NCBI GenBank assembly: GCA_028870995.1
Contig: JAGWOI010000008.1
Span: 3,468 to 67,467 of the forward strand
Length of the DNA: 64,000 nucleotides
Direction of reading: 5' to 3'
DNA from: Candidatus Omnitrophota bacterium
Lineage (GTDB): Bacteria > Omnitrophota > Gorgyraeia > Zapsychrales > Fredricksoniimonadaceae
In this document: positions 1-64,000 of the stretch, piece by piece
Layout: each line of letters starts with the position of its first letter
Numbering within the stretch: position 1 is the stretch's first letter
Position numbers and translations under genes: made by a program
Notes under the pieces: model-generated
Database searches by the model: none
Told to the model about the DNA's origin: nothing
The model's input: only the letters and a program-made list of their open reading frames with translations

Positions 1-1
1 G

Positions 2-568
2 TTTTTGCGCACCATCGCGGATTTGACTTCGGTGGCCATCGAAAATGCGCAGCTCTACGAGCGCCTGGAGACCATGGCCATCAAGGACGGGTTGACCGGC
101 CTGTACCTGCGGCGGCACATGCTGGACCGCCTGCAGGAAGAAATTTCCCGCGAAATGCGGCGCAAACGCGATTTGAGTTTCCTGATGCTCGACCTCGACC
201 GGTTTAAACAGTACAATGATACCTTCGGCCATATGGCGGGGGACATCGTGCTTAAAGCGATCGCCAAAATCATGGAGGACCATTTCCACAATCCCGGCGA
301 GATCGTCTGCCGTTACGGCGGCGAAGAGTTTTGCGCGCTTCTGCCCGACTGTTCCAAGGCCAAGGCCGTGCAACTGGCCAATGATCTAAGAAAGAAGGTT
401 GAATCCCGTGAGATCATTTTGCGCCGTCAGAAGACAAATGTAACGGTCTCCATCGGGGTGGCGGCCTTCCCCAAGGACGCGGCCGGCCGGGACGAGCTTA
501 TTTTTAAAGCGGACGAGGCCCTGTACCAGGCCAAGGAAAGCGGGCGCAACAAGGTGTGTGCGGCATGA
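2..568 (+). CDS. GGDEF diguanylate cyclase, 5'-truncated at the window edge; the visible N-terminal residues look like the end of a GAF domain
   Basis: The ORF is open at the window start. It carries the GGDEF motif 'RYGGEEFCALLP' and an upstream RxxD-like 'RKRD'. The motif 'GLTGLYLRR' is typical of the GGDEF N-terminal region. Confidence 0.8.
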   Translation, partial: FLRTIADLTSVAIENAQLYERLETMAIKDGLTGLYLRRHMLDRLQEEISREMRRKRDLSFLMLDLDRFKQYNDTFGHMAGDIVLKAIAKIMEDHFHNPGEIVCRYGGEEFCALLPDCSKAKAVQLANDLRKKVESREIILRRQKTNVTVSIGVAAFPKDAAGRDELIFKADEALYQAKESGRNKVCAA

Positions 569-1584
569 TCTATGTCCTTCTCATCGCTACGGCAGTTTTT
601 ATAGGCGCAGTCTTCTACCTGGCCAAGCTGGTGGTGCTGGGACTAGAGCAGAAAGCCGACGAGGATGTGCTGAAGGCTAAGGAGGTTTTCCAGAAGATCA
701 TCGAGCAGAAGGACAAGTCCCAGGCAGAAAAAGTCAAGCTGGAACGCGAGGCTGTGGAGATCTTCACCCTTTATGACATGACCCGTGACATCACCCGGCA
801 TTTCGACGAGCAGGGGGCGTTCAGTATTTTCTTAAGCAAACTCAAAGAGAGCGTCCATGTCGAGGACTGCGAATTGGTCCATGATATCGCCGAAGGCTAT
901 AAGGGGGGCGTGTTGCCCAGCGGCTATGCCACCTTTATCCTCAAGAGCAAGGAGAAAAAATTGGGGGTTTTGTTGTATAAGGGGCTGGCCGACAAGGATA
1001 AGGAAAAGTTTGCCATCCTGGCCCACCAGTTCGCCCTGGCTTTGCGGCGCCTGAAGCTGTATAAGGACATCGAGACCCTGGCCATCACGGACGGCCTGAC
1101 CGGCGTCTACACCCGCCGTTATTTTATCGAGCGTTTCGACGAGGAAATCAAACGCAGCGCCCTGCGCAAGAGCAGCCTGGCTTTTTTGATGGTCGATGCC
1201 GACCACTTTAAGTCCATCAATGACCAGTATGGCCACCTGACCGGGGACGCTGTTCTCAAGGAGGTGGCCAATATCATCCGTGAGAACGTGCGCGAGATCG
1301 ATATTGTCGGCCGTTTCGGGGGGGAAGAATTTTGCGTCGTGCTGCCGGATACCGATTCGGAAGGTTCCCGGGTGGTGGCTGAACGTATCCGCAAGTCCGC
1401 CGAAAAGAAATCCATCAGGGCGTATGACAATACGGTACGCCTGACCTTAAGCATCGGGATCGCCGCTTTTCCCACCGACGGAAAGCTTTTGGAAGAATTG
1501 ATGGACAAGGCGGATTGGGCCTTGTACCGTGCCAAGTCCCAAGGGCGCAATTGTGTGGTTGCTTTCGGATCCTACAAGGAATGA
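556..1584 (+). CDS. Membrane-anchored GGDEF diguanylate cyclase with a GAF-like sensor region
   Basis: The N-terminal TM helix reads 'IYVLLIATAVFIGAVFYLAKLVVL'. The catalytic motif reads 'RFGGEEFCVVLP' and 'GLTGVYTRR' is also present. It is a tandem paralog of the preceding GGDEF gene. Confidence 0.8.
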   Translation: MCGMIYVLLIATAVFIGAVFYLAKLVVLGLEQKADEDVLKAKEVFQKIIEQKDKSQAEKVKLEREAVEIFTLYDMTRDITRHFDEQGAFSIFLSKLKESVHVEDCELVHDIAEGYKGGVLPSGYATFILKSKEKKLGVLLYKGLADKDKEKFAILAHQFALALRRLKLYKDIETLAITDGLTGVYTRRYFIERFDEEIKRSALRKSSLAFLMVDADHFKSINDQYGHLTGDAVLKEVANIIRENVREIDIVGRFGGEEFCVVLPDTDSEGSRVVAERIRKSAEKKSIRAYDNTVRLTLSIGIAAFPTDGKLLEELMDKADWALYRAKSQGRNCVVAFGSYKE

Positions 1585-2987
1585 AGACCCCATCTAAAAT
1601 TTTTGTCCTGGTTTTATTGCTGCTGGCTTTCCTGGCGAGCCTCGCCTGGGTGGGCGTGCGCCATATGGCCAGCATCCTGACCGAATTCGACCACGTGGCT
1701 CAGGTGGACCTGGTCCTGATGGAAACAGCCACCACCCTCAACGATATCCAGCTGAAGAAGGAAATCATTTTCACAAGGCTTACGTCTTCATCGGAAGAGC
1801 TGGCCTCAGGCCGCCTGCGGCCTTCCCGGCAGGAGTACCTGGGGGATTATGTCAGGGGGCTGGAAGGAGAGTACGACAGTTACATCCATGAGGCCGACAA
1901 GCAGATCCAGAAGATCGGCGGACTATCGGGGGTGCCGGACGAACTTAAAAGTTCCTTTGGACAGATGCGCCTGCAAATGCAGGATTTCGACAGCACCGTC
2001 AAGGCGATCTTCAAGTCAGTGGAAAGGGGCGGTTTTGAGCTGTCGCTGGAAGATCTGGATTCGACGGATTCCAAGCAAAAGGTCCTCACCGAGCACGTGC
2101 AGACCATCAGTGCCCAGATATGGGCCCTGGTGCACGAATCCATGAACAAGGGCAAGCGCTGGCGCGAACAATCCAGGCTCATTTTCTGGTTCAGTTTGCT
2201 GCTGACCGCCACCTTGGGGCTGTTGCTGTTTGCTTTCAGGAAGAATCTGGAAGAATTAAGCGCGCAAAAGAAGGACCTCGAAAAGTTAAACCAGGAACTT
2301 GACAAATTCGTCCATACCGTCAGTCATGATATTTTAGGGCCGCTGACCACCATCATCGGTTATGCCGCCTACCTTGAAAAGCACTATGCCTCCAAGCTCG
2401 ATGAACAGGGGAAGAATTCCATCAGCGGGGTGCGCAAAGGCGCCTCGAGGCTCAACGTGATGATCAAGGACATGCTGGAATTGACCCGCATGACCCGCGT
2501 CAAGAACCCCTATTCCAAGGTCGATATGCAGGAAGTTGTCGAAGCGGCCACGGCTAATTGCGATTTTATTGTCCGCCAGTCGAATGCCGAGATCAAGGTC
2601 GCGGGACCTCTGCCGCAGATCGTTTGCGACCGCATCAAGACGACCGCCGTGATCTCCAATCTTATCAGTAATGCGATCAAATTCACCAAGCCGGGCCAGA
2701 GGCCCATCATCAGGATCGGTGTTACCGAAACCCAGAAGGACCACGAGTTCTACGTCCAGGACAACGGCATAGGCATTGATCCTGATTCCCACAAAGATAT
2801 ATTCAATATTTTCAAGCGTCTGCACAACACCGACCAATTTGAAGGTTCGGGAGTGGGCCTGGCCATTGTCAAGGCGGCCGTGGAAGACCAGGGCGGGCAA
2901 GTGCGCGTGGAATCCATTCCCGGCCAAGGTGCCAAGTTCATCTTCACCATCCCCAAAAATCTCATTCCTGCTAAGCCCTTGTATTAA
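1581..2987 (+). CDS. Sensor histidine kinase: two TM helices, periplasmic sensor region, HisKA and HATPase_c domains
   Basis: The H-box reads 'HTVSHDILGPL'. The N/G boxes read 'SNAIKFT', 'DNGIGID' and 'GSGVGLAIVK'. The ATG at 1581 overlaps the upstream stop (ATGA), and the longer ORF beginning at 1515 runs back into the previous gene. Confidence 0.85.
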   Translation: MKTPSKIFVLVLLLLAFLASLAWVGVRHMASILTEFDHVAQVDLVLMETATTLNDIQLKKEIIFTRLTSSSEELASGRLRPSRQEYLGDYVRGLEGEYDSYIHEADKQIQKIGGLSGVPDELKSSFGQMRLQMQDFDSTVKAIFKSVERGGFELSLEDLDSTDSKQKVLTEHVQTISAQIWALVHESMNKGKRWREQSRLIFWFSLLLTATLGLLLFAFRKNLEELSAQKKDLEKLNQELDKFVHTVSHDILGPLTTIIGYAAYLEKHYASKLDEQGKNSISGVRKGASRLNVMIKDMLELTRMTRVKNPYSKVDMQEVVEAATANCDFIVRQSNAEIKVAGPLPQIVCDRIKTTAVISNLISNAIKFTKPGQRPIIRIGVTETQKDHEFYVQDNGIGIDPDSHKDIFNIFKRLHNTDQFEGSGVGLAIVKAAVEDQGGQVRVESIPGQGAKFIFTIPKNLIPAKPLY

Positions 2988-3111
2988 ACTTATCCGGTTA
3001 ATAATATAAAATTAGCTTAAAAAGCTATTGCTGGCATAGGTTTTTGGGTTAGAATAAATTAATATTTAAGATTTAAATATCCCTTAAATCCCCAAAAAAT
3101 TAAGGATTTTA

Positions 3112-4038
3112 ATGAAGCAGTACGTCGTTGGCGTGGATGTCGGCGGCACCAACATCAAGTTGGGTGTCGTGAACCCTGCCGGAAAAGTGCTTGTCAGAAC
3201 CAGCTTTGCCACAAAGCCTTTTGCCTCTCATCACAGCCACCTGATCACGGCCCTGGCCCGCGAGATCGAGGCCAGCATCATCACCGCCGGCCTTCACCGC
3301 CGCCAGATCGCGGGCATCGGCATCGGCCTGCCTGGACTGGTTGACTATGAAAAAGGGGTTGTGCGCTTCCTGCCTAACATCCCGGGCTGGCGTAATGTCC
3401 ATTTGAAATCCATCCTTGAAAAAAAGATAAAACTCCCTGTTTTTGTCGATAATGACGTCAAAATCATCACCCTGGCCGAGTTTAAGTTCGGGGCCGGCCG
3501 CGGCGCCAGGAATTTCGTTTGCCTGACCTTGGGCACAGGGGTCGGGGCGGGATTGATCTTAAACGGTCAGCTTTACCGCGGCGAGGATAATGCCGCCGGC
3601 GAATTGGGGCATATGCCGCTCAACGAACATGGGCCCAAATGCAACTGCGGCGGTGAAGGGTGCTTTGAAACCTATGTCGGCAACCGCTCGTTGTTCGCCC
3701 TGGCTTCGCAGATCATGAAAAAACCCGGCATGACCACCCAGGACATGTTCGCGCTGGCCAAAAAGGGGAATAAAAAAGCGCTGCTTTTCTGGAAAACCGC
3801 GGCCCAGCGCATCGGCAACGGCCTGGTCGGTATTGTGAACTTATTGAATCCGCACCTGATCATCATCGGCGGCGGTGTTTCCAATAATGAGAGATTTCTG
3901 TTTAAGACCATCGCCCAAACCATCCGCCGCCGTGCCATGAGCCTGCAGGGAAAGGCGTTTAAAATCAAACGCGCTCAATTTAAAGATGACGCGGGGATCA
4001 TCGGTGCCTACGTGTTGGTGACGAATGCGCAAAGGTAG
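3112..4038 (+). CDS. glcK: ROK-family glucokinase
   Basis: The N-terminus 'VGVDVGGTNIKLGVV' is an ATPase motif. The ROK zinc motif is 'HMPLNEHGPKCNCGGEGCFETY'. Confidence 0.8.
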   Translation: MKQYVVGVDVGGTNIKLGVVNPAGKVLVRTSFATKPFASHHSHLITALAREIEASIITAGLHRRQIAGIGIGLPGLVDYEKGVVRFLPNIPGWRNVHLKSILEKKIKLPVFVDNDVKIITLAEFKFGAGRGARNFVCLTLGTGVGAGLILNGQLYRGEDNAAGELGHMPLNEHGPKCNCGGEGCFETYVGNRSLFALASQIMKKPGMTTQDMFALAKKGNKKALLFWKTAAQRIGNGLVGIVNLLNPHLIIIGGGVSNNERFLFKTIAQTIRRRAMSLQGKAFKIKRAQFKDDAGIIGAYVLVTNAQR

Positions 4039-6268
4039 TTTATATATCCTGGCTTTTTTATTATTGCTGACAAGGCAGGCCGTCTCTGCGCCGCTGCCCA
4101 TGCCCGATATCAAGGGACAGTTCGGTAAAGATAAACTGAAAAAACCCTCTCAAGTTACCTTGCAGGCCGATCAGGTGAGCTTTTCCCAAGCCGACAACAA
4201 AGCTCATGCCGAAGGTCATGTGACGGTTAAATCCGGAAACCAGCAGTTGTTCTGCGACCGGCTGGACCTGGACCGCACCATCAAGCAGGTGGTGGCCGAA
4301 GGCAACGTTTATCTCGATACGCCCGATGAACAGGTGCTGGCACAGGGGTTGACCTATAGTTTTGATAAGAAGACCGGTGAATTCCGCGACGCCAGGGTAT
4401 GGATGGCCCCCTATCAGATCCGGGGCAAGCAAATCCAAAAAGTTTCCGAGAACCACATGGTCATGAAGGACGGGTATTTGACCACCTGCGACCTGGATGA
4501 GCCGCATTACCGGTTTTTTGCCCGCCGGATGGACATCTATCCCAGGGACAAGGCCGTTATCCGCGGCATGAAGGTGTATTTGGGCACAGTCCCGATCATG
4601 TACTTGCCTTATTTTTCCCAAGACCTGCGCAACCGTCCGATGCTCACTTTCATACCGGGGGATAACAAGAACTTCGGGCTCTTTTTATTGACCACCGCAC
4701 GCTTTCGGACCTCAATGGCCGGAACTCATGCGACTGTTTCTCTGCATTTTGACGCACGTGAACGTACGGGTTTCGGAGAGGGGGCCGATGTCCGTTACAA
4801 CACTCCTCATTTCGGCAGCGGCCTGTTGAGCGTGTACCGCACCGATGAGAATTTGATCCCAGGCGCGCATTTCTGGGACTCCAAGAATATCCCCACGGAG
4901 CACCACACCCTGTACCGCATCATCTGGCGGCACCATTGGAGGGTTGACCCTAATACCGATGTGGTTCTGCAGGAGTACAGGATCCATGATTATGATATCG
5001 CCAACAACCGTTTCTTGAAATTGTATTTTCCGCGGGATTACCAGCAGGGAGCCCAAGCTTCCAATTTCGACTCATATTTCCTATTGACGCATAATTTGCC
5101 GCACGGTACACTTGTTTTCAATGTTGAAACCAGCCGGCAGAACCCTGCCCTGCGCGGGGTGGAGCGGCTGCCGCAGGTCCAGTATATCCTTAATAACCAG
5201 CAGATCGGCAGGACAGGATTTTATTTCAAAACCACCGACACGTTTTCGAATTTGACCTATCAGAATTATCCCAAGACCTTCAACGAAAAAACAATGCGTT
5301 TTGATTCCAATGACGATATTTCGCACCCCTTTAAGATCGGATTCATCTCGTTCAATCCGCATGCCGGCGGGGAAGAGACCTACTACAGCCGTACTGCCGA
5401 TATCAATGAGAACAACATCGTCCGGGGCCTGTTCAGGGGAAGCCTGGACATGAGCACCAAATTCTACAGGGTATGGGACTACCATACGGATTTTATGGGG
5501 CTGGACATCAACCGCCTGCGCCATGTGGTGATCCCAAGCATTACGTATCTTTACCAATCGAGGCCGACCTTCCCCTCTTCCAGGCTTAACCAATTCGACC
5601 CGGCCATCGACAATCTGTACCGGATCCACCAGATTGAGTTTTCGCTGGCGAACAAGCTGCAGACCAAGCGCCACGGGGAAATCGTGGACCTGGCGAGGTT
5701 CGTGATCCTGACCAATTATGGGCTCAAGGGCACCACCCTGGGTGAGCCGCAGGTCAATACCCTCGGCCCCATGGCCGGCCTGTCGAACAGCCGCCGCGGA
5801 TTCAATCCCTTCGACACCATCCTTGATGTGAATCCCACGGATTGGCTGAGCTTTCATAACGACAACGAATATGATTTTCATTTCGGGCATTGGAACACCG
5901 AGAACTTCGACACCGAGTTCCATGGGAAGGGCTGGTCTTTTGCTTTGGGCAACCGCTATACCCGCGGTGAGGGCGATGCCATTACCAGCGAATGGGATTA
6001 TACGATCAACCCCAAATGGCGCGTGAGGATTTACGGGACCCAGCCGTTGACCTCCCCGACGGATGGGTCTGCAAGCAATGCCCGCGAGACCGCAATCACG
6101 CTGACCCGTGACTTGCATGAATGGGAAATGGACATGACCGTTGACAGGCTCGAAGGAAGGGGCTCCGTATTTTATATTCTCTTCCGTTTGAAGGCCATGC
6201 CGGACATGAAATTTAACTTATTACAATCCACCTTCCAGCCGTCGAGGGCGGGGTCGAACAACCAGTAA
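4025..6268 (+). CDS. lptD: LPS-assembly protein LptD (OstA family)
   Basis: It has a signal peptide followed by an N-terminal OstA-like region ('QADQVSF...AEGHVTVKSGNQQLFCDRLDLDRTIKQVVAEGNVYLD'). It is 747 aa long and has a beta-barrel-like C-terminus rich in aromatic and Gly residues. Confidence 0.75.
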   Translation: MRKGSLYILAFLLLLTRQAVSAPLPMPDIKGQFGKDKLKKPSQVTLQADQVSFSQADNKAHAEGHVTVKSGNQQLFCDRLDLDRTIKQVVAEGNVYLDTPDEQVLAQGLTYSFDKKTGEFRDARVWMAPYQIRGKQIQKVSENHMVMKDGYLTTCDLDEPHYRFFARRMDIYPRDKAVIRGMKVYLGTVPIMYLPYFSQDLRNRPMLTFIPGDNKNFGLFLLTTARFRTSMAGTHATVSLHFDARERTGFGEGADVRYNTPHFGSGLLSVYRTDENLIPGAHFWDSKNIPTEHHTLYRIIWRHHWRVDPNTDVVLQEYRIHDYDIANNRFLKLYFPRDYQQGAQASNFDSYFLLTHNLPHGTLVFNVETSRQNPALRGVERLPQVQYILNNQQIGRTGFYFKTTDTFSNLTYQNYPKTFNEKTMRFDSNDDISHPFKIGFISFNPHAGGEETYYSRTADINENNIVRGLFRGSLDMSTKFYRVWDYHTDFMGLDINRLRHVVIPSITYLYQSRPTFPSSRLNQFDPAIDNLYRIHQIEFSLANKLQTKRHGEIVDLARFVILTNYGLKGTTLGEPQVNTLGPMAGLSNSRRGFNPFDTILDVNPTDWLSFHNDNEYDFHFGHWNTENFDTEFHGKGWSFALGNRYTRGEGDAITSEWDYTINPKWRVRIYGTQPLTSPTDGSASNARETAITLTRDLHEWEMDMTVDRLEGRGSVFYILFRLKAMPDMKFNLLQSTFQPSRAGSNNQ

Positions 6269-6281
6269 GGGAGTCAAAGGA

Positions 6282-7610
6282 ATGAGAATTGCCATCATAG
6301 GTTCAGGTTACGTGGGTTTGGTTTCCGGGGTGTGTCTGGCCGAAATCGGGCACCATGTTGTCTGTGTGGACAATAATCCCGATAAGATCAGGACTTTGAA
6401 GAAAGGCAAGCTGCCTATTTATGAACCGGGGTTGCTGGAGCTCATGAAAGCCAATGTCGCCAAAAAGCGGCTTTCTTTCACCGGTTCCATCGGCGAGGCC
6501 ACAGAAAAATCGCAAGTCATTTTCCTGGCGGTGCCGACCCCGCCTAAGGCCAACGGGGACGCGGATTTGACCTATATCGAGAACGTGGCCCGCCAGATCG
6601 CCCAGCACATGGATTCCTACAAATTGATCGTAGAGAAATCCACCGTCCCCGCGGAGACCGGCAAGAAGATCAGGCGTACCATTCATTTGAACCTGCCTAA
6701 GAAGTATAAAAGCGGCAATAAAATCCTGCTGGATTTCGACGTGGCCTCTAACCCCGAGTTCCTCAAAGAAGGCAGCGCGGTGCATGATTTTATGAACCCG
6801 GACCGTGTTGTCATCGGTGTCGAGAGCAAAAAGGCGGAACAGTTGTTGAAGGAAATTTACAAGCCGCTGAAGGCCAAGGTCCTGGTCACCAACATTGCCT
6901 CGGCTGAAATGATCAAGCACGCCTCAAATTCATTTTTGGCCGCCAAGATCTCCTTTATCAACGCCGTGGCCCAGATCTGCGACCGGGTGGGCGCGGACGT
7001 GCTCAAGGTGGCGGAGGGCATGGGGCTGGACAAGCGCATCGGCCGTCAGTTTCTCGACGCAGGCGTCGGCTACGGCGGCAGCTGCTTTCCCAAAGACGTG
7101 GATGCCTTCATCCGGGTCGGTGAAAAGAGTGGTTATGAATTTGCCCTGCTTAGGGAAGTGCGGCGCATCAATGAGGCCCAGCGCCATTGGTTCGTGCGCC
7201 ATATCGAGGAAAAGCTTTGGAATATCAAGGACAAGATGATCGGCGTCTGGGGCCTGGCCTTCAAGCCAAATACCGACGATATCCGCAGCGCCGCGGCCCT
7301 TGAGATCATCCAGCTTTTGCAGGCGGAAGGGGCCAGGATACGGGCCTATGACCCCAAAGCCATGGACAACGCCAGGAAGGTCTTAAGCCGGAACACGGTT
7401 TTTTGCGACAGTCCTTATGCGGTGGCGGAAGGTTGCGATTGCCTTTTATTGCTGACCGAATGGCCGGAATTTGCGGATATCGATTTCGTCCAGATACGCG
7501 ACGCGATGAGCCAGACCGTGATCTTCGACGGCCGCAATTTTCTGGACGGGACGGCCTTAAGGGATTTGGGCTTTGAATACTTCGGCGTTGGCCGGGGAAA
7601 ATCTTTGTAA
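6282..7610 (+). CDS. ugd: UDP-glucose 6-dehydrogenase
   Basis: The Rossmann motif '[16 protein letters not shown]' is present. The catalytic Cys region is 'GGSCFPKDV'. The length (442 aa) is typical. Confidence 0.9.
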
Positions 7611-7625
7611 AAGGATAAGGAGTGA

Positions 7626-8585
7626 ATGATGCCTAAGAAAACAGTACTGATTACAGGCGGAGCGGGCTTTATCGGAAGCCATCTGTGCGACCGGTTCATC
7701 AAGGAAGGCTTTAAAGTCATTGCCGTCGACAACCTGATCACCGGCAACAAGGGCAACATTGCGCACCTGGCCAAGAACAAGGACTTCCGGTTTATCAAGC
7801 ACGATATTTCCAAACCTATCCGGATACCGGGGCAGGTCCATTATGTGCTTCATTTTGCCTCGCCGGCATCACCCATCGATTATCTGCAGCTTTCCATCCA
7901 GACCATGAAGGTCGGTGCCCTGGGCACGCATAACGCATTGGGGATCGCCAAGGCCAAGAAAGCGGTCTTTTTCCTGGCCTCCACCTCGGAAGTTTACGGC
8001 GACCCCCTGGAACATCCGCAAAAGGAAACCTATTGGGGCCATGTCAATCCCATCGGGCCCAGGGGCGTGTACGACGAGGCCAAGCGCTTTGCCGAGGCCC
8101 TGACCCTGGCTTATAAAAAGGTGCACGGGATGGATGTCAAGATCATCCGCATTTTCAATACCTATGGGCCGCGCATGCGGCTTAAGGACGGAAGGGTGGT
8201 CCCCGCATTCATTGACCAGGTCCTTCACGGCAAACCTTTGACGATCTTCGGCGACGGCAGGCAGACCAGGTCTTTTTGCTATGTGGATGATCTGGTCGAG
8301 GGCATCACCCGGCTTTTGTTCTCCAAATTGACCGGTCCGGTGAACATGGGTAATCCCCGCGAGTTCACCATTCGCCAATTTGCCGACCTGGTCGTCAAAA
8401 CCCAGGGGGGCCATAAGGCCAGGATTGTTTTTAAGCCCTTGCCCAAGGATGACCCCAAGCAGCGCCGGCCGGATATCACCCAGGCCAGGACGAAACTGGG
8501 ATGGGAACCGAAGGTCCGCCTGGAAGAAGGGATCGTCAAGACGATCGCCTATTTTAAAGAACACATCAACAATGGACGAAAATAA
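7626..8585 (+). CDS. uxs: UDP-glucuronate decarboxylase (UXS-type SDR). An ArnA-C-terminal-like 4-keto-forming decarboxylase cannot be excluded.
   Basis: '[17 protein letters not shown]' and '[12 protein letters not shown]' are present, with the typical YxxxK. It lies adjacent to ugd. Confidence 0.8.
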
Positions 8586-9196
8586 TGATTACCAAGGAAG
8601 AATTGGTTGCTTTTGAAATGGATATCGCCGAGGTCTTCGCGACCGGCGTTATTCGTGCTCCGGTGCACCTGCGGGCGGGCCGGGAAGAGATGCTCATCAA
8701 AATCTTCAAGGACCATCATATCGGCGACGATGATTACGTGTTCGGTTTTTGGGATTCCCATGAGCTGGCACTTTTGAAGGGCGTGCCGCCCCAGGAATTG
8801 AAACAAGCCATCCTGGACGGCAAAAGCATATCGCTGTGTTTCCCTCAATACAAGGTTTTGTGTTCGGGGATCGTGGGCAGCCTGATGGGCGCCGCCGCCG
8901 GGGTGGCCTGGGCCCTGAAGCATCAGCAGCAAAAGGGCAGGGCTTTTTTGTTTTGCGGGGACATGTCCTCGGAGACGGGTATTTTTCATGAAGCGGTCAA
9001 ATATGTTACTAATTTCGACCTGCCCGCCGTCTTTATTGTCTGTGACAACGGGGTCAGCGTCATGACCGACACCCGCGCCGCATGGGGAAGCTCCGACCCC
9101 TGGTTTAAAGGCACCAAGTACGAAAGCAAGATCATCTATTTTAAATACACCAACGGCTACCCGCATTCCGGCCTTGGTAAACTCATCAAATTTTAA
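8585..9196 (+). CDS. TPP-dependent dehydrogenase E1 component, alpha-like subunit (short form)
   Basis: The ThDP-binding region reads 'FCGDMSSETGIFHEAVKYVTNFDLPAVFIVCDNG'. At 203 aa it is much shorter than a canonical E1 alpha. Confidence 0.6.
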   Translation: MITKEELVAFEMDIAEVFATGVIRAPVHLRAGREEMLIKIFKDHHIGDDDYVFGFWDSHELALLKGVPPQELKQAILDGKSISLCFPQYKVLCSGIVGSLMGAAAGVAWALKHQQQKGRAFLFCGDMSSETGIFHEAVKYVTNFDLPAVFIVCDNGVSVMTDTRAAWGSSDPWFKGTKYESKIIYFKYTNGYPHSGLGKLIKF

Positions 9197-9200
9197 AACT

Positions 9201-9788
9201 ATGACGACCAATACACAGCTTAAATACTTCGATGAATTAAAAAGGACCATGGAATGGCTGGCCCAGCAGCCCAAGGTGATGTTTGTGGGACAGACGGTGG
9301 CCGGACCCGGCACCTTTATGTACCAGACCCTGCGCGACTGCCCCAAGGAACGCTGCCTGGAGATGCCCATCAATGAAAGTTTCCAGATGCAGTTTACGAT
9401 AGGGCTGGCCCTGACCGGCTATGTGCCCATTTCGGTTTATCCTAGGCAGAACTTTTTGCTGCTGGCCACTGGAGATATGGCCAATATGCTTGACAAGATC
9501 CCCTTGATCTCCGGGGGGAAATGGCCGTTGAAAATGATCATCCGGGTGGCCACCGGTCCCGATGCGCCGGTGCATCCGGGACACCAGCATATCGGCAATT
9601 ATGCCAAGGCCTTCCGGGAAATGTTCAAATGGATTGAGGTGGTGGAGCTTGACAGCGCCGAGGAGATCTTCCCGGCCTACAACCAGGCCTTGAACCGCAC
9701 GGATGGCAAATCGACGATGATCATCGAGCACGGGAATTTCTATAACGAAGAATATTACGCCAAGCGGATGATCAGCACCCAGCGCTGA
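9201..9788 (+). CDS. TPP-dependent dehydrogenase E1 component, beta-like subunit (transketolase pyrimidine-binding domain only)
   Basis: 'KVMFVGQTVAGPGTFMYQTLRD...ERCLEMPINESFQMQFTIGLALTGYVPI' resembles an E1 beta or transketolase Pyr domain. The C-terminal domain is absent. It is paired with the alpha-like gene. Confidence 0.55.
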   Translation: MTTNTQLKYFDELKRTMEWLAQQPKVMFVGQTVAGPGTFMYQTLRDCPKERCLEMPINESFQMQFTIGLALTGYVPISVYPRQNFLLLATGDMANMLDKIPLISGGKWPLKMIIRVATGPDAPVHPGHQHIGNYAKAFREMFKWIEVVELDSAEEIFPAYNQALNRTDGKSTMIIEHGNFYNEEYYAKRMISTQR

Positions 9789-9792
9789 AGGT

Positions 9793-10719
9793 ATGCATCG
9801 TAATTCCAGGATATTTATCGTCGGACACAACGACAGCATTGAAAATTCCCTTAAAAGTTATTTTCAAGCCAAGGGCTTTCGCCATGCTGTTTCCAATACC
9901 CAGGACCGCATTAATGTGCTGGACCAGCTGCAGGTGGAGAAATTTTTTAAGAGTTTCCGGCCGGAATATGTTTTTTTAGGCTCCGTTCGTTCCGGCGGCA
10001 TTATCGCCAACCAAAAATTCCCGGCGGAATTTATTTATGAAAACCTGCAGGCGCAGAGTTTGGTCATTGACGCCGCCCGGGTGGCTCAGGCTAAAAAGTT
10101 ATTATATTTTTCCAGTTCTTGCGCCTACCCGGCCCTGGCCAAACAACCGATCCGGGAAACGTCTTTATTGACGGGAGCGCTGGAATCTACCAGCGAGGCC
10201 TATGCCGTCGCCAAAATAGCCGGCATTAAAATGTGCCAGGCCTACCGCGCCCAATACGGTTTTAAGTCCGTTGTGGCGGTGCCGGCCACGCTTTACGGTC
10301 CGGGCAGCGACACGGACATGGAATCCGCCCATGTGCTGGGTGCCTTGACGGCTAAATTCCATAAGGCCGCCGCCGAAGGCAACGGCGAGGTGGCGGTTTG
10401 GGGTTCAGGCCGTCCCCGGAGGGAATTCCTTTATGTGGACGACTTTGTCAGCGCCTGTGTGTTTTTAATGGAAAAGTACGACGGGCAGGAACCTGTCAAT
10501 ATCGGCTGCGGTCATGATGTGCCCATCAGGCGATTGGCCCAAATGCTCAAGAAGGTCAGCGGCTTCAAGGGGAAGATCATCTTCGATGCCTCCAAACCCG
10601 ACGGGGTGATGCGTAAACTTCTGGACAGCAGCCGCCTGCGCAGGCTGGGCTGGAGGGCGAAGGTGGGTCTGGAAGAAGGCATTGAAAAAACCTACCGCTG
10701 GTATGTAAAAAATTTATGA
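9793..10719 (+). CDS. GDP-L-fucose synthase family (Fcl/WcaG-like) sugar-nucleotide 3,5-epimerase/4-reductase
   Basis: 'YFSSSCAYPALAKQPIRETSLLTGALESTSEAYAVAKIAGIKMCQAYRAQYG...ATLYGPGSD' aligns with Fcl, and the catalytic S/C/Y/K residues are retained. The N-terminal Gly-rich NADP motif is degenerate ('IFIVGHNDSIENS'). Confidence 0.75.
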   Translation: MHRNSRIFIVGHNDSIENSLKSYFQAKGFRHAVSNTQDRINVLDQLQVEKFFKSFRPEYVFLGSVRSGGIIANQKFPAEFIYENLQAQSLVIDAARVAQAKKLLYFSSSCAYPALAKQPIRETSLLTGALESTSEAYAVAKIAGIKMCQAYRAQYGFKSVVAVPATLYGPGSDTDMESAHVLGALTAKFHKAAAEGNGEVAVWGSGRPRREFLYVDDFVSACVFLMEKYDGQEPVNIGCGHDVPIRRLAQMLKKVSGFKGKIIFDASKPDGVMRKLLDSSRLRRLGWRAKVGLEEGIEKTYRWYVKNL

Positions 10720-11939
10720 GCATCAGGCGCAAATGGCTGTGGGGACTGCTCGCAGCGGTCGTTTTTACCGGGCTTTTAGGCAGGTATTTGGACAGGGTGC
10801 CCAAACGGCATTATTGCGATTTTCGCGTGTATCATCATGCGTCCGTAAGGATGGCGGCCGGGGAGGACATTTATGTCCGCGATACCATGGCGGTAACACC
10901 GTTTAAGTATTCGCCTTTTTTTGCTTTTTGTTTTATTCCCTTAGGGCTTTTGCCCATCAAAATTGCCGCGGGCCTGTTTTTTGCTCTTAATTTTATTCTG
11001 ACCATCGTTTTATTCCGCCTGGCGGCGGATATTGCTGAAGTAAGGGCCGCCGCGGCCCGGGCCGGCGCCCTGCCGCTGCTTTACGGGTTGGCGGTTTTAT
11101 TTTCAGCAAGGTTTATTTTCCTGGTCTGGGATTCAGGCCAGGTCAATATTTTAATGTGTGTCCTGGTGCTGGCCGGTTTGATGTTGGTCTCCAAGGGTAA
11201 GGATATGCCGGCAGGGGCCTGCCTGGCCGCAGCCATATTGATTAAATATGTACCGGCCGTTTTCTTGCCGTACCTGCTTCTTCAGAAAAAGTTTAAAGCG
11301 GTTGCGTGGACCTTGGCTTTTTTGGTCATTGGACTTGTATTGCCGTCGATGGTGGTGGGAGTCCAGAAAGACATTTCTTATTTGGGCTCATGGCTGCCCT
11401 TTATTACGCAAACGTCGCTGGACAAATTATCATATATCGACATCAAAAACCAATCCTTGTTTTCGATGGTCATCCGGTCCTTCAGCGCCAGCGGCATGGG
11501 CGTCAACATCATGCATTTGAGTTTTGAGCAGGGAAAGATCCTGGGGATTGCCATTTCAGCGCTGCTTTATGCGCTGGTGTTGGTTAAGGGGAAAAGACAA
11601 CCGGGACAGGCGGGGCTTGATGCGGCCCTGCTTTTTTGCTTTATGGCTCTTTTTAATCCCAATGGGTGGGAGCTGAACTTTGTGGCTTTGGGATTGCCGT
11701 ATATATTATTGATTGGATATTTAATTGAGGTAAAATGGAAAGACTCCTTTGTGACAATGAGCGTTATAATGGCAGCGGTGCTAAGCTCTGTTTTTGCCAG
11801 GGACGTCCTCGGCAAGGTCATGGAGAATGACAGCAATCTATGCAGCAATGTAACGATCGCGACGTTGCTTTTAATTGCCGCATTGTTTCAACTTAAATTT
11901 CTAAAGATTAAATCTATTAATGGAAAGGAAGTAGTATGA
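10716..11939 (+). CDS. Polytopic membrane protein, DUF2029/GT87-like putative glycosyltransferase
   Basis: It has at least 9 predicted TM helices. The N-terminal loop 'DFRVYHHASVRMAAGEDIY...PFKYSPFFA' is similar to DUF2029 (GT87 mannosyltransferase-like) proteins. Confidence 0.5.
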   Translation: MSIRRKWLWGLLAAVVFTGLLGRYLDRVPKRHYCDFRVYHHASVRMAAGEDIYVRDTMAVTPFKYSPFFAFCFIPLGLLPIKIAAGLFFALNFILTIVLFRLAADIAEVRAAAARAGALPLLYGLAVLFSARFIFLVWDSGQVNILMCVLVLAGLMLVSKGKDMPAGACLAAAILIKYVPAVFLPYLLLQKKFKAVAWTLAFLVIGLVLPSMVVGVQKDISYLGSWLPFITQTSLDKLSYIDIKNQSLFSMVIRSFSASGMGVNIMHLSFEQGKILGIAISALLYALVLVKGKRQPGQAGLDAALLFCFMALFNPNGWELNFVALGLPYILLIGYLIEVKWKDSFVTMSVIMAAVLSSVFARDVLGKVMENDSNLCSNVTIATLLLIAALFQLKFLKIKSINGKEVV

Positions 11940-12868
11940 AGATTTTAGTGACAGGAGCAGCAGGGTATATCGGTTCCATTTTGGTGCCGCGTCTGTTGGC
12001 CGAAGGGCATGAAGTCATTGCACTTGACAACTTTATGTACAACCAATCTTCTTTGCTGGATGTCTGTTACCATGACCGCCTGACCATCGTGCGGGGCGAC
12101 ACCCGTGACAAGGCCCTGATGACCCGGCTCATGAAGGACGCCGACGCTATTTTTCCTCTGGCCTGCCTGACCGGGGCGCCTCTATGCGCCAAGGATCCCG
12201 TCGGTGCACAGACCATCCTGCTGGATGCCGTCAACATGATCCTGCAGTTGCGAAGCCGGGATCAAAGGGTCATTTTTCCCACCACCAACAGCGGCTACGG
12301 GATCGGGGAGAAAGGCAAGCACTGCACGGAAGAAACCCCGTTACGCCCCATTTCCTTGTACGGGAAATTAAAAGTCGAAGCGGAGAACGCCATCCTCTCT
12401 GCCGGCAACGGGATAACCCTTCGCCTGGCCACGGCTTTTGGGGTTTCCCCGCGCATGCGCCTGGATCTCTTGGTCAATGATTTCACCTACCGGGCCGTGT
12501 ACGACCGGTTCGTGATCCTGTTCGAGGCCCATTTCAACCGCAATTACATCCACGTGCGGGACATCGCCAAGGCTTTTATCCACGCGTTGAATAATTTTGA
12601 CAAGATGAAGAACCAACCCTATAATGTCGGCTTAAGCGACGCTAATTTAACCAAACTGCAATTATGCCAGGAAATTAAAAAACTCGTCCCCGATTTTTAT
12701 TTTGTGGAAGCCACCATCGGCGAGGACCCCGATAAGCGTGACTACATCGTCAGTAACGAAAAGATCGAAAAGACCGGCTTCAAACCTGATGTTTCCCTTC
12801 AAAAAGGTCTACAGGAATTGATCAAAGGGTATCAAGTCATCAAGCGTAACCAATTTGCCAATATTTAA
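11936..12868 (+). CDS. NAD-dependent epimerase/dehydratase (extended SDR)
   Basis: 'MKILVTGAAGYIGSILV' is a Rossmann motif and YxxxK is 'YGKLK'. It sits inside the glycan cluster. Confidence 0.75.
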   Translation: MKILVTGAAGYIGSILVPRLLAEGHEVIALDNFMYNQSSLLDVCYHDRLTIVRGDTRDKALMTRLMKDADAIFPLACLTGAPLCAKDPVGAQTILLDAVNMILQLRSRDQRVIFPTTNSGYGIGEKGKHCTEETPLRPISLYGKLKVEAENAILSAGNGITLRLATAFGVSPRMRLDLLVNDFTYRAVYDRFVILFEAHFNRNYIHVRDIAKAFIHALNNFDKMKNQPYNVGLSDANLTKLQLCQEIKKLVPDFYFVEATIGEDPDKRDYIVSNEKIEKTGFKPDVSLQKGLQELIKGYQVIKRNQFANI

Positions 12869-12874
12869 AAGCCT

Positions 12875-14389
12875 ATGAAACAGCTCGATGTTTTGTTTGT
12901 GCACGCCAACGCTTCCCGGCGGATCTACCAGGACCTGGCCAAGGACTTCTCCGCCATCGAGCCGCCCATCTGGGCGGGATTGCTGGCCGGTCATTGCCGG
13001 CTGAAAGGGTTTTCCGTCGATATTTTGGATTGCGAAGCCCTGCATCTGGATGAGGAGCAGTCCGCCAACAGCATAGCGCAGGCCAAGGCCCGCTTGGTCT
13101 GTTTTGTGGTTTACGGGCAGCAGCCTTCGGCCAGCTCCCAGAACATGGCCGGGGCAACCAGCCTGGCGGAGGCTGCCGAAAAGCTTGCCCCTGAATCGAA
13201 GATCATTTTTGTCGGCGGTCATGTGGCGGCCCTGCCGCGGGAGGTACTGGAGCGGCATCAGGCCATCGATTTTGTCTGCCAGAACGAAGGCGTTTACACC
13301 ATTTCCAATTTATTGAAGACCAACCTCAACGATCAATTGGACAAGGTGGACGGTCTTGGTTTTCGTCAGGGGGCGCAAATTATGTTGAACAGGCCTTCGC
13401 CCATCGTGGCCAAGGCCGATCTGCCCCGCGAGATGCCAGGTGTCGCCTGGGACCTGTTGCCGTCGGCCAATTACCGCACCTCGCTTTGGCATTCCTATCC
13501 GAATAATTCCATACGCCAGCCTTTCGCGGCCCTGTACACGTCCTTAGGCTGCCCCATGCGTTGTTCCTTTTGCATGATCAATATCATCAACCGCCAGGAG
13601 AATGAGTTTTCCGACGGTTCGGCGGTGTTCCGCTACTGGGAGCCGGATCATATCATCCAACAATTCGATTATTTTGCCTCCCAAGGCATCACCAATATCA
13701 AGATCGCCGATGAGCTTTTTGTGCTCAGAAGCGACCATTTCCTGAAACTCTGCGAGCTGATCATCCAGCGCGGGTATAAATTCAACATCTGGTGTTATTC
13801 CCGCGTGGACACGGTCAAGGACCAGTACCTGGCCACCCTTAAGAAAGCCGGGGTCAATTGGCTGGCCCTGGGGATCGAAAGCGGCGTCTCCAAGGTGCGT
13901 AAGGACGTCACCAAGGGGCGCTTTGAAGATGTGGATATCCGCGGCGTTGTCGCCAAGATCCGCGAGCACGGCATCAATGTCATCGGCAACTATATTTTCG
14001 GCCTGCCGGAGGATGACTTAAGCAGCATGCAGATGACCCTTGACCTGGCCATGGAGATGAATACCGAGGAGGCCAATTTCTATTCGGCCATGGCTTATCC
14101 GGGTTCACCCCTGCACGGCCTGGCCCGCAAGGAGGGCTGGAAATTGCCGTCAAGCTACGCCGGTTTCTCCCAGCATTCCTATGAATGCCAGCCCCTGCCG
14201 ACCAAGCATTTGACCGCCCAGCAGGTCCTGGCCTTCAGGGATGAGGCCTGGATGAAGTACCACACCAGCGGCAAGTTTTTGGATCTCCTGAAACAGAAAT
14301 TCGGCCAGGCGGCTGTGGATGAGACGGTCAAATCCACTAAAATCAAATTAAAACGTAAAATCCTAGAAGAGGCTTCTATCGCTCCATGA
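12875..14389 (+). CDS. B12-binding radical SAM enzyme (class B; putative sugar C-methyltransferase or radical modifier)
   Basis: It has an N-terminal cobalamin-binding-like domain. The radical SAM motif is 'CPMRCSFC' (CxxxCxxC). The length is 504 aa. Confidence 0.8.
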   Translation: MKQLDVLFVHANASRRIYQDLAKDFSAIEPPIWAGLLAGHCRLKGFSVDILDCEALHLDEEQSANSIAQAKARLVCFVVYGQQPSASSQNMAGATSLAEAAEKLAPESKIIFVGGHVAALPREVLERHQAIDFVCQNEGVYTISNLLKTNLNDQLDKVDGLGFRQGAQIMLNRPSPIVAKADLPREMPGVAWDLLPSANYRTSLWHSYPNNSIRQPFAALYTSLGCPMRCSFCMINIINRQENEFSDGSAVFRYWEPDHIIQQFDYFASQGITNIKIADELFVLRSDHFLKLCELIIQRGYKFNIWCYSRVDTVKDQYLATLKKAGVNWLALGIESGVSKVRKDVTKGRFEDVDIRGVVAKIREHGINVIGNYIFGLPEDDLSSMQMTLDLAMEMNTEEANFYSAMAYPGSPLHGLARKEGWKLPSSYAGFSQHSYECQPLPTKHLTAQQVLAFRDEAWMKYHTSGKFLDLLKQKFGQAAVDETVKSTKIKLKRKILEEASIAP

Positions 14390-15369
14390 TCATTTCGCGT
14401 ACCCCTTTCCGTGTGTCCTTTTTCGGCGGAGGCACGGATTACAACGGCTGGTTCCAGGACCATAACGGCGCTGTCCTGGCTACCACCATCGATAAATATT
14501 GCTATATTACCTGTCGTTACCTGCCGCCTTTTTTCGAACATAAATCCCGCATCATCTATTCGGTGATGGAACATGTCAAGGAATCCATTGATGAGATCAA
14601 TCACCCTTCGGTGCGGGAATGCCTGCGGTTTTTAAGGATCAATGAAGGTGTCGAGATCCACCACGACGGCGACTTGCCGGCAAGGACCGGCTTGGGATCA
14701 AGCTCGGCCTTTACCGTTGGCCTGCTCAACAGCCTGTATGCCCTCAAGGGGCAGATGGTCAGCAAGGAGAGGTTGGCCAAGGAAGCCATCCATGTGGAAC
14801 AAAGCATGATCAAGGAAAATGTCGGCTGCCAGGACCAGATGCAGGCGGCCCATGGCGGGTTTAATTTGATCGAATTCGGGGGGTCCAATCACCTGCGTGT
14901 GGTGCCGATGACCCTTCCGGCGGAAAAAATGGAACGCCTTCAGGATCATTTGATGCTGTTTTTCTCCGGTTTTTCACGCAATGCTTCCACCATCGCCAAG
15001 GCCCAGATCGACAACATCCCGCAGAAGAAGGTGGAGTTGAGCCGCATGCATGAGATGGTCCATGAGGCGGTCGAGGTCTTAAATGGCAATGACTTGTTGA
15101 AATTCGGCCGGCTGCTGGATGAAAGCTGGAAGCTTAAGCGCACCTTGTCCGATAAGATCTCCAGTCCTTACATTGATGAGCTGTATGCCACGGCCTTCAA
15201 AAACGGCGCCATCGGGGGTAAATTGCTGGGGGCGGGAGGCGGCGGATTCGTGTTGTTTTTCGCCGAGCCTTCCCGGCAGCCTAAAATACGCCAGGCGCTC
15301 AAAAACCTTCTCGAAGTTCCTTTTAAATTCGAAAATTTGGGCACGCAGGTTATCGTTTACCAACCATAA
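14386..15369 (+). CDS. GHMP-family sugar kinase, D-glycero-D-manno-heptose 7-phosphate kinase (HddA)-like
   Basis: The N-terminus 'RTPFRVSFFGGGTDYNGW' is present. The GHMP motif is 'PARTGLGSSSAFTVGLL'. The C-terminal motif is 'GGKLLGAGGGGF'. Confidence 0.75.
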   Translation: MIISRTPFRVSFFGGGTDYNGWFQDHNGAVLATTIDKYCYITCRYLPPFFEHKSRIIYSVMEHVKESIDEINHPSVRECLRFLRINEGVEIHHDGDLPARTGLGSSSAFTVGLLNSLYALKGQMVSKERLAKEAIHVEQSMIKENVGCQDQMQAAHGGFNLIEFGGSNHLRVVPMTLPAEKMERLQDHLMLFFSGFSRNASTIAKAQIDNIPQKKVELSRMHEMVHEAVEVLNGNDLLKFGRLLDESWKLKRTLSDKISSPYIDELYATAFKNGAIGGKLLGAGGGGFVLFFAEPSRQPKIRQALKNLLEVPFKFENLGTQVIVYQP

Positions 15370-15386
15370 CGGGAAATAGGAAGGAT

Positions 15387-16115
15387 ATGAGCGAAACTTT
15401 TCCAGATGTGGTGATTCTTGCCGGAGGATTGGGCAAGCGCTTGCAGTCGGTCACCGGCGGCAGGCAGAAAGTTTTGGCCCAAATCAACGGCCGGCCTTTC
15501 CTGGAGATCCTTATTGATTATATCGCCTCCCAGGGCGGCAGGCGCTTTATCCTCTGTGTCGGCCACGGGGGGCACGAGGTGGCTGCGCACTTTCTCCACA
15601 AACACCATAATGACCGGGAGATTGTTCTTTCCGTGGAAGAATCCCCTCTGGGCACCGGCGGCGCCATCAAGGAAGGGGCACGGCATGTTAAGACCGGCCG
15701 CTTCCTGGCCATGAACGGCGATTGTTTCTGCGTGATCGACTACCGGCGCTTGATCAAATTCCACCACGAGCACCGGTCCAAAGCCACCCTGGCGGTGACC
15801 TTGATGCCTGAGCCCCAAGATTATGGGACCATTGAAGTGGCCAAGACCGGCGCCATCGAGGCTTTTAAAGAAAAGCAGCCCTTGGCTGCGGCCGCTTTTA
15901 TCAACACCGGCACCTATTGTTTTGATCGCGATATTTTTTCTCTTGTGGATACGCCGGATAAATTTTCGATTGAATATGATTTTTTCCCGCATTTGGTGGG
16001 AAAAGGATTTTATGCCTTTGAAGTGGAAAACCGTTTCATCGACATCGGCACCCCGGAAAGGTATTCCTGGGCCCAACAGCATTTGGGAACATTAAGAGGC
16101 GACCATGGATTTTAA
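15387..16115 (+). CDS. Sugar-1-phosphate nucleotidyltransferase, HddC-like (heptose-1-P guanylyltransferase candidate)
   Basis: 'VVILAGGLGKRLQSVTGGRQKVLAQINGRPFLE' is an NTP_transferase motif. It lies adjacent to the HddA-like kinase. Confidence 0.75.
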   Translation: MSETFPDVVILAGGLGKRLQSVTGGRQKVLAQINGRPFLEILIDYIASQGGRRFILCVGHGGHEVAAHFLHKHHNDREIVLSVEESPLGTGGAIKEGARHVKTGRFLAMNGDCFCVIDYRRLIKFHHEHRSKATLAVTLMPEPQDYGTIEVAKTGAIEAFKEKQPLAAAAFINTGTYCFDRDIFSLVDTPDKFSIEYDFFPHLVGKGFYAFEVENRFIDIGTPERYSWAQQHLGTLRGDHGF

Positions 16116-17292
16116 TAAAACGACAGCCATCAAAGACGGCCAGGAAGCGGCTAAATCATCCTATAAAGTCCCTTTCGGAACCGTGTCCATTACACCTTAC
16201 GCCCAAGAACTGATCAATAAGGCCATTGAGCGCCGGTGGCTGACCAAGGGCCAATATGTCAAGGAATTCGAAGAGAAGTTTGCCGCTCTTTTCGGCGTCA
16301 AATACGGCATCGCGGTTTCCAGCGGCACGGACGCGGACGCGATCGCCTGCGCTGTGCTTTATGACTTCGGCGCCCGAAGGGGGGACGAGATCATTGTGCC
16401 GGCCCTGACCTTTGTGGCGACAGGCAACGCCGTGCTGCAGGCGGGGTTTACGCCGGTTTTTGTCGATGTCAAGCGGGAGACCCTTAACATCGATCCCGAA
16501 AAAATCGAGAAGGCCATTACGCCCCGCACCCGCGCCATCATGCCCGTACATTTGATGGGCAAGCCCGCGGCCATGGATGAAATTTTGGGCATCGCTCAAA
16601 AGCACGATCTCCATGTGATCGAAGATGCGGCCGAAGCCCACGGCGCGGAATATAAAGGCCGTAAGATCGGCGCCATGGGGGACATGGCCTGCTTTTCGTT
16701 ATACGCCGCGCATATCGTCACCACCATCGAGGGCGGCATGCTCATTACGAACAACGAACGGATGGCTGAGGCGGCGCGGTCCTTGCGCAATCACGGCATT
16801 GACGGAAAATTCCAATTCAAACGCATCGGCTTCTCCGCCAAGATGAACGAGATCGAAGCGGCGGTGGGGTTGGGCAATATCCGGATTTTCCATGACATCC
16901 TTGAAAAGCGCCGGGCCAACGTGCGCCACCTCATCAAGGCTTTCAAGAAATTCGACGATTATTTTTGGTACCTGAAAGAAGACAGGGACGAAGTGTTGGG
17001 TCCGCATGCCTTCTCCCTCATCCTAAAGCCAGGCCTTAATTTCACCAAAAACGAGTTTGTCACGTATTTGGAAAAACAGGGCGTTGATTCGCGCAACCTG
17101 TTTTATTCCATCCCCACTCAAACCGCCAGTTATGAATTCATGGGCCACGAAAAGGGCGATTTTCCTGAAGCCGAATACTGCTCCGACCACGGCACCCACA
17201 TCGGCTGCCATCAGGATGTCGGCATCGGGCAAATGGACCATATCATCGCAACGGTCGAAGGATTCCTCAAAGCTAAAGGGTATCGTGTCTAA
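16105..17292 (+). CDS. DegT/DnrJ/EryC1/StrS-family PLP enzyme with His in place of the Schiff-base Lys; predicted sugar 3-dehydratase (ColD/E1-like)
   Basis: The active-site segment is 'FSLYAAHIVTTIEGG'. The paralog at 23247 has 'FSFYPTKSLGACGDAG', with Lys at the aligned position. Confidence 0.65.
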   Translation: MDFNKTTAIKDGQEAAKSSYKVPFGTVSITPYAQELINKAIERRWLTKGQYVKEFEEKFAALFGVKYGIAVSSGTDADAIACAVLYDFGARRGDEIIVPALTFVATGNAVLQAGFTPVFVDVKRETLNIDPEKIEKAITPRTRAIMPVHLMGKPAAMDEILGIAQKHDLHVIEDAAEAHGAEYKGRKIGAMGDMACFSLYAAHIVTTIEGGMLITNNERMAEAARSLRNHGIDGKFQFKRIGFSAKMNEIEAAVGLGNIRIFHDILEKRRANVRHLIKAFKKFDDYFWYLKEDRDEVLGPHAFSLILKPGLNFTKNEFVTYLEKQGVDSRNLFYSIPTQTASYEFMGHEKGDFPEAEYCSDHGTHIGCHQDVGIGQMDHIIATVEGFLKAKGYRV

Positions 17293-17296
17293 GGGC

Positions 17297-18394
17297 ATGC
17301 GCATTGCCATCAATTGCAGGTCCGTTCTCATGGCCCGGCGTACGGGGATCGGACGGTATACTTACAATTTGCTTGAAAGTTTAGGCAAAATCGATAAGGC
17401 CAATGAGTATATCCTTCACGCCCCCCGGTCCTTGTTCGATTTCAAGCGCCGCCTGCCGGACTTCTCAAAATATAAGAACCTAAGGAAATATCCTGATTAT
17501 TTCAAGCGGGGGGTCAACAGGTGTGATGTTTATCATTTTCCCTGCCTGGATGATGTCAGTTCCTGTACGGGAAAGCTCATCGTCACCATCCACGATTTTG
17601 TTTATAAAACCTTTGCTCAGACACACACACCGCAGGCCGTTGAATACTTAGAAAAGCATATGCGCTTGGTGACTTCCAGGGCTGACCGCATCATTTGCAT
17701 TTCTGAGAATACCCGCAAGGACCTGCATACTTTCTTTGATATCCCCGAACACAAGTCCTGTGTTGTCTACAACGGTGTCGACCATAATAATTTTTATCCT
17801 TTGTCTGCCGCCGAGGACGGCCGGGCCGGCCATGAGCTTAGGCAGCTGGGCATTGACCGGCCTTATGTGTTGTATGTGGGCACCATTGAACCGCGCAAAA
17901 ATCTTCATGGCTTGCTAGAGAGTTTTGCGTTGCTCAAGTCGAGAAAAGCTTTTTCGGGAGTACTGGTCGTTGCCGGGATGAAGGGATGGATGATGTCTGA
18001 TGTGGGTGAAAGGATCAAGAAATTAGGAATTGAACAGGATGTAATTTTTACAGGTTTTATTAGCGACGAAACCTTACGGCTGCTTTATAATAGGGCTGAG
18101 GTTTTCGTTTTCCCTTCTTTATATGAAGGATTTGGGTTTCCTATCCTGGAGGCTTTTTGCTGCGGCACCGCGGTGGTCACCTCTTCGACGTCTTCCTGCG
18201 GTGAAGTGGCAGGGGAAGCGGCGCTGAAGACTGATCCACTGGAGCCCAAGTCCATCGCCAAGGCCATGGAACAGGTGGTGGCCGACCCGGTCCTCAAGAA
18301 ATCCCTTCGTGAGGCTGGCCTGAAGCGTGCCCGGGAGTTTTCCTTCTTAACCATGGCCCAAAGGACCCTGGATGTTTATCGAAAGATTATCTAA
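17297..18394 (+). CDS. Glycosyltransferase family 1 (GT4)
   Basis: 'EPRKNLHGLLESF' and 'FVFPSLYEGFGFPILEAFCCGTAVVTS' are present. The long ORF from 17057 is an overlap artefact, so the start is set at ATG 17297. Confidence 0.8.
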   Translation: MRIAINCRSVLMARRTGIGRYTYNLLESLGKIDKANEYILHAPRSLFDFKRRLPDFSKYKNLRKYPDYFKRGVNRCDVYHFPCLDDVSSCTGKLIVTIHDFVYKTFAQTHTPQAVEYLEKHMRLVTSRADRIICISENTRKDLHTFFDIPEHKSCVVYNGVDHNNFYPLSAAEDGRAGHELRQLGIDRPYVLYVGTIEPRKNLHGLLESFALLKSRKAFSGVLVVAGMKGWMMSDVGERIKKLGIEQDVIFTGFISDETLRLLYNRAEVFVFPSLYEGFGFPILEAFCCGTAVVTSSTSSCGEVAGEAALKTDPLEPKSIAKAMEQVVADPVLKKSLREAGLKRAREFSFLTMAQRTLDVYRKII

Positions 18395-20018
18395 AGCTCT
18401 TCAAGCCCCGTGCCGGCCCCAAGACCTTTTTTTATTGTTCTTGTGGTCAGTGCTGGTGCTTTGGTGGCCGTCATACCTGCACCAGGAACTGAACCTGTTT
18501 GAATGGGGGCTTTACCTGCCCGGCATTGACGCCGTATCCCATGGACTGGTGCCTTACAGGGATTTCTTTCATTTGCGAGGCCCCTTCGAGTTGTACGCGC
18601 CCGCACTGTTCATGAAAATATTCGGTTTCAGGGCCGATGTCCTGGCCGCCTATTTTTATCTGGGCACGGTCCTGACCATCCTGGTATCCATTTTAATCGC
18701 TTATGAACTGATTCCCTCCCGGGCTTTACTGTATTCTTTCGTCTTCATTCTGATCACCCGGACCTTTCCGCGTTCAGTTTTTACTTTCTGGGGAGGGTTG
18801 CGTTATGTATGGGGATTGTTGGCGGTATGGTGCCTGGTGCGCTTCCTTAAAACTAAACGTCCCGGTTGGCTTATGGCAACAGGGTTTTTGGCCGCGATCG
18901 GCGGGGGCACGAGCATTGAGATCGGGGTCATCAGTGTGTTGGCTTTTATAGCGGTCATGGTTTTTGTCCGTGAATACCGGCGGTGGGCCTGGGCATTTTT
19001 GTCCGGGTTCCTGGTAGTCTGTATACCTTATAGCCTGTACCTATTAAGCCAAAATGCCTTTATACCCTATGTCCAGGCTCAGTGGGTGGTGGTGACCCAC
19101 ATGCAAAAAACTTTTTATCAATTAGGGCCGGTACCGGATACCGTGCCCAGATTCCTGCATGCCATGATTTTCCCCTTGGATAAGAATTTTTATAAGGTGA
19201 CGCCTATTTACTGTTATATATTCTTTTTCCCGTTTTATTTTCAGCGCCTGTTTCATAAAAGAGCCGCGCCTCTGGACCATGCGGCCTTGGCGGTCGCGGT
19301 ATATGGGCTGGGCATTTTTTTGACGGGATTCCGTCTGGTGGGGGGGCCTGTTTATGAAATGTCTTTGCAGCCTGAGAAAATAGTTTTGTTTTACTTGTGG
19401 GTGCAAGCTGTCGGCTGGATACGGCAAAAGTATCCTGGATTCAAATGGACCGGGGCCGCGCTGACAGCGGTGGTTGTATTGTCATCCTGCATCTATACCA
19501 TCGGCCGCTTTAAAACGAGATTTTATAAACCTTCCTGGGTCTGTCAATTGATCCAAGATAAGAATAAGGGAAAACAGGAATTGGTCAACGGCCAGCCGGC
19601 TGCGCCTATTGATTTGCCCCGCATCCGCCATATGACCGTGCCCGTATGGCAGGCCAAGGATTTAGAGGAGCTGAGCCGTTTCGTCAATGAACACGTGCCT
19701 GCGCATCAGGCCATATGGATGTATCCGGAGCTTGGCAGCTTGAATTTTATACTCATGAGACCCTGGGTGGGCCGTTTTCCCGTGGCTACGCTGTCCTGGA
19801 TGGATGACGCTTGGTTTGCCGAATATGAGAGCGTCCTCAAAAGTAATCCTCCTAAATTTGCCATTGTCAACAAGGTGATGGCGGACTGTTTTAATAAAGT
19901 CTATTTCTTAGTGCCGGCCAATCGCGTCAAACACGAGAGCATCATGCGATTCCTGAATAAGCACTACAGGATTGTTTATCAAACACCGAGCTATTTTGTA
20001 TACCGGTTTGCGGGTTAA
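18372..20018 (+). CDS. Large polytopic membrane protein; possible GT-C-type glycosyltransferase or polysaccharide polymerase
   Basis: It is 548 aa with at least 10 hydrophobic segments and an N-terminal loop 'YRDFFHLRGP'. No confident family assignment can be made from sequence alone. Confidence 0.4.
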   Translation: MFIERLSKALQAPCRPQDLFLLFLWSVLVLWWPSYLHQELNLFEWGLYLPGIDAVSHGLVPYRDFFHLRGPFELYAPALFMKIFGFRADVLAAYFYLGTVLTILVSILIAYELIPSRALLYSFVFILITRTFPRSVFTFWGGLRYVWGLLAVWCLVRFLKTKRPGWLMATGFLAAIGGGTSIEIGVISVLAFIAVMVFVREYRRWAWAFLSGFLVVCIPYSLYLLSQNAFIPYVQAQWVVVTHMQKTFYQLGPVPDTVPRFLHAMIFPLDKNFYKVTPIYCYIFFFPFYFQRLFHKRAAPLDHAALAVAVYGLGIFLTGFRLVGGPVYEMSLQPEKIVLFYLWVQAVGWIRQKYPGFKWTGAALTAVVVLSSCIYTIGRFKTRFYKPSWVCQLIQDKNKGKQELVNGQPAAPIDLPRIRHMTVPVWQAKDLEELSRFVNEHVPAHQAIWMYPELGSLNFILMRPWVGRFPVATLSWMDDAWFAEYESVLKSNPPKFAIVNKVMADCFNKVYFLVPANRVKHESIMRFLNKHYRIVYQTPSYFVYRFAG

Positions 20019-20022
20019 GAAC

Positions 20023-20862
20023 ATGAAGATCAGCGGTTTTACCATAGTCCGCAATGCGGTCAAATTCAATTATCCGGTTGTGGCTTCCATCCGTTCGATC
20101 CTGCCTATTTGTGACGAGTTTATCGTTAATGTGGGGGACAGCGAGGACGGCACCCTGGATTTGATCCGCTCGATCGGCAGCCCTAAGATCCGTATCATCC
20201 AAAACCGCTGGGACATGGGCCGCGGGTCCCAGGTGCTCTCCGAGCAGACCAACCTGGCGTTAAAAGAATGCCGGGGCGACTGGGCTTTTTATCTGCAAGG
20301 GGATGAGGTCATCCACGAGCAGGATTTAAACAAATTGAAGTTTTGGATGCGTTATTATTTGGACCGGCAGGAGGTGGATGCCCTGCGGTTCAAGTGGCTT
20401 CACTTTTACGGCTCTTTCTGGCGTTACCGTATCGACGCGGGCTGGTATCAAAAGCAGGAGAGGATCATCCGCAACAATGGACAGATCGAATCCTGCGGGG
20501 ACGCCTTCAGCTTCAGGCGTGTCGACGGCGGGAAATTAAGGGTGCGTCCGGTCTTCTGTTTTCTTTATCATTACGGCTGGGTCAATTCCAGCGAAGACAT
20601 GCGTCGGCGATGCGCCAACGCGGCTGAGATCGGTTTTATGGATAAGGACAAGAATAATTCTTTAGACGGTGGGTATGGCGACCTGGGGCGTTTTCCCTCG
20701 TATTTCGGCACGCACCCGTCCGTCATGCATGAGGCTGTGCAAGGGCATCGGCTGAGCCAGGAGGACTTTGGCCATATCCGCAGGGACTCTTGGTGGAATC
20801 CGTTTTTTTGGATGCGGCTGCGGCATAAAACCGGGCAGAGGGTCAAAGAGAAAATCGTTTAA
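20023..20862 (+). CDS. Hypothetical protein, possibly a GT-A-fold glycosyltransferase
   Basis: The N-terminus 'MKISGFTIVRNAVKFNYPVVASIRSILPICDEFIVNVGDSEDGT' resembles family-2-like GTs. The acidic motif is 'LQGDEV'. Confidence 0.4.
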   Translation: MKISGFTIVRNAVKFNYPVVASIRSILPICDEFIVNVGDSEDGTLDLIRSIGSPKIRIIQNRWDMGRGSQVLSEQTNLALKECRGDWAFYLQGDEVIHEQDLNKLKFWMRYYLDRQEVDALRFKWLHFYGSFWRYRIDAGWYQKQERIIRNNGQIESCGDAFSFRRVDGGKLRVRPVFCFLYHYGWVNSSEDMRRRCANAAEIGFMDKDKNNSLDGGYGDLGRFPSYFGTHPSVMHEAVQGHRLSQEDFGHIRRDSWWNPFFWMRLRHKTGQRVKEKIV

Positions 20863-20875
20863 GAACAGGTCGTAT

Positions 20876-22183
20876 ATGGATACCAATAAAGGTTTTGATT
20901 TCGGATGCGGCTGCGACAAGGTGGTGTTCTTTGCCTTTTGCGCCCTGATTTACTTTTTGCCCATTTCCATTGCCTTGACGGATACGTTTGCCGCACTGGC
21001 AGTGTTTTTCTATCTCCTGAAGAAAATCCACGGGCTTGTCCTTGCATGGCCAGCTCCGGGTAACAGGCTGTTTGATAAAATAAAATATACCGCCCGGGGT
21101 ATGGCCCCGGCACCCAGCATCCTGAAGCGCCCCATCGCCATCCTGGCGCTGGTGACCTTCCTGTCCGTCCTCCAAAGCCAGTTTTTAGGGGTAAGTTTTT
21201 ATGCATTTGGCGGGAAATTCTTAAAATATATATTCATCTATTTCAGTTTTGTCGAAACCTTCGTTACTCCCAAGCGGATGAAAGTTTTTGTGTGGGTTTT
21301 TTTGATTTCCGCGTTTCTTGTTTGCCTCAGCGGAGTGGCCCAGCATATCTACGGGGTGGACTTCTTGGCAGGGCGGCATTTGGCCCCGGACGGCAGGCTT
21401 TCGTCATCGTTTAAATTTCCCAACAGTTTGGGGATTTATCTGGTCGTGGTGCTGGCTGTTGTCGTTCAGCAGTTGTATGTCGAGAGTTTGAGAAAAAGGT
21501 TTTCGTGGACGCTGGGCGGATTGCTTATTTTATTGTTCCTCGCGATGTTCTGCATGACCTGGACCTTTTCCCGTGCGGCCTGGGGGGGATTTATGCTGTC
21601 CCTCTTCTTCCTGATGTTCACCGGCCGGGGCAAGATCCTTTATTTGGTTCTTCTATTGGGGCTTTTTCTGTCCTTCTCCCTGCCGCTTTTGGGCGAAATC
21701 CGGCATGTGGATTTGACGTCAAACAGTCTTCCCCATTTGGGCAATCCTTTTAATTCGATCGGGCATTTCGAAAGCATCGACCGCATCAATTTTTGGAAGA
21801 GCGCCATCTTTATCATCAAAAAATATCCGGCCCTGGGCAGCGGCTTAAATACCTATGCGCTGATGTTAAAGAAATTCTCCCTGCCTAACTGGTATGCCCA
21901 TAACGGCTACCTGCAGATCGGCGCTGAAACCGGACTCGTAGGACTGTCCTGCTTTTTATGGATGTTGTTCGTATTGTTCCGTCAGGGGATCAAGGGGATT
22001 GGCATCGGCATGGGCTCGTGGTCGAACATTCTGCTCCAGGCTGGCCTGGCTGGTTTATTGGGATTCTTAGGAGAGAGCTTTTTCGATAACTCCCTGGTCT
22101 CTGTCCAGTTGGCGGTTTTATTTTGGCTGATGACGGGTTTCACCGTGGCCGTCCTGAATTTAAACAATAAGAATGAAGGCTGA
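20876..22183 (+). CDS. O-antigen ligase/polymerase family (Wzy_C domain) membrane protein
   Basis: It has multiple TM helices. 'WTFSRAAWGG' and 'AHNGYLQIGAETGLVGL' are typical Wzy_C motifs. Confidence 0.7.
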   Translation: MDTNKGFDFGCGCDKVVFFAFCALIYFLPISIALTDTFAALAVFFYLLKKIHGLVLAWPAPGNRLFDKIKYTARGMAPAPSILKRPIAILALVTFLSVLQSQFLGVSFYAFGGKFLKYIFIYFSFVETFVTPKRMKVFVWVFLISAFLVCLSGVAQHIYGVDFLAGRHLAPDGRLSSSFKFPNSLGIYLVVVLAVVVQQLYVESLRKRFSWTLGGLLILLFLAMFCMTWTFSRAAWGGFMLSLFFLMFTGRGKILYLVLLLGLFLSFSLPLLGEIRHVDLTSNSLPHLGNPFNSIGHFESIDRINFWKSAIFIIKKYPALGSGLNTYALMLKKFSLPNWYAHNGYLQIGAETGLVGLSCFLWMLFVLFRQGIKGIGIGMGSWSNILLQAGLAGLLGFLGESFFDNSLVSVQLAVLFWLMTGFTVAVLNLNNKNEG

Positions 22184-23250
22184 TGGATTACCGCAAGATC
22201 CTTATCATCAATCCCTACGGCATCGGGGATGTTTTATTCACCACCCCCGTCATTAGAAATCTGCGTTTGGCGTTTCCCAAAGCTGCGATCGGTTACCTGG
22301 CCAATGCACGGACGGCCAGCTTCCTTAAAGCCGATGGCGATATAACCCGTGTTTTTGTTTATGAGCGCGACGAATTTGTCCAAGCCTATCGCCAGAATCC
22401 CTTAAAATTTGCGCGCAAGTGGTTTGAGCTTTTTCAAACCATTAAACAGGAGGCCTTCGACCTGGCCCTCGATTTTTCCATGAACAGCACCTTCGGATTT
22501 CTGACAGCAGCCTGCGGGATCAAGGAACGGGTTGGGTTCGATTATAAGAAACGCGGCCGGTTCCTGACTGACCGTCTTCCTTTTGAGGGTTACCAAGGGA
22601 AGCATGTCATCGAACACCAGTTGGATTTGCTGCGCTATTTGCAGATACCAGTGGCGACCAATCGCATGAGCCTCGCCATCCCTTACGGAGACATCCAATG
22701 GGCCCGCCAATGGGTCTTGCAGCAGGGTATCGACTCATCCAAACCTTTGATAGGGGTGGTACCGGGCGCCGGCGCCAGTTGGGGCAAAAACGCCGGGTTT
22801 AGGCGGTGGGCTGGGTCTAAATATGCAGAATTATTGGATAAAATTATTGAAAATTTCGACGCTGCCGTTATACTGATGGGAGATTCAACCGAACAAGAGT
22901 TGTGCAGGGACCTTGCCGTTCAAGTGCATTTTCCGCTTTATTCCGCCACAGGCCAAACCACTTTGACCCGTATGGCGGCGTTGATGGCGCGATGCCGCTT
23001 AGTCCTCGTCAATGACGGAGGGCCCTTGCATGTGGCGGTGGCCTCGGGCGTCAAGACTGTTTCCATTTTCGGCCCCCAAGACCACTTGATTTACGGCCCT
23101 TATCCTGCACAAGGCCATGTGGTGGTCAGGAAAGAGTTGCCGTGCCAGCCGTGTTACCGGCGGTTCCGCATGGCCCGCTGCGAACACATCAATTGTTTGA
23201 AAGAATTATCCGTCGAAGAAGTTTATAGAAAGGTTGCCGACATCCTATGA
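22183..23250 (+). CDS. Glycosyltransferase family 9 (ADP-heptose:LPS heptosyltransferase-like)
   Basis: The N-terminus is 'KILIINPYGIGDVLFTTPVIRNL'. The C-terminus 'VLVNDGGPLHVAVASGVKTVSIFGP' is typical of RfaF/RfaC. Confidence 0.8.
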   Translation: MDYRKILIINPYGIGDVLFTTPVIRNLRLAFPKAAIGYLANARTASFLKADGDITRVFVYERDEFVQAYRQNPLKFARKWFELFQTIKQEAFDLALDFSMNSTFGFLTAACGIKERVGFDYKKRGRFLTDRLPFEGYQGKHVIEHQLDLLRYLQIPVATNRMSLAIPYGDIQWARQWVLQQGIDSSKPLIGVVPGAGASWGKNAGFRRWAGSKYAELLDKIIENFDAAVILMGDSTEQELCRDLAVQVHFPLYSATGQTTLTRMAALMARCRLVLVNDGGPLHVAVASGVKTVSIFGPQDHLIYGPYPAQGHVVVRKELPCQPCYRRFRMARCEHINCLKELSVEEVYRKVADIL

Positions 23251-24347
23251 GTATTCCCTTCATTGATTTCAGAGAACAGAACCGCCTGATCGCCGCCGAG
23301 GTCGATACGGGCTTTAAGAAAGTATTTGAAAAAGGCGACTATATTCTGGGCGAACAGGCCCGTCTTTTTGAGGAGGCTTTCGCCCGTTACTGTGAAGCCA
23401 AACATGGCGTGGGCGTCAATTCGGGCACCGACGCGCTGCACCTGGCTTTGCTGGCGCTTGGCATCGACGAGAACGATGAAGTGATCCTGCCCACGCATAC
23501 CTTTATCGCCACGGCTTTGTGCGTCTCTTTCTGCCGGGCCAAGCCGGTCTTCGTGGATGTCGAACCGGACACTTATAACATCGATCCCGAAGCTTTCCGC
23601 AAGGCGATCACCAAGAAAACCAAGGCGGTTATCCCCGTACATATTTACGGCCAGCCGGCCAATATGGATGAGATCACCTCCATCGCCCGCGAGCACGGTA
23701 TCAAGGTCGTCGAGGACGCCGCTCAAGCGCACGGCTCCCGGTATAAGAACCGCAGGGTGGGATCATTGGGCGATGTGGCGTGCTTTTCTTTTTATCCCAC
23801 CAAGAGCCTTGGCGCTTGCGGGGATGCAGGCATGATCGTCACCAGCGATAAGGGGATTTATGAAAGGGCCCTGATGCTGCGCGATTATGGCCGCCAGGGC
23901 CGGTACGAGCATAAAATCAAGGGCACTAATTCCCGCCTGGATACGATCCAAGCGGTGATCCTTAACGCCAAGCTGAAACATTTGGACCAATGGAACCAGA
24001 TGCGCGCCAAGAATGCGGCTGCCTATGCGGAGCTTTTAAAGCCTTTGAAGGATGTGGTGGCGCCGGTGACCAAGCCGGACCGCACGCACGTCTTTCAGAC
24101 CTATGCCGTTCTTGTCCCTAACCGCGACAAGGTGATGGAGGCCATGAAGGCCCAAGGCATTGGCGTGCTGATCCATTATCCCATCGGTTTGCATTTGCAG
24201 GAGGCCTATGCGGAATTGGGTTATAAAAAAGGAGATTTCCCCGTGGCTGAGAAGGTGGCGGATCAGGTCATGAGCCTGCCCATGTTTCCCCATATGACCA
24301 GGGAACAGGTTGAGACGGTGGTGGCAGCTTTGAAAAAATCTTTATAA
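23247..24347 (+). CDS. DegT/DnrJ/EryC1/StrS-family sugar aminotransferase (canonical Lys)
   Basis: 'FSFYPTKSLGACGDAGMIVT' and 'VIPVHIYGQPANMDEI' are present. Confidence 0.85.
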   Translation: MSIPFIDFREQNRLIAAEVDTGFKKVFEKGDYILGEQARLFEEAFARYCEAKHGVGVNSGTDALHLALLALGIDENDEVILPTHTFIATALCVSFCRAKPVFVDVEPDTYNIDPEAFRKAITKKTKAVIPVHIYGQPANMDEITSIAREHGIKVVEDAAQAHGSRYKNRRVGSLGDVACFSFYPTKSLGACGDAGMIVTSDKGIYERALMLRDYGRQGRYEHKIKGTNSRLDTIQAVILNAKLKHLDQWNQMRAKNAAAYAELLKPLKDVVAPVTKPDRTHVFQTYAVLVPNRDKVMEAMKAQGIGVLIHYPIGLHLQEAYAELGYKKGDFPVAEKVADQVMSLPMFPHMTREQVETVVAALKKSL

Positions 24348-24348
24348 C

Positions 24349-25155
24349 ATGGCCCCTTTAAGTGTCGTCATCATCGCCAAGAATGAAGCCGGCCGCATCA
24401 AGGACTGCATCGAAAGTGTGCATGAATGGGCCGATGAGATCGTGGTGATCGACGATGAGAGCACCGACAACACCCGCGCCATTGCCTTGAAATACACTCC
24501 GGCCATTTACAGCCGCCGGATGGAGCTGGAGGGCAAGCAGCGTAATTTCGCCGCCTCACAGGCCAAGAACGACTGGATCATGCTCTTGGACTGCGATGAG
24601 CGCCCGACCCCGGAGCTTAAGGAAGAGATCGCGGCGGTGCTTAAAGAGCCGGATCCTAAGATCGCCGCCTATTGGGCGCCGCAGATCAATTATTTGGGCG
24701 ACATGCCGCTGCTGCACGGCGGATGGTCGAGCCCGCATATTCGTTTGTATAACAAGAATCGCATGTCATGGTCGGAAGCGGTTTATGATGTCATCCATCC
24801 GGGCATCAAGACCAAGGAAGGCTTCCGCGGAGGCCATTTGAAATCCGCCACCATCCATTATAGTTTCCGTAATGTCGAGGACCTGGTGGCCAAGATCAAC
24901 CGGTATTCGACCATGGAAGCCTTCAAGTGGTACATGGACAAACGGGATATGCCTTTGATCAAGGCTTTGTGGCGCGCCTGGGACCGTTTTTTCCGGAGAC
25001 TCGTTGCTAAAAAAGGTTACAAGGACGGTTATTTTGGTTTCGTGGCGGCGGTGGTCAGCAGTTTCAATGAGTTGGCGGTTTACAGCAAGTACAGGGAAAT
25101 GAAGGAAAAGGGACATTACCTGGACCGGTTTAAAGCCAAGGGCCTGATAGCATGA
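24349..25155 (+). CDS. Glycosyltransferase family 2 (WaaE/KdtX-like LPS core GT)
   Basis: 'LSVVIIAKNEAGRIKDCIESV...EIVVIDDESTDNT' and the DxD-like 'LDCDE' are present. Confidence 0.75.
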   Translation: MAPLSVVIIAKNEAGRIKDCIESVHEWADEIVVIDDESTDNTRAIALKYTPAIYSRRMELEGKQRNFAASQAKNDWIMLLDCDERPTPELKEEIAAVLKEPDPKIAAYWAPQINYLGDMPLLHGGWSSPHIRLYNKNRMSWSEAVYDVIHPGIKTKEGFRGGHLKSATIHYSFRNVEDLVAKINRYSTMEAFKWYMDKRDMPLIKALWRAWDRFFRRLVAKKGYKDGYFGFVAAVVSSFNELAVYSKYREMKEKGHYLDRFKAKGLIA

Positions 25156-25739
25156 AGGTCGTTTTTTTGGACAGAGACGGGGTCATCAACAAATTCCCGG
25201 GCAACGGCGCCTATGTGACCAAGGTCAAGGATTTTCATTTCATCCCCGGCTCCGTCGAAGCTATCCGGGATTTGACCCAAAGCGGGCATAAAATTTTTGT
25301 CATCTCCAACCAGGCCGGTGTGGGCAAGGGGGTTTACTCACGGCACAAACTCCAGCGCATCGACGCCAAAATGATCAAAGGTGTCGAAAAGGCCGGCGGC
25401 AGGATCCGCAAAAGCTTTTATTGCACCCATCGTTCCGACGCCGGCTGTGATTGCCGCAAGCCCGGCATAGGGATGCTTAAAAAAGCCTTGAAGTCCCTCA
25501 ACAAGACCATTGCCCACGCCCAGAAGGCCTTTTTCGTCGGCGACACCGAGGGAGACATCAAGACCGGGCATAATGCCGGTTGCAAGACCATTTTTGTGCT
25601 TTCAGGCCGGGAAAACCGCCGGTACATGCGCAAGTGGACCGTCAAACCCGATCATATCGTCAAGGATTTGAAGGCCGCCGCTTCGATCATTCAACATGCG
25701 AATTCTAATCATTCACGCAACAGCCGGCGCGGGGCATAA
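25152..25739 (+). CDS. gmhB: D-glycero-D-manno-heptose 1,7-bisphosphate phosphatase (HAD-IIIA)
   Basis: 'VVFLDRDGVIN' is HAD motif I. 'VISNQAGV' is present. The zinc-binding region is 'CTHRSDAGCDCRKP'. 'VGDTEGD' is present. Confidence 0.8.
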   Translation: MKVVFLDRDGVINKFPGNGAYVTKVKDFHFIPGSVEAIRDLTQSGHKIFVISNQAGVGKGVYSRHKLQRIDAKMIKGVEKAGGRIRKSFYCTHRSDAGCDCRKPGIGMLKKALKSLNKTIAHAQKAFFVGDTEGDIKTGHNAGCKTIFVLSGRENRRYMRKWTVKPDHIVKDLKAAASIIQHANSNHSRNSRRGA

Positions 25740-26784
25740 AAAAGCCGCCGAGGCGGTCTTCCGGGGGCTTGAGTCCCAAGGCGGACACCAGGTTATCTTT
25801 GCCGACGCGCTGGATTACACCAATCCTTTCTTCAAAAAGTCTTATCCGTGGGTGTATACCTTTATGGTCACACGCCTGCCCTGGGCATGGGGCTTTTTCT
25901 TCGGACTGCTCGACAGACCCTGGATGCAGCCGCTGCTTGCCCTGGCCCGCCGCCTGTACAATGGCTTTAATGCCGCCCCTTTACAGCAATGGCTCATCAA
26001 AGAACAATTTGACGTGATCATTGCCACGCATTTTTTGTCGGCGGAAGTGGGCGCCTATCTTAAAAGGGAAGGCAAGATCAAATCCAGGCTCATCTGTGTG
26101 GTGACGGACTTTGATGCCCATCGCATTTGGGTCAACAGGGGCACGGATATTTATACCGCGGCGTGTGAATACACAAAGAACAAGCTTGAGAGCCTCGGGG
26201 TTTCTCCCGATAAGATCTTCATCACCGGCATACCGACTGACCCCAAATTCAACCTGACGCAGGACAAGACCGCCTTAAAGAAGAAACTGGGGATCCAGGA
26301 GAATCTATTGACTATCTTGATCGCCACCGGCTCTTTCGGGATGGGGCCGATCGAACAATTGGCCGGACTGCTGAAAGACTATCAGCTGCTCATCGTTTGC
26401 GGGCATAACCGCAGCCTTTATGAACAATTAAAACCATTAATGCAAAAGGACGGACATGTGCTGGTCCTGGGCCTGGTCGATAACATGCATGAATTGATGT
26501 CGGTCGCTGATATGATGGTCACCAAGCCCGGCGGGCTCTCCATTGCGGAAGCCCTGGTCAAGAACCTGCCCATGATATTCTTCAGCGCCATTCCCGGCCA
26601 GGAGACCAACAATATCAAGGTCCTGGCCAGTTATCAGGCCGCCCAGGGACAGTGTTCCCTGGACCAGATTGTCAAGACCGTCCGGGAATGGCATTCCCAT
26701 CCACAACAATTAGCGGCGCTGCGCGGGCGGCTGGCGGCCCTGGCGCATCCCCGTGCCGTTGTCGATATAATCTCTCTGATATGA
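25696..26784 (+). CDS. MGDG-synthase/UgtP-like glycosyltransferase (GT28), diacylglycerol or lipid glycosyltransferase
   Basis: The N-terminus 'ILIIHATAGAGHKKAAEAV' is typical of the MGDG_synth domain. The C-terminal Glyco_tran_28_C-like region is 'VTKPGGLSIAEAL'. Confidence 0.75.
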   Translation: MRILIIHATAGAGHKKAAEAVFRGLESQGGHQVIFADALDYTNPFFKKSYPWVYTFMVTRLPWAWGFFFGLLDRPWMQPLLALARRLYNGFNAAPLQQWLIKEQFDVIIATHFLSAEVGAYLKREGKIKSRLICVVTDFDAHRIWVNRGTDIYTAACEYTKNKLESLGVSPDKIFITGIPTDPKFNLTQDKTALKKKLGIQENLLTILIATGSFGMGPIEQLAGLLKDYQLLIVCGHNRSLYEQLKPLMQKDGHVLVLGLVDNMHELMSVADMMVTKPGGLSIAEALVKNLPMIFFSAIPGQETNNIKVLASYQAAQGQCSLDQIVKTVREWHSHPQQLAALRGRLAALAHPRAVVDIISLI

Positions 26785-28499
26785 TCGCACAGGTGGCCTT
26801 CGACCTGCCCCTCGAGGGGCCTTTTGATTATCTCATTCCGGAGCCTCTGGCCTCCCGGGTGGCTGTAGGCTGCCGGGTCAGGGTTTCCTTTGGATTCCGT
26901 CCCAAAACCGGATTTGTGGTGGGGTTATTGGCACAAAGCGCCCTGCCTAAACTAAAACCGGTCCTGGCAGTGGAGGACAGCGGTAATTTTAATGATCTGG
27001 ACCTTCAGTTTGCCAGAAGTTTCAGCGCCTATTACGGCTGCAGCCTTGGAGAGACCCTGGCTGCCACTTTAAGGAATAAGCAGGAGGCCGGACCTTCCGT
27101 CCGGCGGGAAGGCTCGCCGCGCTTTGTTTTATGCCGCTGCAGCCCGGCGGATTACGCCGCCCGGATCCGGGCGGTCAGGGAAGGGTACAAAAAAGGGCGT
27201 TTTTTAATCCTGGTCCCTGATGCCTTCAGGGGCCGGATGCTTTCTTCCGCGGTCGACGGAGAGGTCAAGATGGGCACCCGTTCGCTGGTGTTCGAAACCG
27301 ACGGCCGTTATGACTGTGTCATCATGGTGGATGAAGAGGATGCCTCCTACAAGCAAGAGCAAAGCCCCATGTATGAGACCCGTCAGGTGCTCTTGCAGCG
27401 TGCCGCCATTTATGGGTTCGATGTGGCCTTTGTGGGGATTACACCGTCGGTGGAATTGATGGCTTTGGTGCGCGAAGGCAAGATCCAAGAACTTGAGGCG
27501 GCCCGCGTTGATGTTCCCACGGTCAGGTTGGTGGACTTGTCCAATTACAAATTTATTCCAGGCCTGGTCTCTCCGCCGGTGCGGGAAGCCCTGGAAAATG
27601 CCTTGAAGGCGGGGCAGAAGGGGCTTTTGATCTTAAACCGTAAAGGTTCCTACCGCCTGACCCGCTGTGTGGATTGCGCCGAGATCCTCAAATGCGAACG
27701 CTGCGACAGTCCTCTTTATTTTTCAAGGGCCGAGGGCAAATACCTCTGCCGCCATTGCCCATTCACGGCCCCCGGCGACACCGTATGTCCCAAATGCCAA
27801 AACCAAAGCTGGCGTTCGCAGGGCATCGGCGTCGAGCAGGTCCAGGCGGAATTAAAGAAAATATTCCCGACAGCGCGGATCGCCGCTTTCGAGCGCGAGA
27901 CAAAATCTTCGGCACGCCGGCAAGAGGTGGACGCCCGTGCCGATATCCTGATAGCCACCCAGGCAGCCTTACGCTTTCAGGGACAATGGCAGGCCGGGGT
28001 CGCCGCATTTATCGATTTTGACAGTCAGCTAAACCGTCTGGACATGTCTGCCGGCTTTAAGGCCTTCAGTCTGACCTTGCATATCGGCGGCATGGCCCAG
28101 ACTGTGTTCATCCAGACCCGTAACATCAATCATCATGTGCTTCAATGCCTTGCCCGGGCTGATATGGGGGGATTTTACGACGAAGAATTGAAATTAAGGC
28201 AGGAATTGGGCTTCAGCCCCTTTAAACACTGGGTCAAAATAAGCTGGCGCGGGCCATCGGAAAAATCAACCCACCAAGCGGCCTGTCATGTGTATAATGA
28301 ACTGGCAAAGGCGGCTCCCCAAGTTTGTTTGATCACCGAACCGGCCGCTGAAGCGGTGGCCCGCAAGCGGGGCCAGTTTCGTTTTCAGGTGATGGTGCAG
28401 GCCGATGAGGTGCCGCCTGCCGTGGCCTTCATCAAATCAGCCATCGCCAGGGTCAAACGGACCAGCGGGGTGATTACGACGATCAATGTCGATCCGTGA
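26781..28499 (+). CDS. priA: Primosomal protein N' (PriA) homolog lacking the Walker A P-loop
   Basis: The PriA N-terminus is 'MIAQVAFDLPLEGPFDYLIPEPL...VGCRVRVSFG'. The DEAH-box region reads 'VIMVDEEDASYKQEQSPMYETRQV'. The Cys-cluster zinc finger is 'LNRKGSYRLTRCVDCAEILKCERCDSPLYF...CRHCPFTAPGDTVCPKCQN'. No GxGKT/S motif occurs anywhere in the protein. Confidence 0.7.
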   Translation: MIAQVAFDLPLEGPFDYLIPEPLASRVAVGCRVRVSFGFRPKTGFVVGLLAQSALPKLKPVLAVEDSGNFNDLDLQFARSFSAYYGCSLGETLAATLRNKQEAGPSVRREGSPRFVLCRCSPADYAARIRAVREGYKKGRFLILVPDAFRGRMLSSAVDGEVKMGTRSLVFETDGRYDCVIMVDEEDASYKQEQSPMYETRQVLLQRAAIYGFDVAFVGITPSVELMALVREGKIQELEAARVDVPTVRLVDLSNYKFIPGLVSPPVREALENALKAGQKGLLILNRKGSYRLTRCVDCAEILKCERCDSPLYFSRAEGKYLCRHCPFTAPGDTVCPKCQNQSWRSQGIGVEQVQAELKKIFPTARIAAFERETKSSARRQEVDARADILIATQAALRFQGQWQAGVAAFIDFDSQLNRLDMSAGFKAFSLTLHIGGMAQTVFIQTRNINHHVLQCLARADMGGFYDEELKLRQELGFSPFKHWVKISWRGPSEKSTHQAACHVYNELAKAAPQVCLITEPAAEAVARKRGQFRFQVMVQADEVPPAVAFIKSAIARVKRTSGVITTINVDP

Positions 28500-28508
28500 A
28501 AGGAACCG

Positions 28509-29441
28509 ATGCGCATTGTTTTCTTCGGCAGTGATGAATTTGCAGCGGTACATCTGGAGGCTTTATTGGCCGCCGGCCAGCAGGTGGCTGCCTGCGTCAC
28601 CGGTCCGGACAAGCCGCAAGGCCGCGGCATGAAACTTACCGTCCCGCCCATTAAGCAAATGGCGCTGGATCGGCAAATCCCTTGCCTTCAGCCGGCATCG
28701 CTTAAAGATAAGGCTGTCACAGAAGCCTTGAAAGCCTATCAGGCTGATATTTTTGTGGTCGTGGCCTACGGGTATCTGTTGACGCAGGAGATCCTGGATA
28801 TCCCCCGCTTTTTATGCATGAACGTTCACGGGTCGCTGCTTCCAAAATACAGGGGCGCGGCACCGGTCAATTGGGCTGTCCTCAATGGCGATAATGAAAC
28901 CGGCGTGAGCATCCAGAAGATGGTGCTGCGTCTTGATGCCGGAGACATTATTGCCCAGGAGAAAATGACGATCGGCGGGGATGAAGATGCCGGACAATTG
29001 CGAGGGCGCATGAGCCGGGTGGGAGCCGGGTTGTTGGTCAAGATTTTGAAGGAACATCCGCAGGGGGATTTCCCTTTGATCCCGCAAGATCAAGCCTTGG
29101 TCACTTATGCACCCAAGTTAACCAAGGACATGGGCAGGATCGACTGGAAAAAGACTGCCGCCTCCGTCAATAATCAGGTGCGCGGCTTGCAGCCCTGGCC
29201 TGGCGCGTACACGTTTTATAAAGGGAAAATGCTTAAAATAATCAAGTTGCTGGTCACGGCTGAAGCCGGCGGCGGCTTTTCGCCGGGCCAGGTGATAAAG
29301 ACGGACAAAAATGGTTTTTATGTGGCCTGTGCGGACAAGGCCCTGCTGGTCAAGGAAGTGCAGCCTGAAGCAGGCCGGGTGATGCCTGCCGCAAGCTTTG
29401 TGGCCGGGTATAAAGTAATACAAGGGAGTTTATTAGAATAA
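28509..29441 (+). CDS. fmt: Methionyl-tRNA formyltransferase
   Basis: 'MRIVFFGSDEFAAVHLEALL', 'HGSLLPKYRGAAPVNWAV' and the C-terminal Fmt domain are present. Confidence 0.9.
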   Translation: MRIVFFGSDEFAAVHLEALLAAGQQVAACVTGPDKPQGRGMKLTVPPIKQMALDRQIPCLQPASLKDKAVTEALKAYQADIFVVVAYGYLLTQEILDIPRFLCMNVHGSLLPKYRGAAPVNWAVLNGDNETGVSIQKMVLRLDAGDIIAQEKMTIGGDEDAGQLRGRMSRVGAGLLVKILKEHPQGDFPLIPQDQALVTYAPKLTKDMGRIDWKKTAASVNNQVRGLQPWPGAYTFYKGKMLKIIKLLVTAEAGGGFSPGQVIKTDKNGFYVACADKALLVKEVQPEAGRVMPAASFVAGYKVIQGSLLE

Positions 29442-29558
29442 AAATAGGGAGAGCTTCCTATTTAATGATATAATTTCGTTTATGGCCGCTTTCGCTGCAA
29501 TAAAAATTAAGGAAAGCGGCACTTTGAATCAGTGGAAAAGCTTAATGGAATTTTAAGG

Positions 29559-30533
29559 ATGTCGCAACTGCGCAAAGATCCTGTTGTCAGTCGTTGGGTG
29601 ATCGTGGCCACAGAACGGGCCCGTCGGCCGGCGGCTTTTGTCGATCCCCAATCCAGTGCGACCGATCCCAAGAACTGTCCTTATTGCCATGATACCGCCT
29701 CAAAGGTGGTGCATGAATCCCATGGCGTCAGGGTCATCAACAGCAGCGGCCCCATCCTGGACGGCAGCAAGCCTTTTGAGCGCCGTGCCCACGGGCTTTA
29801 CGAAGTGGCGCATAGTCACGGCAGCCACGAGATCGTGGTGGAAACGCCCCAGCATGTGGCCAATATGGCGGACCTGCCCGTGGCACAAATTACGGCCGTT
29901 TTCCAGACCTATGCCTTGCGTATGCAAGCCCATCGGGAGAACCCTTTTGTCGAGTATGTGCTGGCCTATAAGAATTATGGCGTCGCCGCGGGCAGCCGTG
30001 CTATCGGGCACGCCCGTTCCCAAATCATGGCCGTACCGGTCCTGCCCATGCGGATCAAGGACAAGACCAGGGGCGCTGAAAAATATTTCGATTACCACGA
30101 GCGCTGCTTGTTTTGCGACATCGTGGCCCAGGAATTAAAGCGGGGCGAACGATTGGTTTCCCAAAACGAGCATTTTGTGGCCGTCACTCCCTTTGCCCCG
30201 CGTTTTCCCTTTGAGACGTGGATCCTGCCCAAGGAGCATCATTGCGATTTCGCGCAAGGGGTCGTCGGCTTCGAGGATTCCCTGGCCGCCCTGATAAAGG
30301 ACGTATTATTACGTTTCAAAATAGGATTAAATGATCCGGCCTACAACTATATGATCCAGACCGCGCCGGTCAAAAGGCCATCCGCATTCAAGGATGATTA
30401 TCATTGGCACATCGAGATCATGCCGCGGTTGACCCGGGTGGCGGGCTTTGAGCGGGGGACGGGTTTTTATATCTGCCCCATCCCACCGGAGATGACCGCC
30501 GATTTTTTAAAAGAGGTTGATATCCATGCCTGA
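29559..30533 (+). CDS. Galactose-1-phosphate uridylyltransferase (GalT, HIT-like) family paralog with Arg at the nucleophilic His position; predicted catalytically inactive
   Basis: The N-terminus is 'RKDPVVSRWVIVATERARRP', the zinc motif is 'CPYCHD', and the active-site motif reads 'IGHARSQ' where HPHxQ is expected. Confidence 0.8.
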   Translation: MSQLRKDPVVSRWVIVATERARRPAAFVDPQSSATDPKNCPYCHDTASKVVHESHGVRVINSSGPILDGSKPFERRAHGLYEVAHSHGSHEIVVETPQHVANMADLPVAQITAVFQTYALRMQAHRENPFVEYVLAYKNYGVAAGSRAIGHARSQIMAVPVLPMRIKDKTRGAEKYFDYHERCLFCDIVAQELKRGERLVSQNEHFVAVTPFAPRFPFETWILPKEHHCDFAQGVVGFEDSLAALIKDVLLRFKIGLNDPAYNYMIQTAPVKRPSAFKDDYHWHIEIMPRLTRVAGFERGTGFYICPIPPEMTADFLKEVDIHA

Positions 30534-31521
30534 GCTCAGACGTGATCCGGTGGTTGGACGCTGGGTCATCATTGACAGCGAGCACCTTAAAACACCCAAG
30601 GATTTTCCCAAGGACGATAACACGCCTATACGGCAGGCGATTTGCCCTTTTTGTCCCGGCCGCGAACATCAAACGCCGCCGGAAGTGGATGCGGTCCGCC
30701 CATCGGGCAGCGCTGCCAATTCGCCGGGCTGGCTGGTGCGCACGGTCCCCAATAAATTCCCGGTGCTGGGCAGCGAGGGTGAGTTTAAAAAGGAAGGGGC
30801 CGGTATCTATGACCAGATGAGCGGCATCGGCGCCCATGAAGTGGTGATCGAAGGTCCTGATCATGATAAGAATCTCGACCAGCTGACGGCTGAAGAGATG
30901 CGCGCCGTTATAGGCCAGTACGGCAGCCGCTTTCGCCAATTGTCCCAGGACAGCCGGTTCAAATATATCGTGATTTTCAAGAATTTTGGCGAGTCGGCCG
31001 GGGCCACCATCGAACATCCTCACAGCCAGATCATTGCCTTGCCCATGGTGCCTAAAACCGTGTTGGAAGAGCTCAAAGGCACCGAGTATTATTATCAGTA
31101 CCATGGGCGTTGTGTTTTATGCGACATCATTTCCCAGGAATATCATGATAAGGAACGTATCGTTGCCGAGAACACCAGCTTCCTGGCTTTCTGTCCCTAT
31201 GCCCCGCGGTATTGCTTTGAAACATGGATCATCCCTAAAGGCCATAGCGCGGACTTTGCCGGCGCCGATGACCAAACCCAGTTTCACCTGGCCCAGATCC
31301 TGCAGGATGTCCTTAAAAAGGTCAAAAAAGCCCTGGGCAATCCTTCCTACAATTATTATCTGCATACGGCGCCGCTGGGATATGCCAACCCGGCCTGTTA
31401 CCATTGGCACATCGAGATCATTCCCAAATTGACCCGTAGCGTCGGTTTTGAATGGGGGACAGGGTTGCATATTGTGCCCACCTTCCCGCAGGATGCGGCC
31501 CGCTATTTAAGGGAAGCTTAA
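30526..31521 (+). CDS. galT: Galactose-1-phosphate uridylyltransferase (GalT) family, canonical HPH motif
   Basis: The N-terminus is 'RRDPVVGRWVIIDSEHLKTP', the zinc motif is 'CPFCPG', the active-site motif is 'IEHPHSQ', and the second half-site has 'HWHIEIIPK'. Confidence 0.85.
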   Translation: MPELRRDPVVGRWVIIDSEHLKTPKDFPKDDNTPIRQAICPFCPGREHQTPPEVDAVRPSGSAANSPGWLVRTVPNKFPVLGSEGEFKKEGAGIYDQMSGIGAHEVVIEGPDHDKNLDQLTAEEMRAVIGQYGSRFRQLSQDSRFKYIVIFKNFGESAGATIEHPHSQIIALPMVPKTVLEELKGTEYYYQYHGRCVLCDIISQEYHDKERIVAENTSFLAFCPYAPRYCFETWIIPKGHSADFAGADDQTQFHLAQILQDVLKKVKKALGNPSYNYYLHTAPLGYANPACYHWHIEIIPKLTRSVGFEWGTGLHIVPTFPQDAARYLREA

Positions 31522-31581
31522 AATTTGACAATACGGACTTTTGAAGTAGAATAAGACTTCCTTAAGCGGCCTTACCATCAT

Positions 31582-31657
31582 GCCGAGTTAGCTCAGGTAG
31601 TAGAGCGCAGGACTGAAAATCCTGGCGTCCCCAGTGCAAGTCTGGGACTCGGCACCA
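31582..31657 (+). tRNA. tRNA-Phe (anticodon GAA)
   Basis: It folds as a cloverleaf by hand: acceptor GCCGAGT/ACTCGGC, D-stem GCTC/GAGC, anticodon stem CAGGA/TCCTG with loop CTGAAAA, T-stem CCCAG/CTGGG. The 3' CCA is encoded. Confidence 0.85.
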
Positions 31658-31674
31658 TTTTTTAGAATAATGCC

Positions 31675-31920
31675 ATGCCTAAAGACAGCCAACAACTGAC
31701 GACCCTAAGTAATATGCCTGTGGGGCAAAAGGCCTTGATTGCCGCCTTTGCCGTTGATACCGATCAAGGGGAACATATTCAAAAGATGGGTTTTGTGCCA
31801 GGGGAAATATTGGAAGTGGTCCGGGCCCAAGCCGACCGTATTGAAGTCAAGATCGGTCAGTACTTTGTTTCTTTAAATAAAACTGAGGCCGATTGCATCA
31901 AGGTAAAGCCTTTCTTATAA
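31675..31920 (+). CDS. feoA: FeoA-domain protein
   Basis: At 81 aa, 'LSNMPVGQKALIAAF...GFVPGEILEVVR...IEVKIGQYFVSL' is an SH3-like FeoA fold signature. No feoB gene is adjacent. Confidence 0.7.
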   Translation: MPKDSQQLTTLSNMPVGQKALIAAFAVDTDQGEHIQKMGFVPGEILEVVRAQADRIEVKIGQYFVSLNKTEADCIKVKPFL

Positions 31921-31990
31921 ATCATTTCGTTGTCAATTGGATCGGGTTTGCTTATAATACCTCTTCGCTGAAAACAGCGAAGGAAAGGAC

Positions 31991-32629
31991 ATGGCTATGG
32001 GTTCATCTTTGTCTATGATCGATGTGAGCAGGGTCGAAAGCGCCAAGCTGGAGAAGTCCCCTTACGAGTACATCGTGGTTTCAGATTTTATCCGGGGCGA
32101 ATGGAAGGACAAGCTGATCGCCAGCTACCCGCAACTTAAGGCCGCGGGCAGTTTTCCGTTGACGACTGTTTCCTGCAGTCCCGAGTTCAAGCAGCTGATC
32201 GATGAAATGAACTCCGAAGATTTCCGTCGTGCCATTGAATCCAAATTTTCCCTTGATCTTAAAGACAAACCGACAATGTTTACCGTCCGCGGCAAATGTC
32301 GGCTTAAGGACGGTCAGGTCCATACGGATTCGGAAAGCAAGATCATCACCGTCCTACTTTATATGAACCCTTCCTGGGAAAACCAGGGGGGGCGGCTGCG
32401 CCTTTTGAACAGCAATAACATCGACGATATCAAGACCGAAGTGCCGCCGGACGTAGGGACCCTGCTGGTATTCAAACGCTGCGATCATTCCTGGCACGGA
32501 CACCTGCCTTTTGAAGGTGTGCGCAAGGTGATCCAGATGAACTGGGTGACACACCAGAAATTCGTGGACCAGGAGCAAAAACGCCACCGCTGGTCCGCCC
32601 TCTTCAAAATATTCTCCCCGTCGTATTAA
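31991..32629 (+). CDS. 2-oxoglutarate/Fe(II)-dependent oxygenase superfamily protein
   Basis: The HxD...H facial triad candidates are 'VHTDSE' and 'HSWHGH', with 'RLRLLNSN' upstream. The protein is 212 aa. Confidence 0.6.
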   Translation: MAMGSSLSMIDVSRVESAKLEKSPYEYIVVSDFIRGEWKDKLIASYPQLKAAGSFPLTTVSCSPEFKQLIDEMNSEDFRRAIESKFSLDLKDKPTMFTVRGKCRLKDGQVHTDSESKIITVLLYMNPSWENQGGRLRLLNSNNIDDIKTEVPPDVGTLLVFKRCDHSWHGHLPFEGVRKVIQMNWVTHQKFVDQEQKRHRWSALFKIFSPSY

Positions 32630-32633
32630 AACC

Positions 32634-33587
32634 ATGGCCGCAACCGATCTGCCGACATTATCGTGCTGGGTCGCCAGTCAAGGCCTTATCGGCCTCCAGA
32701 ACCAGGCCGAAGGGCTTGCCCGGGCGCTGGGGTTTCCTTTCACCATAAAAGAGTTCAAAAAACCGCGCGGCTGGCGGCCTTGGCCGCTGCCCCCTGAAAA
32801 ATACGGTTTTCTGCCGCCCTGGCCCGATGTGCTCATCACCTGCGGGTGCCAGAGCGCCGGCCTTTCCGTGGCTGTGCGCCGGGCGAGTCAAGGCAAGACC
32901 TTCACGATCCATATCCAGGACCCGGCCATGGCGCCTAAGCATTTTGATGTGGTGGTGGCTCCCAGCCATGACAAGGTGCGGGGGGAAAATGTTTTTGTGA
33001 GCCAGGGATCGGTGCACCATGTGACCCTGGAGAAGCTTAAAGAGGCGGCCGATCATTTCAGGCCGTTGTTGGGCCGCCTGCCGCGGCCGCTCGTCAGCGT
33101 GCTGGTAGGCGGCTCCAATAGGCACCAGGACTTTTCCACCGTGATTGCCCGTGACTTGGCCGGCAAGCTCTTGGCGGCCGCAAAAGCCAGCGGCGGGGGG
33201 CTGGCGGTCTCGCCTTCGCGGCGGACGGGTGCCGCCAACGAGGCCCTCCTGCGCCAGGAACTACGGGCTGTGCCTTCCTATATATGGGACGGCAGCGGTG
33301 AGAATCCTTATTTTGGCCTTTTGGGCTTAGGGGACGCCATCGTGGTCACCAGCGATTCCGTTTCCATGATTTCCGAAGCCTGTTCCAGCGGCAAACCCGT
33401 CTATATATATGAATTGCCAAACGCCGGCAAAAGGCATAAAATTTTTTTGGAGAGTTTTATTCGACAGGGCCTGGTGAGACTCTTTAAGGGCAGTATTGAG
33501 CCCTGGGAGGCAACAGCGCTCAATGAAACCCAAAAGGCCGTTGATTTTATTCGCTTGCGACTCAAAGAAAGGTGGGGAAGGACATGA
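32634..33587 (+). CDS. ELM1/DUF1022-family protein (predicted GT-B-like fold, function unknown)
   Basis: The N-terminus 'LSCWVASQGLIGLQNQAEGLARALG' and the overall length and composition resemble bacterial 'mitochondrial fission ELM1' family proteins. Confidence 0.55.
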   Translation: MAATDLPTLSCWVASQGLIGLQNQAEGLARALGFPFTIKEFKKPRGWRPWPLPPEKYGFLPPWPDVLITCGCQSAGLSVAVRRASQGKTFTIHIQDPAMAPKHFDVVVAPSHDKVRGENVFVSQGSVHHVTLEKLKEAADHFRPLLGRLPRPLVSVLVGGSNRHQDFSTVIARDLAGKLLAAAKASGGGLAVSPSRRTGAANEALLRQELRAVPSYIWDGSGENPYFGLLGLGDAIVVTSDSVSMISEACSSGKPVYIYELPNAGKRHKIFLESFIRQGLVRLFKGSIEPWEATALNETQKAVDFIRLRLKERWGRT

Positions 33588-35533
33588 TAACACCGGTACT
33601 CACTCAGAAAAGATCTCTGGACATTAAAACGTTTAATAATACAGGCGGTTCTTCCGCGCTGTTTAAAGCGCTCGGTCATCCCTTGACCGCATCTAAGATG
33701 AATGGTCTTATCAGTTCCTTGTCCTCGTTGGGCAGGGTGGCGGTCTATGATCCTCTGGGACAGGCGGCAGAGTGGCAGGCCCTTTATGATATCTCTTCCG
33801 TTAAAATTGCCGCTGTTTTTGTCCAGAATGTGGCCGACCTCGACAAGCAGCTGTTGGGTAAGAATACACAGCCGGTGATGGATTTAGCAAAGGCCCAGGC
33901 CGATGCACTGGTGGTGACAGCTTTCGACGCGGCCCGCCTGGTCGCCCAAATCCAGCATTTACTGCCTCAAGGCCTTAAGATATTGTCCTTTGATGATGTC
34001 CGCCTTCCCGATGAATTTCTCACCAACACCCGTCATTACCTTGATCCTTTGAATTTCGCCACCAATTTTGTTTTCTTCAGGGAAGAGGCAGGCCACCACA
34101 CGCGGCTGGTCACGGCCAATTATTGGGCCGGATACAGCCAGAAGGAGGTGGGCCTCTGGTGCTGCCTTTTCGACAAGGACGGCAAGGCCTTGTCCCAGTG
34201 GTGGGAGAAACTTAAAAAAAGCGTTCATACCATCACGCTCGACAGCAAGGAAATCAAGGAGCGCCTGAAGCTGGGGTCATTTACCGGCAGTTTGTTTGTG
34301 CATTTTACCGGTGTCGCCGGCCATGATGTGGCCAAATATGCCTTGGATACGTACGGCGACGTTGAAACCGTGCTTTCCTGCACGCACGATGCCAATCCCT
34401 GGCCCGCGGATCTTTATGCCGGTCTGCCGGCGCCCAAGGAAGGCAGCCAGGTGTTGCTGTGGGTGCAAAACAGCCATCCCTGCCCGATTCCGGCCAACAG
34501 CATCGGCTTAAGTTTCATGGGTTCGGATGAGGTGGTTGTGTATGATAAACCGATCGGTGGTTTTGCTACCGTTGAGCTGGATACGGCAGAGTTTTTCCCG
34601 AAGGCCAGGTGGCCTCAGCAGTTTGAAGTTCATGCGGGCCGGTATTTTGTCCGCCCCCGGTACGAAGTGATCGATCAGGTCAAAGGCCGCTGTCTCATTG
34701 CGCATACCAACGTCGAGCGCACTGATTTGAAGGCCGATCCGGCCATTCCGGCCTTGGGCCGCGTCATGGGCAAAATTTACATCCTGCCCATGCCGGTATT
34801 GCCGGTCGACCGCTGGCAGACGATCGTGCTGCCGACACCGATGTCCACGGCGCAGAAGAATTTGCCGCTGGCCTTGTCGATCTATGACCGTCAGGGCAAG
34901 AAAGTGGCTTCTCATTTTTTGGGGGTATTGGATCGCGCCTCCATTAAGGATTTCAATATCAATGATTTGTTAAGCAAGCGTTCTCCAGAGGATTTTCCCG
35001 AAGGATTCGGTCATGTGGAATTGACCTATGATTTTTCGCAAGGCGGTCAGGCCGACGGCTGGCTGCATGGGCTGGTGCGCTACGAAGACACTCAAAGCGG
35101 TCATAACGCAGAAACCAGCTTCGGTTCCCATATTTTTAATACCGTACTGGTTTATAAAAATGAGCCGCAGTCTTACGCGGGCAGACCGCCGGGCTTGAGC
35201 ACCCGGCTTTTTTTGCGCCTGTGGCCGGGTGAGGAAGTCGATACCTTGTGCCATTTGATCTATCCGGCTTCAACGCCCTGGCATGCTCAGTCTATGACAG
35301 ACCTTATCCTGACCGATGCCGATGGTCGGGAGGTGCACAAGAAAACCGTGCGCATTCCCTGCAGCGGTTCCTTGTTCTGGCGCTATCATGAGATGTTCAG
35401 TCAAGAAGAGCGCCGGCGCGCGGGCAAGAATGCCTACATCATCATCCGTGACATGACCTGCCGCCTGTTCGGTTATCACGGGCTGATCAACGACGGCAAG
35501 GCCTTTTGTCTGGACCACATGTTCGGTTTTTAA
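33572..35533 (+). CDS. Large hypothetical cytoplasmic protein with three or four internal repeats
   Basis: It is 653 aa with no recognisable catalytic motif. Recurrent segments are 'CLFDKDGKALSQ', 'SIYDRQGKKVASH' and 'ILTDADGREVHKK', each preceded by aromatic-rich stretches. Confidence 0.5.
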   Translation: MGKDMITPVLTQKRSLDIKTFNNTGGSSALFKALGHPLTASKMNGLISSLSSLGRVAVYDPLGQAAEWQALYDISSVKIAAVFVQNVADLDKQLLGKNTQPVMDLAKAQADALVVTAFDAARLVAQIQHLLPQGLKILSFDDVRLPDEFLTNTRHYLDPLNFATNFVFFREEAGHHTRLVTANYWAGYSQKEVGLWCCLFDKDGKALSQWWEKLKKSVHTITLDSKEIKERLKLGSFTGSLFVHFTGVAGHDVAKYALDTYGDVETVLSCTHDANPWPADLYAGLPAPKEGSQVLLWVQNSHPCPIPANSIGLSFMGSDEVVVYDKPIGGFATVELDTAEFFPKARWPQQFEVHAGRYFVRPRYEVIDQVKGRCLIAHTNVERTDLKADPAIPALGRVMGKIYILPMPVLPVDRWQTIVLPTPMSTAQKNLPLALSIYDRQGKKVASHFLGVLDRASIKDFNINDLLSKRSPEDFPEGFGHVELTYDFSQGGQADGWLHGLVRYEDTQSGHNAETSFGSHIFNTVLVYKNEPQSYAGRPPGLSTRLFLRLWPGEEVDTLCHLIYPASTPWHAQSMTDLILTDADGREVHKKTVRIPCSGSLFWRYHEMFSQEERRRAGKNAYIIIRDMTCRLFGYHGLINDGKAFCLDHMFGF

Positions 35534-35538
35534 AATTT

Positions 35539-36447
35539 ATGGAAAAAAGGTCTCTGCATCCGCAGTTTGCCCATTTCCGCGCCCTTATCAATCGAGAAGG
35601 AAGATCGAATATCCACAGCTCCAGGGAAAGGCATAATCCGCTGTTGGACCTTTACCATTATCTTTTTTCTCTCTCCTGGCCCAAGTTCTTCCTCTGTATC
35701 GCCGCCGTTTATCTGTTGATCAACCTGTGTTTTGGAAGTTTCTATTTTTTCGATGGGGTGGATATCCTAAAGAAGGCATCAGGCCTCCAACGTTTCAGTC
35801 ATTGCTTTTTATTGAGCGTCGAAAATATGACGGCCGTCGATTACAGCAGGGTGGAGCGCGGCAGCGGCGGGGTGTACCTGTTGATGACGGTCCAGGCATT
35901 CCTTGGGCTCCTGACCCTGGCCGTGATCACCGGTCTTTTTTACGCGCGGTTTTCGAGGGCCACCGCCAGGGTCATTTTCAGCAATAAAATCACCATTGCT
36001 CCTTATAACGGCAGGACGTGCCTTTCTTTCAGGATCGCCAATGAACGTTTGAACCAGATTGCGGAAGCCCGGATGTCCCTGCACATGACCAGAAATGAGG
36101 TCAGCCGGGAAGGGGAACATACCCGCAAATTTTATGACCTTAACTTGGAGCGCAGTCATACGCCCTTGTTTTCGTTAAGCTGGACGGTGAGGCACTTTAT
36201 CGACGAATACAGCCCCCTGTTCGGCATGGATGAACAACAAATGAAGGAAGCCCAAATGGGCATCCTGGCGTCGTTGACCGGCACCGACGAGACTTTTTCC
36301 CAGCCCATCATGGCCCGCCATGCGTATTCCGTCGAAGACATTGTTTACAACCGGCGTTTTAAAGATATCATAATATGGCAGGATAAGAAGGTGCATATCA
36401 ATTTAAAAGGCATCCACGACCTGCACGAGGCGGACATGGGCCGCTAA
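35539..36447 (+). CDS. KirBac-like inward-rectifier-fold channel with a non-canonical selectivity filter
   Basis: 'LSVENMTAVDYSRV' aligns with the KirBac 'FSVETLATVGYGDM'. 'YLFSLSWPKFF' is a slide-helix/TM1 match. The cytoplasmic Ig-like domain is 'ARVIFSNKITIAPYNGRTCLSFRIANERLNQIAEARMSLHMTRNE'. Confidence 0.75.
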   Translation: MEKRSLHPQFAHFRALINREGRSNIHSSRERHNPLLDLYHYLFSLSWPKFFLCIAAVYLLINLCFGSFYFFDGVDILKKASGLQRFSHCFLLSVENMTAVDYSRVERGSGGVYLLMTVQAFLGLLTLAVITGLFYARFSRATARVIFSNKITIAPYNGRTCLSFRIANERLNQIAEARMSLHMTRNEVSREGEHTRKFYDLNLERSHTPLFSLSWTVRHFIDEYSPLFGMDEQQMKEAQMGILASLTGTDETFSQPIMARHAYSVEDIVYNRRFKDIIIWQDKKVHINLKGIHDLHEADMGR

Positions 36448-36453
36448 CGGGAT

Positions 36454-36969
36454 ATGATAAGGATATATTCAGGTTCGAGAGGTTTCGGGTTCCTTCTTTT
36501 TTTTATCCTGGGAATTTTCCTGCTTTTGCTGGTTTTCTTTTGGGGTATAACGGCCATCATGCAGCTGCTGCTGCCGTTATTGATCGTGGTCTCTTACCTG
36601 ACGATCATTGTTTTTGTCATGGGGTTCCTTCCGGCCACCTCCATTAAGCGTTTGCGCCCTGCCCTCAGCAGGTATTCACTGTTGATGTCCTATTGCCTGG
36701 GTACGGCTGCCTGGATATTGGCTTTTCTGTTTGTCATCCGCGCTTTCGGGTTCCTCGGCGTGGTGTTTGCCTTTTTCTTCAAATACCTGGGGTTTATCGC
36801 GCTCGCCGGCGCGCTGGCCAAGGGGGCCTGGCATGTGGCTGCCCATTTGGCCTTATGGTCCATCTTCGCCTATGTCACGAAATTCTATAGCCAATGGCTG
36901 TTGACGTTAAAGTCCTACGGCCGCCAAAGGAGCGGTAATATCATTGACATACAGGCCAGGGAGGTTTAG
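36454..36969 (+). CDS. Small hypothetical 4-TM membrane protein
   Basis: It is 171 aa with four long hydrophobic segments and lies directly downstream of the channel gene. Confidence 0.5.
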   Translation: MIRIYSGSRGFGFLLFFILGIFLLLLVFFWGITAIMQLLLPLLIVVSYLTIIVFVMGFLPATSIKRLRPALSRYSLLMSYCLGTAAWILAFLFVIRAFGFLGVVFAFFFKYLGFIALAGALAKGAWHVAAHLALWSIFAYVTKFYSQWLLTLKSYGRQRSGNIIDIQAREV

Positions 36970-36980
36970 AGTAATTTTTT

Positions 36981-37667
36981 ATGGACTATACTGCATACAT
37001 CCATTGCCAAGTCAAGAATTTGAAAAATGGCCTGGAGAAAAGCCGGATCCAGCCTTATGTGACCATTTCACGCCAAACAGGCGCCTGGGGGCTGACCATT
37101 GCCAAAAAACTTTGCGAATCCTTAAAGAAGGTCCCCCAGTTCAAAAACTGTCCATGGGCCATTTTTGATAAAGAGATCCTTGATAAGGTGATACATGAGC
37201 TAAATTTGCCGGAAACGGTTCTTCCTTATCTTTCGGAATCGACCATTACCGAGATCGAGGATCTGATGGAGGAGCTCTTCGGACTGCATCCTTCCCGGTA
37301 CCTGCTGGTCCAGGAGACCAGCAAGACCATCCTGCATTTGGCCCAGCTCGGCCATGCCATCATTGTGGGCAGGGGCTCGGGCATCATCACTGCCAAAATC
37401 CCCGGCGGTGTTCATGTGCGGTTGATAGCCCCCTTGGAAAAACGCATTGAGCATATGCAGGAGTATTTAAAGGTCAGCCGCGAGGAGGCCAGAAGGTTTA
37501 TCCTTGAAAAAGACGCCAACCGGAAGAATTACGCTAAAAAGTATTTCGATAAGGATAATAGCGATCCTTTGTTGTATGACCTGGTCATCAATGTGGATGC
37601 CGTGGGGATCCATGAGACGGTGAAGATCATTGAAGATTTGTTACTGATCAAGAATAAGCTATGTTAA
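36981..37667 (+). CDS. Cytidylate kinase-like family protein (Cytidylate_kin2-type P-loop NTPase)
   Basis: 'YVTISRQTGAWGLTIAKKLCESL' is the variant P-loop of this family. The C-terminus is 'YDLVINVDAVGIHETVKIIEDL'. Confidence 0.65.
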   Translation: MDYTAYIHCQVKNLKNGLEKSRIQPYVTISRQTGAWGLTIAKKLCESLKKVPQFKNCPWAIFDKEILDKVIHELNLPETVLPYLSESTITEIEDLMEELFGLHPSRYLLVQETSKTILHLAQLGHAIIVGRGSGIITAKIPGGVHVRLIAPLEKRIEHMQEYLKVSREEARRFILEKDANRKNYAKKYFDKDNSDPLLYDLVINVDAVGIHETVKIIEDLLLIKNKLC

Positions 37668-38107
37668 AGCGGCTGCTGACAGGGGCCATGATTTTCACTT
37701 TGTGGAGCGGGTATCTTCAAGCCCAGGAGGTCCCGTCCCAGAAAAAGACCTTGGCCGACGGCTGTACCTATGAGGGTCAATTCAAGGGCGACGTCCCCGG
37801 TGGCCAAGGGGCCGTGACCTGTCCCAACGGGGTGCAATACACCGGAGCATTCAAGGACGGGCTTTATGACGGCCCAGGGACCCTGGTTTATGCCGACAGC
37901 AGCAAATACGAGGGGCATTTTAAAGAGGGGCTTCTGGACGGCCACGGGGATTTGACTTGGGCCGACGGGGGGTCTTATAAGGGGAATTTCAGCGCAGGTC
38001 AGATCAACGGCGAGGGGGTTTTGACCGGCGCAGACGGCAGCCGTCACGAAGGCTACTTTAAAAACGGGGATTTTGTGGGTACGGAAGAGCCGGCACAGGA
38101 CAATTAA
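37661..38107 (+). CDS. Secreted MORN-repeat protein
   Basis: It has a signal peptide followed by five tandem 'YxGxFKxGxxxGxG' MORN motifs. Confidence 0.75.
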   Translation: MLKRLLTGAMIFTLWSGYLQAQEVPSQKKTLADGCTYEGQFKGDVPGGQGAVTCPNGVQYTGAFKDGLYDGPGTLVYADSSKYEGHFKEGLLDGHGDLTWADGGSYKGNFSAGQINGEGVLTGADGSRHEGYFKNGDFVGTEEPAQDN

Positions 38108-38127
38108 TTGCTTTAGAAAGGATAAAT

Positions 38128-38760
38128 ATGTCAGGTCATGTAAAGAAGGTTTTGGCGGCAGGCTTGTTGCTGTTGTTGTCGCTGCCGGGATTATCTTATG
38201 CCGACTGGTCCGTGGGGATCGGCGTAGGCAACCCTGATTATCACCGCGATCATGACAGGGACCGCTGGCATGAATGGCACGAGCATCCCCGCTGGGGTTA
38301 TCGGGAGCGTTATTTGCCGCCGGATTGCTACACCATCTGGTCTGACGGCATCAGGTATCATTATTGCGGAGGCGTGTATTACACCTATGCCAGCGGGGAT
38401 TATATGCTGGTCAACCCTCCGGCAGGAGCTTTTGTCAACGCCATTCCGCCGGATTTTCACCCTGTGGTCATTAACGGGATTACCTATTATACCGATCAGG
38501 GCATTTATTATGTTTTAACCGCCCGTGGTTATCAAGTGGTCGCCCCGCCTGTAGTGGAACAGCCGCAGGTGCTGACGCCGCCTCCGGCGCCGCCCACCAG
38601 CTATGGCCAGGACAGTTTCACCGTGAATGTGCCCAACAACAGCGGGGGCTATACGACGGTGGTCGTTAAAAGATCGGGTAAGGGCTATGTGGGGCCGCAA
38701 GGGGAGTATTACGCGGAATTTCCCAAGGTTTCCGAGCTTAAAGCCATGTACGTGAAGTGA
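38128..38760 (+). CDS. Secreted His/Asp/Tyr-rich hypothetical protein (family A, long form)
   Basis: The signal peptide ends 'LSYADW'. A His-rich stretch 'HRDHDRDRWHEWHEHPRWGY' follows, then 'GGVYYTYASGDYMLVNPPAGA'. It is paralogous to 45670..46005. Confidence 0.6.
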   Translation: MSGHVKKVLAAGLLLLLSLPGLSYADWSVGIGVGNPDYHRDHDRDRWHEWHEHPRWGYRERYLPPDCYTIWSDGIRYHYCGGVYYTYASGDYMLVNPPAGAFVNAIPPDFHPVVINGITYYTDQGIYYVLTARGYQVVAPPVVEQPQVLTPPPAPPTSYGQDSFTVNVPNNSGGYTTVVVKRSGKGYVGPQGEYYAEFPKVSELKAMYVK

Positions 38761-38783
38761 CCTAGCGTAAAAAATCGTTAAAG

Positions 38784-38834
38784 AACCGGGACACAGGATT
38801 TTTTAATAAAAATTCAATGTGTCCCGGTTTTTTT
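38784..38834 (+). terminator. Putative intrinsic terminator: 10-bp stem, long loop, T-run
   Basis: 'CCGGGACACA' is followed by an AT-rich loop of about 22 nt and then 'TGTGTCCCGG', with a TTTTTTT run immediately after. It is located after the stop of the 38128..38760 gene. Confidence 0.4.
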
Positions 38835-38885
38835 ATTCCCGCCATTGACACGCTACTTCCTATCATGTATATTTAACCAGTAGAA

Positions 38886-38904
38886 TATTTCACATAGTGA
38901 AATA
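38886..38904. promoter_or_regulatory. Perfect 8-bp inverted repeat, candidate MarR operator
   Basis: 'TATTTCAC-ATA-GTGAAATA' is a perfect inverted repeat. It ends about 20 bp upstream of the marR ATG at 38925, just before the RBS 'GGGAGG'. Confidence 0.45.
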
Positions 38905-38924
38905 AATGGGAGGTTGCATAAAAT

Positions 38925-39398
38925 ATGGGACAGCTTAAACTGGAAGAGTTTGGGGACCGGATGGTCGGGCTCCTTCCCAAATTGAAGATCGAGATGGGCT
39001 GTTACGAAAACAACACCCTGATCAAGAGCGACCTGACCGAGACCCAGCTCTTGGTTTTGGAATGCCTTTCCACCTGCGGGCTCTGCAAGATGCATATTTT
39101 AGTTGAGGCCCTTAAGTCCAAATTTCCCTCCGTTACGGCCATGATCGACAGGCTGGTAAAAATGGGTTTTGTGAGGCGCGAACACGGCAAGGAGGACCGC
39201 CGCACTGTCCTGGTGGATTTGAGTGTCAAAGGCCGCAAGGTCTTAAACCAGGTGCATGGGGAGCGTCGGAAGGTTTTCATGCAGGTTTTTAGCCGGGTTT
39301 CCCAGGCCGAAAGGGAAGAATATTTAAGGATCATTGAAAAGCTGGTCGACAGTTTTTCCCATCCTATTGAACCCACCAAGAAAGACAAATGCCTATGA
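38925..39398 (+). CDS. MarR-family transcriptional regulator
   Basis: The winged-HTH region is 'LTETQLLVLECLSTCGLCKMHILVEAL...VTAMIDRLVKMGFVRREHGKEDRRTVLVDLSVKGRKVL'. Confidence 0.8.
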   Translation: MGQLKLEEFGDRMVGLLPKLKIEMGCYENNTLIKSDLTETQLLVLECLSTCGLCKMHILVEALKSKFPSVTAMIDRLVKMGFVRREHGKEDRRTVLVDLSVKGRKVLNQVHGERRKVFMQVFSRVSQAEREEYLRIIEKLVDSFSHPIEPTKKDKCL

Positions 39399-40546
39399 AA
39401 AGATTTTTCCGACTGTTGCCGGCCGTTGCGGTGAGCGTTATTTTTATCGGCTGCAGCCACAAGCAAGGGGGCGGGATGCCCGCCATGCCGCCGCCGGAAG
39501 TGAGTGTGGCGCAGGTGACATCCCAGGATGTGCCTCTCACCGCTGAACTGCCGGGCCGCATCGATGCCGTGCGCACCGCCCAGGTCCGGGCCCGCGCCAC
39601 CGGTATCCTGCTTAAGCAAATATATAAGGAAGGCTCGGAGGTCAAGGAGGGGGATGTCTTGTTCCAGATCGATCCGGCACCGTTGCAGGCGAGCCTGGAC
39701 AGCGCCAAGGCCGCACTGGCCAAGGCCAGGGCGAACCTGGAAGATGCCCAAATCAAGGCCGAGCGCTACAAGGCGCTGGCTGCCATCCATGCCGTCAGCA
39801 AACAAGAGTATGATGATGCCAACGCCTTAGGGTTGCAGGCCAAGGCGGATGTCGAGTCGGCCAAGGCCGCGGTGGAGGTGGCTCGACTGAACCTGGGTTA
39901 TGCCACGGTGACGGCGTCCATTTCGGGTCACATTGGGCCGGCACTCGTGACCGAAGGCGCTCTGGTGAGCCAAACCGATGCCACCCCGATGGCCTTGATC
40001 CAGCAGCTTGACCCGATTTATTTTGACTTTACCGAATCCAGTACGGAAGAATTGAAGCTGAGACAGGCCTTTGAAGGGGGAAAGCTGCAACGCGTCGCGC
40101 CCCATGAAGCCAAGATCACCTTGTTATTGGAAGACGGCAGCGAGTATAAACAACCGGGCAAGCTATTGTTCACGGATACCACGGTGGATCCCAGCACAGG
40201 CATGGTGACCTTGCGTGCCATGTTCCCCAATCCGGACCATTTATTGCTGCCGGGGATGTTCGCCCGCTGCCGCATCAAGCAGGCGGTCAATCCCCAGGCG
40301 GTTTTGGCGCTTCAGCAGGGGATCATTCTCGGTCCTAACGGGACTGCCAGTGCCATGGTGGTAACGCCTGACAACAAGGTGGAATCACGGCCCGTCAACA
40401 TAGGCCAGGCCATCGGTGACAAGTGGGTCGTGACCGGCGGCCTGAAGGCGGGGGAAAGCATTATTGTTGAAGGCCTGCAGAAGGCCAGGCCCGGCATGAC
40501 CGTCAAACCTGTGCCGTTCAAGACGGACAATCAGTATTCCCTATAA
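39389..40546 (+). CDS. RND efflux periplasmic adaptor (membrane fusion protein, MexA/AcrA-like)
   Basis: The lipobox is 'FIGCS'. A coiled-coil hairpin region and HlyD-like beta-barrel segments are present. Confidence 0.85.
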   Translation: MPMKRFFRLLPAVAVSVIFIGCSHKQGGGMPAMPPPEVSVAQVTSQDVPLTAELPGRIDAVRTAQVRARATGILLKQIYKEGSEVKEGDVLFQIDPAPLQASLDSAKAALAKARANLEDAQIKAERYKALAAIHAVSKQEYDDANALGLQAKADVESAKAAVEVARLNLGYATVTASISGHIGPALVTEGALVSQTDATPMALIQQLDPIYFDFTESSTEELKLRQAFEGGKLQRVAPHEAKITLLLEDGSEYKQPGKLLFTDTTVDPSTGMVTLRAMFPNPDHLLLPGMFARCRIKQAVNPQAVLALQQGIILGPNGTASAMVVTPDNKVESRPVNIGQAIGDKWVVTGGLKAGESIIVEGLQKARPGMTVKPVPFKTDNQYSL

Positions 40547-40561
40547 AGTTTAAGGAAAAAC

Positions 40562-43500
40562 ATGCTGTCCAAGTTTTTTATAGATAGACCGATATTCGCC
40601 TGGGTCATCTCTTTATTGATCTTGCTCATGGGAATCGTGGCCATTACCCAATTGCCCGTGGCCCAGTATCCAAGCGTGGCTCCTCCGTCGATATCAGTCA
40701 TTGCCAACTATGCCGGCGCTTCCGCCGAGACCCTGCAGGAGACGGTCACCTCGGTCATCGAGCAGCAGCTCAACGGCATCGATCATTTGCTTTACATGTC
40801 CTCCTCCAGCAATTCCAGCGGGCAGGCCATGATCTCCCTTTATTTCGAACCCGGCACCAATCCCGATACGGCCCAGGTGCAGGTCCAGAACAAGCTGCAG
40901 CTGGCCCTGCCGAGCCTGCCAATCGTCGTCCAGCAGGCCGGCGTCACCGTCGTTAAATCCACGCGTAATTTCCTGATGTTCTTCACCTTGTCATCTACCG
41001 ACGGCAGCATGAATGCCGTCGACCTCGGCAATTATATTTCCGCCCATGTCTTGCAACCTATCAGCCGCCTACCGGGAGTGGGCGAGGCGGATTTGTTCGG
41101 CACGGAGTATGCCATGCGCGTCTGGATGGATCCGCAAAAACTTTATAGCTACAGATTGACGGCAGGGGACGTGATCGCAGCCCTTCAGGCGCAGAACATC
41201 CAGGTGCCTTTGGGACAGCTGGGGGCGAGACCCGCGGTCAAGGGGCAGGAATTGAACATCACCCTTCAGGGTCAGGGGACCTTGCGCAGCCCCAAGGAGT
41301 TCGGCAATATTCTTCTCAAGGTGAATCCCGACGGCTCACGGGTGTACTTGCGTAATGTCGCACGGGTGGCCCTGGCCGGATTGGACTATACCACCCAGGC
41401 GTTCATCAACGGCCGGCCATCGGCGGCCGTGGCCATTAAATTGACCCCCACGGCCAATGCCGTCAAGACCGCCGATGCGATACGGGCGAAAGTGGCCGAG
41501 CTTTCCCAATACTTCCCGCCGCATATTAAGGTCAATTTCCCTCTGGACCAGTCCGCCTTCGTGCGCATCTCCATCCAGGAGGTCATCAAGACCCTGCTTA
41601 TCGCCATCTTTCTCGTGTTTTTGGTCATGTATCTGTTCCTGCAGAATTTCCGCACGACCCTGATACCCACGATCGTAGTACCGGTGGCCTTGATGGGGAC
41701 ATTCACGGCCATGAAGGCTTTTGGATTTTCCATCAATGTGTTGACCCTGTTCGGCATGGTGCTGGCCATCGGCATGCTGGTCGATGATGCCATTGTGGTG
41801 GTTGAAAACGTTGAGCGCCTCATGCGGGAGGAGGGGCTAGGTCCCCGGGAGGCCAGCATCAAGGCCATGGAGCAGATCACCGGCGCGCTCGTTGGTATTT
41901 CGCTCGTACTGACGGCGGTCTTTATCCCCATGGCCTTTTTCGGCGGGTCAGTGGGGGCCATTTACCGGCAGTTCTCCTTGTCGCTCATTGCCTCGATGCT
42001 GTTTTCCATCTTTCTGGCCCTGACCATGACCCCGTCCTTGTGCGCCTCGATGCTCAAGCCCATTCCGCCGGGACATCATGACCAAAAGCGCGGCTTTTTC
42101 GGCTGGTTCAACCGCTTTTTCGATAACAGCCGCAACACCTATCAGAGCATCATCGCCCGTATGATGAAAGGCACCGTGCGGTATTTCCTCATCTACTTGG
42201 CCATCATTGCCGCCATTGTTGTTCTGTTCTCCCGGCTGCCGTCGTCGTTCTTGCCGGAAGAGGACCAGGGTTATTTCATCACGCTTGTTTCGCTGCCGGT
42301 GGGCGCTACCCAGCAACGGACACTGAAGGTGCTCAAACAAGTGGAACAATATTTCCTGAAACAGCCGGAAGTCCGGGAGATCATCACCGTGGCTGGATTC
42401 AGTTTCAACGGCCGCGGCCAGAATTCGGCGCTCGCCTTTATCCGCCTGAAGGACTGGAGCCAGCGTCCCGGCGCGGTTCATAAAGCGCCGGCGATCATCG
42501 GGCGGGCATTTATGGCCTTCTCCAGGATCAAGGACGCCATTATCTATCCGGTGAATCTGCCGCCTATCCCGGAACTGGGTACCTCCTCGGGGTTTGATAT
42601 GGAATTGGAGGATCAAGAGGGGCTGGGCCATGAAAAGTTCATGCAGGCCGTCCATCAATTGCTGGGTATGGCCGCTAAAAACCCCAATGTGTCGGGTGTG
42701 CGCATGCAGGGCCTGGAGGACGTGCCCGAGCTAAAGGTTAATGTCGACAAGGACAAGGCCAGCGCCCTGGGAATTTCCCTCGCGGAGCTTAACACCACCA
42801 TGCAAGCCGATCTGGGTTCCCTGTATGTCAATAATTTCGTGCACGGCAACCGGGTGCAGCGTGTGATGGTCCAGCTTGACGCGCCTTTCCGCATGCTTCC
42901 CCAGGACATCGATAAAATTTATGTGCGCAACAACCAGGGGAAGATGGTCTCCTTGGGGGGGCTTGTCCACCTGCAATGGGCTTATGGTTCTCCGCAATTG
43001 CAGCGGTACAACGGTGTTCCTGCCATCGAGATCGTGGGAAGTGCCGCGCCCGGCAAGAGTACTGGCCAGGCCATGAAAGCCATGGCAAGCCTTGTCAAAA
43101 AACTGCCGCCGGGTATCGGTTATGAATGGACAGGCCAGTCTTACGAGGAACTTTTATCCAGCGCCCAGGCACCGGCCCTGTTTATGCTTTCCTTAATTGT
43201 CGTCTTCCTGGCGCTGGCGGCCCTTTATGAAAGCTGGAACATTCCTTTTGCTGTTATGCTGGTCGTACCGTTGGGGATTTTGGGCTCGTTGCTGGCTGCC
43301 ACCTTACGCGGGCTTCCCAATGACGTGTATTTTAAAGTGGGTCTTTTGGCCATCATCGGTTTATCAGCCAAGAATGCTATTTTGATCGTTGAGTTTGCCA
43401 AGGACCTGCAAAAAGAGGGGAAGGAATTGGTCCAAGCCACCCTGGAGGCCGCTCATTTGCGCCTGCGGCCCATCCTGATGACATCCATGGCTTTTATTTT

Positions 43501-43678
43501 AGGGGTCAGCCCTTTGATATTCAGCAACGGGGCTGGTTCGGCCAGCCAGCACGATATCGGCACTGGCGTTGCGGGCGGCATGTTGACCGCTACCTTCCTG
43601 GCCCTGCTGTTTGTCCCGATATTCTTTGTTTCCGTGCGCCGGTTGTTCATGCCGAAGAATAAAGGTAAGGTGAAATGA
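40562..43678 (+). CDS. RND multidrug efflux permease (HAE1 family, AcrB/MexB-like)
   Basis: It is 1038 aa with 12 TM helices and two large periplasmic loops. It begins 'MLSKFFIDRPIFAWVISLLILLMG'. Confidence 0.9.
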   Translation: MLSKFFIDRPIFAWVISLLILLMGIVAITQLPVAQYPSVAPPSISVIANYAGASAETLQETVTSVIEQQLNGIDHLLYMSSSSNSSGQAMISLYFEPGTNPDTAQVQVQNKLQLALPSLPIVVQQAGVTVVKSTRNFLMFFTLSSTDGSMNAVDLGNYISAHVLQPISRLPGVGEADLFGTEYAMRVWMDPQKLYSYRLTAGDVIAALQAQNIQVPLGQLGARPAVKGQELNITLQGQGTLRSPKEFGNILLKVNPDGSRVYLRNVARVALAGLDYTTQAFINGRPSAAVAIKLTPTANAVKTADAIRAKVAELSQYFPPHIKVNFPLDQSAFVRISIQEVIKTLLIAIFLVFLVMYLFLQNFRTTLIPTIVVPVALMGTFTAMKAFGFSINVLTLFGMVLAIGMLVDDAIVVVENVERLMREEGLGPREASIKAMEQITGALVGISLVLTAVFIPMAFFGGSVGAIYRQFSLSLIASMLFSIFLALTMTPSLCASMLKPIPPGHHDQKRGFFGWFNRFFDNSRNTYQSIIARMMKGTVRYFLIYLAIIAAIVVLFSRLPSSFLPEEDQGYFITLVSLPVGATQQRTLKVLKQVEQYFLKQPEVREIITVAGFSFNGRGQNSALAFIRLKDWSQRPGAVHKAPAIIGRAFMAFSRIKDAIIYPVNLPPIPELGTSSGFDMELEDQEGLGHEKFMQAVHQLLGMAAKNPNVSGVRMQGLEDVPELKVNVDKDKASALGISLAELNTTMQADLGSLYVNNFVHGNRVQRVMVQLDAPFRMLPQDIDKIYVRNNQGKMVSLGGLVHLQWAYGSPQLQRYNGVPAIEIVGSAAPGKSTGQAMKAMASLVKKLPPGIGYEWTGQSYEELLSSAQAPALFMLSLIVVFLALAALYESWNIPFAVMLVVPLGILGSLLAATLRGLPNDVYFKVGLLAIIGLSAKNAILIVEFAKDLQKEGKELVQATLEAAHLRLRPILMTSMAFILGVSPLIFSNGAGSASQHDIGTGVAGGMLTATFLALLFVPIFFVSVRRLFMPKNKGKVK

Positions 43679-45072
43679 ACATAAGACCTTTAAAAGTCAT
43701 TATTTCAACCGCGCTGACCTTCTCCATGGCCTTCTCCGGGTGCACCTTTATTCCCAAATACCAGCGTCCGGCCCCGCCCGTGCCGGCACAATTTACGCAT
43801 GCCAATCCTAAAGTGCAGACGGCAGGAACACCTGCCTATGACATCGGCTGGCAGGCCTTTTTCAAGGACCCGCGGCTGCAAAAGCTTATTGGGCTGGCCC
43901 TGGCCAACAACCGTGATTACCGTGTGGCCATGTTGAATGTGGAACAGATCCGCGATCAGTACAGGATCATTCGGTATGCCTTGATTCCGACCTTCCAGAT
44001 CGATGCCCAGGGCACGCGTGAACGCGGTCTGGTCGGTAAAAGCATTACGTCGCTGACTTCCTATCAGGCGAACATCAATACCTCCTATGAAGTGGACCTT
44101 TTCGGTCATATCCGCAGCCTCCAGGCCCAGGCCGTGGAGCAATATTTCGCCACCCGTCAAGCAGCCCTGGCGGCCCGGATTTCGCTTGTGGCCGCCGTGG
44201 CCCAGCAGTATTTGACCGTGCTTGCGATGGAAGAGCAGGTGCGCCTGCTGCGGCATACGCTCAAGAACGTTGAATCTTATTATGGGTTGATTACAAAGAG
44301 TTATCAAATCGGCAATGCCTCTGCCTTGGACGTGCGCCTGGCTGAAGTCCAGGTGCAGACGATCGAGGCGGCGGTTGCCGGCGATGAACGCCTTGAGGCC
44401 CAGGCGAAGGATGGTCTGATGCTTTTGGTGGGTGAGGCCTTGCCCGCAGACCTTCCGCCGTCAGGCAGTCTGGCTTCACAGAGGCTGATAGAGGATTTGC
44501 CGGCAGGACTTTCGTCGGATTTGCTGCAGCAGCGTCCGGATATCCTGGAAGCGGAGCATAATCTCAAGGCTGCCAACGCCAACATCGGTGTCGTGCGGGC
44601 GGCTTTCTTCCCCAGCATCACCCTGACCGCTTCCGACGGGACCGCCAGCGTCAAGCTGGCCAAGCTCTTTGAGCACAATGTCTGGAGTTTTTCGCCCCAA
44701 ATTTCGTTGCCGTTATTCAACCAGAATACCAACCTGGCCAATTTGCATGCGGCCCAGGTCCAAAAAAAAATCCAGATCGCCCAATATGAAAAAACCGTCC
44801 AGACGGCTTTTAAGGAAGTTTCCGACGGGCTTATCGCCCGCGATACGTATAACGCGCAATTAACGGCCCAGCAAAAGCTGGTTGACGCCCAACATGAACG
44901 TTACGTCCTCACCCAGGCCCGTTACCTTAACGGCATCGACAGTTACCTGACCGTGCTGCTGGCGCAGCAAGATTTGTACAGCGCCCGGCAAACCCTCATC
45001 CAGGTAAGCCTGGACCGTCTCACCAACCTCATCAATCTCTACAAAGCCCTTGGCGGCGGCTGGAAAAAATAG
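43675..45072 (+). CDS. RND efflux outer membrane factor lipoprotein (NodT/OprM family)
   Basis: The lipobox is 'FSGCTF'. Two OEP repeats are present and the C-terminus reads 'LYKALGGGW'. Confidence 0.85.
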   Translation: MNIRPLKVIISTALTFSMAFSGCTFIPKYQRPAPPVPAQFTHANPKVQTAGTPAYDIGWQAFFKDPRLQKLIGLALANNRDYRVAMLNVEQIRDQYRIIRYALIPTFQIDAQGTRERGLVGKSITSLTSYQANINTSYEVDLFGHIRSLQAQAVEQYFATRQAALAARISLVAAVAQQYLTVLAMEEQVRLLRHTLKNVESYYGLITKSYQIGNASALDVRLAEVQVQTIEAAVAGDERLEAQAKDGLMLLVGEALPADLPPSGSLASQRLIEDLPAGLSSDLLQQRPDILEAEHNLKAANANIGVVRAAFFPSITLTASDGTASVKLAKLFEHNVWSFSPQISLPLFNQNTNLANLHAAQVQKKIQIAQYEKTVQTAFKEVSDGLIARDTYNAQLTAQQKLVDAQHERYVLTQARYLNGIDSYLTVLLAQQDLYSARQTLIQVSLDRLTNLINLYKALGGGWKK

Positions 45073-45092
45073 GGACAGATCCCTATTTTTTC
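45069..45092 (+). terminator. Rho-independent terminator
   Basis: 'ATAGGGA-CAGA-TCCCTAT' is a 7-bp stem. It overlaps the OMF stop codon and is followed by TTTTTTC. Confidence 0.55.
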
Positions 45093-45170
45093 TTGAGCGG
45101 AACTTTTTCGGCCCTCTCTTTGTCTAAATGAGTGAAGGATGAGAGAGAAACAATTTCAACAGGAGGTCAT

Positions 45171-45680
45171 ATGACAGCAAAAATGAAAATGGCAGGATTG
45201 GCCGTGGCGTTGATGGGGTTATTGTCTTTTTCTGCGGCTTACGCGGACAACGGACCGATGGGCGGCGGGAATATGCACAAAGGCTGGCACCATGAAGATA
45301 AAGGGAAGAGGTTGGGCGAGGTCCTTAATCTGACAGAATCTCAGGATAAACAACTGCAGGCGCTTCATGAACAGCAAAGGACCCAAATGAAGGCGGTCTT
45401 CGAACAGATGAAGGCCAACCGGCAGGATTTTGAGGCGGAAATCGCTAAAGAAAAACCGGACATGAATAAAATCAATGACCTTCAAACCAAGCTGAAGAGC
45501 ATCCAGGCCCAAATGGTGGACGATCATTTAAACGGGATCCTGGCCGTCAAAAAGATTCTGACGCCGCAGCAGTTTGCCGGATACATGGCCTTGAAGAAGG
45601 AGAGGCAGATGAAGATGATGCACCGCATGCATGAGCGCTTCGAGCATGGAGTGAATAAGGGAGGGGAATATGAGAAATAA
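45171..45680 (+). CDS. Periplasmic LTXXQ-motif protein (Spy/CpxP/ZraP family)
   Basis: A signal peptide is present. 'LTESQDKQLQALHEQQ' and 'LTPQQFAGY' are LTXXQ motifs. The RBS AGGAGG lies upstream of the ATG at 45171. Confidence 0.65.
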   Translation: MTAKMKMAGLAVALMGLLSFSAAYADNGPMGGGNMHKGWHHEDKGKRLGEVLNLTESQDKQLQALHEQQRTQMKAVFEQMKANRQDFEAEIAKEKPDMNKINDLQTKLKSIQAQMVDDHLNGILAVKKILTPQQFAGYMALKKERQMKMMHRMHERFEHGVNKGGEYEK

Positions 45681-46005
45681 AATATTCATGGGAATTTTGA
45701 TGTTGGTATTATTAGCTGTTCCTCAATTATCGTATGCCGATTGGGGAGTAGGGGGCCGCGTGGGCGACCGCGACGGCCATCACGACCGCGACGACCACCG
45801 TTTTTACGGCTGGTATAACCATCCGCAATGGGGCTGGCGTGCGCAGTATGTTCCTGCCGGTTTTGTCCCTGTCCGGGTGGGCTGGCAGCAGTATTATTAC
45901 TATAATGGATGGTATTACACCTATATCAACGGCAATTACGTTCCGGTCAACCCGCCGGTGGCGCCGGTGGTCTATCAACCGGGAGTTCAGGTAATTTATA
46001 GATAA
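45670..46005 (+). CDS. Secreted His/Asp/Tyr-rich hypothetical protein (family A, short form)
   Basis: The signal peptide ends 'LSYADW'. 'DRDGHHDRDDHRFYGWYNHPQWGW' and 'NGWYYTYINGNYVPVNPPVAP' follow. It is paralogous to 38128..38760. Confidence 0.55.
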   Translation: MRNKIFMGILMLVLLAVPQLSYADWGVGGRVGDRDGHHDRDDHRFYGWYNHPQWGWRAQYVPAGFVPVRVGWQQYYYYNGWYYTYINGNYVPVNPPVAPVVYQPGVQVIYR

Positions 46006-46050
46006 AAAGTTCTGAATTTAATCTAAATAGAAGAGAAAGAAGAATATAAT

Positions 46051-46452
46051 ATGGGCATGAAATGGCTTTTAACCTTCGCCGCCCTATGCGGAATGCTGCT
46101 GCCTGCCTTCGCGCAAGATATCTCTGCAAATGCGCCGGGCGGTCTTCCTAACATACAGGACTCCTTAAGCCTGACCGAAGACCAGGTGGATGCCGTCATG
46201 CCCATCGTTGAGAAATATGCTTCCCAGCGCCAGGAATTACGGGAAAGCCTGAAAAATGGGATTTTAAGCACGGCCCATGCCCGCCCTCAAATGAAACAAA
46301 TAAAGCAACAGGAGCGCCGGGAGTTGGCCAAATATTTAAGTGCCGCTCAATTGAGCCGGTGGGATGCCTTGTATAAAGCCAGGCATAAGGATCGTCTTGC
46401 GGACGGCGGCCGGGAAGAAAGCAACGGTAATGGGACAAGCAGCGCACATTAA
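46051..46452 (+). CDS. Periplasmic LTXXQ-like protein
   Basis: A signal peptide is present. '[18 protein letters not shown]' and 'LSAAQLSRW' are the motif matches. Confidence 0.5.
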
Positions 46453-47632
46453 AAAAGGGCCGCCGGGATGGGTATGGGGCATCCTTGTTATTCTTCTGGC
46501 TGTCTGGGGTGTTCATCATTGGTATAGTAAGCCGGCAGCAGGCCCTCAAGGAATGCAGGCCGCAGGGAAGCAGGGCGGCCGGATATCCTTCGAGTCGCCC
46601 ATCGTCACGGCCACGGCCCATACCGGCAGCATTGAAATTTATCTCAACGGCCTTGGCTCGGTCACGCCCCTGAACACCGTTACCGTCCGGTATCTTGTCG
46701 GCGGGCAGTTGGTGAAGGTTTTTTTCAAGGAGGGCCAGATCGTCAAGGAAGGGGATTTGCTGGCCCAGATCGATCCACGGCCTTTTGAAATCCAACTGAC
46801 CCAAGCCCAAGGCCAGCTGCTGCATGACAAGGCCCTGCTGGAAGATGCGCAATTAAACCTGGAGCGCTATAAGATCCTCTCCGGTCAGGATGCCATCCCC
46901 AAACAACAATTGGATACCCAGGCCGCCCTGGTCCGGCAATACGAGGGCTCGGTGAAGGTGGATCAGGCCCAGGTCAGCAATGCCCAACTGCAGTTGACCT
47001 ACGCGCGCGTCACGTCTCCGATCAGCGGCCGCATCGGCTTGCGCCTGGAAGATGCGGGAACAATCGTCTCTCCCAGCGACACCACCGGCCTGGCGGTGAT
47101 CACCAAGCTGCAGCCTATTACAGTGGTTTTTTCCATTCCTGAGGACAATCTCCCCCAGGTCCTGAAGCCCTACCAGTCCGGCCAAAAACTCACGGCCTTG
47201 GCCTTTAACCGCGAAGATACGAAGCAAATAGCAACGGGCACCTTGGAGGCTGTGGACAGTCAGATCGACCCGGCCACCGGCATGGTCAAGTTGAAAGCGG
47301 TATTTGACAACAAGGACGATGCGCTATTTCCCAACCAGTTCGTCAATATTCATTTGCTTGTCCAGGTCGAGAAGAATGCGGTCATCATACCCGTGGCTGC
47401 CGTCCAGCAGGGGCCGCAAGGCGATTTTGTTTTTGTGGTCAAGCCGGACCATACGGTGACGGTGCGCGATGTCAAATTGGGTACGACCCAAAAGGACAGC
47501 GTGGCCGTCAAGCAAGGCTTGGCGGCGGGTGAGGTGGTTGTGGTGGAAGGGGCGGATAAACTCAAAGAAGGCAGCAAGGTCATTCTCTCCATGGGGCAGA
47601 GGCGGCAAAAGGTTTCCGGAGAGGCCCCATGA
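46430..47632 (+). CDS. RND efflux adaptor subunit (MdtA-like)
   Basis: A TM anchor is followed by '[37 protein letters not shown]'. The start at 46430 is the first in-frame ATG that gives a modest 23-nt overlap with the upstream gene; the 46364 start would overlap it by 89 nt. Confidence 0.8.
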
Positions 47633-50600
47633 ACCCCTCCCGCATATTCGTTATGCGGCCGGTGGCCACCGTCTTGTTGATGGCGGCCATCCTGCTGGCC
47701 GGTGCCGTGGCTTTTCTGCAATTACCCATTTCCGCCTTACCCCAGGTCGACTATCCTGTTATTCAGGTTGTGACTTTTTATCCGGGCGCAAGTCCTGATG
47801 TGATGTCAACGGCCATCACCGCCCCTCTGGAGCGCCAGTTCGGTCAAATGCCCGGCCTGAAACAGATGCGCTCCACCTCGTCGGGCGGAAGCTCAGTCAT
47901 CACGCTCCAATTTGATCTGGATTTAAATATCGATATCGCGGAGCAGGAAGTGCAGGCCGCCATCAACGCGGCCGCCAGTTTATTGCCGGCAGACCTGCCC
48001 AATCCGCCGGTCTACAGCAAGGTCAACCCTGCCGATGCGCCGGTCCTCACGCTGGCGTTGACCTCGAAGATCCTGCCGCTTTCCCAGGTTGAAGACCTGG
48101 CCGACACACGGCTGGCCCAAAAGATTTCCCAAGTCTCAGGGGTAGGACTTGTTGCCATCAGCGGCGGCCAGCGTCCGGCGGTGAGGATCCAGGCTAATCC
48201 CACCGCCCTGGCCGCTTACGGCATGACCGTCGAAGATTTGCGTACGGCCATAGGACAGGCCAACGTCAACCAGGCCAAAGGCTCTTTCGACGGGGCCAGG
48301 CAATCGTCCATCATCAATGCCAATGACCAAATCCAGTCCAGCCGGGAGTATAAGAAATTGGTGGTCGCTTACCAGCACGGCAATCCGGTTTTTCTTTCCG
48401 ACGTGGCCCGTGTCATCGACGACGTGGAGAATGTCAAACAGGCGGCATGGTTCAATACCTCGCCCGCAGTCATCATCAACATTCAACGCCAGCCGGGGCA
48501 TAACGTCATTGCCGTGGTGGACAGGATCAAGAAGATGCTCCCTGTCTTGGAAGCCGCCCTGCCGGCCTCGGTCCAGGTGTCCGTCTTGACGGACCGCACC
48601 ACCACGATCCGCGCTTCCGTGGCAGACGTCCAGTTTGAATTGATGCTGGCCGTGGCTCTGGTCGTGATGGTCATCTTCCTTTTCCTGCGCACCCTTTCCG
48701 GCACGATCATCCCCAGCATTGCGGTCCCCGTTTCGCTCGTCGGTACTTTCGGCCTCATGTACCTGTTCGGCTTTAGTCTTAACAACCTTTCGCTTATGGC
48801 CCTGACCATCGCCACGGGATTTGTCGTCGATGATGCAATTGTGATGATCGAAAACATTTCGCGTTATATCGAAGAGGGCGAAAAGCCCCTGGAGGCGGCG
48901 CTTAAAGGTTCCAAACAGGTGGCGTTTACCATCATGTCGCTTAGCATTTCCCTGATCGCCGTTCTTATTCCGTTGTTGTTTATGGGCGATGTGGTCGGCC
49001 GCCTGTTCCGTGAATTCGCCATCACCTTAGGGTGCACCATCGTGATTTCCGCCATCGTGTCGCTCACCCTGACGCCCATGATGTGCGCCCGTCTGCTTAA
49101 ATATATACCCCCGGAAAGGCAGGGGAGGTTCTACCGGGCTTGCGAAGAAATATTCCACCGGACCATCGGGAAATACGGCCAGTCCCTACAATGGGTCTTG
49201 AAGCATCAGCATCTCACCTTGTTGGCGGCCCTGGGGACACTTGTCCTGACGGTGTTGTTATATATTTTTGTTCCCAAAGGGTTTTTCCCCATCCAGGACA
49301 CCGGGATCATTCAGGGTATTTCAGAGGCGCCCCAGACGGTTTCTTTTACCGCCATGGCCAGCCTCCAGGAGAAGCTGGCCGCCGTGATCCTCAAAGACCC
49401 GGCGGTGGCAAGCCTTTCCAGCTTTATCGGCGTTGACGGCACCAATACCACCCTCAACAGCGGCCGGATGGCCATCAACCTCAAGCCTCTGGAAGAGCGT
49501 AAAATTTCCGCCGCCGATTGCATACGCCGCTTACAGAAAGAACTGGCCCAAGTCAAAGGGATCACCCTGTTCATGCAGCCGGTGCAGGACCTGACCGTTG
49601 ATGACACCGTCAGCCGCACGCAATATCAATACACCCTGGAAGACCCCAACGGCGATGAACTCAACACCTGGGCGCCCAAGGTGGAGGATGCCTTGAGGAC
49701 CCTGCCGCAATTGCGCGATGTCAGCAGTGATGAACAGGCCCAGGGTCTTCAAGTCTCCCTGACGATTGACCGCAGCACGGCGTCAAGGCTGGGAGTGACG
49801 CCTTCAGTTATCGACAACACTCTTTACAGTGCTTACGGCCAGCGGATCGTCTCGACCATATTCACCCAGCTTAACCAATACCGGGTCATCCTGGAGGTGG
49901 CACCGCCGTTTAAAAAAGACCCGGCTAAGCTCAATGACCTTTATGTCCGCGGGACCAACAGCGCCCAGGTGCCGTTATTGGCCATGACCAAGGTCAAGCA
50001 GACCAAGACCCCCCTGATCATAAGCCGCCTGGGCCAGTTTCCAGCGGTGACATTATCGTTCAATCTGGCGCCGGGTGTCGCGTTGGGAGAGGCGGTCAGG
50101 GCGATCCAATCGACGACCAAGAGCATGGGGTTGCCGGGCAGCATCACCGGGCAGTTTGAGGGCACGGCTGCGGCTTTTCAATCGTCCCTGGGCAACGAGC
50201 TGTTCTTGATCCTGGCGGCGATGATAACGGTGTATATTGTGCTGGGCGTTTTGTATGAAAGTTATGTCCATCCGTTGACGATCCTTTCCACCTTGCCATC
50301 GGCAGGGGTGGGGGCCATTTTGTCCCTGTTGATTTTTCATAACGATTTCAGCGTGATTGCCCTTATCGGCATTATCCTTTTGATCGGCATCGTCGAGAAA
50401 AACGGCATCATGATGGTGGACTTTGCCCTGGATGCCCAGCGGCAGGAAGGCAAGAAACCTGAAGAAGCCATCTACCAGGCCTGCCTGTTAAGGTTTAGGC
50501 CTATTATGATGACCACGATGTCTGCGATCCTTGGTGCCGTACCTTTGGCCTTCGGCGGCGGGATGGGCTCGGAGCTGCGGCAGCCGCTGGGGATCACCAT

Positions 50601-50706
50601 CATCGGCGGGCTTATTATCAGTCAAATGCTGACGCTGTTTACGACACCGGTCATATATCTGTGGTTCGACAGGTTAGCCAAGCGATTTGGGGCAGAAAAA
50701 TCATGA
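47629..50706 (+). CDS. RND permease (MdtB-like)
   Basis: It is 1025 aa with a 12-TM RND architecture. The ATG overlaps the adaptor stop (ATGA). Confidence 0.9.
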
Positions 50707-53700
50707 ACATCTCAGGGATTTTTATCAAACGTCCGGTCGCCACTTCGCTTTTGACGGCAGGTCTTGTCCTGGCCGGGCTTTTGGCGGCATTTTATTTGCC
50801 GGTCTCGACCTTGCCGCAAATTGATCTGGCCACCATCAGTGTCGGCGCAGCCTTGCCCGGGGCCAGTCCCGAAACCATGGCATCGACGGTGGCAACTCCT
50901 TTGGAACGCCAGCTGGCGCATATTGCCGGCGTCAGCGAGATGACTTCGAGCAGCGTTTTGGGGGAGACCCATATCACCGTGCAATTCGATCTGAGCCGTG
51001 ACATTAACGGGGCGGCCCGTGATGTGCAGGCGGCCATCAATGCCGCCCAGGCGTATCTGCCGGCGGATCTGCCGATACATCCCACCTGGCGCAAGTACAA
51101 CCCGGCGGAAGCACCTATCATGATCCTGGCCTTGCATTCAGACACGATGACGAAAGCCCAAGTCTATGATGCGGCTGATACTATTGTGGCGCAAAAACTG
51201 GCCCAGGTCGCCGGGGTCGGCCAGGTGACTATCGGCGGAGGTACTTCCCGCGCCCGCGCGGTACGGGTGGAACTGAATCCAAAGGCCTTGAACAAATACG
51301 GGATTTCTTTAGATAAGGTGCGTGCCGCCATTCAAAGCACCAATGCCGACCGCCCCAAGGGGGAGTTTTCCAACGACAGGCGGTCTTGGGAAATTTCCAC
51401 GAATGATCAGCTGTATGTGGCCCGTGATTATAAGCCTCTCATTGTCGCGCATAGTGCCCAGGGCGTTGTGGTGCATTTATCGGATGTGGGCCAGGTGGTG
51501 GATTCACAGACCGATATCCGCGATCTGGCGCTGGTCAATGGCAAGCCTGCCACCCCGATCATTGTGTTCCGCCAGCCGGGGGCCAATATCATCAAGACCG
51601 TGGACGCGGTGAAGGCCGCTCTTCCGCAGATAAAGGAGGCCATACCCGCCGCCATCGATCTTTCCACTGTCCTGGACCGTTCCCCCTCGATCAGGGCCTC
51701 CATTGCCGAGGCCCAACGCACGGTGGTGATTGCGGGCATGCTGGTCATTCTCGTTGTTTTTGCCTTTTTGCGCAACTGGCGTTCCACCATCATCCCTGCG
51801 ATCGTTGTGCCTGTTGCATTAGTCGGCACCTTTGGGGTGATGTACCTGCTGCATTTCACCCTCGACAATCTTTCGCTCATGGCCTTGACCGTGGCCACAG
51901 GTTTTGTCGTGGATGATGCGATCGTGGTGGTTGAAAACGTCACGCGTTATATTGAAGCAGGAATGGCCCCGCGCGAGGCGGCGTTAAAAGGCGCGGGGGA
52001 AATAGGTTTTACCATTCTCTCCATCAGCCTTTCCCTGATGGCGGTGTTTTTGCCCATTATGCTGATGGGCGGGGTGATAGGGCGTTATTTGAGGGAATTT
52101 GCCCTCACCATGTCGGTGGCTATTTTGATTTCCATGATCGTTTCCCTGACCACGACGCCCATGATGTGCACCATGCTTTTAAGAAAACACGGCCCTCAAG
52201 AGAAGCATGGGCGTATCTTCAATGTCATGGAAGGCGCCTTTAATGGGTTGCACCGTTTTTATGAAAGGACCTTATTATGGGCCCTCGACCATCAAGGGAT
52301 GATGTTGAGTGTGACCATTGGGGCATTGGTCTTGAGCATTTATTTATTTACCGTTGTGCCGCTGGGCTTGTTCCCTCAGCAGGATACCGGGCGCCTGATG
52401 GCTAATGTCATGGCCTCGCAGGATCTGTCTTTTCAGGCCCTGGAGAAAAAATTAAACCGCGTCGTCAAGATCATCATGAGTGATCCCGCGATTGACAGCG
52501 TGACCGCTTTTACCGAAGGTTCGAATTCCGCGCATATGTTTATCGCGCTTAAAAGTCCAAAAGTGCGTAAGATTTCAACAGACCGGGTGATTGCCAGGCT
52601 GCGACGCAAGCTGCTTTCAGTGCCAGGGGCGCTGACGATCCTGCAGAATGTGCAGGATCTGAACCTGCCGGGCGCGCGCATGGCTTCTGCCCAATACCAA
52701 TACACCATCCAGGGCAGTGATGTGGAGCAATTAAATGCCTGGACGCCTAAGATTGAAGCTGCTTTAAAGAAGCTGCCCCAATTGGCGGATGTTAACAGCG
52801 ACAAGCAAAGCAGGGGGCTGCAGACGAATTTGATCATTGACCATACCACCGCATCCCGTCTGGGGGTGACCACCCAGGCCATTGACAACACCGTGTACGA
52901 TGCTTTTGGACAGCGGCAGGTATCGACGACATACCAACAATTAAATCAATATCATGTGGTGATGGAAGTGGCACCCGAATATTGGCAGCGGCCGGAGGGC
53001 CTTAAGGACATTTATGTCGCTAATAACATGGGTGTCCTGGTCCCTTTAAGCGCCTTTGCCCATTACGAGCGGGGAACAACGGCCCTGGCGGTTGCCCATC
53101 AAGGCCAGTTCCCGGCCATCACCTTTTCCTTTAATTTGCCTCTGGGAGTTTCGCTGGGGACCGCGGTCAGCGCCGTGAATGCCGCCATGAGCCGGATCAT
53201 GCTGCCATCGACCATCACGGGGAGTTTTCAAGGCTCGGCAAAAATATTTCAGTCGTCGATGCATTCCGAGCCGGTATTGATTTTTACCGCCCTTCTGGCT
53301 GTTTATATTGTATTGGGGATCCTTTATGAAAGTTATATCCATCCGGTCACCATTCTTTCAACCCTGCCTTCGGCCGGTGTCGGGGCGCTGGTGGCGCTTT
53401 TAATCACGCATACGGAATTAAGCATTATTGCCATGATCGGCCTTATTCTGTTGATCGGCTTGGTCAAGAAGAACGGGATTCTGATGGTGGACTTTGCCCT
53501 TGATGCTGAAAGGCTGGAAGGCAAGAATTCACATGATTCCATTTATGAAGCCTGTTTGCTGCGTTTCCGCCCCATCATGATGACGACGATGTCGGCCATC
53601 CTGGGGGCGCTGCCGCTGGCCTTGGGGCAGGGCATGGGCTCGGAGCTGCGGCGGCCGCTAGGGATTGCCATTATCGGCGGGCTTATCTTCAGCCAAATGC

Positions 53701-53798
53701 TCACCCTATACACAACTCCGGTGATTTATCTCTATATGGAGCGATTTAAAATTTGGAGTAAAGGATTAAGAAAAAATTATAGACTATCGACGGGTTGA
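50703..53798 (+). CDS. RND permease (MdtC-like), second permease of a heteromeric pump
   Basis: It is 1031 aa from the ATG at 50703, which forms an ATGA overlap with the previous gene. It is paralogous to the previous gene. Confidence 0.9.
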
Positions 53799-53800
53799 AT

Positions 53801-55207
53801 ATGAAAACATTCAAGGATCACGTGACGATTAAAACATTTGCTGCCGCCTGCCTCGTTCTCCTGGCCGGCTGCGCGATGGGGCCAAAATATGTTCGTCCGA
53901 CGGTGACGGTGCCTGCCGCCTATAAGGAGAACAAGGATTGGAAGCCGGCCCAGCCCCGCGACAACTATCTTAAGGGCGAATGGTGGAAGGTTTTCAACGA
54001 TCCGCGCCTGGATGCGCTGGAGACCCAGGTCGATATTTCCAATCAGAACATTGCCCTGGCCCAGGCGCAGTACGAACAATCTTATGCCCTGGTGAAAGCT
54101 TCTCAGTCGGCTTTTTTTCCTATATTGACCACAACGGGTTCCTACACGCGGTCCCATGCGGCGTCCGGTTCAAAATCGGCCACTTCGCAGACGCTGCTTA
54201 AGGCTGATGTCAGCTGGGAGGTGGACCTTTGGGGCAGGATCCGCAGGACCATGGAATCCTATAAGGCGCAGGCCCAGGCCTCGGCCGCCGACCTTCAAAA
54301 TGCCCGGTTAAGCGCGCAGGCCCAACTGGCCTTTGATTATTTCGGGCTGGCCTCACTCGACGCGCAAAAAAGGCTTCTGGATGATACGGTCGTGCTTTAT
54401 AAGAAATTTTTGGTCCTGACCGAGAACCGCCATGCCGGAGGTGTCGCGGCATTGGCGGATGTCATCCAGGCGCGGACCCAGTTGGAGGGTGCCCAGGCCC
54501 AGCAGATCGATATCGGTGTGGCACGTACACAGTTGGAGCATGCGATCGCTTTGCTGGTCGGCAAACCTGCCCCTGATTTTTCTCTGCCTGCGTTGGTGCT
54601 GCCGGCAGAGGTGCCCTCTGTCCCTGCTGGTCTTCCTTCACAACTGCTGGAACGGCGGCCGGACATAGCGTCAGCGGAAAGGACGGTCGCCTCGGCCAAT
54701 GCCGCCATCGGGGTGGCGGAAGCGGCGTATTTCCCGACGCTGACCTTGAGCGCCTCGGGCAGTTATGAAAGTTCCAATCTGGCCAACTTGTTTGCCTCGC
54801 CCAACCCCTTATGGTCGCTGGGTCCCGCGCTTGCCGAGACCATCTTCGACGCGGGGCTGCGGAGGGCCCAGACGGCGCAGGCCAAGGCTGTTTATAACCA
54901 GCAGGTTGCTTCATACCGCCAGACGGTGTTGACCGCCTTTGAGCAGGTGGAAGACAATCTGTCCGCTTTGCGGATCTTCGCCGAGGAGCAGGCCATCCAG
55001 GACCAGGCTTTGAAGGATGCTCAAAAAGCCGTCGCCCTGGAGACTGACCGTTATAAGGCAGGGACCGTCAGCGCACTGGACGTCATTACCACCCAGGCCA
55101 CGAGCCTGGCTGATCAGAGGACCGATATTTCTCTCATTGGTCAGCGTTTGCAAGCCTGCGTGCGGCTTATTGAATATTTGGGCGGGGGATGGGGTGAGGA
55201 CAAATGA
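53801..55207 (+). CDS. RND efflux outer membrane factor lipoprotein (NodT family)
   Basis: The lipobox is 'LAGCAM'. It has an OEP-repeat architecture and a C-terminus 'IEYLGGGW'. Confidence 0.85.
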   Translation: MKTFKDHVTIKTFAAACLVLLAGCAMGPKYVRPTVTVPAAYKENKDWKPAQPRDNYLKGEWWKVFNDPRLDALETQVDISNQNIALAQAQYEQSYALVKASQSAFFPILTTTGSYTRSHAASGSKSATSQTLLKADVSWEVDLWGRIRRTMESYKAQAQASAADLQNARLSAQAQLAFDYFGLASLDAQKRLLDDTVVLYKKFLVLTENRHAGGVAALADVIQARTQLEGAQAQQIDIGVARTQLEHAIALLVGKPAPDFSLPALVLPAEVPSVPAGLPSQLLERRPDIASAERTVASANAAIGVAEAAYFPTLTLSASGSYESSNLANLFASPNPLWSLGPALAETIFDAGLRRAQTAQAKAVYNQQVASYRQTVLTAFEQVEDNLSALRIFAEEQAIQDQALKDAQKAVALETDRYKAGTVSALDVITTQATSLADQRTDISLIGQRLQACVRLIEYLGGGWGEDK

Positions 55208-56100
55208 GAGCATTCATTTTGAGGATCGGGATAGCTTTTGCCTGTGTCTCAGGTTTCGCCTGCCGGGACGTGCATGCGATCACCATCGAGGATTTAGACC
55301 GGGCCATTGCCATTAATCCGGATTCCGGCGATGCCTACTATAATCGCGGCCTATTTTGGGAAAGACAAGGTCTTTGGGCCAAGGCCGCCGGTGATTTCGG
55401 CAAAGCCATTAGCCTCAATCCCAAGGATGCCGGCGCCTATAAAGCCAGGGCCGGGGCATATGTTCAATTGGATAATTTGACCCAGGCGTTGGCGGATTAT
55501 GATAAAGCGTTGGTCCTGACGCCCCAGGACGCCGCTGTTTATTATAACCGCGGGTTGGTTTTCGCCCATCTGGGTGATACGGCCCGTTCCATCGCTGATT
55601 TTTCCCAGGCCATTTTAATAGACCCCAAGGACGCGCGAAGCTACCACAACCGGGCCCTGTCCTGGTATAAGGCGGGTGATACAAATAAGGCCATTGCCGA
55701 TTTGACTAAAAGCATTGCCTTGGATCCCGCCAATGCCACGGCGTATTACAACCGCGGCCTGTGTTACGACCGGCAGGCCAAATACATCGACGCTATCAAT
55801 GATTTCAGCAAGGCCGTACGATTAAACCCTGCTTATGCCCAGGCCTATACCAACCGTGGTAAAATTTATGTCCAATTAAATGACTACACCCAGGCCAGGC
55901 TTGATTTCACCAAGGCCATTGAGATTAATCCCAACATCCCGCAGACCTACAATAACCGCGCTATTGTTTATTACCGCCTAAAGGAATATCATAAGGCCTG
56001 GGGCGATTTGCAAAAAGCCTTGGGCCTGGGGTATAAGGTTAATGAGCAATTAATGCGTATTATCAAAGAAGCTGGTAGCAGGCAGCAGGAGGGTAAATGA
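55204..56100 (+). CDS. Tetratricopeptide-repeat lipoprotein/periplasmic protein
   Basis: A signal peptide with Cys is present, followed by about 7 TPR units ('AYYNRGL...', 'AYKARAGAY...', 'VYYNRGLVF...'). Confidence 0.75.
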   Translation: MRAFILRIGIAFACVSGFACRDVHAITIEDLDRAIAINPDSGDAYYNRGLFWERQGLWAKAAGDFGKAISLNPKDAGAYKARAGAYVQLDNLTQALADYDKALVLTPQDAAVYYNRGLVFAHLGDTARSIADFSQAILIDPKDARSYHNRALSWYKAGDTNKAIADLTKSIALDPANATAYYNRGLCYDRQAKYIDAINDFSKAVRLNPAYAQAYTNRGKIYVQLNDYTQARLDFTKAIEINPNIPQTYNNRAIVYYRLKEYHKAWGDLQKALGLGYKVNEQLMRIIKEAGSRQQEGK

Positions 56101-56546
56101 ATATGAAAAATATTTTATGGACGTTAAAAAAGGGGACTGTCCCCGTTTTTGCGGTTTTTATGGTTTTGTTGTCCCTGCCGGTCCTGGCTCAGGAAATGCA
56201 GGAGTCCGACAATCTCATTGCCCAAATGAGGACCACTCTGGATCTGCAGCCTGATCAGGTGGCGGGCATCACGCCGATCATCCAGCGTTATGTGGTGCTG
56301 TTTGCCAATCTGCAAAAAAGCATCCATGAGGGGACCATCAATCCCAGTGCCGTCGACAGTCAGCGCCAGCAGTTGGAGGCGGCGGAAACCCAGGAGCTGT
56401 CCCAGTACTTGCAGCCGTACCAATTAAGCGAATGGAGACAGATGCAGGCGCAGCTGTACCGGCCCTCCGGCGCCAACGCCGGCCGCAGCGGCGACGATCC
56501 AGGCCAATACACGAATTATCCCGTGCAAAATCCCAATTCCGAATGA
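56097..56546 (+). CDS. Secreted hypothetical protein, distant LTXXQ-like
   Basis: A signal peptide is present. 'LDLQPDQVAGITPIIQRY' resembles the '[18 protein letters not shown]' motif of the 46051 gene. Confidence 0.45.
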   Translation: MNMKNILWTLKKGTVPVFAVFMVLLSLPVLAQEMQESDNLIAQMRTTLDLQPDQVAGITPIIQRYVVLFANLQKSIHEGTINPSAVDSQRQQLEAAETQELSQYLQPYQLSEWRQMQAQLYRPSGANAGRSGDDPGQYTNYPVQNPNSE

Positions 56547-58180
56547 GCGATCCGGTACCATCGACTAACAGCCCCTGGCGCTCCGTCATTATCGTTGCCT
56601 GCGTTGGCATCATTGCCTATTCCAACACTTTCTTCAGCCCTTTTGAGTTGGATGATTTCAGTTCCATTGTTAACAATGGCTGCATCCAAAACTTGGGTGA
56701 CCTGCATGGCATCTGGCATTTTTTGCCGCGCCGGTTCATACTTTATCTTTCTCTTGCCTTCAATTACCATTTTAACGGGCTTAATGTCTGCGGCTGGCAC
56801 TTGTTTAATCTGGCGGTCCATCTGGCGGCAGCCGTCCTGGTGTGGCGGCTGGCCCTGCTGACATTTTCGACACCGGTGCTGCGTGAAGACCAAATCGCCC
56901 GACACGCTCCTGCGATTGCCTTATGGGCGGGTTTAATATTTGTGTCGCATCCCGTCCAGACCGAGGCGGTCACCTATATCGTGCAGCGGGCCGCCTCCCT
57001 GGCGGCCATGTTTTATCTGGCGTCCCTTTGCCTGTACCTCAAAGCAAGGCTCTTGCAGGAGCAGGGAAAGCCTGCCTGGAAGAGCTTTTATGCCGGCTGC
57101 CTGCTCTCGACGGTTGCTGCCATGTATACCAAGGAAACGGCCATCACCCTGCCGTTGATGATTGTATTATGCGAAGTCAGTTTTTTAAGGGCGTGGAAGG
57201 ATATTGACTGGAAACAGCTTATCCCTGTACTGTTGTCCCTCCTGGTCATACCTGTCACCATGGTGTTGACGGAAAACAGCCCCGCAAGGATCCATCACTT
57301 GTGCAGCGAACCAGGCATATCCCCCTGGCAGTACTTCCTGACCCAGTTGAGGGTCATTGTCACTTATATAAGACTGCTTTTCCTGCCGGTCCATCAAGAT
57401 TTTGATTATGATTATCCGGTCTTCAAAAGTTTTTTCCAGACGCCTGTCCTGTTGAGCTTTTTGTTCCTTGCTGCCGTCCTTCTGGGGGCGAAGCGGTTAT
57501 GGCCCAAGTACAGATTAGTTTCCTTCGGCATTTTCTTCTTTTTTCTGGCCCTTGTGCCTGAATCGAGCATCCTGCCCATCAAGGACGTTATTTTTGAGCA
57601 CAGGCTTTATTTGCCGATGGTGGGTTTTAGTCTGTCCCTGGCCGGAGCAGCGTATTATTTTCTGGGCAAGAACCATCTTAAAGCCATGACCTTAGGTTTA
57701 ACGGTCATTGTAGTATGCTTTTCGGCACTGACGTATGCCAGGAACAATGTTTGGCAGGACAATTTGACTTTATGGCAGGACACGGTGCAAAAATCACCAC
57801 ACAAGGCCAGGCCGTACCTGTGCCGTGGTTATGCCTGGGAAAGCAAAGGGGATTTCCAGCAAGCGATCGCCGATTATTCCAAGGTCATTACCTTGGACCC
57901 TTCCGAGCCGGATGATTATTATAATAGAGGCACCCTTTATTGCAGGCTAGGAGCTTTTGCCCAGGCGATTTCCGATCTTGACAAAGCCATCGCTTTAAAT
58001 CCCGATGATGCCGATTTCTACAATAACAGGGCCGTGACCTACGAGCGGCTCAAGGAGTACCGTCGCGCTCTGGCTGATTTTGAGAGGGCCAGGGTATTAG
58101 GGCACCCGGTCGATGCCGCCCGCATAAGCTTACTCAAACGAAAGTCCGCAGAAGCCCTCAGGCAGTCAAAAAAGAATTAG
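56543..58180 (+). CDS. Membrane protein with a PMT-like polytopic N-terminal domain and C-terminal TPR repeats
   Basis: The N-terminus 'WRSVIIVACVGIIAYSNTFFSPFELDDFSSIVNN' is typical of the TPR/PMT_2-like family. The C-terminus has 4 TPR units ('PYLCRGYAW...DDYYNRGTLY...ADFYNNRAVTY'). Confidence 0.7.
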   Translation: MSDPVPSTNSPWRSVIIVACVGIIAYSNTFFSPFELDDFSSIVNNGCIQNLGDLHGIWHFLPRRFILYLSLAFNYHFNGLNVCGWHLFNLAVHLAAAVLVWRLALLTFSTPVLREDQIARHAPAIALWAGLIFVSHPVQTEAVTYIVQRAASLAAMFYLASLCLYLKARLLQEQGKPAWKSFYAGCLLSTVAAMYTKETAITLPLMIVLCEVSFLRAWKDIDWKQLIPVLLSLLVIPVTMVLTENSPARIHHLCSEPGISPWQYFLTQLRVIVTYIRLLFLPVHQDFDYDYPVFKSFFQTPVLLSFLFLAAVLLGAKRLWPKYRLVSFGIFFFFLALVPESSILPIKDVIFEHRLYLPMVGFSLSLAGAAYYFLGKNHLKAMTLGLTVIVVCFSALTYARNNVWQDNLTLWQDTVQKSPHKARPYLCRGYAWESKGDFQQAIADYSKVITLDPSEPDDYYNRGTLYCRLGAFAQAISDLDKAIALNPDDADFYNNRAVTYERLKEYRRALADFERARVLGHPVDAARISLLKRKSAEALRQSKKN

Positions 58181-58219
58181 CATTATTCGTGCATGGATGG
58201 TATAAGTAATTACCATTTC

Positions 58220-58293
<74 letters not shown>

Positions 58294-58439
58294 TGTTAAA
58301 GAATTGCCGCTGCTGTGTCTCTTTTTATCCTGTTTTAATCTCTCCTTAATTCCTTCTTTGCTATGAAGTGTCTGTAAAGGAGGGTCTCTGTCCGCCGCCA
58401 AGAGGGTATCCAGGCAGGAAATTTGAAATCCAGGAAAAT

Positions 58440-59816
58440 ATGAGCGAATCCATATCTCCCGAAGTCAATCGCAGCCTCAAGTCCTGCGTCAAGGAGGGGG
58501 TTTTTTCCCAGATCATGATCGGGATTTTTGATATTTACCTCAACCCCTTGGCCATCTTTTTAAGGGGATCGACGCTGGAAATCGGTCTTTTGGCCTCCAT
58601 ACCCGGTGTTCTGTCCGCATTCTCCCAGGTTTTTGCCACCGGCGCGGTGCGGTGCATGGGAAACCGCAGGAATCTTTTGGTGCGGGTGGCCTTGTTTCAA
58701 GCTTTTCTCATCCTGGCCATCCCGTTTCTATTGTTCCTGCATGGCCGGTCCCTGCGCATCGAATTGTTGATTATTCTGGCCACCTTGTTCAGGGTATCTG
58801 GTTCTTTCATGGGACCGGCCTGGGGCAGTATGGTCAGCGAGTATTTGCCGGCACATTCACGCGGAGCCTTTTTTGGACGCCGGACCCAGATCATCAGCAT
58901 CGCCGGGATCATCGGCATGGTTTTTTGGGGCCTGTTCCTGTTCTTCATGAAAAATTATAAATTGGAAATGCAGGGATTTTTTGTCATTTTTTTGTGCGCG
59001 CCGCTGTTCCGCCTTTTCTCTGCCTATTACATGAGCAGGCAGGTTGAAGTGCATCCGTCGCAATCGGCTCAAATGCACCAGGTCAGGATGGGGTTGAAAA
59101 ATACCAACTTCCTTTTTTTTGTCTTTTATACAGCCGCCATCACTTTCGCCACCCAGATGGCCTCACCGTACACGAGCGTGTACATGTTAAGAGATCTCAA
59201 TTTCAGCTATTGGAGCTACATGTGCGTCAATTTCGCCTCCATGTTTACCGGGCTCCTTTCATTTCCCATCTGGGGCCGGCATGCGGACATTCTGGGAAAC
59301 CTTAAAGTGCTGAAACTGACCGGCTGGCTGATCCCCTGGACGCCGATCCTGTATATGTTCAGCCACACGCCCTGGCAGTTAAGCGTGGTCGAAGTATTCA
59401 ATGGTTTTATCTGGGCAGGTTTCAACCTATGCGCCACTAATTTCATTTATGATGCCGCCCCTCCCCATAAACGGGTGCAATACATTTGTTACTCCAACAT
59501 CGTCAACGGTATCGCCTTGTTTTCCGGGGCCTCGATAGGAGGCGTGCTGGGCTCCCATTTGCCGTTGGTGGACGGTTCCCGCTTATTCTTTCTTTTTATG
59601 ATCTCTTCATTTTTCCGCCTGATGTCCCAGTGGCTGATTTTTCCCCAAGTCCATGAGGTCAGGGTCGCCTACCGCAAAGTGCACAGCTACACCTTGTTTT
59701 TCAGTGTTTTGGGTATCAGGCCCATATTCGGCCGGGATGTGGAATCGCCCACCTTGTCCCGGCCGTTTTCCCACCGGTTCAAAATGTTTTTCAGGGCGGC
59801 ATTAAGGCCGCGGTGA
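58440..59816 (+). CDS. MFS-type transporter
   Basis: About 12 hydrophobic segments are present. A 'GxxxxRxGRR'-like loop is 'GNRRNLLVR'. The ATG at 58440 has an RBS-like 'AGGAAA' upstream. Confidence 0.7.
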   Translation: MSESISPEVNRSLKSCVKEGVFSQIMIGIFDIYLNPLAIFLRGSTLEIGLLASIPGVLSAFSQVFATGAVRCMGNRRNLLVRVALFQAFLILAIPFLLFLHGRSLRIELLIILATLFRVSGSFMGPAWGSMVSEYLPAHSRGAFFGRRTQIISIAGIIGMVFWGLFLFFMKNYKLEMQGFFVIFLCAPLFRLFSAYYMSRQVEVHPSQSAQMHQVRMGLKNTNFLFFVFYTAAITFATQMASPYTSVYMLRDLNFSYWSYMCVNFASMFTGLLSFPIWGRHADILGNLKVLKLTGWLIPWTPILYMFSHTPWQLSVVEVFNGFIWAGFNLCATNFIYDAAPPHKRVQYICYSNIVNGIALFSGASIGGVLGSHLPLVDGSRLFFLFMISSFFRLMSQWLIFPQVHEVRVAYRKVHSYTLFFSVLGIRPIFGRDVESPTLSRPFSHRFKMFFRAALRPR

Positions 59817-59846
59817 GCGGTGTTTATATTAGAGAAAGAGTATGTC

Positions 59847-59990
59847 ATGAAAAGGATTTTTGTAGGGACCAGCGGTTGGAATTATAAGCATTGGCGTGAG
59901 CACATCATGGCATTTTTTAATAATGATGCCCATGGCTATGCCGTTGGTAATGCGTTAGAATTGAGGAAACTTTTGGGAGAAAACCTATGA
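59847..59990 (+). pseudogene. 47-aa ORF resembling the N-terminus of DUF72 (YecE-like) proteins; possible gene remnant
   Basis: 'MKRIFVGTSGWNYKHW' matches the 'IGTSGWSYxxW' N-terminal signature, but the ORF then diverges and stops at 47 aa, overlapping the xth start. Confidence 0.3.
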
Positions 59991-60745
59991 GACTCCTGTC
60001 ATGGAATGTGAACGGATTGCGTTCGGTGCTGGACAAGGAATTATTCGCGGTTTTTGTAGAGAAATACCAGCCCGACGTGCTGTGCCTTCAGGAAACCAAG
60101 ACCCGTGATAAGGTGGATGTCAGGATTCCGGGCTATGAGGAGTTTTGGAACCATGCGCGGAAAGCCGGCTACGCCGGCACCGCCGTCTTTACCAGGATCA
60201 AACCTCTCAACCATGCCTATGGCATCGGAATCCCCCGACACGACGAGGAAGGGCGGGTGATCACCCTGGAATTCAACAATTTTTTCCTGGTCAACGTGTA
60301 TGTGCCTAATGCCAAGCGGGATCTCAGCCGTTTAAGCTATCGTACCAAGGAATGGGACGTTGATTTTTTGAAATACTTAAGAACTCTTGAGAAGAAGAAA
60401 GCCGTTGTCTTTTGCGGGGATTTGAACGTGGCCCATCAGGAAATCGATTTGTCCAATCCTAAAGCCAATGTGAAGAACCATGGATTCACACCGCAGGAAA
60501 GGGCTGGGTTTGATAAGATCATCGAGGCGGGTTTCATCGATACCTTCAGGGAATTTGAAAAGGCCGGCGGCCAGTACACCTGGTGGAGCCGTTTTAATAA
60601 CTGCCGTCAGCGCAATATCGGCTGGCGCATTGATTATTTCTGCATTTCGTCCTCTCTTAGGCGTAAGCTCAATAAGGCATTTATCCTCGATGCCGTCATG
60701 GGCTCAGACCATTGCCCCGTGGGCATTGAATTAAATACCCATTAA
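59987..60745 (+). CDS. xth: Exodeoxyribonuclease III
   Basis: 'MRLLSWNVNGLRS', 'VLCLQETK' and 'GDLNVAHQEIDL' are present. The C-terminus is 'WRIDYF...SDHCPV'. Confidence 0.9.
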   Translation: MRLLSWNVNGLRSVLDKELFAVFVEKYQPDVLCLQETKTRDKVDVRIPGYEEFWNHARKAGYAGTAVFTRIKPLNHAYGIGIPRHDEEGRVITLEFNNFFLVNVYVPNAKRDLSRLSYRTKEWDVDFLKYLRTLEKKKAVVFCGDLNVAHQEIDLSNPKANVKNHGFTPQERAGFDKIIEAGFIDTFREFEKAGGQYTWWSRFNNCRQRNIGWRIDYFCISSSLRRKLNKAFILDAVMGSDHCPVGIELNTH

Positions 60746-61021
60746 AAAACCCTCCTGTGCTAACTATCAGCGTATACCCACTTTTGCGGTGGATATTTTT
60801 CTGAGGATGTCTCCCCTCTATTGGAGGAAACATTTTTCGTCAGCCAAGAGGGATATCTTCATGGCTACCGGTTACAAAATACCATGCCGAACATGAAGGC
60901 AGGATGAAGTTATCATTAAAAAAATCTTTTCATGTTCATTTCATTACTTCTTAATCTTGGTCTTGTTATTTTATAAGTGGATTTCAATTCCAAGCAATTG
61001 ACATCAATGGAAGAGGTTTTT

Positions 61022-61243
61022 ATGCCGGAAAAGAAAACATTACGAAAAGCAGCCCAGGACAAGCGCGAAGGCAAGGCTGCCACTACTCAAGCTGGACATT
61101 TCATCGAGGAAGAAATGCGTCACGCCAGGCAAGGCAAGCACCCTGTCAAGTCGCGCAAGCAAGCCATTGCCATCGGCTTGTCAAAAGCCCGCAGGGCAGG
61201 TCTAAAGTTGCCGCCTAGGAAAAAGAGCCGTTCTTCGTCTTAA
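61022..61243 (+). CDS. Small basic conserved hypothetical protein
   Basis: It is 73 aa, Lys/Arg-rich, with 'SRKQAIAIGLSKARRAGLKLP'. An RBS-like 'GAAGAGG' lies upstream of the ATG at 61022. Confidence 0.5.
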   Translation: MPEKKTLRKAAQDKREGKAATTQAGHFIEEEMRHARQGKHPVKSRKQAIAIGLSKARRAGLKLPPRKKSRSSS

Positions 61244-61259
61244 GAAAGGAGGGTTGACT

Positions 61260-61727
61260 ATGATCAGAATAAATTCCCGTCAAGCGGCCAAGCACCGCAA
61301 GGAAGTGCACCATTTGGACAAGACGCTCATGAAGGCCAATGAATGGTTGAAAGAAATACAGAATGAACTTCATTTGGAAGGTGAATTGGATGCCTATGCT
61401 TCATTACGGGCGGTGTTGCACGGCTTAAGGGACCATTTAAGCACCGATGAGGTGGCTCAATTGGGTGCCCAATTGCCTGTGCTTATCAGGGGCGTTTACT
61501 ATGAGGGATGGGACCCCAGGCCGAAGCCGGAGAGGGTCCATAATCCCCAGCAATTTATTGATGAAATAAAGAAACACATCCGGGAAGGTTTGAACCCAAC
61601 CTACGTCACGGAAGGCATTCTTAGGTTCTTGGAAAACAGGATGGGAGAGGGGGAGATCAATTCCATCAAAAGGATCCTGCCCCATTTATGGCCCGCCGGT
61701 ATCAGGGAAGGGTCGGTTATGGATTAG
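61260..61727 (+). CDS. DUF2267-domain protein
   Basis: 'LRAVLHGLRDHLSTDEVAQLGAQLPVLIRGVYYEGWDP' is the characteristic DUF2267 core. The RBS 'AAGGAGGG' lies upstream. Confidence 0.65.
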   Translation: MIRINSRQAAKHRKEVHHLDKTLMKANEWLKEIQNELHLEGELDAYASLRAVLHGLRDHLSTDEVAQLGAQLPVLIRGVYYEGWDPRPKPERVHNPQQFIDEIKKHIREGLNPTYVTEGILRFLENRMGEGEINSIKRILPHLWPAGIREGSVMD

Positions 61728-61756
61728 GCAGGCCTGTTTTGCTGCTGAAAAAGGGG

Positions 61757-62422
61757 ATGATTATGCCCGCGCAAATGACAGAAAGGATATTAGAAATTCC
61801 CATCAGAGAAAAGGCCCTGGGCGGTATCCTGACGGTGCCCACGGACCCCCACGGGATGATCGTTTTTGCCCACGGCAGCGGCAGCGGCCGGTTCAGTCCC
61901 AGAAACCAATTTGTGGCCGACCATCTTAATCATTCGGGTTTCGCCACCCTTTTGTTTGACCTGCTGACCCCCAAGGAGGAGGAGCTTGATGACGAGACCG
62001 GGAAATTGCGTTTCAATATCGAGTTTCTGACCGACAGGCTGGTCGTGACCGCGGACTGGTTGCGGGAGCATTTCGGGCTGTTCGATATGCCCTTCGGGTT
62101 TTTTGGTGCCAGCACCGGTGCCGCGGCCGCACTGGCGGCGGCCACCAAGCGCCCGTTTGTCGTCAGGGCGGTGGTGTCCAGGGGAGGCCGTCCGGATCTG
62201 GCCTCAGCCTCTTTGGCCTTTGTGCAGGTGCCGACCCTGCTCGTTGTCGGCGGTAACGACCCGGTCGTTCTTGAGCTCAACCGCAATGCGCTGGAGCAAC
62301 TACCGGTGCCGCAGAAACAACTTGAAATCGTTCCGGATGCGACCCACCTTTTTGAAGAGCCGGGGGCCCTGGAAAAGGTGGCCCAGCTGGCGTCTCAATG
62401 GTTCCTTGATTATTTGCTTTAG
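61757..62422 (+). CDS. Dienelactone hydrolase-family alpha/beta hydrolase
   Basis: 'MIVFAHGSGSG' and the nucleophile elbow 'GASTGAAAAL' are present. Asp/His candidates occur in the C-terminal half. Confidence 0.75.
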   Translation: MIMPAQMTERILEIPIREKALGGILTVPTDPHGMIVFAHGSGSGRFSPRNQFVADHLNHSGFATLLFDLLTPKEEELDDETGKLRFNIEFLTDRLVVTADWLREHFGLFDMPFGFFGASTGAAAALAAATKRPFVVRAVVSRGGRPDLASASLAFVQVPTLLVVGGNDPVVLELNRNALEQLPVPQKQLEIVPDATHLFEEPGALEKVAQLASQWFLDYLL

Positions 62423-62438
62423 GGAAGGAAGGTATACG

Positions 62439-62891
62439 ATGAAGCTGACCAGCAATAAATTTCAACATAATGAGATGATCCCTGCCGTTTACACCTGTGA
62501 GGGGGAGAATATCAATCCGCCGCTTTCCATCAGTGATCTGCCGCCGCAAGCGCAAAGCCTGGTGCTTATCGTCGATGATCCCGACGCGCCCGGCAGCACC
62601 TTTATTCATTGGGTGGTTTATGATATCCCGGTCACCGGACACATTAAAGAAAACAGCGTTCCTGGAACAACCGGCATCAACGATTTTAAACGCCGCAATT
62701 ACGGAGGCCCTTGCCCGCCCTCGGGGGTGCATCATTATTATTTCAAGGCCTATGCCCTGGATACCAAGCTTGATTTGCCTGAGGGCCAGACCAAGGCGCA
62801 GATCGAGAAGGCCATGCAGGGCCATGTGCTGGACCAGGATGAACTTATCGGGCTGTTCAGCAAGGAGCGGCAAACGGCAGGACGCGTTTGA
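62439..62891 (+). CDS. PEBP-family (YbhB/YbcL-like) protein
   Basis: 'LIVDDPDAP', 'HWVVYDIP' and 'GYGGPCPPSGVHHYYFKAYALD' are present. Confidence 0.8.
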   Translation: MKLTSNKFQHNEMIPAVYTCEGENINPPLSISDLPPQAQSLVLIVDDPDAPGSTFIHWVVYDIPVTGHIKENSVPGTTGINDFKRRNYGGPCPPSGVHHYYFKAYALDTKLDLPEGQTKAQIEKAMQGHVLDQDELIGLFSKERQTAGRV

Positions 62892-62957
62892 TTTAATCTT
62901 ATTTTAACTCTTCTTTAATTTCACCTTTGATACTTTCTCATCGAAAGGAGTTGCCTT

Positions 62958-63590
62958 ATGCCAACGATGACAATGACCGGCCCGTTCAAACTGCCGGAAT
63001 TACCCTATGCTGCCAACAGTCTGGAGCCTTATATCGACAGCAAGATCATGGAAATCCACCATGACAAGCACCATGGCGGATATGTGGCCAATTTGAACAG
63101 CGCCATTGCCGGTACGGAGGCGGAAAATGCGAGTATCGAAGATATCTGCAGACAGGTTTCTAAATATCCTGCGGTCGTCCGCAATAACGGCGGTGGGCAT
63201 TACAACCACGCCATGCTATGGACGATCATGTCTCCTGAAGGAGGGGGGACGCCGCACGGCGACCTGCTCAATTTCATCAATGATTCCTTCGGTTTTTTTG
63301 AAACGTTTAAAAAACAATTCTCCGAAGCCGGCATGAACCGTTTCGGGTCGGGTTGGGCGTGGCTGATCGTTGATGACAGTAAGCGGTTGGTGGTCTGCTC
63401 AACGTCAAACCAGGACAACCCCTTGATGGATGTGGCCCCGGTGAAGGGTTTCCCTATTCTCGGCATGGATGTGTGGGAACATGCCTATTACTTGAAATAT
63501 CAAAACCGCCGGGCTGATTATATTACTGCTTTCTGGAACCTCATCAACTGGGACGAGGTCAACAGGCGCCTGGCCATGGTCATGGAATGA
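62958..63590 (+). CDS. sod: Fe/Mn superoxide dismutase
   Basis: 'LPELPYAANSLEPYIDSKIMEIHHDKHH' is present. The metal ligands are 'GGGHYNHAMLW' and 'DVWEHAYY'. Confidence 0.9.
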   Translation: MPTMTMTGPFKLPELPYAANSLEPYIDSKIMEIHHDKHHGGYVANLNSAIAGTEAENASIEDICRQVSKYPAVVRNNGGGHYNHAMLWTIMSPEGGGTPHGDLLNFINDSFGFFETFKKQFSEAGMNRFGSGWAWLIVDDSKRLVVCSTSNQDNPLMDVAPVKGFPILGMDVWEHAYYLKYQNRRADYITAFWNLINWDEVNRRLAMVME

Positions 63591-63617
63591 GTAGGAAATG
63601 AAAAGGAGGTGATTCAT

Positions 63618-64000
63618 ATGGATCACGGACAAGGAGTACTTTTGGACCGTACAACGATTTTCTCGGTTGAAAGCGGGTCATTGATCGAGGGATTGACAGG
63701 AATAGGAGGGATGGTCCTGGCCATTATCGGTTTGGCCGGAATCATACCGGAAATGATGCTTTCTGTGGCTGTTATTGCCATCGGCGCCGGTTTGCTGCTG
63801 CAAGGCATGGCCGTGGCCGCGCGTTTCTCGGCCATCCTGAGTGAAGCTGAAGCCGCTGCCGTCCAATCTGGCGCGGAGCTGAGGGGCAGCGTTTCCGTCG
63901 AGACAATCGGAGGAATAGCCGGTATTGCCCTTGGTATTTTGGCGTTGATCGGTATTTTCCCCATGGTATTAAATGCGGTGGCCGCCATAGTATTCGGAGT
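63618..64000 (+). CDS. Partial (3'-truncated by the window) hydrophobic Gly/Ala-rich membrane protein
   Basis: The RBS 'AAAGGAGG' lies 7 nt upstream of the ATG at 63618. The reading frame stays open to the window end and shows two long hydrophobic segments. It is absent from the ORF track only because it has no stop codon. Confidence 0.5.
   Translation, partial: MDHGQGVLLDRTTIFSVESGSLIEGLTGIGGMVLAIIGLAGIIPEMMLSVAVIAIGAGLLLQGMAVAARFSAILSEAEAAAVQSGAELRGSVSVETIGGIAGIALGILALIGIFPMVLNAVAAIVFG

Follow-up and report, generated by a model that had tools for sequence, protein, structure and literature searches.

A tandem pair of GalT-like paralogs in Omnitrophota with complementary active-site losses and a putative role as a one-site heterodimer

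Enzymes of the GalT class are textbook symmetric homodimers. The two chains of such a dimer build each active site together. In human GALT, the N-terminal Arg pair (R48/R51, equivalent to R28/R31 of Escherichia coli GalT) acts in the active site of the partner chain (PMC5081055, PMC8513031), and intersubunit contacts are formed between R48A and F99B and between D98A and R51B (PMC8513031). The C-terminal loop (K311-Q323 in E. coli) also comes from the neighbouring chain and binds the hexose in the partner site (PMC5081055). In a model cited for the partial dominant negativity of human Q188R, the extra Arg in the site repels Arg48 of the opposite chain (PMC5081055). The assignment of residues to a chain's own site or to the partner site that we use throughout is taken from these human and E. 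coli papers and carried over to At5g18200-like proteins.

The gene pair from Omnitrophota that we describe here resembles the Arabidopsis ADP-glucose phosphorylase At5g18200 (PDB 1Z84, 2H39; GalT branch of the HIT superfamily) in its fold (TM 0.71-0.85), the N-terminal CxxC zinc knuckle, a further CxxC within the C-half and, in copy 2 only, the HxHxQ motif. At5g18200 is a homodimer whose active sites lie between the subunits, and such an arrangement would be a further likeness. However, the Arg pair and the nucleophile occur together in each chain of At5g18200, whereas the Omnitrophota pair splits them between paralogs. With class I GalT (E. coli, human) the pair shares the two-domain fold, the zinc-site positions and, by prediction, the composite active site, but class I GalT forms symmetric homodimers in which both sites are live.

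Several heteromers offer an analogy for such a split. In heterodimeric ABC transporters one of the nucleotide sites is degenerate, and ADP-glucose pyrophosphorylase is a heteromer of duplication-born subunits (GlgC/GlgD, or small and large). The deoxyhypusine synthase of trypanosomatids pairs with a dead paralog (PMC3663545), and AdoMetDC pairs with prozyme in an enzyme-pseudoenzyme heteromer (PMC5201418). In each case, as we propose for the present pair, a homomer with an interface-shared site would have been duplicated, and complementary losses would have left an obligate heteromer in which the number of live sites is reduced. The folds and chemistries are unrelated, and what sets the GalT-like locus apart is that split, fused and unsplit states are found at one site. 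The sequence-only reading of this DNA had called such an arrangement undescribed for the family, and in the limited literature searched we likewise found no pseudoenzyme or heterodimer of the GalT/HIT superfamily. A search of a limited collection for DUF4921, or for Omnitrophota together with uridylyltransferase, returned no match.

The gene pair and its family

The window, that is, the whole stretch of DNA analysed, comprises 64,000 nucleotides of contig JAGWOI010000008.1 from a Candidatus Omnitrophota bacterium. In its ORF list, two GalT-family paralogs of 324 aa (copy 1) and 331 aa (copy 2) adjoin on the same strand. Their features, in window coordinates, are as follows.

29559..30533, + strand: copy 1 (family A), predicted GalT/At5g18200-like pseudoenzyme subunit, 324 aa, ATG start
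29571-29603, + strand: copy 1 RKDPVVSRWVI; the copy 2 counterpart is RRDPVVGRWVI at 30538-30570
29613..29630, + strand: copy 1 ERARRP in the N-terminal arm; R20 and R23 are the equivalents of E. coli GalT R28/R31
29676..29687, + strand: copy 1 zinc-knuckle cysteines CPYC, equivalents of E. coli C52/C55; copy 2 has CPFC at 30643-30654
30006..30023, + strand: copy 1 degenerate catalytic motif GHARSQ (G-H151-A-R153-S-Q155), with codon CGT at 30015-30017 in the position of the nucleophile His
30399..30425, + strand: copy 1 C-half YHWHIEIMP, aligned to the E. coli Fe-site residues H296/H298; copy 2 has YHWHIEIIP at 31399-31425
30441..30473, + strand: copy 1 C-terminal loop AGFERGTGFYI, aligned to E. 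coli K311-Q323
30526..31521, + strand: copy 2 (family B), predicted catalytic GalT/At5g18200-like subunit, 331 aa
30577..30597, + strand: copy 2 N-terminal arm SEHLKTP, with His and Thr at the R28/R31 positions; acidic in the family
30745..30762, + strand: copy 2 nucleotide-binding loop VPNKFP, equivalents of E. coli N77-D78-F79
31012..31029, + strand: copy 2 intact catalytic motif EHPHSQ (E-H164-P-H166-S-Q168, numbered from Met1)

All of the shared N-terminal, CxxC and C-half motifs on which the sequence-only reading had based its tandem GalT-like pair were present at these positions. Copy 2 starts at ATG 30526 and not at TTG 30517, which gives an 8-nt overlap with the copy 1 stop (ATGCCTGA). 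The two proteins are 38% identical over their full length (BLASTP, E = 2e-83). Copy 1 is 100% identical to the Omnitrophica MAG protein P0001, and copy 2 is identical to P0121 (331 aa) over the 330 translated residues of a query without the start Met. The contigs that carry P0001 and P0121 are equally long (85136). A promoter and terminator scan inside the gene pair gave nothing above chance.

Both copies matched PF01087 and PF02744 above the gathering score (Pfam), and 1Z84 was the top solved-structure match for each (E = 1.8e-56 for copy 1 and 5.5e-72 for copy 2). The AF2 model of copy 1 (pTM 0.81) gave TM scores of 0.71-0.77 to 2H39/1Z84 and of 0.70-0.78 in a comparison with 2H39, 1Z84, 1GUP and 5IN3. 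Against the curated NCBIfam equivalogs for true GalT (EC 2.7.7.12) the outcome was mixed. Against PRK11720, with a cutoff of 448 bits, copy 1 scored 119 and copy 2 scored 136; against TIGR00209 (cutoff 102.1), copy 1 remained below with 95.4 and copy 2 lay above with 117.7. True GalT was more distant from both copies than At5g18200 (E about 1e-20). Since both copies are nearer the ADP-glucose phosphorylase, uridylyl transfer should not be assumed for either. Two features of the GalT branch divide the copies: the HxHxQ nucleophile is absent from copy 1 and present in copy 2, and the Arg pair is found in copy 1 (R20, R23) and replaced by His and Thr in copy 2. Copy 1 keeps the family fold without HxHxQ and therefore cannot be classified as a catalytic member.

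Residues lost and kept in families A and B

The loss of the nucleophile His in copy 1, which the sequence-only reading had drawn from HARSQ in copy 1 versus HPHSQ in copy 2, rests on a register that we confirmed in three ways. A phmmer search against solved structures placed "igharsq" of copy 1 on "mshshsq" of At5g18200, whose His186 carries AMP. In the MAFFT alignment to E. coli GalT, R153 fell on His166, and in the alignment of the two copies it fell on the nucleophile His of copy 2. Because these three independent alignments agree, an alternative His of copy 1 at the nucleophile position was ruled out.

The substitution is widely conserved. Among the 120 database homologues closest to copy 1, 116 carry H-x-R (the other 4 were unscored by the motif scan), as do all 115 full-length metagenome homologues after alignment and 76/81 copy-1 orthologues from the window and 80 other genomes. 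Within family A the nucleophile position is Arg in 74/79 (94%), His in 3 and Cys in 2; across the wider lineages of A, Arg, His, Cys, Ser and Tyr all occur. A single A-to-G transition turns the His codon CAT into CGT, which would fit a decaying pseudogene or a sequencing error in copy 1. However, Arg153 is no sequencing error given the conserved H-x-R, and the intact ORF, the many invariant residues and the 48-81% identity across 80 genomes indicate purifying selection rather than decay. These conservation data, with H-x-R in 115/115, refute both ideas, to which we assign practically no weight.

In family A, the elements that would serve the partner site are the best preserved. All 79 members have R20, 75/79 (95%) have R23, and the C-loop is nearly invariant; the Arg pair was found in 115/115 metagenome homologues. 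The Asn77 equivalent has become Ser (87%), and the Phe79 and Ser161 equivalents are variable. The equivalents of N153, G159 and Q168, which anchor the sugar-phosphate in E. coli GalT, are kept at 94-98%. The loop of A has also gained conserved Arg residues (R153 94%, R165 94%, and R147 in a subclade). In the AF2 monomer of copy 1, disorder was confined to the arm (1-30) and the C-loop (292-306), which are its most conserved parts; the pLDDT of the C-loop was below 50 despite this conservation.

Family B presents the opposite pattern. N75, F77, N152, G158, H163, H165 and Q167 are 100% conserved (numbers from the 330-aa translation starting at 30529; Met1 numbering is +1), and the nucleotide loop has Asn in 100%, Lys in 96% and Phe in 100%. 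The catalytic His, His and Gln were present at 77/77 loci and in 116/117 metagenome homologues. The Arg pair was found at none of these loci (0/77) and in none of the metagenome homologues (0/117). The second Arg position is Lys in about 43% of family B proteins, and this Lys could partly stand in for the Arg.

The regional entropies (A/B, in bits) follow the same division: 0.63/1.19 for the arm, 1.75/1.18 for the nucleotide loop, 0.98/0.67 for the catalytic loop and 0.47/0.71 for the C-loop. The C-loop is the most conserved and the nucleotide loop the least conserved region of family A. The mean net charges also oppose each other, with +1.54 for the A arm and -1.82 for the B catalytic loop, and -1.29 for the B arm and +3.35 for the A loop. 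At the level of the alignment, the loss is complementary: A has lost own-site elements and keeps the partner-site ones, and B keeps its own site and is without the Arg pair. Since each copy has lost a different half of the active site, the two are most likely functional only as a mixed pair. Fair conservation also persists in the B C-loop (0.71 bits), and the dead catalytic loop of A (0.98) is more conserved than a purely inert site needs; therefore, the dead site may retain a function.

The metal sites were considered separately. At the sequence level, the zinc-site positions (E. coli C52, C55, H115, H164) show 100% conservation in both families, and the His and Glu of the C-half HWHIE are conserved in at least 98% of both. 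The idea that this H-W-H-I-E is a second, cryptic HIT active site was set aside, as it aligns to the E. coli Fe ligands H296/H298. Copy 1 has Lys169 and Gln267 at the remaining Fe-site positions. As none of the four has been lost from family B, a structural metal site is the simpler reading of HWHIE.

Gene order, fusions and unsplit relatives

The ordered A-then-B pair was present in 80/80 related Omnitrophota species genomes examined, which answers the question, raised from the sequence, of whether the H-to-R pair is conserved. The spacing between A and B was -20 to +13 nt in most of these genomes, the genes usually overlapping or leaving a gap of a few bases. In an NJ tree, the branching of the A subtree mirrors that of the B subtree. 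The species-genome scan detected 578 copy 1 relatives, and dead paralogs without an adjacent B gene occurred at three loci (L082, L087, L089).

Three natural A-B fusions of 596-599 aa (P0241, P0391, P0392) come from different contigs and sources, P0391 and P0392 being 56% and 52% identical to P0241. Their A module keeps the arm and C-half, and its CxxC, nucleotide loop and HxH are gone; their B module is without the whole N-arm and keeps HxHTQ. By this comparison, the fusions have deleted exactly the degenerate parts. As a proxy for a physical A:B complex, AF2 of a natural fusion gave a pTM of 0.79 over two modules, with an N-module alignment of 3 sequences, MAFFT having placed all unfused homologues on the C-module.

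Three loci share a common chromosomal site, tyrS-X-gap-pgk-tpi-secG. In L084, the place of X is taken by one canonical gene that combines the Arg pair with HSHTQ; in L085, it is a split A+B pair in which a 6-aa deletion has removed the ERARRP motif of B; in L083, it is an A-B fusion. As read from gene content, these loci form an evolutionary series at one site, namely unsplit, split and fused. The NJ tree hints that the L085/fusion lineage duplicated independently, in a topology with long branches and without bootstrap support.

The neighbours of the pair are also conserved: fmt and priA precede it, gap-pgk-tpiA-secG follows downstream, and in most related genomes the pair lies directly upstream of gap-pgk-tpiA. 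In the 80 loci, neither galK nor galE adjoined the pair, and there were no adjacent glg genes. The gap-pgk-tpiA synteny is a weak clue that is compatible with hexose-1-phosphate from an NDP-hexose entering glycolysis.

A putative A:B heterodimer and its alternatives

On the comparative evidence, we propose, with a probability of roughly 0.7, that copy 1 and copy 2 form an obligate A:B heterodimer, a GalT/At5g18200-class nucleotidyl-transferase or NDP-sugar phosphorylase with one working site. The active site would span the dimer interface, one chain giving the nucleotide loop and the HxHxQ loop, held by zinc, with the nucleophile, and the other giving the N-terminal arm with the Arg pair and the C-terminal loop, which would hold the phosphates and the sugar. 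Upon duplication in Omnitrophota, B would have retained its own-site elements without the Arg pair, which it lost, and A would have retained the arm, Arg pair and C-loop and lost the nucleophile (His to Arg) together with the nucleotide-binding residues. The own-site elements of B and the partner-site elements of A would then make one complete site and leave the reciprocal site dead. The dead site would have turned basic, and the B arm entering it acidic; this basic site and acidic arm probably act as an electrostatic lock that favours A:B over A:A or B:B. Translational coupling of the genes is predicted from the 8-nt overlap. The sequence-only reading had likewise expected copy 1 to be unable to form the covalent nucleotidyl-His and had held its pairing with a live copy 2 to be plausible, and both ideas gain comparative support from the reciprocal loss, conserved order, mirrored trees and fusions. 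The repulsion model for human Q188R resembles the effect that would be expected of a fixed R153 in A, unless B had lost its Arg pair.

The dead site of this heterodimer might have been reused. In a refinement likened to the non-catalytic subunits of ADP-glucose pyrophosphorylase, it would serve as an allosteric pocket for phosphate, sugar-phosphate or another anion that regulates the live site. A keeps the equivalents of the sugar-phosphate anchors and lost only the nucleoside-binding residues, its strongly basic loop gained the conserved Arg residues, and the B C-loop that would complete the pocket is still conserved. However, the N-half pocket of A is largely deleted or scrambled in L085-type pairs and in the three fusions and is therefore dispensable there, the nucleophile position varies between lineages, and salt bridges to the acidic B arm explain the basic loop equally well. 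A regulatory or sugar-phosphate-binding role, which the sequence-only reading had raised for copy 1, may belong to the dead site inside the heterodimer, and we hold the specific allosteric version to be tentative and of fairly low probability. A broader version, which we regard as rather unlikely, sees a second round of GalT-making. A two-site HIT dimer would have first become the GalT chain, a fusion of which one half is live, and the two-site GalT dimer would have then become A:B or, in some lineages, a chain of ~600 aa, so that one of four ancestral HIT sites would be alive. The Arg-rich dead pocket (R153, R165, plus R147 in a subclade) and the acidic B arm would form the lock and/or an allosteric phosphate or sugar-phosphate sensor that gates hexose-1-phosphate into gap-pgk-tpi.

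Other explanations dispense with the mixed site. Copy 1 might work alone, as a homodimer or a monomer, either as an enzyme of altered chemistry (such as direct-displacement phosphorolysis or hydrolysis via the Arg) or as a free protein that binds sugar-phosphate or regulates, and copy 2 would be an ordinary homodimer. The high and nonrandom conservation of Arg153, the retention of the zinc ligands and of the S-Q of the motif, and the existence of dead paralogs without a neighbouring B gene agree with this. Against it, the ribose and base contacts are gone from A (Asn77 to Ser, Phe79 variable), with the nucleotide loop being the least conserved, and a B homodimer would need the Arg pair that B does not have. 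The strict gene order, overlaps, co-divergence and natural fusions favour one complex, and the best-conserved parts of A are exactly those serving the partner site. We consider a solo copy 1 improbable; the stand-alone phosphorylase-type HIT enzyme suggested earlier is also disfavoured, as the nucleotide-binding residues of copy 1 are lost and in one lineage of A the whole nucleotide loop has been deleted. Alternatively, B could be a fully active homodimer, and A would be a paralog that stabilises it or acts like a chaperone and gives no residues to catalysis. B has kept every catalytic residue of its own site along with fair conservation of the C-loop, and the frequent Lys at the second Arg position points the same way. 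This reading would not explain why the Arg pair and C-loop of A are invariant, nor why B has lost the Arg pair completely; moreover, the ERARRP of the B arm is deleted in L085 and the whole B N-arm is missing in the fusions, and the A arm is kept. We therefore judge it very improbable.

If the heterodimer model holds, the pair would be a clean natural example of the passage from an interface-shared-site homodimer to an obligate heterodimer, with all three states at one locus in one phylum, and its residue-level predictions are easy to test. The pair is present in at least 80 Omnitrophota species genomes, and many database copies of each gene go by "galactose-1-phosphate uridylyltransferase" or "DUF4921 family protein". 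On the residue pattern, however, A is predicted to be incapable of acting as a transferase, B is probably inactive alone, and galactose is at most a putative substrate of either. Finally, the parallel with the Q188R/Arg48 repulsion in human GALT offers an evolutionary view of a disease-relevant interface.

The gene pair and the register of the lost histidine

Two GalT-like genes lie in tandem in the window:

29559-30533 (+), copy 1, ORF of 324 aa
30526-31521 (+), copy 2, ORF of 331 aa, starting with the ATG at 30526

We placed the start of copy 1 at ATG 29559 rather than at the upstream GTG because all homologues open with MSQLRKDP or MPQLRKDP. The start of copy 2 overlaps the stop of copy 1 within ATGCCTGA, an arrangement typical of translational coupling. 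The two proteins share 38% identity over their full length (E = 2e-83), each matches the N- and C-terminal GalT Pfam domains, and the database proteins P0001 and P0121 are 100% identical to the translated queries of copy 1 and copy 2, respectively. [quoted passage not shown] The nearest solved structure for both is the Arabidopsis ADP-glucose phosphorylase At5g18200 (E = 1.8e-56 for copy 1 and 5.5e-72 for copy 2), with E. coli and human GalT far more distant (E ~1e-20); in sequence, both copies resemble ADP-glucose phosphorylase more closely than GalT.

The sequence-only reading had claimed that copy 1 has lost the nucleophilic His and that copy 2 retains it. Every motif that it quoted for the two copies was found in place, and a gap-free alignment sets IGHARSQ of copy 1 against MSHSHSQ of At5g18200 and IEHPHSQ of copy 2. 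The alignment to E. coli GalT that it proposed puts R153 of copy 1 on His166, and a single transition would turn the R153 codon, CGT (30015-30017), into the His codon CAT. On motifs, alignments and codon, the claim was correct in full. The PRK11720 cutoff is reached by neither copy, and TIGR00209 is passed by copy 2 only. Copy 1 lacks the defining nucleophile and copy 2 lacks the Arg pair of the N-terminal arm; therefore, neither is a canonical self-sufficient member.

Conservation and reciprocal loss of active-site residues

A motif scan picked up the altered motif H-x-R-S-Q in 116 of the 120 database homologues closest to copy 1 (55-100% identity; the other four were unscored); it is present in 115/115 full-length homologues once aligned, and a 16-member alignment contains dozens of invariant residues. 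This pattern marks copy 1 as a conserved protein family and not as decay. A scan with a single genome for each GTDB species then detected 578 relatives, of which we carried the best 80 forward; their titles read Omnitrophota/Omnitrophica, "uncultured Planctomycetales" or "uncultured bacterium" in every case. The survey of related genomes that had been proposed bore out conservation of the pair: copy 1 and its orthologues (family A) precede copy 2 and its orthologues (family B) in all of these best 80, bar one contig-end locus, at a spacing of mostly -20 to +13 nt. At the nucleophile position, the 81 copy-1 orthologues carry Arg (76), His (3) or Cys (2), and family B at the same loci carries His throughout. 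A neighbour-joining tree, built without support values, gave the same major groupings in the A and B subtrees, so the two paralogs have diverged in parallel from an ancient duplication.

Class I GalTs and At5g18200 have active sites situated between their two subunits, and they must dimerise for the pocket to be complete. The Glc-1-P site of human GALT consists of Lys334-Gln346 of one chain and Gln188 and Asn173 of the other, and Arg48 (E. coli R28) comes "from the opposite chain" relative to Gln188 (PMC5081055). A simulation on that structure found stable intersubunit contacts R48A-F99B, H47A-P100B and S45A-A101B and a stable salt bridge D98A-R51B (PMC8513031), so the arm of one chain rests on the nucleoside loop (97-101) of the other. 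From these chain contacts, the Arg pair and the C-terminal loop would serve the partner's site, and the nucleoside and HxHxQ loops the chain's own site.

Accordingly divided, the E. coli active-site residues were mapped onto 79 A and 77 B sequences (B numbers follow the 330-aa translation from 30529; adding 1 gives Met1 numbering, in which the motif reads H164-P-H166-S-Q168). Family B retains every own-site residue: N75-K-F77, equivalent to the E. coli nucleoside loop N77-D78-F79, at 100%, 96% and 100%; N152 and G158 at 100%; S/T160; and H163, H165 and Q167 at 100%. Among the 79 A sequences, the His166 position is Arg in 94%, the Asn77 position is Ser in 87%, and the Phe79 and Ser161 positions are variable. 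The N-terminal motif R-A-(K/R)-R-P, which contains the R28/R31 positions, shows the opposite distribution, with R20 in 79/79 and R23 in 75/79 A sequences and the Arg pair in 0/77 B sequences, where the first position is mainly His, Asn, Asp or Glu. Independent metagenome proteins carry the Arg pair in 115/115 cases for A versus 0/117 for B.

Table. Column entropy (bits) by segment
Segment: family A; family B
N-arm: 0.63; 1.19
Zn knuckle plus nucleotide loop: 1.75; 1.18
Catalytic loop: 0.98; 0.67
HWHIE plus C-terminal loop: 0.47; 0.71

In the alignments, A has kept precisely the partner-site elements and B precisely the own-site elements, and from this split a complete site would form only in an A:B dimer. 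The live site would combine the own-site elements of B with the partner-site elements of A, and the reciprocal site would be degenerate on both sides. We infer a physical A:B complex from this residue pattern and put the probability of a single-site heterodimer of the two families at roughly 0.7.

Fusions, locus series and charge

The heterodimer had already been suggested in the sequence-only reading, and it gains support from the reciprocal residue loss together with natural fusions, a locus series and a charge pattern. Three database proteins of 596-599 aa from different contigs and sources are fusions (P0241, and P0391 and P0392 with 56% and 52% identity to it), all with an A-like module followed by a B-like one:

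L083 4001-5800, fusion P0241, upstream of gap-pgk-tpiA-secG

The A module retains MSELRKDP..RWVI.AVERAKRP and the whole C-half, including AGFEWGTG.YINP; its CxxC knuckle and nucleoside loop are deleted and its HxH is scrambled. The B module has lost the whole N-arm and begins at CPFC, with VPNKFP and EH(P/S)HTQ retained. Each module has thereby physically shed the parts that are merely degenerate in the split pair. The AF2 model of P0241 (pTM 0.79 across 599 residues, with an N-module alignment three sequences deep) suggests that its two modules are packed in a defined way. One chromosomal site, tyrS-X-gap-pgk-tpiA-secG, holds a different X in three loci. In L084, from an Omnitrophota genome, X is occupied by one canonical gene (P0493, 5001-6041) that combines the Arg pair with HSHTQ, probably as in the unsplit ancestor. 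L085 has a split pair at X, in which A has Tyr for His and lacks the CxxC and nucleoside loop, and a 6-aa deletion in B takes out ERARRP; in L083, X is the fusion.

Like the arm of canonical enzymes (+3), that of A is basic (+1.54); it would meet the acidic or neutral catalytic loop of B (-1.82). The arm of B has turned acidic (-1.29) and would meet the catalytic loop of A, which has turned strongly basic (+3.35) through R153, R165 and, in the window's subclade, R147. This reciprocity is consistent with an electrostatic lock that would favour the mixed dimer, and it echoes a model cited for human Q188R in a passage of PMC5081055, whereby the additional Arg placed in the site exerts repulsion on Arg48 from the other chain. 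The AF2 monomer of copy 1 is of low confidence only at 1-30 and 292-306, plus a drop over three catalytic-loop residues (144-146). The first two segments are the arm and C-loop, the most conserved parts of A, as expected if they become ordered only on a partner.

Outside this clade, some dead GalT-like paralogs occur without an adjoining live paralog at the locus:

L082 1704-2708, P0252, solitary, lost nucleophile, HCSSR
L087 3001-3999, P0272, solitary, lost nucleophile, HSIAE
L089 85-1092, P0293, solitary, lost nucleophile, HTYSY

The 850 nt downstream of the P0252 gene contain no called gene and no GalT similarity. The A-B pair is present again in another lineage (L090). A further protein, P0244 (871 aa), has a long low-complexity N-terminus followed by a tandem of two complete GalT-like modules, each with HxHSQ intact.

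Among heteromers that arose through duplication are ABC transporters in which one site is degenerate and ADP-glucose pyrophosphorylase with its GlgC/GlgD subunits. Enzyme-pseudoenzyme heteromers of this origin are described in other families, namely trypanosomatid deoxyhypusine synthase (PMC3663545) and AdoMetDC/prozyme (PMC5201418). The literature searched, with incomplete coverage, yielded none among GalT/HIT enzymes and no papers on these Omnitrophota genes or DUF4921.

Metabolic context, the dead site and surrounding genes

The conserved neighbourhoods of the relatives' loci run GT28/MGDG-synthase-like, priA, fmt, A, B, gap, pgk, tpiA, secG, with no galK or galE adjoining the pair; in the window, feoA follows the pair in place of gap. 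Phosphoglucomutase lies near the pair or fusion in L083 and L085. This context is weakly compatible with hexose-1-phosphate release from NDP-hexose towards glycolysis.

The dead site could possibly serve as a regulatory pocket for an anion or sugar-phosphate, since the N153, G159 and Q168 equivalents and the newly gained arginines of A are conserved and the C-loop of B is still constrained. However, this pocket is mostly deleted in L085 and the fusion lineage, and the nucleophile position accepts Arg, His, Cys, Ser and Tyr across lineages. The C-halves of both copies contain a second CxxC (RCLFCD in copy 1, 30102-30119; RCVLCD in copy 2, 31108-31125) and H-W-H-I-E in HIT-motif register (30399-30425 and 31399-31425, respectively). 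A second metal site is likely there. Family B conserves each of the four E. coli Fe-site positions, and the window's copy 1 has Lys169 and Gln267 at two of these.

Other features of the window are as follows:

~3100-26800 (+), long same-strand ORF run ahead of priA
26778-28499 (+), PriA-like gene, two genes upstream of the pair
31525-31552 (+), sigma-70-like site (TTGACA, 16 nt spacer, TAGAAT)
31675-31920, feoA
33584-35533 (+), 649-aa ORF downstream of an ELM1-like gene (PF06258)

For the PriA-like protein, Pfam matches were confined to the 3'-DNA-binding and C-terminal domains of PriA. Walker A GxGK[ST] is absent from it and from all 52 full-length orthologues at related Omnitrophota loci (L001-L080), and they have a degenerate DExH box (DEED or DEEQ) or none at all; PriA of L090, from another lineage, has DEAD, ResIII and Helicase_C. 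PriA of the window's clade may thus be ATPase-dead. The 649-aa ORF had no Pfam match at E <= 0.001. The sigma-70-like site, 4 nt past the copy 2 stop and upstream of feoA, matches the consensus at 11/12 positions, with promoter-like sites in the region totalling chance level. Within the long ORF run, Pfam searches limited to 23247-26784 identified a DegT-type aminotransferase, GT2, a HAD phosphatase and the GT28/MGDG-synthase-like gene; only the GT28, HAD and GT2 genes of the run are kept beside the pair in other genomes.

Follow-up and report, generated by a model that had tools for sequence, protein, structure and literature searches.

Omnitrophota encode a conserved clade of Kir/KirBac-fold proteins with an acidic residue at the first glycine of the K+ filter

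The 64,000-nucleotide stretch of Omnitrophota DNA analysed here (the window) encodes a 302-residue protein that, as judged from sequence comparison, is by structure a member of the Kir/KirBac superfamily, and in which the K+ selectivity filter is replaced by the pentapeptide AVDYS. In K+ channels this filter is formed by the backbone carbonyls of TxGYG, the first glycine of which is intolerant to substitution; in the Omnitrophota protein that glycine has become an aspartate, and an acidic residue at this position is a fixed property of a whole clade of relatives. Because the residues that gate a Kir pore are kept and conservation of the P-loop is strong, we favour, with modest confidence, the reading that the protein forms a tetrameric, gated cation channel that does not select for K+. 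The features on which the analysis rests are collected in Table 1.

Table 1. Features of the Kir-like gene and its downstream partner, in window coordinates
Feature	Position	Strand	Basis
Kir/KirBac-fold gene, 302 aa	35539..36447	+	ORF list; phmmer versus PDB; deposited protein P0001
Transmembrane pore module, residues 35-140: slide helix, TM1, pore helix, P-loop, TM2	35641..35958	+	Pfam IRK; comparison with 151 canonical KirBacs
Pore-helix end and altered filter, S93-V-E-N-M-T-A-V-D-Y-S-R104	35815..35850	+	Translation; HMMER register versus KirBac3.1
Filter equivalent, A99-V100-D101-Y102-S103	35833..35847	+	TIGYG register of KirBac3.1
Asp101 codon	35839..35841	+	Translation
Kir-type cytoplasmic Ig-like domain, residues 145-295	35971..36423	+	Pfam IRK_C PF17655, E 2.7e-24, 86.2 bits (cut-off 22.5)
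171-aa orphan membrane protein tm4, 4-5 predicted helices	36454..36969	+	Adjacency to the Kir-like gene across loci

When the protein was compared by phmmer with all PDB sequences, KirBac3.1 was the best match (E 4.4e-57), with residues 15-294 of the query aligning to residues 13-292 of the chain at 37% identity across about 280 residues. The alignment contains two single-residue indels in all, both well outside the filter, and is gap-free near it. KirBac1.1 was matched at E 5.5e-50 and Kir2.2 and GIRK2 at about 1e-22, the matches to the eukaryotic channels Kir2.2, Kir3.2 and Kir6.2 ranging from 1e-22 to 1e-18. The Pfam transmembrane domain (IRK, PF01007) was recognized over residues 35-140 at 22.3 bits, just below its cut-off of 22.7, and elsewhere in the window neither a second Kir homologue nor a K+-type P-loop was found. 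The KirBac3.1 match bears out the proposal of the initial annotation that the protein aligns with KirBac channels through the slide helix, TM1, pore helix, TM2 and cytoplasmic domain.

As the alignment runs without a gap from the pore helix to TM2, the register of the filter is fixed. The phmmer alignment with KirBac3.1 pairs 'FFFSVQTMATIGYGKL' with 'CFLLSVENMTAVDYSRV'; the segment 35815..35850 of the window translates as SVENMTAVDYSR, and over it KirBac3.1 'SVQTMATIGYGKL' is aligned with 'SVENMTAVDYSRV' of the Kir-like protein. TIGYG of KirBac3.1 thus corresponds to AVDYS, in which Val and Tyr are kept, Thr and both glycines are replaced, and Asp101 occupies the position of the first Gly of GYG. 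Scripted comparisons used KirBac3.1 and KirBac1.1 references typed by hand, which place the filter in the same register as does the independent HMMER/PDB alignment. The TxG[YF]G signature is missing from the protein, and no GYG occurs anywhere in its sequence; a GYG-like motif in some other register, named at the outset as one observation that could overturn the filter claim, was looked for in the KirBac3.1 alignment and in the protein and is ruled out. The initial annotation had set T-V-G-Y-G-D against T-A-V-D-Y-S, a substitution that is real but a pairing that is off by one residue, T98 being the final residue of the pore helix and not part of the filter. Its claim nevertheless holds in substance, since neither of the two glycines nor the filter Thr survives here, and the replacement of TIGYG by AVDYS likewise supports its statement that this segment is incompatible with a canonical four-site K+ filter. 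With the TxG[YF]G signature missing, the annotation 'potassium channel' is unfit for this protein, and the name 'ATP-sensitive inward rectifier potassium channel 10', under which members of the clade are deposited, is a systematic mis-annotation that should not be taken as function.

The altered filter is no peculiarity of one genome. A search of 5.8 billion proteins yielded 960 matches at E <= 1e-10, and among the best 120 of these every protein of 57-75% identity has the motif [A/S/T]-[V/I]-[D/E]-[Y/F]-x. Of the 245 sequences in a joint alignment, 78 were of the Asp type and 151 canonical, 14 had lost four residues of the filter, and 2 were of other kinds. All 78 Asp-clade protein clusters, which are 57-75% identical to the Kir-like protein, carry [A/S/T][V/I][D/E][Y/F]x, the residue at the first-Gly position being Asp or, in a few members, Glu. 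At the DNA level, Asp101 is encoded at each of 54 distinct loci, by GAT in 46 and by GAC in 8; position 104 is invariably Arg or Lys, spelled with seven codons, and Ser93 is spelled with two. Invariance of the filter in the face of synonymous codon variation points to purifying selection and not to drift. The survey of homologues that had been suggested as a check therefore recovered the same filter throughout, in 78 protein clusters and 54 distinct loci, and in doing so qualified one of the original statements: the loss of both glycines is correct for the window's protein and is not what sets the clade apart, since about a third of it keeps the second glycine. Judged from these alignments, the filter change that defines the clade is the replacement of the first Gly by Asp or Glu together with that of Thr by Ala or Ser. 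Such loss of the filter is rare in the superfamily. HMMER was run exhaustively against 1.84 billion representatives at 50% identity, among which the Asp clade collapses to one representative; 147 of the 148 other informative top matches have [TS]xG[YF]G, the lone exception reading AQGYR.

The origin of the clade was examined in a neighbour-joining tree built from Kimura-corrected distances with the filter columns masked and without bootstrap, so that its branching order is only moderately trustworthy. The 78 Asp-type members are monophyletic in this tree (78/78). Closest to them stand two canonical TIGYG proteins and the deletion clade, followed by more canonical proteins, and the canonical TIGYG proteins P0085, P0086 and P0097 are among the near relatives. 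The Asp filter, then, arose from a canonical ancestor, apparently independently of the filter deletion. All taxonomically labelled members of the clade are Omnitrophota MAGs, some of them deposited as 'uncultured Planctomycetales'.

Position-by-position scoring of the 78 Asp-type proteins against the 151 canonical KirBacs established that the clade-defining substitutions concentrate in three places, namely the pore helix, filter and top of TM2 (L92, E95, D101, R104, M116 and Q119), with Y135 in addition. In the pore helix, a Phe present in 97% of canonical proteins has become Leu92 and a Gln has become Glu95; in the filter, Thr has given way to Ala or Ser99, the first Gly to Asp or Glu101, and the second to Ser, Gly or Asn103. 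Just beyond the filter, Arg104 is found in 92-94% of the clade, and an otherwise invariant Pro three residues past that position is lost. At the top of TM2, Val is replaced by Met116 and Glu by Gln119, the latter being Gln in 100% of the Asp clade versus Glu in 94% of the 151 canonical proteins. Taken together, the alignment indicates that the residues behind the filter are changed in a coordinated way. Several gating elements are retained: the hinge glycines Gly123 and Gly132 and the bundle-crossing aromatic Tyr/Phe135 are present in 78/78 members, and the RF-x-R motif (RF..R) at the membrane interface is invariant.

From these features, and by analogy with the NirBac channels and with the Kir3.4 G151E and Kir3.2 weaver mutants, we infer that the protein tetramerizes and conducts, that it has lost K+ selectivity, and that Asp101 lines the pore. 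The Kir-like subunits would assemble as a tetramer, as do their relatives, with a gate at the TM2 bundle crossing controlled by the cytoplasmic domain. With the first Gly of GYG changed to Asp or Glu, the Thr to Ala or Ser and the scaffold behind them rebuilt, the K+-selective filter would be lost, and the fourfold assembly would therefore carry four carboxylates in a ring at the place of the S1 and S2 K+ sites. In P-loop channels such as CNG, TRPV5/6 and CavAb, an acidic ring of this kind at or near the filter makes a cation site that sets divalent binding, block or permeation and abolishes K+ selectivity. The most likely outcome would be a cation channel without discrimination between K+ and Na+, whose high-field-strength site could bind divalent cations, be blocked by them or let them pass, and in the close subclade this channel may work with a dedicated small membrane protein encoded just downstream. 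Alternatively, Asp101 might pair with Arg104 or Glu95 and represent a purely structural replacement. A bolder extension, to which we give only a small chance, is that the clade constitutes a divalent-selective or divalent-gated (Ca2+, Mg2+ or Fe2+/Mn2+) class of P-loop channels built on a K+-channel chassis and complexed with tm4 and possibly an FeoA-type protein. Precedent does not imply such a role for divalent cations, since the related NirBac1.2 was not Ca2+-permeable (PMC4607889).

The genomic context was analysed at both ends of the gene. The ATG at 35539 has support as the start codon from the N-termini of homologues and from the deposited protein P0001, of a Candidatus Omnitrophica MAG, which matches the 302-aa product at 100% identity and coverage; with the alternative start, TTG at 35506, the protein would be 11 aa longer. 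The 28-nt overlap with the upstream 653-aa ORF that had been computed from this TTG is arithmetically right, though the favoured ATG leaves instead a 5-nt gap, and this gap is uninformative because close spacing, of -16 to +20 nt, is the rule for every gene between 31991 and 38760. On the other side, a 6-nt spacer separates the gene from the multi-TM ORF tm4, beginning at 36454. A scan for promoters and terminators around the Kir-like gene gave terminator-like sites at the level expected by chance, and no NCBIfam match was obtained for the Kir-like protein, the 653-aa protein, tm4, or the MORN and DUF6515 proteins.

The initial annotation had suggested a functional module that joined the Kir-like protein to both neighbours, and the two neighbours proved to differ in this respect. 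The 653-aa protein, which has no Pfam domain, belongs to a strongly conserved family with 4869 matches and is 56-60% identical to alphaproteobacterial members. In Alphaproteobacteria, its gene directly follows one for an Elm1-like transferase (PF06258) and one for a 2OG-Fe(II) oxygenase (PF13640), and the vicinity contains no Kir gene; the same trio (2OG oxygenase, Elm1-like transferase, 653-aa protein) occupies 31991..35533 of the window. This cassette lies upstream of the Kir gene in roughly 40% of related loci and is absent from the rest, in which the Kir gene is directly preceded by an FeoA-like gene, by one for a GT2 transferase or by other genes. A module of the 653-aa and Kir-like proteins is therefore rejected: the cassette is a separate unit, present in Alphaproteobacteria without Kir and absent from most related loci. 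A structural model of the 653-aa protein (pLDDT 81, pTM 0.84) has an N-terminal Rossmann-like domain matching 3wgh, and Foldseek otherwise returned generic multi-beta-sandwich matches (TM about 0.1) from which no function is assignable. As an observation apart from this question, an FeoA-type SH3-like gene lies 4-50 nt upstream of the Kir-like gene in about ten lineages.

The downstream half of the proposed module stands on firmer ground. The loci compared comprised 16 from Omnitrophota, taken from one-genome-per-species contigs, 80 from metagenomes and several obtained by exact protein look-up; the close subclade (A) was defined by >= 66.7% identity. Homologues of tm4, 42-71% identical to it, adjoin the Kir-like gene in 46 of the 49 informative close-subclade loci, some of which represent one contig present in two collections. 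In 44 of the 46, the tm4 homologue comes directly after the Kir-like gene and shares its strand, the two reading frames often overlapping by 4 nt (ATGA); in the other two (loci L104 and L107), the genes are adjacent in divergent orientation. The gene order shared across the region is GalT-like, FeoA, the cassette where present, Kir, partner, a variable segment, MORN, DUF6515, MarR and RND-MFP, and in the loci compared insertions and replacements flank the Kir-tm4 pair on both sides and never fall between its members. One locus, found by starting from the partner P0275, reads FeoA, 4 nt, Kir, a 4-nt overlap, partner, 4 nt, CrcB. The adjacency must in part reflect shared ancestry, as the region is broadly syntenic among related genomes. 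Even a profile HMM at E <= 1 detects no tm4 in the remaining Asp-type subclade, which is more distant (57-64% identity, motif SVETLTAIDYGRIQP), or at the loci of the deletion clade and of canonical Kir genes; since it is missing from three close loci and from the whole 57-64% subclade, the channel would have no strict need of it. The protein has no Pfam match, and only 14 homologues are detectable, all labelled hypothetical. Its AF2 model is all-helical (pLDDT 78), with a conserved, acidic C-terminal tail (IIDVDAxEV) that is disordered in the model, and a Foldseek comparison of this model with the PDB gave no fold match, the best hit being to designed helical repeats at E 1.2. We regard tm4 as a candidate accessory subunit that would interact physically with the channel in the close subclade, and thus as a candidate for such a subunit in a prokaryotic Kir-fold channel.

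Of the two functions entertained in the initial annotation, a non-selective cation channel remains the best-supported reading, whereas a non-conducting sensor is disfavoured. Under the latter, the remodelled P-loop would plug the pore and the protein would persist as a membrane-anchored scaffold that senses or regulates, for example, tm4 or another transporter. Destruction of the canonical filter, the subthreshold Pfam score of the transmembrane domain and tight linkage to an orphan membrane partner, which would suit a regulatory pair, all fit such a role. Yet residues that matter only to a gated pore (Gly123, Gly132, Tyr135 and the TM2 face) are invariant in 78 sequences, the P-loop with its charged ring is among the most conserved segments of the protein, characterized KirBac homologues without a canonical filter do conduct, and the more distant subclade has the same filter without tm4; we therefore consider a silent scaffold unlikely. 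Another suspicion, that the odd motif betrays a decaying gene or a sequencing or assembly artefact, has nothing but the motif itself to speak for it and is of negligible probability. The ORF is intact and identical to P0001, and independent samples yield the same motif, with synonymous codon variation, in 78 protein clusters and at 54 distinct loci, so a degenerate pseudogene, likewise raised at the outset as a way in which the claim could fail, is rejected on clade conservation and codon usage.

Two further readings preserve a link to K+ conduction. One holds that the protein is a K+-preferring channel with an unconventional filter, as is TbIRK of Trypanosoma brucei (GGYVG), a working, Kir-related and moderately K+-selective channel that lacks TxGYG and has a PK/PNa of about 7-8 (PMC5429665). 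The Asp clade does keep the filter Val/Ile and Tyr/Phe, as well as, in about a third of its members, the second Gly. TbIRK, however, keeps its glycines, and mutating them lowers selectivity (PMC5429665). In the Asp clade the first Gly is replaced by a charged L-amino acid, at a position where Ser, Arg or Glu abolish K+ selectivity in Kir3.2 or Kir3.4, and the S4-forming Thr is lost as well. Studies with D-Ala at G77 of KcsA are said to show that the first-Gly position needs a left-handed backbone conformation, which also counts against a K+ preference, and we hold this reading to be improbable. Slightly more improbable still is that the protein serves as an obligate heteromeric or modulatory subunit, joining a canonical Kir encoded elsewhere and altering its selectivity or gating. 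Eukaryotic Kir subunits heteromerize, and Omnitrophota also encode canonical (locus L019) and filter-deleted (loci L020-22) Kir homologues; against this, in a scan of one genome per species, the 16 Omnitrophota assemblies with a match each showed a single Kir locus, of one type, as judged by two peptide patterns in incomplete MAGs, and no second Kir gene was present in the window or in any fetched locus.

Few sequences in biology are as conserved as the filters of K+ channels, and here a large and ancient clade has exchanged the first glycine for a carboxylate. The Asp clade may thus be viewed as a natural experiment in which a K+ filter evolves into something else while the rest of the Kir machinery is kept, and as a complement to the handful of NirBac genes discussed below. 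Its members would represent evolved, stable counterparts of the KCNJ5 G151E and mouse weaver mutations and may help structural work on the loss of selectivity. Within the library searched, no paper connects inward rectifiers with Omnitrophota or reports a KirBac filter of the Asp type.

Comparison with KirBac3.1 and KirBac1.1 (PDB 1XL4 and 1P7B) underscores both the common descent and the extent of remodelling. The architecture is shared throughout, including the hinge glycines, the aromatic bundle crossing and the Ig-like domain, whereas TIGYG or TVGYG stands against AVDYS, the post-filter Pro is gone, an invariant Gln has replaced the Glu at the top of TM2 and a Glu the pore-helix Gln, and a partner gene has been added. 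In mechanism alone, the Kir-like protein would resemble the P-loop channels with an acidic ring, namely CNG (TIGET), NaK (TVGDG), TRPV5/6 (TIID) and CavAb/NavAb, with which homology ends at the generic pore module. Moreover, in CNG and NaK it is the Tyr, rather than the first Gly, whose place the acidic residue takes.

The position altered in the Asp clade is the very one mutated in two eukaryotic Kir channels. The weaver substitution of Kir3.2, which changes G156 in TIG156YG to Ser, admits Na+ (PMC12658365), and G151R and G151E of Kir3.4 (KCNJ5) abolish K+ selectivity and allow conduction of Na+, with G151E causing the larger Na+-dependent toxicity (PMC3882136; PMC13258295). All three affect the first Gly of GYG, and G151E places a carboxylate there. 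These are, however, single pathogenic changes in an otherwise canonical filter, in contrast with the ancient, fixed substitution and compensating scaffold changes of the Asp clade, and because G151E is pathogenic and destabilizing, it is an imperfect analogue of an evolved filter. TbIRK is a still looser parallel, being eukaryotic, very distant in sequence from the Kir-like protein, and endowed with a GGYVG filter in which the glycines are kept.

The functional concept that the Kir-like protein most resembles, as far as can be judged from published descriptions, is that of NirBac1.1, NirBac1.2 and NirBac2.1. The NirBac family was named for non-selective cation flux in reconstituted liposomes (Zubcevic et al. 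2015, Sci Rep 5:15305; PMC4607889), and NirBac1.1 and NirBac1.2, KirBac homologues with non-canonical P-loops, form tetramers with non-selective flux of monovalent cations (PMC4607889). A KirBac architecture outside the P-loop and a filter that departs from TxGYG are both found in the Omnitrophota protein, which would thus fall under the NirBac concept functionally. That non-selective KirBac homologues have been known since 2015 makes the present finding less of a surprise. The Asp clade nevertheless differs from the three described NirBacs in its lineage, its acidic first-Gly motif, its size and age as a clade, and its conserved partner gene. The NirBacs are three or four isolated genes of Anaeromyxobacter and Gemmatimonas, whereas the Asp clade consists of 78 clusters in Omnitrophota, together with the partner gene; the P-loops of NirBac1.x are unrelated along their full length and that of NirBac2.1 has TTGTD, whereas the Asp clade keeps the pore helix and the loop length around its acidic filter. 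As the clade is monophyletic and its nearest relatives are the canonical TIGYG proteins P0085, P0086 and P0097, the Asp filter most likely arose independently of the NirBacs.

In a second Omnitrophota Kir clade, which shares approximately 50% identity with the window protein, T-I-G-Y, four residues of the filter, are wholly deleted ('SVQLLN----GPFTP'). The clade's members, the homologous proteins P0089-P0096 and P0098-P0103 (loci L020-L022, L092 and L094-L098), form a monophyletic group (14/14) that clusters with two canonical TIGYG proteins. The loci of this clade lack the partner gene tm4, which in the window encodes the 171-aa candidate accessory subunit directly 3' of the Kir-like gene. 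The K+ filter appears to have been lost independently within the same phylum as the Asp-type homologs, which carry Asp or Glu at the first filter glycine. Among the 148 KirBac-superfamily 50%-identity representatives nearest the query, the sole other non-canonical filter is that of P0223 (297 aa), in which 'AQGYR' stands in place of TIGYG. Some Kir-domain proteins contain two or three Kir-like stretches per chain, and others carry an N-terminal extension of ~430 aa preceding the Kir module; these are P0148 (956 aa), P0167 (530 aa), P0187 (805 aa) and, at ~690-715 aa, P0193, P0196, P0216, P0225, P0228, P0252 and P0258.

An orphan FeoA-domain gene lies 4-50 nt 5' of the Kir-like gene in ~10 distinct lineages (loci L003, L009, L013, L050, L056, L059, L067, L075 and L129-L132), and no FeoB was seen at any locus. 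At L129, the order is FeoA, 4 nt, Kir, a 4-nt overlap, tm4, 4 nt and CrcB; in the window and at L014, the FeoA-domain gene is located instead 5' of an inserted three-gene cassette. Genes for a CrcB fluoride channel and a DUF190 protein follow the Kir-tm4 pair in many loci of subclade A, the close, tm4-bearing Asp-type group (L001, L003, L129), a position occupied in the window by a cytidylate-kinase-like gene, then by genes for MORN-repeat and DUF6515 proteins and, beyond these, for MarR and an RND membrane-fusion protein. At L133, an Asp-type locus of the more distant subclade B, genes for a CBS-domain protein and the MscL mechanosensitive channel are directly 5' of Kir. Two contigs from one sample (L104, L107) carry the Kir-like gene in the opposite orientation to tm4-MORN-DUF6515; this divergent arrangement could be due to an inversion confined to this region or to faulty assembly.

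Window features near the Kir-like gene
Feature	Position	Strand	Remarks
Orphan FeoA-domain gene	31675..31920	+	PF04023, E 2.8e-13
Three-gene cassette	31991..35533		also at loci L045-L048
2OG-Fe(II) oxygenase	31991..32629		cassette gene
Elm1-like	32634..33587		cassette gene; PF06258
653-aa ORF	33572..35533		cassette gene
Cytidylate-kinase-like, MORN-repeat and DUF6515 genes	36981..38760		PF13189; PF02493 (MORN)

The conserved cassette includes a family of ~636-aa proteins devoid of Pfam domains, represented in the window by the 653-aa protein. An AF2 model of the latter (pLDDT 81, pTM 0.84) predicts an N-terminal Rossmann-like domain followed by several beta-sandwich domains, and comparison of the model with the PDB gave no informative match. 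The family comprises 4869 homologs, and the identity of 56-60% between Omnitrophota and Alphaproteobacteria members suggests that this protein may have been transferred horizontally.
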